Shown here piece by piece: positions 1 to 26,038 of a stretch of DNA of 26,038 bases. Made by a program: the position numbers and the translations under genes. Within the stretch, counting starts at the first letter, position 1. Every line of letters begins with the position of its first letter. This stretch comes from a virus (taxonomy: Duplodnaviria; Caudoviricetes): IMG/VR virus record IMGVR_UViG_3300044724_009212, positions 1 through 26,038 of that record. One strand, 5' to 3'. The notes beneath the pieces are model-generated. The model saw nothing but the letters and a program-made list of their open reading frames with translations. It was not told the origin of the DNA and did no database searches.

Positions 1-1619
1 GTTCCTGAGGATGCTAATTCGTGATCCTCATAATATTTGTAGTTTCCAATGGCTGCCATTCTCAGACAGTCAACAGGGTCTTTAGTTACAGCTTTGGGTC
101 CATGCTCGACCTGATAATTGGAACAGCAGTGAATCGTATTTTGGCACTTATCACTGAAAATGAGCTTTGAATGATTATCGAAACCTATGGGTTTCGATTT
201 ATCATAGCTGAGTAAAGAGTTGATCGCTTGTAGACCATCATCGATGGGCAATCCTTCTGCTGGATATGCATGGATGCCTTCATCCATAAGATCAGAAATG
301 ATATTGGATGTTCCTTCAGACTTTTGATAGCTGGCAGCACCTAATCTAGGGTCGATGATTATTTCGACATTCTCCTTACCCTTGATCATCTCACGGATCA
401 CTTCGGCATAATCGTGTATGCCATACCCATTAGGTTGGGCAGCCTCACCGGGTCTACCTTGGGTGCCTTTTTCCATGTCAGCCCAGGTCCCAAAGGCTGG
501 GTCGGGCCACTCATCCACAACATAATGAACCCCATTAGCTGTGACTCCTATGAGCAGTATAAACCAAGGTTTCGCTCCAGCCGGATCAATAGATAATACC
601 CATTGAGCTGGATTCTTGGTTGGGTCTTTTAGCACAGGAATCTCGTCATGCTTCATGACCACTTTGTCATCAAGGTTAGGGAAAACTGTATTGGCTGGCT
701 TTACGGGTAGCCCGTAAGCACGGCACTTTATCTCGTCTCTAGTAGCACCTTTGAGCTGGTTGCGTGTAGCCTTCCAAGAGTTGTAAGGGTTGTCTTGGGT
801 GTGAAAATAAAGCACCCGTGCACTTGCCCTTACAGATTGCTGTAAAACAGGTACTTTCTCGCCATCGAGTAACTCAGCTTCCTTTTCGATTAAGGTTCTA
901 GCTCCTGTGAGGTATTGGGAGACAACATTTGTCCATCCACTTACTGTTGTAAAACTCATCAAGATTCGTGCTGGTATTCCACGGGAATCAGCACGGGTTA
1001 AACAGCGGTAGCGAAGAGTGGTTAACCAATTGAGATTAAATTCCTCATCCAGCCAGCAACCTATAGAGTGCGAGCCTTCTGCTGGGTCTTGTATCAGCCC
1101 ACACTCTCCACCCTCAACAGTTCCAACATCTTGTTGGAAGTTACGAAAGGTACAGGTGCTACGATTTGGAAGAACAAAGGCTGAATTAGTGAAGCCGTTC
1201 TTGATGCTATATCGTACCGAATGAACACGGCTGTGACCTAGCTTTTTGTATTCGGGAGGAAGGTAGCGGTAAATGGCTGCCTGTTGGTGAGCAATCGAGT
1301 TTTGAGCACTAGTAGTGAAGCACCAAATATTAGTGCCGGGGTTCATCACCAAGGATCGCACTACTCTTTTCGCACAAACTTCTGTCTTGGAACTGCGGTT
1401 GCCTCCAAGTAAGAGAACTTCGGCAAAATCATCAAGTTGCTCATCTAGAAGCTTCCAATGTGGTAGCTCTGTTCCATAGCGGTAAGGGTCTTCTCGCTCT
1501 CGCTCGATTGCAGCTTCACGATGTTGCCAATATTCAAGCAACCTCTCTGCACCCATGTTGACCTGATCTTCCTCTGAGGGAATTTCTAGGATGGGATGTG
1601 GAGTCCAAGCTATGCTCAT
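1..1619 (-). CDS. terL: Terminase large subunit (3' end runs off the left edge of the window)
   Basis: Hand translation from ATG 1619 (MSIAWTPHPILEIP...) stays open to base 3. It shows Walker A LLLGGNRSSKT, Walker B CWLDEE, coupling motif SFTT, HTQDNPY, nuclease SIDPAG and C-terminal KDPVDCLR. Confidence 0.93.
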   Translation of the reverse strand, partial: MSIAWTPHPILEIPSEEDQVNMGAERLLEYWQHREAAIEREREDPYRYGTELPHWKLLDEQLDDFAEVLLLGGNRSSKTEVCAKRVVRSLVMNPGTNIWCFTTSAQNSIAHQQAAIYRYLPPEYKKLGHSRVHSVRYSIKNGFTNSAFVLPNRSTCTFRNFQQDVGTVEGGECGLIQDPAEGSHSIGCWLDEEFNLNWLTTLRYRCLTRADSRGIPARILMSFTTVSGWTNVVSQYLTGARTLIEKEAELLDGEKVPVLQQSVRASARVLYFHTQDNPYNSWKATRNQLKGATRDEIKCRAYGLPVKPANTVFPNLDDKVVMKHDEIPVLKDPTKNPAQWVLSIDPAGAKPWFILLIGVTANGVHYVVDEWPDPAFGTWADMEKGTQGRPGEAAQPNGYGIHDYAEVIREMIKGKENVEIIIDPRLGAASYQKSEGTSNIISDLMDEGIHAYPAEGLPIDDGLQAINSLLSYDKSKPIGFDNHSKLIFSDKCQNTIHCCSNYQVEHGPKAVTKDPVDCLRMAAIGNYKYYEDHELASSG

Positions 1620-1660
1620 GTTTTGGGTAGTGAGCTTTGAGCAGAAACCCGTTCAGAATC
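1617..1660 (-). promoter_or_regulatory. Phage-specific promoter-like motif, copy 1 (terL, apparently leaderless)
   Basis: Minus strand reads GATTCTGAAC-N18-CACTA-N8-ATG(1619), the same geometry as the copy at 7126-7167. Confidence 0.65.
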
Positions 1661-1700
1661 TTTTTTCGGGATTGGCGAAAATTTTTTGTTTGGCTGAACT

Positions 1701-1815
1701 GGTCGGGGTTTTCAAGGAGGCTATCCCCCCGACCCCCTCCCCCCTTTTCTTCGCTAATATTGACGCATTTTTGCGTCAATATTGGTCACTTTAAGGCTAG
1801 AACCGCTTAAATACT
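1701..1815. other. Candidate packaging initiation (pac/cos-like) region
   Basis: Lies just upstream of terL. Contains GGTCGGGG..CCCCGACC inverted repeat, C/G tracts at 1725-1744 (GGGGGGAGGGGGTC on minus), the perfect palindrome AATATTGACGCA-tttt-TGCGTCAATATT (1756-1783) and CCGCTTAAATACT (1803-1815). Confidence 0.5.
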
Positions 1816-1860
1816 GAGGTTTAGCCGTATAAAACAAGGACAGAAAGTCTTAGCGTTTAT

Positions 1861-1894
1861 TTATTCTGAACGGCTTGGACCACGCTACGGACAA
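1861..1894 (+). promoter_or_regulatory. Phage-specific promoter-like motif, copy 2
   Basis: TTATTCTGAAC-N18-GACAA upstream of ATG 1928. Confidence 0.5.
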
Positions 1895-1927
1895 TTAGTG
1901 AAAACATTTCTAACACTTGCACCTTTT

Positions 1928-2272
1928 ATGAGTACCAAAATCAGAAAACTACCAAAACGATTCGAACGCCATGGCTTCAGCCTCAAACAGATGAAGCGAA
2001 TAGCTGACATAGCTATCTACGAAGCCAAGTACCTTGGAGCTACATCCAGGTCCAAGATACAAGGATACATCGTAGCCAAGATTCAAAGGGAGAAGGAGGA
2101 GACTCTTCCAAGCGGTACTGTGTTGCCAGCGAGAGAGGACTTACCTCGTAAGAGTAAGTTCGGTAAATATGGCTGGTTCTATATGCCCACAAGTCTTGTC
2201 ACCGCTACTACACATTTCGATGAGTTAGTCGCTCAGGTGACCCAAGAGTCACCTTCGCTCCAAAAGGCTTAA
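1928..2272 (+). CDS. Hypothetical basic phage protein
   Basis: ORF track gives 1898..2272. The in-frame ATG 1928 (MSTKIRKLPKRFERHGF) is preferred because it lies downstream of the promoter motif. Confidence 0.7.
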   Translation: MSTKIRKLPKRFERHGFSLKQMKRIADIAIYEAKYLGATSRSKIQGYIVAKIQREKEETLPSGTVLPAREDLPRKSKFGKYGWFYMPTSLVTATTHFDELVAQVTQESPSLQKA

Positions 2273-2294
2273 TTCTGTAACTGCCGGACAAGCT

Positions 2295-2510
2295 ATGAGG
2301 ATAATTTTAAGTCACTACTCGACAGAGCTTTCATGGGAGGATCACGATGCAGAAGATTTATCTGTGGTGATCGAAGGAATAAGGGGATTACTAGTTGGTG
2401 CTGGGTTTCATCCCTGTGCGGTAGACAACTGCTTTTGCTTAGATTCCTCATGGAATATTGAGATAGCAGAAAAGGAGGATCAAGATGCCCACAAAGAAGA
2501 AGCGGATTAA
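2295..2510 (+). CDS. Small acidic hypothetical protein
   Basis: 71-aa ORF filling the gap in the operon and overlapping the next gene. Confidence 0.65.
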   Translation: MRIILSHYSTELSWEDHDAEDLSVVIEGIRGLLVGAGFHPCAVDNCFCLDSSWNIEIAEKEDQDAHKEEAD

Positions 2511-2988
2511 CATCATACCTGACAATATGCCAGCCGTGACAAACCCTGAAGAGACTTGTCCTTCACTCTACACGGGCCAAAAGCTCGCAGAGACTGATCC
2601 TGAGAAGTATGGTCGGATCGTTCAGGGCTTAGGTGAAGGCAAGCCAATGAGTAGGATCGCTAAGAGCGAGAGAGTCAGCCCGGAGACAATCGCTGCCATC
2701 GCTAAGCGAGAGAATAAGAGCGTGGAAGCCGTCCAAGCTTTGACCGCTGGATTAACCAGCTACGCTTCTCAAGCTTGCCTAATGAAGATCATTGAAAAGC
2801 TGGATCGTGATGAGATTCCAGCGGGAGTGCTGCCTATCACCTTTGGTATCCTTAGGGATAAAGAGAAGAACGACCTGGGCCAAGCTACGGCTGTAATCGA
2901 GCATAAGGCTACCCTTACGATAGATGATGTGAAGGCACAGCTTGAACAGATGAAGCGAGGTGCCGTTGAAGCCGAAGTGGAAGATTAG
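2485..2988 (+). CDS. HTH protein, possible terminase small subunit
   Basis: HTH-like IVQGLGEGKPMSRIAKSERVSPETIAAI, then amphipathic helices and a short C-terminal tail (GQATAVIEHK). This is a TerS-like layout and it lies close to terL. Confidence 0.5.
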   Translation: MPTKKKRINIIPDNMPAVTNPEETCPSLYTGQKLAETDPEKYGRIVQGLGEGKPMSRIAKSERVSPETIAAIAKRENKSVEAVQALTAGLTSYASQACLMKIIEKLDRDEIPAGVLPITFGILRDKEKNDLGQATAVIEHKATLTIDDVKAQLEQMKRGAVEAEVED

Positions 2989-3077
2989 GCGAAAGGTTCT
3001 GTTTACCAAAGCTCGCCCACACAAGGTGAAGACTAAGGTCTTGCCAAGGAAAGCGAAGTTTCAGCATAAGTGGGTGT

Positions 3078-3284
3078 ATGAGTAATTTTAAGAGAATGCA
3101 TCTAGTTGCTATTCCTACGGCAATAGTTTGTATGATTTGGCTTTTCCCAAAGTGGTCAGGCGTTATTAGCCAAAATTGGCAAAGAGGTATTGGTTTTACA
3201 TTTGGAATGCTTATGGCGGCATACATGCTAGGTTGTATATTTGGATTGGTTTTAAACCTAGTCTTAAAGTTATTTCGTAAGTAA
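3078..3284 (+). CDS. Small two-TM membrane protein (moron-like)
   Basis: Two hydrophobic segments and a basic C-terminus. Upstream TTGCCA-N18-CATAAG-N7-ATG. Confidence 0.6.
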   Translation: MSNFKRMHLVAIPTAIVCMIWLFPKWSGVISQNWQRGIGFTFGMLMAAYMLGCIFGLVLNLVLKLFRK

Positions 3285-3294
3285 CCCCTAAACA

Positions 3295-3367
3295 AAGAAT
3301 CTCTATCTAAGGATAGAGATTCTTATAAGCTGTTAAGCGGTAACAGCTACATAGCTATAACAGCTAT
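3295..3367. repeat. Cluster of three inverted repeats between convergent genes
   Basis: AAGAATCTCTATC-taag-GATAGAGATTCTT (13-bp arms), AGCTGTTA-agcgg-TAACAGCT, and ATAGCT-ataac-AGCTAT. Confidence 0.8.
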
Positions 3368-3387
3368 TAACGCGCGCACACGTGAGG

Positions 3388-4641
3388 CTACTGCGTTGGC
3401 TTGATCGCCCAAAACTGTTTGTTGGTCTTGTCGGTCACTCCTTTGACAGCTCTATAGTGTGAGTGGATCACATTGACTGAGTTACCAGCCCAATCTGCTA
3501 CCTGACCTACATTTTGCTTAAGCTTTTGATAGTAGGTAATGCCCGTGTGCCTCATTGCATCGTTAATCCACCTTGGGCGTGATTCATTACCGCTATCTGC
3601 TACCAAGTCATCAAAGCCTTCCTTGTCCAAGCCATAGAGGGATCGCTTACTGATGCGGTAGCCGGATAAAGCTCTGATAAAGTCATAGAGTTTACGGACA
3701 TTGGTTGGAGATACAGAACCTTGCTTCAGGGCGTAAGGCTTAACCCACTCAACACAGGTATCGGGTAAATCGATAGAACGGCGTTTAGCGCCCTTGCCGT
3801 CAATTGTGACGATATTCTCGTCCCAATTAAAGTCTTCCCAATGCAAGCGGTTAATCTCTTCAGGGCGGATCGCTGCAAATATTCCAAGGGCAAAGAACGG
3901 AACCATCGATCCGGCATCAATCTGCTCAGCCCAACTAAGAAGAGTTTCTACCTCAGGAATATTAAGAGCCTCAGGTACCCTATCCTCAGCATTAGGCTTA
4001 TCGACTTTTGTGAGAGGGTTTTTAAAGCAAAGCTCTTTCTTGAAGCACCAATTAAAGAAGGCATGAAGACAGGCGTATTCATTACGACGCTCTGTGTCAT
4101 TCACATCCTTCATTTCATCGTAAATCCAATCTTCCATGTATTGGCTTTCAATGTCATCGAGGGTCGCATTGTCATCGATATAAATTTCGAAGCGAGTCAG
4201 CCTTCTTTTAAATTGGAACTGATGGTCTTTGCTTGTCCTGACCAACTTTGGATTAGCGAGGTACATTTTTATGGCATCTGATACCAAGGTATTTTTGTTA
4301 ACCGACTCAAATTGAGTCATGTAGAAAATGGCAGCATCGGTAAGAGTTTTGGTATTAGCACCAAACTTTGCAGCTAGAAGGTTTATTGCATTAATAGCAT
4401 CCACTTCCTCAAGATCAGATAGTCTTGTTTTGCGGATAGCACCGCTAAGAAGATATTGCTCGCCTTTATCTCTTTGCTCTTCAGCCCAGCGGTCGGCTTG
4501 TTCCTTAGTTGTGAACCTTTTTCTAGCACGTTTACGCTTGCCGTTTTTATCTCTATGTGGCAAAACTCCATCGACATGCCACTTACCTGTGGTATTACTT
4601 TTTTCTACTTTGATGTATTCTCGATTCCAGTCATGTTTCAT
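3388..4641 (-). CDS. int: Tyrosine recombinase / phage integrase
   Basis: N-terminal arm-binding region (KRARKRFTTKEQA), SAM-like core-binding region, catalytic R (AAIRPEEI), K (GKG), DAMRH and GNS..IHSHY. Adjacent to a tRNA fragment. Confidence 0.95.
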   Translation of the reverse strand: MKHDWNREYIKVEKSNTTGKWHVDGVLPHRDKNGKRKRARKRFTTKEQADRWAEEQRDKGEQYLLSGAIRKTRLSDLEEVDAINAINLLAAKFGANTKTLTDAAIFYMTQFESVNKNTLVSDAIKMYLANPKLVRTSKDHQFQFKRRLTRFEIYIDDNATLDDIESQYMEDWIYDEMKDVNDTERRNEYACLHAFFNWCFKKELCFKNPLTKVDKPNAEDRVPEALNIPEVETLLSWAEQIDAGSMVPFFALGIFAAIRPEEINRLHWEDFNWDENIVTIDGKGAKRRSIDLPDTCVEWVKPYALKQGSVSPTNVRKLYDFIRALSGYRISKRSLYGLDKEGFDDLVADSGNESRPRWINDAMRHTGITYYQKLKQNVGQVADWAGNSVNVIHSHYRAVKGVTDKTNKQFWAIKPTQ

Positions 4642-4687
4642 TTCAAGTTCCTCCGAATTTGGTGGTTGTCATTATGATCGCAAGTCA

Positions 4688-4926
<239 letters not shown>

Positions 4927-4943
4927 CGAAGGAAAAAGTAGCT

Positions 4944-4969
4944 AAAAAAAATCCCCGCCAAAAACGGGG
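4944..4969 (-). terminator. Intrinsic terminator downstream of the large orphan gene
   Basis: Minus strand CCCCG-tttttgg-CGGGG followed by ATTTTTTT. Confidence 0.6.
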
Positions 4970-4993
4970 CTAAAGCTTTTATTATATTTCTAC

Positions 4994-5026
4994 AAAAGAG
5001 CACCTCTCAGGAGGCGCTCTTTTTTT
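4994..5026. terminator. Likely bidirectional terminator overlapping the orphan's stop codon
   Basis: AAAAGAGCACCTC-tcag-GAGGCGCTCTTTTTTT with A/T tracts on both sides. Confidence 0.65.
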
Positions 5027-6980
5027 GTGCAGATTTTGCAGCTAGTCGAGTCTCTCGGTTCTCAACAATGGTCTGCATATGTTCGTTACCGAAATGGTTG
5101 ATTAGAAATTCTGCGACCTGTTTTGACTTAGCATAAAATGCTACCTGACCATGATGTTGGAAGTATTGAACCTTCTTTCCGGCTCCTGATGCACCCTCTT
5201 CTTTCACTTGTGCATTTAGGGTCTTGATTGCACTAGTGGGCCAAATTTTTACAAAGCTTTGCCATGTCGGATGCAAGAGTGTTTGGCGACCCCAACTGTT
5301 TGTGATTTTAGCGTAGGGTGACTCCTCTTTTCGAGTCATTACATTACGAAGTTTATCTGCAGAAGGTGGTGACATTTTAGCTCGACCTGACCTTCTTTGG
5401 TAATCCCCTACCCATACAACCATTACATCACCCAATGAGCATCCAGCATATGTGTCGGAAACTGTTTCAATTAGGTTGGTCAGTCGCTCTAGCAATGACT
5501 GGTCATCTTGTCCCCACAGCTTTGCTTTAGCGGTTCGTTCTATCACTTTACCAGCTCCAATGTGCATAAGGTCATTTCTGACCTTTTTGGGTAATTCCAC
5601 CATTTCATCATTTGGTGTGGCTATGGGTGCCATAGCTTTTTTCTCCTTAATCCTAAAATACATACCTTGAAGCTGAGCAAGTGCGCCCTCATTTTCAAAA
5701 ATCGCCCAAGATTTGATCCTCTCTATAAGCTCCAAAAAATCACCAAACTTGGCTCTAGTTTGATGATCAAAAGTTTCGTCATAAACACCTTCCCAAAAGC
5801 CTATCGAGTAAATGCGATCCTCTACCCACTCTACAGTAGATTCTAGTGCATCAAAGTCATTAAAGTTCTTTAGATGACCTTTGTAGGAAACTGAGTCAAA
5901 ACCTTCACGGCAAAATTCAAGCATATCCTTCCACTTTGATATGTGTACATTTTTCAAAAGCCTTTTAGCTTCAGGAAGAATTTTGGTAATCAACTCCTGA
6001 ACCTCTAACTCTACATCCCTACTACCTCCCAATACATTTGTCCTAGCATATAGAGGGTGTGCTGCCTTACCATCAAGGTATGATGCTAGTGCAATAGAAA
6101 ACACTCTTACTACTCCATTTTTATAGTAGTTACTTGTGTAATAAGGGATTGTTTTATCTTGGTCTACATAGTCCCTGAATTTTTGAATTTGATATTCTCG
6201 CTCATCAATATCCCACGGGGCATCCTCAGGGATTCTGTCTTTATTTCCATATCCAAATGCTGTGGCATTTGCTGAAGCAATTCCAATTTCATCAACCAAC
6301 CAATCAAGGTTCTTGATCAACTCAAGATAGTAAGACTCATGCTTGTAGAACCAATCGAGTGCCTTTTGAGCATCCTTTATTGGTACATCTTCTCCAAATC
6401 TAAATTTCTGACAGACCCATAGCTTTCTCATATCAAGTCCAGCAATGTGTTCATTATACAGATCACTGAATTTTAGAACCAAGAATGTGTGGCTTGCAGC
6501 AAACATTCTTAAACTAGAAAGCATTCCAACTATGTTGGCATAATTTTGAGTGTCATCATTGCTTACTTTCCAATCTATCGGCTTTGTAATTAGTTTGCCT
6601 GATGAGTCATTAAACAACCCCGCTTCTTTAGCTGATTTTGCAATATCGTAAAACTTATCCAACCAACTGCAAAGAGTCTTGTAATGATCGGACTCAAAAA
6701 AACGTGTTTTAAAAATTACTACATCTCGATTTTCGCTATTTTCGTATTTCTCTGCACCCTCACAAAACCTAAAGGCTAAGAGGTATTTATTTAGGTCCAT
6801 TACCCAACCCCAGCCTCTTTCTTCCCAATCCAGCCAGCCTTCAGAAGTTCGATCCCCATAAGGCTCCCAAGCGTGTCGATCTTCATAACCGCCATAATAT
6901 ACAAACCCCTTCTTCCGCTTAGGTTTCACGGGTTTTTTCTTCCCGCCATTCGCTTTAACTATCCTGTTTGGCTTATCCAC
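5007..6980 (-). CDS. Large orphan protein (~657 aa) in the repressor position
   Basis: ORF track gives 5007..7049. GTG 6980 is preferred because it follows TTTACT-N17-CAAAAT-N6. Lys-rich N-terminus; no family recognised. Confidence 0.85.
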   Translation of the reverse strand: MDKPNRIVKANGGKKKPVKPKRKKGFVYYGGYEDRHAWEPYGDRTSEGWLDWEERGWGWVMDLNKYLLAFRFCEGAEKYENSENRDVVIFKTRFFESDHYKTLCSWLDKFYDIAKSAKEAGLFNDSSGKLITKPIDWKVSNDDTQNYANIVGMLSSLRMFAASHTFLVLKFSDLYNEHIAGLDMRKLWVCQKFRFGEDVPIKDAQKALDWFYKHESYYLELIKNLDWLVDEIGIASANATAFGYGNKDRIPEDAPWDIDEREYQIQKFRDYVDQDKTIPYYTSNYYKNGVVRVFSIALASYLDGKAAHPLYARTNVLGGSRDVELEVQELITKILPEAKRLLKNVHISKWKDMLEFCREGFDSVSYKGHLKNFNDFDALESTVEWVEDRIYSIGFWEGVYDETFDHQTRAKFGDFLELIERIKSWAIFENEGALAQLQGMYFRIKEKKAMAPIATPNDEMVELPKKVRNDLMHIGAGKVIERTAKAKLWGQDDQSLLERLTNLIETVSDTYAGCSLGDVMVVWVGDYQRRSGRAKMSPPSADKLRNVMTRKEESPYAKITNSWGRQTLLHPTWQSFVKIWPTSAIKTLNAQVKEEGASGAGKKVQYFQHHGQVAFYAKSKQVAEFLINHFGNEHMQTIVENRETRLAAKSAQKKSAS

Positions 6981-7015
6981 TATCCGATTTTGTAACGCGC
7001 TAAAAGAAAAGTAAA
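6978..7015 (-). promoter_or_regulatory. Sigma70-like leaderless leftward promoter
   Basis: TTTACT-N17-CAAAAT-N6-GTG, back-to-back with the rightward motif at 7021. Confidence 0.45.
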
Positions 7016-7017
7016 AA

Positions 7018-7063
7018 TTATTCTGAACGATTAGTTCATTAGTACCCACATGATTGGGTAATG
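7018..7063 (+). promoter_or_regulatory. Phage-specific promoter-like motif, copy 3
   Basis: TTATTCTGAAC-N18-CACAT-N9-ATG(7061), overlapped by the inverted repeat GTTCAT..TACCCA/TGGGTA ATGAAC. Confidence 0.55.
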
Positions 7064-7122
7064 AACGATAATACTAATCACTTAATCACTGTATTAAACA
7101 GGGTCGGAATATTTTTATTTTT

Positions 7123-7167
7123 TTATTCTGAACGACCTGATTGATCGGTCGCACTAGCAAGAGCATG
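7123..7167 (+). promoter_or_regulatory. Phage-specific promoter-like motif, copy 4 (replication operon, apparently leaderless)
   Basis: TTATTCTGAAC-N18-CACTA-N8-ATG(7165). Confidence 0.65.
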
Positions 7168-7647
7168 AAAGACGATAATCAGGTAATTACCTTTGCGGTA
7201 GACCCCGGAGCTAGTGGCGGATACGCACTTTGCTTTGGAGGCTTAAGAGCAATCACCCTTCACAATTTAGATACCTTTAGCGATCTATTGGAACACGTTA
7301 CAGAGCTAGAAGGAATCCATAAGGGATTCCTTCGAGCAATCATAGAAGATGTTCCACCCTATGCTGGTAAAAACATACCCAGCTATACCACTTTTAAGTT
7401 AGGCAGAAACTGCGGTCAGCTTGAGGGATTATTCCGAGCTAAGTCTATACCTGTTGAATTTGTTAGCCCTAAAAGATGGCAATCCAAGTTTACAGGCTTG
7501 AAAGGCTTACAAGGAGCACCCCGCAAAAGAGCACTCAAGGATCACGCCTGTAGGTTGTACCCCACCCTATTACCTAAACCAACTCTTCGTACCTGTGATG
7601 CCCTACTCATGGCTCACTATTTTTTCACCCATAGTAATAAATCCTAA
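7165..7647 (+). CDS. RuvC-like Holliday junction resolvase
   Basis: FAVDPGASGG, IIEDV, FKLGRNCG, VSPKRWQ and CDALLMA match the phage RuvC/RNase H-fold motif set. Confidence 0.85.
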   Translation: MKDDNQVITFAVDPGASGGYALCFGGLRAITLHNLDTFSDLLEHVTELEGIHKGFLRAIIEDVPPYAGKNIPSYTTFKLGRNCGQLEGLFRAKSIPVEFVSPKRWQSKFTGLKGLQGAPRKRALKDHACRLYPTLLPKPTLRTCDALLMAHYFFTHSNKS

Positions 7648-7663
7648 ATCATAGATAGATAAA

Positions 7664-8188
7664 ATGAAAGTAGCACAAAATACAATAAGTGGCGGTTCAG
7701 ACCGCAGTTTCGCAATCGACAAGAACGGGCCAACCGGAGCTTATCCAGCAAGGTTAGTAGATGTTCTAGACTCTGTAGATGTGGAGGTTCCCAAGTATGG
7801 CGAACCCGGCGTCATGGAGAGAAAGAATGTCACTAGGTTCTGTATTGCCTACAATGCCAAAGGTGAGACTCACCTCGTACAAAGTTGGGAGATGACTGTA
7901 AGTGCCAGCGAGCGCTCAGCACTCTTCAAGTTTCTAAGAGATATGAAGGGCGAAGCCCCTGTCTTCGATGGAGACTACGACTATTGTGATGAGATTGGTC
8001 AAACCTGCCAAGTAACTGTATCAAGTAAGGTCAGCAAAAAAGGCACACCTTACAATTACATTGCTTCGGTAGCTCCCCTCATGGAGGAGTTGGCTGATAA
8101 GGCACCAAAGTTGGAAGCGGTAGAAATACCGGGCGGGCGTCGTACCCCCATTAATGAGCCTTCACCCTTCAGCACGGAGGTAGCTTGA
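7664..8188 (+). CDS. Phage ssDNA-binding / replication protein (OB-like)
   Basis: PTGAYPARLVDV...SERSALFKFL...IGQTCQVTV...YNYIASV pattern, with a Pro/Phe-containing tail. Sits between the resolvase and the exonuclease. Confidence 0.65.
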   Translation: MKVAQNTISGGSDRSFAIDKNGPTGAYPARLVDVLDSVDVEVPKYGEPGVMERKNVTRFCIAYNAKGETHLVQSWEMTVSASERSALFKFLRDMKGEAPVFDGDYDYCDEIGQTCQVTVSSKVSKKGTPYNYIASVAPLMEELADKAPKLEAVEIPGGRRTPINEPSPFSTEVA

Positions 8189-8189
8189 A

Positions 8190-8957
8190 GTGGCCCATGT
8201 GTATGGTAAGGACGGCAAGCCACACTTCCACCTAACTCCAGCCCAAGCTAAGAAGGAAGGTTTATTCTTCTCTGTTACGGAACATCAAAAGGTATTAGCC
8301 AAGCCAGCCCTTGAAAGATGGTTAATTGGTGAGCACCTCAAAGCAGCATTCAAGTATCCTCCCCGTGAAGGGGAGGATGCTGAAAGCTTTGTTAAACGCA
8401 TCCGTGCTTATACTTGGAAAAATGGTGGTGGAGCTGCTGAGCTTGGAACACAAATTCACGATGCCTTGGAATCTGTCTTGAAAGGTGACAAGAAAGTTGA
8501 GGATTTGGATGTAAATCTTCGCAAGTATGTATCTCCAGCGATCAAGTATTTTACCTCCAAAGAATTTGAGATTCTTGATCTTGAGAAAATCGTAGTGAAT
8601 ACCGAAGAAGGTTATGGCGGAACAGTTGACTGTGCTGCCAAAACAAAGGGCGGTTTAAAATTCATCCTCGATTGGAAAAGTCGTAAAACTTCCGGTAAAA
8701 AAATCGTTAGCTATAGTGGGCAGCCTGAGCAATGTGCAGCATATGGGGCAGCTTACTTTGGTGCTGACGCTATTGAACGAGAGGAAGTTTGGGGGGCTAA
8801 TGCTTACATCTCCACCAACGAGTTTGATGAAAATGGCGAATCCCGTTTTGAAGTAGTCAGCTACGAACCATCTAAAATGAAGTACCACTGGGAAACATTT
8901 AAGATGACGGCTGAGCTTTGGCGTAGAAGTGAAAAGTACGACCCAAGGAAAAACTAA
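8190..8957 (+). CDS. PD-(D/E)XK exonuclease
   Basis: SVT, AAELGTQIH, E..V, YGGTVD, LDWKS and QCAAY are Cas4/RecB-like phage exonuclease motifs. Confidence 0.88.
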   Translation: MAHVYGKDGKPHFHLTPAQAKKEGLFFSVTEHQKVLAKPALERWLIGEHLKAAFKYPPREGEDAESFVKRIRAYTWKNGGGAAELGTQIHDALESVLKGDKKVEDLDVNLRKYVSPAIKYFTSKEFEILDLEKIVVNTEEGYGGTVDCAAKTKGGLKFILDWKSRKTSGKKIVSYSGQPEQCAAYGAAYFGADAIEREEVWGANAYISTNEFDENGESRFEVVSYEPSKMKYHWETFKMTAELWRRSEKYDPRKN

Positions 8958-9916
8958 TGACTGACGATAGTAGCAATTTTACAAAGTTTTTCACCGACCC
9001 TGATGTTCTCAATGGTGTATCTAGAAGGTATCACGATTATGTCAGCAAAGGTGTTGTACCTGATACCATGACTGAGCAAAAACCATCGGAACCTCAAGTG
9101 GGCGGTTTACCTCCAATTATTAATGGGAAGGAATTTCCAGCTAAGTACGATCTAAAGCCAAGGGAGTTTCTAGTGGATGGAATGTTTCAGCGTGGTGATA
9201 ACATTTTGATCACAGCACCATCAAAGTTGGGTAAATCATACTTTTGGGCAAATGCAGCGGTTAGTATTGCTGCTGGTGTACCCTTCTTAGGCAAGACCAC
9301 TACAAAAAGCAATGTGCTCATCTTGGACCTGGAGTTACGAAGTGATGTAGCAATGGATCGATTGATTAGTATATCGCTTGCCCGTGGATTTGATCAAGTG
9401 CCGGACAGTTTGTGGCTATGGTCACTCGCAAAGCATTGCTATGATTTAGAAACAATCTGCGAGGTATTGAATGCCCGTCTAATGGATTTACCAAAGATGG
9501 ATTTAATCGTGGTTGATCCACTTTATGTCCTTGATCGAGGCGACTCGTTTGATGAAAACAATGCCCACTGCGTTACCCGCTTAATGACGGCATTGGAAAA
9601 ATTGACAGTGCAAACGGGTGCAGCTCTTGGATTAAGCCATCACTACCGCAAGGGTAACCTCAACTCTCAAGATTCAATTGATCGTGGAGCTGGCTCAGGA
9701 GCATTCAGTCGATACCCCGATGTTCTCATGTCATTAAGCAAGCATGAGATTGAGGACTGTGTGATCGCAGAGTCTACCACTCGTAACATGAAGTCGCCCC
9801 CAAGCTTTGTATTTCAATTGGATGCACCTCTAGTAAAGGTCAGGTCAGAATTGGATGCGACCAAGTTTCGAAAATATGGTCAACCCGGTATTGTAGAGGC
9901 GAGGGTTGAAGGATGA
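8957..9916 (+). CDS. RepA/AAA_25-type SF4-like replicative helicase
   Basis: Walker A APSKLGKS, LDLE, Walker B LIVVDP, HHYRKG, GAGSGAF and TRN. Confidence 0.88.
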   Translation: MTDDSSNFTKFFTDPDVLNGVSRRYHDYVSKGVVPDTMTEQKPSEPQVGGLPPIINGKEFPAKYDLKPREFLVDGMFQRGDNILITAPSKLGKSYFWANAAVSIAAGVPFLGKTTTKSNVLILDLELRSDVAMDRLISISLARGFDQVPDSLWLWSLAKHCYDLETICEVLNARLMDLPKMDLIVVDPLYVLDRGDSFDENNAHCVTRLMTALEKLTVQTGAALGLSHHYRKGNLNSQDSIDRGAGSGAFSRYPDVLMSLSKHEIEDCVIAESTTRNMKSPPSFVFQLDAPLVKVRSELDATKFRKYGQPGIVEARVEG

Positions 9917-10164
9917 AAGGTGTAGCTAATGCTAACGCTGATCGTTCCATCATAGTGGTAAAAGACGGGGAAGGCTTTGAGCTTAGAGTATGGAACAGGT
10001 TTATGGGAGACGCACCCATTGGGGTGCGTCTATCCCGTAAGACTAGCTTGCCCGACCTACCTACAAAATCATCCAGCTATCAATCAGCACTTGATTTACA
10101 AAGTCGCTGGCAAAAGTGGCTAGATGAAAATCCATTGAGTGGGCGAAAAAAAGGCAAAAAGTAG
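9913..10164 (+). CDS. Hypothetical protein
   Basis: 83 aa with ATGA translational coupling to the helicase gene. Confidence 0.7.
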   Translation: MKGVANANADRSIIVVKDGEGFELRVWNRFMGDAPIGVRLSRKTSLPDLPTKSSSYQSALDLQSRWQKWLDENPLSGRKKGKK

Positions 10165-10170
10165 CCGAAA

Positions 10171-10250
10171 TTCTTGCCCATTTTATATCACTTTTTGTCA
10201 CTATGTATCATTTTACACCACTTTTTTCCACTTCTTTTCATTTTGTATCT
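10171..10250. repeat. Phased degenerate 10-bp repeats
   Basis: Seven consecutive T-rich decamers ending in YCA (10171-10240), plus an eighth degenerate one. Confidence 0.7.
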
Positions 10251-10455
10251 GTTTGTTCCTCAACGATTTATGAACTTGTAAAAGGCTAATTTATGTGCAT
10301 AACTAACTATTGTAATTTCGGAAGTGTTGACATGGAATCTTTAGTAACAGCGATTCAAAATTTACTTTCAACTACTAGATGTAGGGCTTTTGGCAAAAAA
10401 GTTCTGCACCTGAGTAGAAATTCTCAAATTTCCTTTTATTATAACTCGTAAACCA

Positions 10456-10653
10456 ATGAAAACTTTATCCAAATCTGACCAAATCGAGGAGCTGGAAACC
10501 CGTATCGATCTACTTAAACAAGACAGCCGGATGTGCTCCTACAGGATTGAATATCACCGCAAAAGAAGGGCTAACTTTCAGGCTGAAATTAAGAGAGCCA
10601 AGGCACTTATCAGAAAATACAGGAAAAAGTCAGTAGAAAGGAATGGTACCTAA
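10456..10653 (+). CDS. Small basic coiled-coil protein
   Basis: 65 aa; heptad-like IEELETRIDLLKQ and an Arg/Lys-rich C-terminal half. Confidence 0.65.
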   Translation: MKTLSKSDQIEELETRIDLLKQDSRMCSYRIEYHRKRRANFQAEIKRAKALIRKYRKKSVERNGT

Positions 10654-10680
10654 TGGTACCCCGTGGTACCCAATGGTCTG
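10641..10680. repeat. Four tandem 10-bp repeats containing TGGTACC
   Basis: gaatggtacc taatggtacc ccgtggtacc caatggtctg. Confidence 0.85.
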
Positions 10681-10744
10681 AAAGTCGCTTAGATACAGGG
10701 CTATCTCTGGACTTATTCCTCTTTAATCCATATGTTTATCTTAT

Positions 10745-11095
10745 ATGAAATACACCTCACTAAAACATCAAGTAAACCAAATTTGCCCTGATTGGGACGC
10801 CCATAATGACTTTATAAGTCACAATAAGCATTACTACCATCCTAGTCATGAGATTACCATGTGTGATAAGTCGCCATTGACCCAATTTAAAGAAAACTCA
10901 TTAGCAAGGTTCGGCTACAATGGTAAACCCGGTCAAGTGGTTCACCCCATAGAAAATGGATACTACAAATTTTGGAAAGATCGAGGTGGTGTTAAAGGCT
11001 GCTTGGTATCTGAAAAGGAAAACCAAGTGAAGAGCTTTATGGATAAGTATAATCCAAATTCCGACTACGCTACTAACATAACTTTCGATAACTAA
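10745..11095 (+). CDS. Hypothetical accessory protein
   Basis: 116 aa, AT-rich, with its own sigma70-like promoter TGGACT-N17-TATGTT-N8-ATG. Confidence 0.7.
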   Translation: MKYTSLKHQVNQICPDWDAHNDFISHNKHYYHPSHEITMCDKSPLTQFKENSLARFGYNGKPGQVVHPIENGYYKFWKDRGGVKGCLVSEKENQVKSFMDKYNPNSDYATNITFDN

Positions 11096-11151
11096 TTTAA
11101 GGTAATTTGCACTATTATGCACAATATAGAATATTTTAATATAAACACGAT

Positions 11152-11242
11152 GATCCCCTCAGTCACTGAGCATGGAGGCTATGGAGAGCGTAGCACGGGC
11201 TTGTTATCGTTGCCTATTGTAACACTCAGTCCTGAGGGGGTC
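11152..11242 (+). ncRNA. Candidate structured RNA (multi-stem junction)
   Basis: P1 11152-62/11232-42, P2 11165-70/11225-30, P3 11178-83/11189-94 and P4 11197-200/11212-15. The three non-Watson-Crick pairs are all G-U on the plus strand. ATGCAC-N17-TATAAA ends 6 nt upstream. Confidence 0.6.
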
Positions 11243-11253
11243 TTAAGTCTTAG

Positions 11254-11505
11254 ATGACCGACCCTACCTACAGATGCAAGAGGGAGATGATAGAAGTGAT
11301 TACGGAAGGCAAGAGTTACCAAATCAAGCTCCATGCGACAGCAGAAGAGAGCACACCCCATTGGTATATCGTGGGGGACAACAATCAATTTCAGACATTA
11401 GAGCAAGCTGTGATGAATATCAGGAACTTGCCTATGACTACTACACCGCAATCGCCCAAATGTGGGACAACCCAAAGCGAGGCGAACAATCAATTAACAA
11501 AGTAA
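11254..11505 (+). CDS. Hypothetical protein (start may be the internal MIEVITEGK)
   Basis: Composition is more globular than the overlapping 11274..11516 frame. Confidence 0.5.
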   Translation: MTDPTYRCKREMIEVITEGKSYQIKLHATAEESTPHWYIVGDNNQFQTLEQAVMNIRNLPMTTTPQSPKCGTTQSEANNQLTK

Positions 11506-11521
11506 GTAAGGAGTAAACATC

Positions 11522-11839
11522 ATGTATAAGATACTACACAAAAAAGAGTGCCATTATGATGGCGTAATAGAGTTAAACCTCAAAATTGTAACCAGCACTA
11601 AAGACAGAAGCTTTCTTCCCGACATAATGGATAAAGCTTTTGCTGCCGGAGCGGAGACAACCAAGAGGATACTATTGAAGCATCCACAAATATCTCATGC
11701 CCTCGTTACTGAGGCATCAGTGGGATTAATGGCTGGAGAGGAAGATTCAAACATTAAGAAGGTTCCTGAGGCTTCAAGTAAAGAAACCAGCACCTATGTT
11801 TCTACAGATGTGCAGATTGGAGGTTGGTCACATGAATAA
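11522..11839 (+). CDS. Hypothetical protein
   Basis: 105 aa with a clear AAGGAG RBS upstream. Confidence 0.75.
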   Translation: MYKILHKKECHYDGVIELNLKIVTSTKDRSFLPDIMDKAFAAGAETTKRILLKHPQISHALVTEASVGLMAGEEDSNIKKVPEASSKETSTYVSTDVQIGGWSHE

Positions 11840-12167
11840 GGGCTTAAAGGAATATATGGCTGCTGCCCGATTGTTAGCAGATTCCGATCCTGAGATATTT
11901 GCTTTCATGGTGGAACACTTCGAACGCAAAAGAGATGCTCTATTAAAGACTAAGAAAAATCAGAAGGACACTAAACGCTTGTATGAGGTGAATTTGATCA
12001 TTCGCCACATTAAGCATGAGGATGATCATGAATTACTTTATGAGGAAATTGCTGAAATGATTGGTTGTAAACGCTCAGCCCCTCAAATGTTACATGACCA
12101 AGGCATTCGCAATCTCATGGCGATGCTCAAAAAAGACATAGGTCTTTTCAATGAAGGTAGAGCCTAA
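11832..12167 (+). CDS. Stand-alone sigma70 region-4-like HTH protein
   Basis: LLYEEIAEMIGCKRSAPQMLHDQGIRNL resembles region 4.2 (TLEEIG..xGVxRERxRQIExxALxKL). Start ATG 11832 overlaps the previous gene. Confidence 0.6.
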   Translation: MNKGLKEYMAAARLLADSDPEIFAFMVEHFERKRDALLKTKKNQKDTKRLYEVNLIIRHIKHEDDHELLYEEIAEMIGCKRSAPQMLHDQGIRNLMAMLKKDIGLFNEGRA

Positions 12168-13011
12168 AAGATCATTCCAAGATTCCATCCACCTTCTCTC
12201 GAAGAAGGTGGATGAGGAAGCTCTTGGGTACCATGATCAAATGATCCGCATTTGCATACTACTCAAAGAGGAAGGTGTATCTCCACAAGACTGTGCTGAC
12301 TTAATGTTCAAAGCCTCAGAAAGCGTGGCCCGTAGAAAGGTTCGAGCTGGAGAGATTGAGAATGTAGTTCGCTGGGTATTTCAAAAATCAGACAGTTCTG
12401 CCGGACTTAAAAGTAAGAAGGTCAATCGAGTAAGGCGTAACCAAGATACCATTGATGCTTGGTCGGCTAAGGGGTCAATCAAGTCCTTGATGGCTAAATC
12501 TGACTCTATACCTACGGATTCATCTGAAATACTTAAATTGCTCTATGCCGACCAAGATTTACTCCATCTTTCGCCTGATATATTCCATGACAACATCATG
12601 GAGTGTCGAGAGTGGATCAATAGCGATCTAGCAAAGATGCAATATCTCTGCCCATGTAAGTTTAAGGGTAAGGAAAAAGGCAGATTGGCTGAAAACGTTG
12701 CGGAGCGATCCTTTATTGTTTTCGAGACAGATGAGCGTCCAAACGATTGGGATGGTCAAGCTGGGTTGATTGAACGTTTAGCTCAAGAACTACCTCTTCG
12801 TATGGTACTATGGTCAGGCAATAAGTCACTCCACGCTTGGTTTGACTCCTATGGAGCCGCCAAAGATAGAATCGAGCAATTCCACAAAATGGTAGTTACT
12901 CTTGGCGGTGATCGAGCTGTTCTTAGAGCTGCTCAAATGGTTAGGTTTCCACTTGGTCGAAATTCCAAAACAGGCAAAAAGCAAGAGGTGGTTTACTTTC
13001 GTAATGGATAA
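12151..13011 (+). CDS. AEP-superfamily primase-like protein
   Basis: IVFETD (motif I), WSGNKSLHAWF (motif II) and D..V...QMVRFP (motif III), with a helical PriCT-like N-terminus. Confidence 0.75.
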   Translation: MKVEPKRSFQDSIHLLSKKVDEEALGYHDQMIRICILLKEEGVSPQDCADLMFKASESVARRKVRAGEIENVVRWVFQKSDSSAGLKSKKVNRVRRNQDTIDAWSAKGSIKSLMAKSDSIPTDSSEILKLLYADQDLLHLSPDIFHDNIMECREWINSDLAKMQYLCPCKFKGKEKGRLAENVAERSFIVFETDERPNDWDGQAGLIERLAQELPLRMVLWSGNKSLHAWFDSYGAAKDRIEQFHKMVVTLGGDRAVLRAAQMVRFPLGRNSKTGKKQEVVYFRNG

Positions 13012-13258
13012 ACTCTACGAAAGTTTAATGACCCGCAAAGAAGTTGCGGAGATGCTTGGAGTAAGTGCCAAGACTGTAGAGCGCATGGAAAAGCGAGGCT
13101 TCATTCCCCGTGTAGAAATACCGGGCGGAAGTGTTAGATATAAGCCCAGCTCAATAATGAAGGCTGTGAATCGTTGGGAAAAATTTCGTCCCGACAACCC
13201 TAATTGCTTAGTGGCATTTGGGGGAGACAATTTAAGAAACCAATATATAGAACGATGA
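13004..13258 (+). CDS. Excisionase-like HTH (HTH_17/AlpA type)
   Basis: LMTRKEVAEMLGVSAKTVERMEKRGFIP..IPGGSVRY; ATG 13004. Confidence 0.85.
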   Translation: MDKLYESLMTRKEVAEMLGVSAKTVERMEKRGFIPRVEIPGGSVRYKPSSIMKAVNRWEKFRPDNPNCLVAFGGDNLRNQYIER

Positions 13259-14241
13259 CTAAAGAACCCGATAACTTATACACTGTAAATAATGCTAATT
13301 ACGAAATGCTCTCGCATGAAGAGTCGCATCAATTACTAGTCGAGCTAAGGGAGCTTGAAAACAAGCTCCCAAACTCATCAGTAGTTGAAGCAAAAAAGAT
13401 CAATCGTATGCAAGACCGCATACGCGAGAAATTAATTATTAGTCACATGGGTATTATCAAAAATGTGGCTTTTAAATTTTGGGACGGATACGAAACTCCT
13501 ACAGAAACCGATGGCTTGAGAGCAGAATTAGTCTCCGCTGGTGTTTTGGGCTTCATGCAAGCACTACCAAACTACTTCAATCAGCCTGTGGAGAAATTCT
13601 CTAGCTGGATATATTTTGGGATCAGGAAGCAAATCTGGCTTCATTTAGGTACAAGGTTTAAGCAATGTTCTAAACAAGCACCTTACTTATTAGAGTCTTT
13701 ATCCAAGGTGGTAACCTGTGCATTGCAACTACGAGAAGAGAATGGTGTTGATCCAACTATTAGGGAAGTTGCCCGTGCTATGTATATATCTCCTGAGCTT
13801 GTTGAAATAGTGCTTCGATTTAATGTCGGGTTCACCTCAGGCGACAAAGATTTGAGTGATGGTGATAGTGACGAAAGCTTTAGCTTGTTCGATACCTTGA
13901 GCGATACAACGGACGCAGATATACACGGCAGACCTAGTCATACAACAAGCTATGGTGATAGGCATTGCTTGTCGGAGAAACTCATGGAATTGCCTCAATT
14001 ACAATCATCAGTGCTTCTACTAAGGTCAGGATACAGTGAGGCTTATGAATGCAGCATCAATGATATTATCGCTGAATACAAGAACCCCGAAAGTAGGGTC
14101 AGAAGTTTAAAAGACGAGTTAACAAAATCGGCTGAAGACAAACCAGCAATTCTTAACTCCATTAACATCTTCTTTGATAACTTAAGTGCTGATAGACCCT
14201 CTGAAGAATTGCTTGAAAAGTTGAACATCAAGGAGTCGTAA
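13255..14241 (+). CDS. Divergent sigma70-family sigma factor
   Basis: Region 1.2 LSHEE, 2.1 IREKLIISHMGIIKNVAFKF, 2.2 ELVSAGVLGFMQA, 2.3 KFSSWIYFGIRKQI, 3 DPTIREVA, an acidic 3.2, and 4 LPQLQSSVLLLRSG..ESRVRSL. ATGA-coupled to the Xis-like gene. Confidence 0.85.
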   Translation: MTKEPDNLYTVNNANYEMLSHEESHQLLVELRELENKLPNSSVVEAKKINRMQDRIREKLIISHMGIIKNVAFKFWDGYETPTETDGLRAELVSAGVLGFMQALPNYFNQPVEKFSSWIYFGIRKQIWLHLGTRFKQCSKQAPYLLESLSKVVTCALQLREENGVDPTIREVARAMYISPELVEIVLRFNVGFTSGDKDLSDGDSDESFSLFDTLSDTTDADIHGRPSHTTSYGDRHCLSEKLMELPQLQSSVLLLRSGYSEAYECSINDIIAEYKNPESRVRSLKDELTKSAEDKPAILNSINIFFDNLSADRPSEELLEKLNIKES

Positions 14242-14292
14242 ATAACCCAAAAATAGTTTGGCGTACGACTCAATCTGCGTTACTTTTTAGGT

Positions 14293-14487
14293 ATGTCAGA
14301 GAGCAATATTTCAGACGACCAAAACGATCAAATCGGGGTGTGGTTAGAATTTTGTTACAACAACAAAATCCAGTACCAAAGCGAAGGTTACTCTGACTTG
14401 CTTGAGCGTATGGAAGATGAAGACCCTGTTGTTAGGGATAGTGTGATCAATACCCTAATCGAGACAGTAAATCTTCATCAATTCTAG
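14293..14487 (+). CDS. Small highly acidic protein
   Basis: 64 aa with 14 D/E and 3 K/R. Own promoter TTGGCG-N17-TACTTT-N6-ATG. Confidence 0.6.
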   Translation: MSESNISDDQNDQIGVWLEFCYNNKIQYQSEGYSDLLERMEDEDPVVRDSVINTLIETVNLHQF

Positions 14488-17400
14488 CAGTCCTTACTCC
14501 CATTCTAGCGGTGTAAGCATCGGTAGAATCAATCCTCTCAGGAGTAGACTTTCTAAACACTTCCGGCAGAAAGTCCTGAGCTGAAGCTTGCCTTGCTCTC
14601 GGTATTAATAATCGCCCAAGACCTACCCCTTGCATCGCAGCATTGTAAGTATCATGGTTTGAAGGAACTTGCCCGCCTGTGATCAGCCCTACATTGGTCG
14701 TCTGCATTAAGCTTTGCTGATTAAACATTTCAGGGTCAGAGATTGCAGCCCTCATCTCCATATTATGCAAAGCACCATCGACTTGCCTTACCCCTGCATC
14801 TTTTTGCTTAGGGCTGGGTCGGTTTACCATATCAAATACATTATTAATGGTTTTCCTCTGTGGACCCGTTAGCTTGCCCAAGTAGCCATCAATATCCTCT
14901 ATATCAATGTCAAAGTCAGGGACTTTGACTTGATCCTGATCTTTAGCTAGATGCCCCTTCCCCCCATTACGGACTAGGCTATTTACATACCTCTTATCCT
15001 TTTTGCTCATGGCTACTTGAGAATATCTCATATGTAATGCTGGAGCCATTGTTGGAAAGTCTACTGAGGTTGGTGCCATCTCCATTGGAATAACCAGCAT
15101 ATCTTCATTGCCCAGGTCCCGCTTGCGGTTAAGCATGGACGTCATGGCATTCTGTTCATTCGCCCAAACTGCATCAGGTGACGCTTGGTCGAACATATAA
15201 TCTCTACCACCGCCCAGCCTTAAAGGCTTCTTAAACTCAACCCCCTTGATTCCATGTATAACATGACCAGCTGGGGTACGATCACTCATGGTTATCAATG
15301 CGTTTTTTCCGAAGTGCTCCGTTAAGTTAATATTGGGAACATCATACTTTGCTCTTTGCACATCAACCGAAAGATCACCTAGTACCTTATCTAAAAACTT
15401 AGGAGCAGTAATATTTTCGGTCGAAAATCCTGTCTCTACCCCTCTTGGCTGAAGAATCGCTTTTGATGGAGGTGAGTAATTGTTCTTAACATTCCACCAA
15501 TCGAAAGAGATGCCGTCTCTACCCGTCTCAACCATTCCGGCAGCTCGAAATAAATCGAAGCTACGGATCGCATGATTGTTCTTTCGGGTATCCATGAACC
15601 GCTGGAGTTTTGGGTCTTTCATCTTTTGGCCCGACTCCCGCAGTCCAAAAAGTGCGGTGATTAACTCGTTCTCACTTTGCCCAAGTGGATTGATTCTACC
15701 CTGTGGGTCATTCCTCGCTTGTTGAGCAACCAGCCTTGCTTGTTCCATCAATCCATCGGGGTCAGTTACCAAGCCCTCACGAACTAAAGCATCCAAGTTC
15801 ATCCTCAGATACTTCTCATCAATGACTTGTAGCTGGATTTGTGGGCTACCGCTTTTGATTTTATTTACCTCAAACGCTAGAGGGGTAAAAAACCGCTCCT
15901 CCACATCAGTATGCCCATAAATGGATGGCTTACTTGAACGATAAAAGGCTGCCATTTGCCTCACAGAATTAATTGCTGTCGCTATCTTTTGAAGCTCCGC
16001 ACGGACTCTGCCCTTTGGGTCTTTTCGACCATTATCGGTGATAAGGTTGTAGATGTTATCAGGTATCTCCTTACCCACTAATCTACCCCTTTCGGCAACC
16101 ATCCCCCTACCCGATTTACGAAGATCGCTCTTAGCACTATCGGCTTTGTCTTTAGCTTCATTAAACTTTCGCTCAGCTTGCCTAGACTCAGCTTGCTTTA
16201 CCGGATCATCAGGATTTTCAGATGCATCCTTCTTCGCTTTGTTGCGATCCCTACGAGCAAGCTTTAGTTCGTTATCAGCCATTGTGGATTGTAGCTGTAA
16301 GTCAGCATCCATATCAGGGCTAGTGGATGACTCTCTAAGATTTAATTCGTCCATCAGCCCTTGCTTAGCTGCCTTATCTCTTGGAAGAAAAATCTTAGAC
16401 TCCTCCATCGTAATACCATCAGCCCCGTAAGATTCAGTAAATGCTTGGTCAGGAGTTTTGTTTCGGGGAATCCTGATTTTGCTTTGAATCATTTCAGCCC
16501 GATCAACCTTTTGCTTATCAAGCTGGTTGAGGTAGTTTGAGTAAAGGTTAGCTAGGGTTCTATCCCTCTTCACTATTGGGGCAGCACTTTTGCTTAGTGG
16601 ATTACCTGTAATTGGGTCTACTGCCCCGAACAGAGAAAGTACCTTTTCACCCGCTGATAAAAACTTATCGGTTATGGATGGGTGGAGCGCCTTCATGGCA
16701 TTTGGCTGATTTTGTAACATCAGCGAGAAGCTGTGTGCTCCTAGTTCCTGAGCTAAACGATCCGCACTGTCATTAATTCCAAGGTTCTGTGCATCTTCAC
16801 CGAACAATGCGTCATAAGCTGTGGCAAACTTCTTGGCTTTCTCATTAAGCATTATGGTTTCAATTGGCTTACCAAATGAGTCACGAAGGAAAACAAAAGG
16901 GTAACCATCCTCACCCTTCTTTGCTCGATAACCCTCTAGGATTCGATGTGCAAACAAGGGATCATTTTTGATCCCTTGAGTAATAAAGTGGTGACCCAAT
17001 TCTTCGGTAACAATTGCAAGGGCTTCCTTGCTACCCTTCGACATATCCCCGTCTTCATTGATATAAATTCTATTCTCAATCGGATCATGCTCAGCATTGG
17101 GTACCTTCTTAATGTCAGGGTATTTTGACCGCAGAAGGTTTAGGTAATTCTCACCACTCAGAAAGACCAAGCTTGGGGACGGAACCCCAGCTTCTTCAAG
17201 AGTAGAGAAGGCAAGCTTTGCTTCAGGGCTAAGTTTTCTAAATGCTTGTAGCTGGTTATCGACTAGCTTCGATTCTAGGAAACGAATGCTGCTGGCATCT
17301 CTAGCAGCCTGTGTTTTACCAGCCTTCATACCGGGCTGATTCATTACACCCATAGCACCCGATACTGCACCCTGACCAAATGCTTGCCCTGATTCCTCAG

Positions 17401-18538
17401 GACCCCCTCCAGCAGCATAAGCTAAAGCAGCATTCAATGTGGCTACACTTGTGCCATTAACGATTCCATTAAACATCATGTCCCCAAGTCTAGTACCACC
17501 AGCCTTGTGTGCTAGGAGTGCAGCTTGCCTACCAGCCTTTGTATCGGCAGTTACAGCAAGCCTTTGCAAGAACCTTTTCTGACCAGCTTCAGTACCAAGA
17601 GCAGAGAGAATAGATTCCATACCCTTGCCTGTATGCTTAGCCAGCTTTGGAGCGAATGCCGTGAATGTACCAAGACCAGCACCAAGGAATGGGTTTACTG
17701 TAGAAGCTACATAGCCCCCTACTCCAGCCCCGGTGATAGCACTCTTTAAACCTTCCGCTTTTTTACCAAGGCTACTTATTCCACCAGCAACTTTAGCACC
17801 TTTTTTTGCAACCTCTTTTACGATATAACGCCCTCCTTTTGCCAGCCCTTTGGCTGGCAAGGAGGTCGCCTTTTCCACCGCATCCATCATTTTAGCCATC
17901 TTGCCCAGCTTGGCAGATTTTAGGGTAATAGAACCTAATCTAGCTGCTGGGCCAATAAAAGGGACAAGGATTGTAGGGTCTACAAAGTTAGCTCCGAATG
18001 AAACAAAGGATGGTGCATCGGTTGTATATTCCTCTACAAGTTTAGGTCGAGCGTTTTGGTAGTATTCAAAATTGTCTTTGTAACGATTATACTCGTTAAG
18101 CATTGCCTCGTCATCATTGGCAAAAATCATATCGGAGGCTGCTCCAGCAACTGTTGAGTAGAATTGCTTAATATCCTCACTACCCACATCGAATACGCCT
18201 TTTAATTCGTCCCATCCAACATTGCCTCTATATACTTCCTTGATCGCATTCTTGCCTTCTTCAATTAAGGCACTGCCCCCCATCAACGCACTCTCACCAA
18301 AGGCATATGTCTTTTCAATGAGTGATCGCTTATCGTTCTGAGTTTGAGCAGCTTTATACTCTTCAAAACTCATCGGGCTTGTTGCCACATCCTTCTCAAG
18401 CTGGTTGATTAGGTCTGAGTAATCAGGTTCTTCTGCCCTCGATATTTGTGGATTTTGTTCCAACAAGGAGTCTATTTCATCGGAAGCCATTGCACCCGAT
18501 TCCAAAGCTTCAATCAAAGCACTGTAGTCTTTAGCCAT
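14447..18538 (-). CDS. Large internal virion / DNA ejection (polyvalent-type) protein
   Basis: 1363 aa, last gene of the virion operon. Gly/Ala-rich hydrophobic helices, a zincin-like EELGHH..QELGA segment and a distinct C-terminal domain. Confidence 0.8.
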   Translation of the reverse strand: MAKDYSALIEALESGAMASDEIDSLLEQNPQISRAEEPDYSDLINQLEKDVATSPMSFEEYKAAQTQNDKRSLIEKTYAFGESALMGGSALIEEGKNAIKEVYRGNVGWDELKGVFDVGSEDIKQFYSTVAGAASDMIFANDDEAMLNEYNRYKDNFEYYQNARPKLVEEYTTDAPSFVSFGANFVDPTILVPFIGPAARLGSITLKSAKLGKMAKMMDAVEKATSLPAKGLAKGGRYIVKEVAKKGAKVAGGISSLGKKAEGLKSAITGAGVGGYVASTVNPFLGAGLGTFTAFAPKLAKHTGKGMESILSALGTEAGQKRFLQRLAVTADTKAGRQAALLAHKAGGTRLGDMMFNGIVNGTSVATLNAALAYAAGGGPEESGQAFGQGAVSGAMGVMNQPGMKAGKTQAARDASSIRFLESKLVDNQLQAFRKLSPEAKLAFSTLEEAGVPSPSLVFLSGENYLNLLRSKYPDIKKVPNAEHDPIENRIYINEDGDMSKGSKEALAIVTEELGHHFITQGIKNDPLFAHRILEGYRAKKGEDGYPFVFLRDSFGKPIETIMLNEKAKKFATAYDALFGEDAQNLGINDSADRLAQELGAHSFSLMLQNQPNAMKALHPSITDKFLSAGEKVLSLFGAVDPITGNPLSKSAAPIVKRDRTLANLYSNYLNQLDKQKVDRAEMIQSKIRIPRNKTPDQAFTESYGADGITMEESKIFLPRDKAAKQGLMDELNLRESSTSPDMDADLQLQSTMADNELKLARRDRNKAKKDASENPDDPVKQAESRQAERKFNEAKDKADSAKSDLRKSGRGMVAERGRLVGKEIPDNIYNLITDNGRKDPKGRVRAELQKIATAINSVRQMAAFYRSSKPSIYGHTDVEERFFTPLAFEVNKIKSGSPQIQLQVIDEKYLRMNLDALVREGLVTDPDGLMEQARLVAQQARNDPQGRINPLGQSENELITALFGLRESGQKMKDPKLQRFMDTRKNNHAIRSFDLFRAAGMVETGRDGISFDWWNVKNNYSPPSKAILQPRGVETGFSTENITAPKFLDKVLGDLSVDVQRAKYDVPNINLTEHFGKNALITMSDRTPAGHVIHGIKGVEFKKPLRLGGGRDYMFDQASPDAVWANEQNAMTSMLNRKRDLGNEDMLVIPMEMAPTSVDFPTMAPALHMRYSQVAMSKKDKRYVNSLVRNGGKGHLAKDQDQVKVPDFDIDIEDIDGYLGKLTGPQRKTINNVFDMVNRPSPKQKDAGVRQVDGALHNMEMRAAISDPEMFNQQSLMQTTNVGLITGGQVPSNHDTYNAAMQGVGLGRLLIPRARQASAQDFLPEVFRKSTPERIDSTDAYTARMGVRTARIDEDLLSRLGY

Positions 18539-20019
18539 TACTTGCGAGTGGATTGCTTCTGAAGGAGGTTCAGCACTCGTTGCTCATCAGGGGTCAAAGG
18601 TTGTCCGGCTTTTGCTTTTTCGAGCACTTCGTTTTTAAGTTGAACCAAGTCAGGGCTAAGAGTCTTCGTACCACTAGGAGTAGCATTAATTAACTCGTTA
18701 TTCTTGGTAGACTTACTTCCATCGCTATCTTTCAGCCCTTCCAATCTGTTGGTTAAATCATTCTCAGGTTCCTTCAGCCATGCTCTAGCTTTACGCTGAA
18801 TTTCGGTTGGAGATACATCATCAATTTCAAGCTCCTCTACATAGTCTGCCAACTTTTGGTCACGATCTGCTTTAGCAATAAAGTAATTAAGCATGATGCG
18901 GTTACCTTCCTTAGTCTGAACAATGCCGGGGTTTATACTGCGGAAGATTTTCATCTCACTATCAGAGATTGAACCCTTAGTCTTTTGAATAGAATCAAAC
19001 AGGAAGTTACCTGTGGCAGACATAAATGCCTCAGTATCCCCAATCTCCCTAAGAGCGCCTTCACTCAGAGGCACTCCTATTGAATTAGCTAATTTAAGAA
19101 AACTGATCTTTGCCTCTGTTAATCCACCCGTCTCGATATTATCTAAACGACCTAGTGCGTCCTTTGCTGTCTCCTTTGTAGCGAGACTGGACTGTGCTTG
19201 TTCAAATACAGAATCAGCAAATTTTAATCCTCTATCATTTCTTGCAGCGGTAGTATTAATTTGCTCCTCTTCTTCAGGGGTGCGGTACCGCCTTGGCTGA
19301 CTTGGGGCTTCTCCAACTACTGATGTTGGTTGCCCTTTACTGTTCAGATTAACCACCTGACTTTTTCCTGTAGCTGGATCGACTATAGTAGTTCTACCAG
19401 CAACCTTACCTGATTCATCTATACGCTTTTGAAAAGACTGCATTAGATTAAGTGCCGCCTCAGGATTTACACTTGCTCCAGCTATATTAGGCATAGAGGG
19501 AAAAAACTTTTTTATAGGAGCTACCCCCTGTTCATCGGGTTTAAATAAGCCTCGAATAAAATCACTTTTACTTGCTTGGTCTGCTATACTTTTGGATTTT
19601 TCAGAGATACCTAAAGATGCAAGTGTTTGATTAAGTTGAGCCGTTTGACGGCTCAACTCCTCCTGACGATCCATGCGGTCACGGGCATCTAGAGTAACAA
19701 GGGAACCAAGCAATGCTTCTTTTTTAGAATGAGGAAGTTCTCCCTGAATAAACTTTTCCAGCGATTTACCAAGTGGGTTCTCGCCTGAAGTAATTTCAGC
19801 CTTCCTTTTATCACTCATACCCTGAAGGATTGCTCCGATCTGCATATCGGCTGCTTCGCCTTTCTTTTTGTTTTCCCCGTAGGTTTTAAAAGCATCTCCA
19901 GCTACTTTCCCCAGGTTTTCAAATGCATCGCGGTATGCGCGACCTGGTGCGGTCGCGGCTTGCATATCCATCTTTGCGATCTTGGTGTCGTTGCGTCCGT
20001 AAAATGGTGTTCTTGCCAT
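18538..20019 (-). CDS. Internal virion / ejection protein (P22 gp20-like position)
   Basis: 493 aa, helical, with KGSISDSEMKIF..P...TKEGN; middle gene of the ejection trio. Confidence 0.75.
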   Translation of the reverse strand: MARTPFYGRNDTKIAKMDMQAATAPGRAYRDAFENLGKVAGDAFKTYGENKKKGEAADMQIGAILQGMSDKRKAEITSGENPLGKSLEKFIQGELPHSKKEALLGSLVTLDARDRMDRQEELSRQTAQLNQTLASLGISEKSKSIADQASKSDFIRGLFKPDEQGVAPIKKFFPSMPNIAGASVNPEAALNLMQSFQKRIDESGKVAGRTTIVDPATGKSQVVNLNSKGQPTSVVGEAPSQPRRYRTPEEEEQINTTAARNDRGLKFADSVFEQAQSSLATKETAKDALGRLDNIETGGLTEAKISFLKLANSIGVPLSEGALREIGDTEAFMSATGNFLFDSIQKTKGSISDSEMKIFRSINPGIVQTKEGNRIMLNYFIAKADRDQKLADYVEELEIDDVSPTEIQRKARAWLKEPENDLTNRLEGLKDSDGSKSTKNNELINATPSGTKTLSPDLVQLKNEVLEKAKAGQPLTPDEQRVLNLLQKQSTRK

Positions 20020-20024
20020 AATGT

Positions 20025-22538
20025 TTATCCTCCAAATCTTCCGTGGAATAACCCTCCACCAAGCGAACCTAGTCCGCCCATTAACCCGCTGAACATACCA
20101 GCCCGGTTGGCCGCAGTTGCGGTTCTCGCATCCATGATGTTCTGCTGATTACTTGCGGCAAGCGAGCCAGCATAAGAACTTTCGGGATTGAATATTGCGG
20201 GTGATGAATCTAATGCGAACCCGCTTGAACCAAATCCTTGTTGGGCCATCATTGGCGCGGTTCCCGATCTACCTGTGAGTGCCATGAGTGGATCGAAGTT
20301 GCCCATAGCGTAGGCGGCAGATGCGTTTTGCAGTCCTTGTTGGCGAGCGGATTGTTGGTTAGCGATTGCTCGCTCATAGTCGCCCATAAGAGCGGCTTCC
20401 AAGCCTATTCTGCCTGACAACGCACCAGCGTAGTCTTGCTCCATTCTGCGGCCAAAGTCTTCACGCTGTCCAAGGGCAGATGTGAATCTGTTTAAACCTC
20501 TATCGCTATAACCTTCTTGCTGACCTAGAGCTTGAGCATAGTCGCTAGTTGCTGTGCGGTCATAGTCTTGGCTTAATCCTTCAGCGGTCGCAAAGTCTTG
20601 CATTCCACCTCGTTGGTATTGATCGCCTTGCCCGACAAGGTTTGTGTAGTCGCTAAGTTTACCTCTTTGATAGTCGTCCTGGAGTGTCTTGACTCCTGTG
20701 TAATCTTGCATTCCGGCTCGGCGATATTCATCGCCTTGGCCGACAAGGTTGGTGTAATCACCTAGCGATCTGCGATCATACCCTTCACTCATTCCTAGAG
20801 CTTGCGACAATGCGTCTCTTCGCTGGTTACGGATGCCTCGGTCTGCGGATAGCTTTTGTCCGATTTGATCCGCTAGTGTGCTAGAGCTATCCTCCATCCC
20901 ACGGGATGCGGCTCCTTCTAATACTCGTTGGTCTAGGTCACGGGACTCTAGGGCAGATAACCCTTCACCACTTAAATAATCTTCACGGGCTTGATTAACA
21001 ATCTCTCCGTATGGATTGCTGTCCATGCGACTACGTGCATTAACCTGTAGTTCGTCATAGGGGTTGGTCTGCAATCTTTCGGATGCCATCTGCTCGATGT
21101 TGCCAAATGGGTCTTGTCCTAAAGAGGATTGGGCGTTGGCAGTTACCTCTGAGTAGGGATCAGCATCGAGGCGAGCAGATGATTTATCGCGCAAACGAGC
21201 ATAGGGGTCTTCCCCTCTTCTCGCCTGTGCATCACTTACCAAAGAGTCGTATGGGTTACTTTCCCTAGCCTGAGCGGCTTCGTCAATCAATCGATCATAC
21301 TGCGCACCTCTCTCTAGCCCTACTTTTGCACGATTAACTAATGGGTCGTATGCATTTTTGTTTTCGTAAAGGCGTTCTTGTTGTGCTTCAGCTATTCCTT
21401 TGAATTGCGCATCACCATCTTTTAAACCTTGCTCGGCTTGACCCATGATTGATTGGCGTAAGCCTTCGGCCCGTGGATCGGCAGATCGTACCGCTTCGGC
21501 AAACTGCTGACCCAGCCCACCGATCATATCAATGTCTGCCATAGTGCTATCCCGCTGAATATCTTTTTGCGCACCGCTGATTTGGCGAAAGGCATCGAGT
21601 AGATTAGTGTCAGGACTTAGTCCTAACTGATTCATCATAATACCCCGTTCAAGATCGGCATACTGCGGACGATACTGTGCTTCGCTTTCGTAGAGTTGTG
21701 GCGCTAACTCGACTTGCGCTTCTAAAGTGTCTCTTGTTTCTGCACCATAGTCTCTAGGCGGCCCAGCTTCTACATCCCCTTTTTTGTAGCTAGGAATACC
21801 ACCAGCGGCTGTCATGCCGGACCCGCCCAATGCTTTAAGCACAGCTTCCTCTTGCGGGTTAATAAATGCTAGGCGTTCACCTGGAGGTGCTTGCTTGTTC
21901 AACTGCTTTGCCGCCTTCTTTAGCTTGGGGTCTTTGATCGCATCTTCCTGTGGATTGTCGGGATCGAACGATGGAACCTGTGTTTTGTTTTTAGGCATAA
22001 CTGTAAGCGAATCACCTAAATTGTTTTTAGGCATAACTGTAAGCGAATCACCTGTATTGTTTTTAGGCATAACTGCAAGCGAACTAAAACCTCCTCCTGT
22101 ATTGTTTTTAGGCATAACTGCAGCGGACATACCGCCACCTAAATTGCTTTGAGGCATAGGAGAGACACCACCTTTCGATGAAAACCTTTGGCTTAACTGA
22201 CCATTAAATTGCTGGCCAGCTACACGATTCTCAGGAGTGTCCGCAACTGATGGCATATCCATTGGGGATGCATAACTTCTTGGTGCGAAGCTGGGAGATG
22301 CATAGGCAACTCCACCGCCACCATATTCGCCATATGAGTTATATGGTTGAGGTGCTGGAGATACTCCACCTTTACCCATCTGTCCACCACCATACGATGG
22401 TGCTGGTGTATTGCGGTAAGTAGCGGGTGCGCGATAGGTGCTTCGAGGTGTGCCGTATCTTGACTGCTGACCTCCATACATTTGCATAGGACTATACCCT
22501 GATGCTTGCGGTGTGTAACTGTTTGCTATTCCTCCCAT
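20025..22538 (-). CDS. Pilot / ejection protein with low-complexity N-terminus and helical repeats
   Basis: 837 aa, Gln/Gly/Ala-rich, with a Gly-rich hydrophobic C-terminus (GMFSGLMGGLGSLGGG); first gene of the ejection trio. Confidence 0.75.
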   Translation of the reverse strand: MGGIANSYTPQASGYSPMQMYGGQQSRYGTPRSTYRAPATYRNTPAPSYGGGQMGKGGVSPAPQPYNSYGEYGGGGVAYASPSFAPRSYASPMDMPSVADTPENRVAGQQFNGQLSQRFSSKGGVSPMPQSNLGGGMSAAVMPKNNTGGGFSSLAVMPKNNTGDSLTVMPKNNLGDSLTVMPKNKTQVPSFDPDNPQEDAIKDPKLKKAAKQLNKQAPPGERLAFINPQEEAVLKALGGSGMTAAGGIPSYKKGDVEAGPPRDYGAETRDTLEAQVELAPQLYESEAQYRPQYADLERGIMMNQLGLSPDTNLLDAFRQISGAQKDIQRDSTMADIDMIGGLGQQFAEAVRSADPRAEGLRQSIMGQAEQGLKDGDAQFKGIAEAQQERLYENKNAYDPLVNRAKVGLERGAQYDRLIDEAAQARESNPYDSLVSDAQARRGEDPYARLRDKSSARLDADPYSEVTANAQSSLGQDPFGNIEQMASERLQTNPYDELQVNARSRMDSNPYGEIVNQAREDYLSGEGLSALESRDLDQRVLEGAASRGMEDSSSTLADQIGQKLSADRGIRNQRRDALSQALGMSEGYDRRSLGDYTNLVGQGDEYRRAGMQDYTGVKTLQDDYQRGKLSDYTNLVGQGDQYQRGGMQDFATAEGLSQDYDRTATSDYAQALGQQEGYSDRGLNRFTSALGQREDFGRRMEQDYAGALSGRIGLEAALMGDYERAIANQQSARQQGLQNASAAYAMGNFDPLMALTGRSGTAPMMAQQGFGSSGFALDSSPAIFNPESSYAGSLAASNQQNIMDARTATAANRAGMFSGLMGGLGSLGGGLFHGRFGG
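21985..22120 (-). repeat. In-frame coding repeat, four copies of VMPKN
   Basis: TTGTTTTTAGGCATAACTG at 21985, 22021, 22057 and 22102 (spacing 36, 36, 45). Confidence 0.9.
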
Positions 22539-22918
22539 TACTTACTCACTTTTCTATACATTGTTTCCCAATTATAAGTTCTTAATTCAGTCTCCCCGTT
22601 CTCGGTGACTCTGCGGAACATAACCTTCGGTAAGGGTTCCACTATATCCATCATGGATTTTAAATATCCTCGCCCAGCCGCCCAGCGCACATACCAAGCA
22701 TCGGGCTTTTGTGCATACCATTGTCCGCTTGGATCGATGCTAGAATCGATTGGCTTCAGCATCATAAACATGGATGGCGTGGAGAACACTAAACCGCCCA
22801 CCAGGTAGTTATTAAGCTCGCGGATAAACAAGGTCTTATCCTCGTACAATGCCGCTATCTGCTCGAAGGGCGGAAAGTCCTTGAGCTTGTTGATTAGTTC
22901 TGTCTTTAGCTGGCCCAT
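22538..22918 (-). CDS. Small virion-assembly protein, possibly GNAT-like (T7 gp13 / P22 gp14 position)
   Basis: 126-aa alpha/beta protein (DAWYVRWAAG) immediately before the ejection genes. Confidence 0.55.
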   Translation of the reverse strand: MGQLKTELINKLKDFPPFEQIAALYEDKTLFIRELNNYLVGGLVFSTPSMFMMLKPIDSSIDPSGQWYAQKPDAWYVRWAAGRGYLKSMMDIVEPLPKVMFRRVTENGETELRTYNWETMYRKVSK

Positions 22919-22974
22919 TATGCGATGGCGGTGTTAAGAAAGCTGGAGATGGAGTCGATCATCTAGTTTATTAC

Positions 22975-24522
22975 CTAGTAAGTTGTAACCTTGACCGTTG
23001 CGGTAAGGTTGCATGAGGTGGCTGCGGAATTTCTGATTACTTTCAGGTAGAAAAATGTACCGTTTGTCATGACTTTCTGATACTTGACACGGGAGGAACC
23101 TCTTGTACCCGCTGTACTATTTCTTCCTGTCTCAGCACCAACTACTAGAGTGGTCATACTAACAGTACCATTACTCGTCTTAGTTACACCCGTTTCGCTT
23201 GAACAGCTAATTAGCTCTAACCGGAAACTATCTTCCGAACCCTCATCGGTGTCTTGCAAAGCTGCATCTATCTCTAAAATACAAGTACCGCTTGCGGGTA
23301 TCTTGAACATTTTAAATGTACCACCATCACCTACTGCTTGGTCGATCTTAGTAGCATTTGATGAAGTAGTATCTATACCTTCGCTAAAATCATTAACTGA
23401 TATTTTATCAGTAACATTGTAAAGTATAGGTGCTGTGTGATAAGAGTGAATCTCAGGAGTTAAATCTACCGTACCACTACTTGCCGCTGTAATCCGCCCC
23501 TGTGCATCTACTGTTAGATTAGTGTTAGTGTAGGTTCCAGCAATTACTGTTGTGTTTCCCAATGCTATCGTACCTGAACTTGTAATAGGACCACCTGATA
23601 GTCCCGTGCCTGTTGCTATTGATGTTACTGTACCTGTGTTAGTTGTGTAGCCAGCGCCATTAGTTAGCTGATTATTATTAGTTGGAATCGTGGGCTTATT
23701 TTTAATAAACGCATCACCTGTGGTTGCGGTCCAATCGCTTTGGACATTTACCTCTGCACCCGCCGCAATGCCTGTAAGTTTATTTTTCTCTGCATCAGTA
23801 AATGCATTGGTGTTGGTATTAGATTCGTAAGCAGTCTTTATCTCTGATGCGGTTTGATCTGCGGTAGCTCCTGTCTCAATCCCGCTTAGTTTATTTTTCT
23901 CTGCATCGGTGAAGGCATTCGTGTCAGCATTATTTTCGTAAGCAGTTTTTATCTCCGCATCAGTTTGGTCAGCAGTTGCTCCTGTCTCAATCCCGCTTAA
24001 TTTATTTTTCTCTGCATCAGTAAATGCATTCGTGTCAGCATTATTTTCGTAAGCTGTCTTTATCTCCGCATCAGTTTGATCTGCGGTGGCGCCAGCTTCC
24101 ACATTAATCATCGTGAGTAGATCCGATGGGCTAATTTCCTCTATATTTCCAGCACCCGTACTTTTCCGACCAAGCACACGATCTGTTTCCGATACATTCT
24201 GTATTTTGGCGTAGGTCACCGCATCGGCGGCGATTTGATCAGTATCTACCGCAAGGTCCGCTATCTTGGCGTTAGTCACCGCATCGTCACGAATGTGGTT
24301 AGTGGTGACCGCTCGGACTGCATCGTTAGTGGCATCACTTTTTAAGTGGTTCGATAGTATGCCGTTATCTTTTACCTTTAAGTGTCCAGCACTAGCTACT
24401 TGGAGTGTAGAGTTATCTACTGCACCACTCACGAAAGATGCGTCATTTACTAAATCGTTTAAGGTAGATGCGGTGACATTGTCCCCGCTTTGAAATTCGT
24501 CTTGTACTTGTAGAACTGGCAT
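22975..24522 (-). CDS. Tail fibre / needle protein
   Basis: N-terminal anchor (VTASTLNDLV), AVTxAKI repeats, three 37-aa repeats, VNVQSDW, GTVTSIATGTGLSGGPIT, TVDAQGRITAASSG and a beta-rich C-terminal tip. Confidence 0.85.
   Translation of the reverse strand: MPVLQVQDEFQSGDNVTASTLNDLVNDASFVSGAVDNSTLQVASAGHLKVKDNGILSNHLKSDATNDAVRAVTTNHIRDDAVTNAKIADLAVDTDQIAADAVTYAKIQNVSETDRVLGRKSTGAGNIEEISPSDLLTMINVEAGATADQTDAEIKTAYENNADTNAFTDAEKNKLSGIETGATADQTDAEIKTAYENNADTNAFTDAEKNKLSGIETGATADQTASEIKTAYESNTNTNAFTDAEKNKLTGIAAGAEVNVQSDWTATTGDAFIKNKPTIPTNNNQLTNGAGYTTNTGTVTSIATGTGLSGGPITSSGTIALGNTTVIAGTYTNTNLTVDAQGRITAASSGTVDLTPEIHSYHTAPILYNVTDKISVNDFSEGIDTTSSNATKIDQAVGDGGTFKMFKIPASGTCILEIDAALQDTDEGSEDSFRLELISCSSETGVTKTSNGTVSMTTLVVGAETGRNSTAGTRGSSRVKYQKVMTNGTFFYLKVIRNSAATSCNLTATVKVTTY
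23760..24092 (-). repeat. Three tandem 111-bp coding repeats in the tail fibre
   Basis: GATADQTDAEIKTAYENNADTNAFTDAEKNKLSGIET three times; the first two differ mainly by synonymous changes. Confidence 0.9.
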
Positions 24523-24526
24523 AATT

Positions 24527-26038
24527 TTATGAGGTTGAAGTTGTTGATCGGTCGGTTATTCGACCCTCTACTTTAACGGCACGAACATAAGGGCGGCCTT
24601 CGGTTGGCTGAATGACTGCGGAGCATCCATAGCCCCGTAAACGGATGCGGGATCGTATGCTTGCGTCTTCATTAAAAGGAATCTGCGAGCCTAATAAATC
24701 GCTTACCACTTGGGCGGATTGGGATCGGTCGGGGTCGGTGGTTTCGTAAGTAATTCTTGCGTCTGAAATGCTATCGACCTGGCTCTTCATGTGTATCTCG
24801 GATCGGCTAAATACTTTGCGGTCTATGGTGTCGCAGTCGTATTGGCGTGTGATTAGCTTACTTTGAACAGGAATTGTTTCCGGCACATTTACACCAGCAC
24901 TTACTGATATTTGATCGCCTCCATCGAATCCATCGATCTTGTGGACCCCGCCTTCGCTGGTGGTTACATAGAGTCGGTTCTCTTGGCCTTCACGGGCGAC
25001 TACCATGTCACGAATATTAAATGCCAAACTATCTACTCGGTCGATACTCTCCCACCCTTCGTTGATGAAATTATAAACGAATAATAAATTATTTTCGCTT
25101 TCCGCTCCTGTAGGGACAGCCAACCAATAGCGGTTGTCAAAGTAAGTGGCTACGGCTCGGTCGATAAACCTTTGGTTGATTTGATCGATGTATGGTTGGA
25201 TTGGCTCACTAAGGGGTACTTTATCTCCACGAAGGTTATATTCGTCTAGGAAGCTCACGCTGTACACGCCTTTGTCCGACAGGAATAATACTTGATTACC
25301 TACCTGTACTACTGTTCTGCGAGCGGCACACCCAAGGTTGGGGGTAACCACATTAATACGCACATCTGCCAAGCTACCACTTGCTCCAACTAATTGGTGG
25401 ATGGATCGGCGGCACATAATGAGGAGCCTATCTTCGGTGAATGGCTGTATACCAACAATAAAATCGTTGGACCCTCCTGTGACTTTAAATTGGTTACCGA
25501 TCACATCGTAGCTATCGCTGTCTAAAGTATCGCTGGCGATAATTTGATCCTTCCCGGCACGGGCTTTCCAGCTTACAGGTGTAGTCCCAAAGTCTTCTTC
25601 GTAAAAGTAAGGCATCCATAACCTACGCTGGTTCTCCACAGCAAATGGTGCGGCTGGCATGTAGCGGAGGAAGCTGATGGGTTGTTTGGTGGTTAAGCTG
25701 ATCGATGTGCTGGCACTATCCACGCCCCGCATGATAAATTTAAAACTATCTGCATTGGGTACTTCAGTCACCTTCACGCGATCCCCAATTCTCTCTGCGT
25801 ATGTGCTTGTGGTATTGGCGATGATTAATTCATCACCCACCTCGAATCCGTGGGCTGTTTCATTAAAGGTAACAACTGAACCATCTACCGATGCTCCCAC
25901 ATCTGTAATACGAGCGGGTAAAGCATAAGGGCCATCGTCCGCCACATTTTTAACCAAGCTAAAATCATTAAACCACTCTACCCTAGACCCCGATGCGATG
26001 TAGGTTTCTGTGCCTGTGTCGTTAGTGGCGAAGGTTAC
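24527..26038 (-). CDS. Tail stabilisation / nozzle beta-propeller protein (P22 gp10-like), 5' end outside the window
   Basis: The frame stays open beyond 25957 to the window edge (VTFATNDTGTETYIASGSRVEWFNDFSL). LGCAARRTVVQVGNQVLFLSDKGVY, PLSEPIQP and RYWLAVP are typical of this family. Confidence 0.85.
   Translation of the reverse strand, partial: VTFATNDTGTETYIASGSRVEWFNDFSLVKNVADDGPYALPARITDVGASVDGSVVTFNETAHGFEVGDELIIANTTSTYAERIGDRVKVTEVPNADSFKFIMRGVDSASTSISLTTKQPISFLRYMPAAPFAVENQRRLWMPYFYEEDFGTTPVSWKARAGKDQIIASDTLDSDSYDVIGNQFKVTGGSNDFIVGIQPFTEDRLLIMCRRSIHQLVGASGSLADVRINVVTPNLGCAARRTVVQVGNQVLFLSDKGVYSVSFLDEYNLRGDKVPLSEPIQPYIDQINQRFIDRAVATYFDNRYWLAVPTGAESENNLLFVYNFINEGWESIDRVDSLAFNIRDMVVAREGQENRLYVTTSEGGVHKIDGFDGGDQISVSAGVNVPETIPVQSKLITRQYDCDTIDRKVFSRSEIHMKSQVDSISDARITYETTDPDRSQSAQVVSDLLGSQIPFNEDASIRSRIRLRGYGCSAVIQPTEGRPYVRAVKVEGRITDRSTTSTS

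Follow-up and report, generated by a model that had tools for sequence, protein, structure and literature searches.

Related phage RNAs

The c4 RNA of phages P1 and P7 (RF01695) has a three-stem form. P4 CI is a processed antisense RNA that pairs with sequences on either side of it, seqA and seqC (PMC4825925, in part), and a table of PMC2864571 gives Proteobacteria and phages as the carriers of c4. The RNA element described here is comparable with both, as a small phage RNA with several stems, predicted to lie in a longer early transcript and proposed to act by loop pairing on an early message. Unlike them, it has a different core and no Rfam match, its identified hosts are Verrucomicrobia, its candidate targets do not flank it and most of its near-complete carriers have no tyrosine integrase. 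By analogy the element appears to work like the P4 CI/P1 c4 class, yet it is not a member of that class.

The element was found in the window, which is the whole stretch of DNA analysed: a complete virus record of 26,038 bases, estimated to represent 65% of the genome. The original prediction had read it as an immunity RNA in the likeness of P4 CI and P1 C4; no match to the c4 or P4 CI families of Rfam was present in the window or in the carrier loci scanned. With all families of Rfam 15, the window gave no match at the gathering threshold and one chance match (E 8.7), 13 carrier loci matched only tRNA and tmRNA elsewhere in their sequences, and 14 short carrier loci gave one match at E 0.78, far below the cut-off. 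The element also resembles the ribozymes of phages (hammerhead, twister, twister sister, pistol and hatchet) in its compact junction, its invariant unpaired nucleotides, its intergenic or tandem placement and its indifference to neighbouring genes; it differs from small self-cleaving ribozymes in that no Rfam match or permuted form was found, and in that its loop has a compositional bias and a target signal in one clade. Like the candidates of Fremin, Bhatt and Kyrpides (2023; PMC10690425), it comes from public viral contigs and is supported by covariation. The motif was not found in four supplementary tables and documents of that study, overlap with one of its 10,006 candidates being possible, and the parts of it that were compared assign the motif no function. 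A literature search with subscription journals largely outside its reach returned no description of the motif. Compact, with about 20 near-invariant nucleotides, without an Rfam entry and present in 28 otherwise unrelated phage groups, the element may well represent a new class of functional RNA, regardless of which explanation weighed below is correct.

Structure of the RNA element

The rightward gene block of the window comprises a RuvC-like resolvase, an unannotated open reading frame (ORF), an exonuclease, an AAA helicase, small ORFs, a primase-like ORF, an excisionase-like helix-turn-helix protein and a sigma factor; the tail and virion genes are on the minus strand. From its position, the unannotated ORF after the resolvase is a putative SSB. 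Among named genomes, the nearest relative is L021, a contig from a single-cell assembly of Verrucomicrobia (resolvase 64% identical), and the host is presumably a marine verrucomicrobium; the exception is L020, a contig of 3.9 kb that was binned as Bacteroidetes. The RNA and its parts are as follows.

11152..11242, plus strand: structured RNA with a three-way junction, a type-1 member of its family (fold z score; covariation in alignments A2 and A6)
11152..11170, plus strand: 5' strand of the closing stem P1, 11 bp + 6 bp with a 2-nt bulge, partner 11225-11242 (pair probabilities 0.92-1.0)
11171..11177, plus strand: conserved linker J1/2, consensus A/C-A-U-R-G-W-G (near-invariant in 89 elements)
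11178..11194, plus strand: P2 hairpin, 6 bp, GAGAN loop (70/73 distinct pattern matches with 5-6 of 6 pairs, unselected)
11197..11215, plus strand: P3 (4 bp) with a variable 11-nt loop at 11201-11211, the candidate antisense loop (P3 pairing in A2)
11216..11224, plus strand: conserved linker J3/1, UUGAACA or UUGAAACA in the family (74 + 13 of 89 elements), UUGUAACA in the window

All of the sequences named in the original prediction were found where it had placed them, and the fold of about 91 nt on the plus strand (11152-11242) was recovered with a z score of -3.44, none of 200 shuffles being equal or better. The minus strand over this interval also folds (z -2.86); the wobble pairs, which were said to favour the plus strand, do so with three G-U pairs. 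The arrangement of two inner hairpins within a closing stem needed support from relatives: the minimum free energy (MFE) structure keeps the 11 + 6-bp closing stem and has neither of the inner hairpins, and it is covariation that selects the predicted structure. The difference between the two is 1 kcal/mol (-38.4 for the predicted structure versus -39.4 for the MFE), with inner-pair probabilities of about 0.1. The window scored 70.7 and 55.8 bits with models R1 and R2, being itself part of both training sets.

In order, the element consists of the closing stem, an AUGGUG/AUAGAG linker, the 6-bp hairpin with its GAGAN loop, the dinucleotide AC, a short hairpin whose variable loop is rich in U, and UUGAA(A)CA. 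Its core amounts to about 20 near-invariant unpaired nucleotides amid freely covarying stems. Among 89 elements, J1/2 has its U and its G in all 89, its first A in 88 and its last G in 86, and the P2 loop has GA in 89/89 and GAGA in 88/89. J3/1 of the window is the sole GUA variant among the 89, the motif having been required by the search pattern, such that these counts are not independent. The element may bear a resemblance to the ends of CRISPR repeats, to box C/D or k-turn motifs, to the loop E motif and to domain 5 of group II introns. The P3 loops of the family range from 4 to 21 nt and contain 51% U and 17% A, compared with 27% T and 28% A in the flanks.

The contig of a relative has 15 substitutions and two indels in 11062-11148 versus five changes in the RNA. 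Four of these five fit the fold or the consensus (11171 and 11176 are changed to the family consensus and a U-G pair in P2 becomes C-G at 11182) and none falls in the loop, among the 20 of 24 differences listed.

A family carried by unrelated phages

The RNA is a copy of an uncatalogued, strongly covarying family carried by dozens of unrelated phages. Syntenic relatives were located through the resolvase and carry the same core at the same site, with different stems and loops (L006; L007, L031 and L033; L008 and L021; L042); pattern scans afterwards found the element in unrelated phages. A relaxed type-1 search gave 50 distinct matches with a bimodal distribution of P2 pairs, 13 having six of six, none five and 37 four or fewer. 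A second pattern with no pairing requirement gave 110 viral loci which, with five earlier loci, yielded 73 distinct sequences; P2 had all six pairs in 53, five in 17 and fewer in three. Collecting homologues had been proposed as a check on the fold, and their stems covary: the covariation score of A2 was not attained in any of 500 shuffles. In this alignment of 18 sequences, selected on P2 only, P3 was 94.4% paired, P1 was paired in 76.7% of cells and inner P1 covaries. In A6 (86 rows, fitted to the model) 93.6% of 1178 cells were paired, compared with 60.6% when shuffled and 32-44% with slid partners. The closing stem had at least three pairs in 89/96 relaxed matches, with linker and loop nucleotides near-invariant.

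An exact 18-mer scan of the loop hairpin returned five loci, all by chance, a single-sequence resolvase scan of viral contigs returned nothing, and the first pattern applied to the genome collection was too loose (120 loci, none passing the stem filter). L342, L326, L309, L019 and L482 were discarded as chance or doubtful matches. With either model, only two of 151 Verrucomicrobiota genomes matched, the seed genome among them, and the element is therefore regarded as a phage element.

On shared proteins the 68 carrier loci fell into 28 phage groups, with no protein family present in more than three groups in the flanking sequence examined. The carriers are podo-, sipho-, Mu-like and jumbo phages, and the neighbouring genes include a T7-like RNA polymerase (seven loci), a resolvase directly downstream (five loci), terminase subunits, DNA polymerase, head protease and endolysin. 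Five T7-like phages (L377, L380, L384, L389 and L399) encode a tyrosine integrase as well as a single-subunit RNA polymerase, and in them the element lies directly before the polymerase gene. There are up to three copies per record, frequently in tandem and with differing loops. Many copies sit at the end of a transcription unit, not its start, and a U-tract was present within 70 nt downstream in 26/86 elements. Two copies are in frame within long ORFs, one in a terminase large subunit (L284 1991-2068, minus strand; acidic linker, amino acids 317-343) and one in a Mu-type transposase (L343 834-917, plus strand; N-terminal). In phages resembling L532, the element and the stop codon of the primase overlap (L532 6867-6945, plus strand).

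This distribution bears on the possibility that the element is a new self-cleaving ribozyme, or a processing element that recruits a nuclease, which cuts polycistronic transcripts by means of an active junction and for which the loop is a tolerant spacer. The invariant unpaired core among covarying stems would suit such an activity, as would the lack of a common neighbour and the placement just after stop codons, before terminators and in tandem; ribozymes adjacent to phage genes may process polycistronic transcripts (PMC6765202, in part). We nevertheless consider it unlikely. There is no likeness to Rfam ribozyme families, and a P1-closed permutation pattern gave three matches in viral contigs, none of them permuted (two were tandem arrays and one was chance). 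Constitutive cleavage would be harmful to the in-frame terminase and transposase copies, and the U bias of the loop and its target signal in the clade would be left unexplained. If the core does cleave, it would represent a new ribozyme class.

Predicted pairing of the loop with the start of the resolvase gene

The original prediction proposed that the 11-nt loop pairs with the 5' ends of two early transcripts 4 kb upstream, in the following genes.

7061..7144, plus strand: 27-codon ORF derived from a 105-nt duplication, target site 1 (7064-7073) at codons 2-5
7165..7647, plus strand: RuvC-like Holliday junction resolvase, heading the rightward operon; its codons 3-5 hold target site 2, 7171-7179 (phrog_1770, E 4e-15)

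The loop can pair with 7064-7073 over 10 contiguous positions with at most one G-U, and this is the sole such site on both strands of the 26-kb contig, barring the antisense of the RNA itself. Shuffled loops had a site of this type somewhere in the contig in 68% of cases, and within the 150-nt control region in 0.75%. The second site can indeed pair over 9 bp with two G-U, but its class is common, with a shuffle mean of 25 sites per contig and 11% in the control region; the other 9-bp sites on the plus strand that lie nearest are at 8964, 9195 and 13251. Both sites had been placed immediately after start codons, which is so for the first (codons 2-5) but not for the second, which starts at codon 3. 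The caveat that they might stem from a single duplication was borne out: both lie within one 105-nt duplication with a 13-nt exact repeat at 7018/7123, and they therefore count as one. Among 36 upstream regions listed, the duplication was seen only in the window and L026. The latter keeps pairing at both sites via three A/G changes, of which two alter amino acids; its duplication has a pairing-compatible A-to-G change. The two early transcripts had also been taken to be leaderless; 4/17 starts examined have a canonical -10 box with a 7-nt distance to the start codon, which makes leaderless early mRNAs plausible, but the resolvase start of the window has none.

Whether loop and target change together was examined in five independent syntenic phages only (the window, L006, L007, L008 and L042), the loops of which share no sequence. 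Since the hypothesis was formed on the window alone, the other four are out of sample. In a z-normalised five-by-five matrix of loops and resolvase starts, the own assignment ranked first of 120 permutations in 11/15 settings and second to fourth in the other four, and the own target was the best of five in four of five rows in most settings. For the four out-of-sample phages against shuffled loops, the Fisher p was 0.012 for the longest Watson-Crick run and 0.0023 for energy. This signal stems from L042, with eight contiguous Watson-Crick pairs from the start codon on (top 0.26% of windows), and L006, with 9/10 pairs (top 0.63%). L008 and L007 have five-pair cores at codons 3-5; L008 is weak (18th percentile of windows) and L007 has no good duplex (82nd percentile, worse than most). 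Among 16 orthologous gene families in the four long clade records, the resolvase scored best (p 0.004, 1/24). Of the 49 gene families tested, four of those listed had p < 0.05, about the number expected by chance apart from the resolvase, which had been named in advance. The predicted co-variation of loop and target holds in part, being seen across the clade, with L008 weak and L007 lacking it, and not clearly family-wide; on these comparisons the clade signal is probably real.

Outside the clade, the loci of 67 elements were not clearly enriched in complements to the loops they carry (mean mid-p 0.46 for the whole locus and 0.43 for start regions, 6/67 below 0.05), and 66 elements compared with the next start codon gave a mean p of 0.44. 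Over 21 pairs of element and resolvase the mean p was 0.48-0.51 (the start of L042 being mis-picked in this set), and the resolvase is therefore not a general target of the family. In the T7-like group, pairing with the adjacent RNA polymerase start was not significant (p 0.058; 109/720 after collapsing). A RuvB-like target was rejected, its p of 0.014 (1/24) falling to 0.24 on 10 copies (the L381 start is a downstream ATG there). A scan for perfect loop complements genome-wide gave no signal, the one 26-nt match being a second copy of the element. The family-wide tests have low power: the records are mostly fragments, starts picked by rule are sometimes wrong, seeds of 6-8 bp are common by chance and targets in the host are possible. 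These tests were neutral on a guide function across the family, with at most a tilt as set out below. As a separate observation, the L407 loop is predicted to pair with the RuvB-like start of L573, a 162-kb phage, at -11.8 kcal/mol (p 0.009) with a bulged A like that of L042; the nine further copies tested there are unmatched.

A proposed mode of action

Given the conserved core, the variable U-rich loop and its statistical match to the resolvase start in the clade, we favour the reading, to which we assign a probability of about 0.4, that the element is a conserved scaffold presenting an antisense loop, and that pairing of this loop with the first resolvase codons dampens translation of the first early gene. 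The loops are U-rich and A-poor, as expected of antisense to A-rich coding starts. The RNA would be part of a longer transcript, placed in its leader or between two genes, from which a host nuclease may excise it, or it may act from within. The invariant core would fold by tertiary contacts or bind a host factor, and so protect the RNA and present the loop, which would seed on codons 2-5 of the resolvase message. The weak P3 could then open to let the duplex extend, an opening that is needed for the duplexes of L042 and L006; if the message is leaderless, the region of codons 2-5 would be the sole accessible place to block the ribosome. That the RNA likely dampens the first early gene follows from the match of its loop to the start of that gene in the window phage and some relatives, and since the RNA is encoded 4 kb downstream within that rightward gene block, early and replication genes would come under negative feedback. 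Support for the pairing is statistical, and processing and repression are put forward as parts of the model.

A broader version holds that the family is a modular, reprogrammable phage small RNA (sRNA), with an invariant core that has no partner protein of its own and an exchangeable guide loop that each phage adapts to the opening codons of one particular message, often a leaderless one. Copies in tandem would then be multi-guide arrays, the core might catalyse or recruit silencing, and the RNA would supply lysogeny control in temperate Verrucomicrobia phages without cI. We regard this extension as doubtful. If the loop is a guide, the element would be a minimal antisense scaffold.

Transcription of the RNA

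The prediction of a promoter placing the transcription start at the first paired base was sustained as to the motif and not as to its strength.

11117..11145, plus strand: weak promoter-like hexamers (absent from the calls of a sigma-70 scan)

The ATGCAC-N17-TATAAA motif is present, but its first hexamer matches TTGACA at 2/6 positions and the scan did not call it. In a relative the -10 hexamer is changed at 11142, with the spacer length kept through compensating indels. A sigma-70-like site was found upstream of 5/86 elements and none in 81/86, and the hexamers are more likely part of an operon leader than a dedicated sRNA promoter. Neighbouring ORFs mostly share the strand of the RNA (upstream 57/65, downstream 54/67, with a crude ORF caller). 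Contigs assembled from RNA runs, from which ends, strand and level are not readable, gave low, patchy cover of the early operon, with one contig spanning the RNA; run X2 gave no aligned contig.

The general lack of a dedicated promoter would also fit a cis element bound by a host protein or by the ribosome, affecting stability, antitermination or translation of the adjacent gene, with the matches between loop and resolvase arising by chance. The next start codon is frequently inside or just past the closing stem, the 35 elements that have the next ATG no more than 40 nt away lean slightly towards pairing with it (mean p 0.36-0.39), and the identified hosts, being Verrucomicrobia, would allow for a lineage-specific factor. 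That so many copies end transcription units rather than start them is at odds with such a role, as is the window itself, in which the loop does not pair with the start of the downstream gene (p 0.87-0.90); moreover, the out-of-sample p of 0.002-0.012 would have to be luck. A cis role of this kind seems distinctly unlikely to us.

Lysogeny and the cI position

The genes and sites that bear on a role in immunity are as follows.

3388..4641, minus strand: tyrosine integrase (PF00589, E 1e-6; phrog_1, E 1.7e-31)
4775..4818, plus strand: tRNA-Phe-like 5' half beside the integrase, attP-like core (from sequence)
5007..7049, minus strand: large orphan gene (680 amino acids) in the slot of cI, divergently oriented with respect to the resolvase, a rival candidate repressor

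In the original prediction the RNA replaces cI as the immunity repressor of the clade, in the manner of P4 CI and P1 C4, and silences the early operon of both resident and superinfecting phages. The integrase and the attP-like tRNA half are consistent with a temperate phage of this kind: contigs of host tRNA align to 4774/4780-4817 and then run on as tRNA 3' halves, and ARAGORN found no whole tRNA at 4775..4818. A tRNA-Phe-like half is at the same place in L008, judged by its translation. The absence of a lambda-type cI, which had been predicted, was upheld in the clade, no HTH_3 over the cut-off and no Peptidase_S24 being detected in 4/4 genomes, two of them complete. Further, the target heads an operon divergent from the integrase side, the loops vary between phages as immunity types would, and integrase was present in 5/5 T7-like carriers tested, in which the RNA precedes the RNA polymerase.

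The replacement of cI was not upheld, and we consider the immunity reading quite improbable. Searched for PF00589 only, with serine and Mu-type recombinases outside the search, 14/50 carriers and 4/14 near-complete carriers encode a tyrosine integrase; the 10 near-complete carriers without one include genomes of 162 kb and 347 kb. In L035, L036 and L040, which are fragments of 4.2-5.9 kb with exonucleases 62-78% identical to that of the window, no element was found at the corresponding site, and only 12/84 exonuclease-linked loci have one within 7 kb. From the integrase count and the three close relatives without the RNA at this site, immunity is probably not the job of the family. The loop-target match is weak or absent in two complete relatives. 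In P4, seqA and seqC flank CI within a single leader (PMC4825925, in part), whereas no such pair of complementary sites flanks the RNA here, the best sites being 4 kb upstream and within one duplication.

The repressor slot, moreover, is occupied by the orphan protein. It belongs to a fast-diverging family of 600-680 amino acids present in this slot in nine related loci and the window, with one further database protein (14-24% identity). The orphan has no Pfam, PHROG, NCBIfam, atlas or fold match; its AlphaFold model is poor (mean pLDDT 57.9, pTM 0.37), Foldseek gave no match at E 0.001, and these family and fold searches identified no DNA-binding signature. The C-terminal pattern HP...F...P and A.WL is conserved in the orphan family, and L036 has a 379-amino-acid form. 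On the preferred reading, in which the loop dampens the first early gene, the RNA may still help to maintain lysogeny, its action as a repressor being a candidate role. A guide function of the loop would answer how integrase-bearing phages with no recognisable cI, such as the window clade and the T7-like temperate phages, restrain their early genes.

Other features of the locus

A gene directly 3' of the RNA has two overlapping frames.

11254..11516, plus strand: gene with two overlapping open frames (both open and partly conserved in the seven loci shown)

Counterparts are found in L006 (13560-13820), L033 (8440-8700), L008 (13330-13600), L035 (3930-4160), L040 (3985-4179) and L042 (3455-3680). 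Frame one has a conserved middle part and no ATG in L006, L033, L008 and L042; frame two has a conserved ATG start, with conservation in the C-terminal part only. This pattern suggests either overlapping genes or recoding. A long near-perfect hairpin with no clear U tail is present 3' of the RNA in the clade relatives L006 (13540-13580), L007 (14160-14192), L008 (13315-13350) and L042 (3400-3452); the corresponding hairpin of the window, at 11240-11262, is weak.

The sigma factor of the window, a phage sigma-70-family protein (13204-14241, plus strand), was not detected by tblastn in the flanks examined of syntenic relatives. Downstream of the element in L121 is a 68-nt tmRNA-like piece (8724-8791, minus strand), with tRNA-like ends and a short hairpin, that passes the Rfam tmRNA cut-off. 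Finally, short pyrimidine-rich tandem repeats and three GGTACC-type repeats with 10-nt spacing lie between early genes of the window, at 10179-10248 and 10644-10677, and are possible origin or binding sites.
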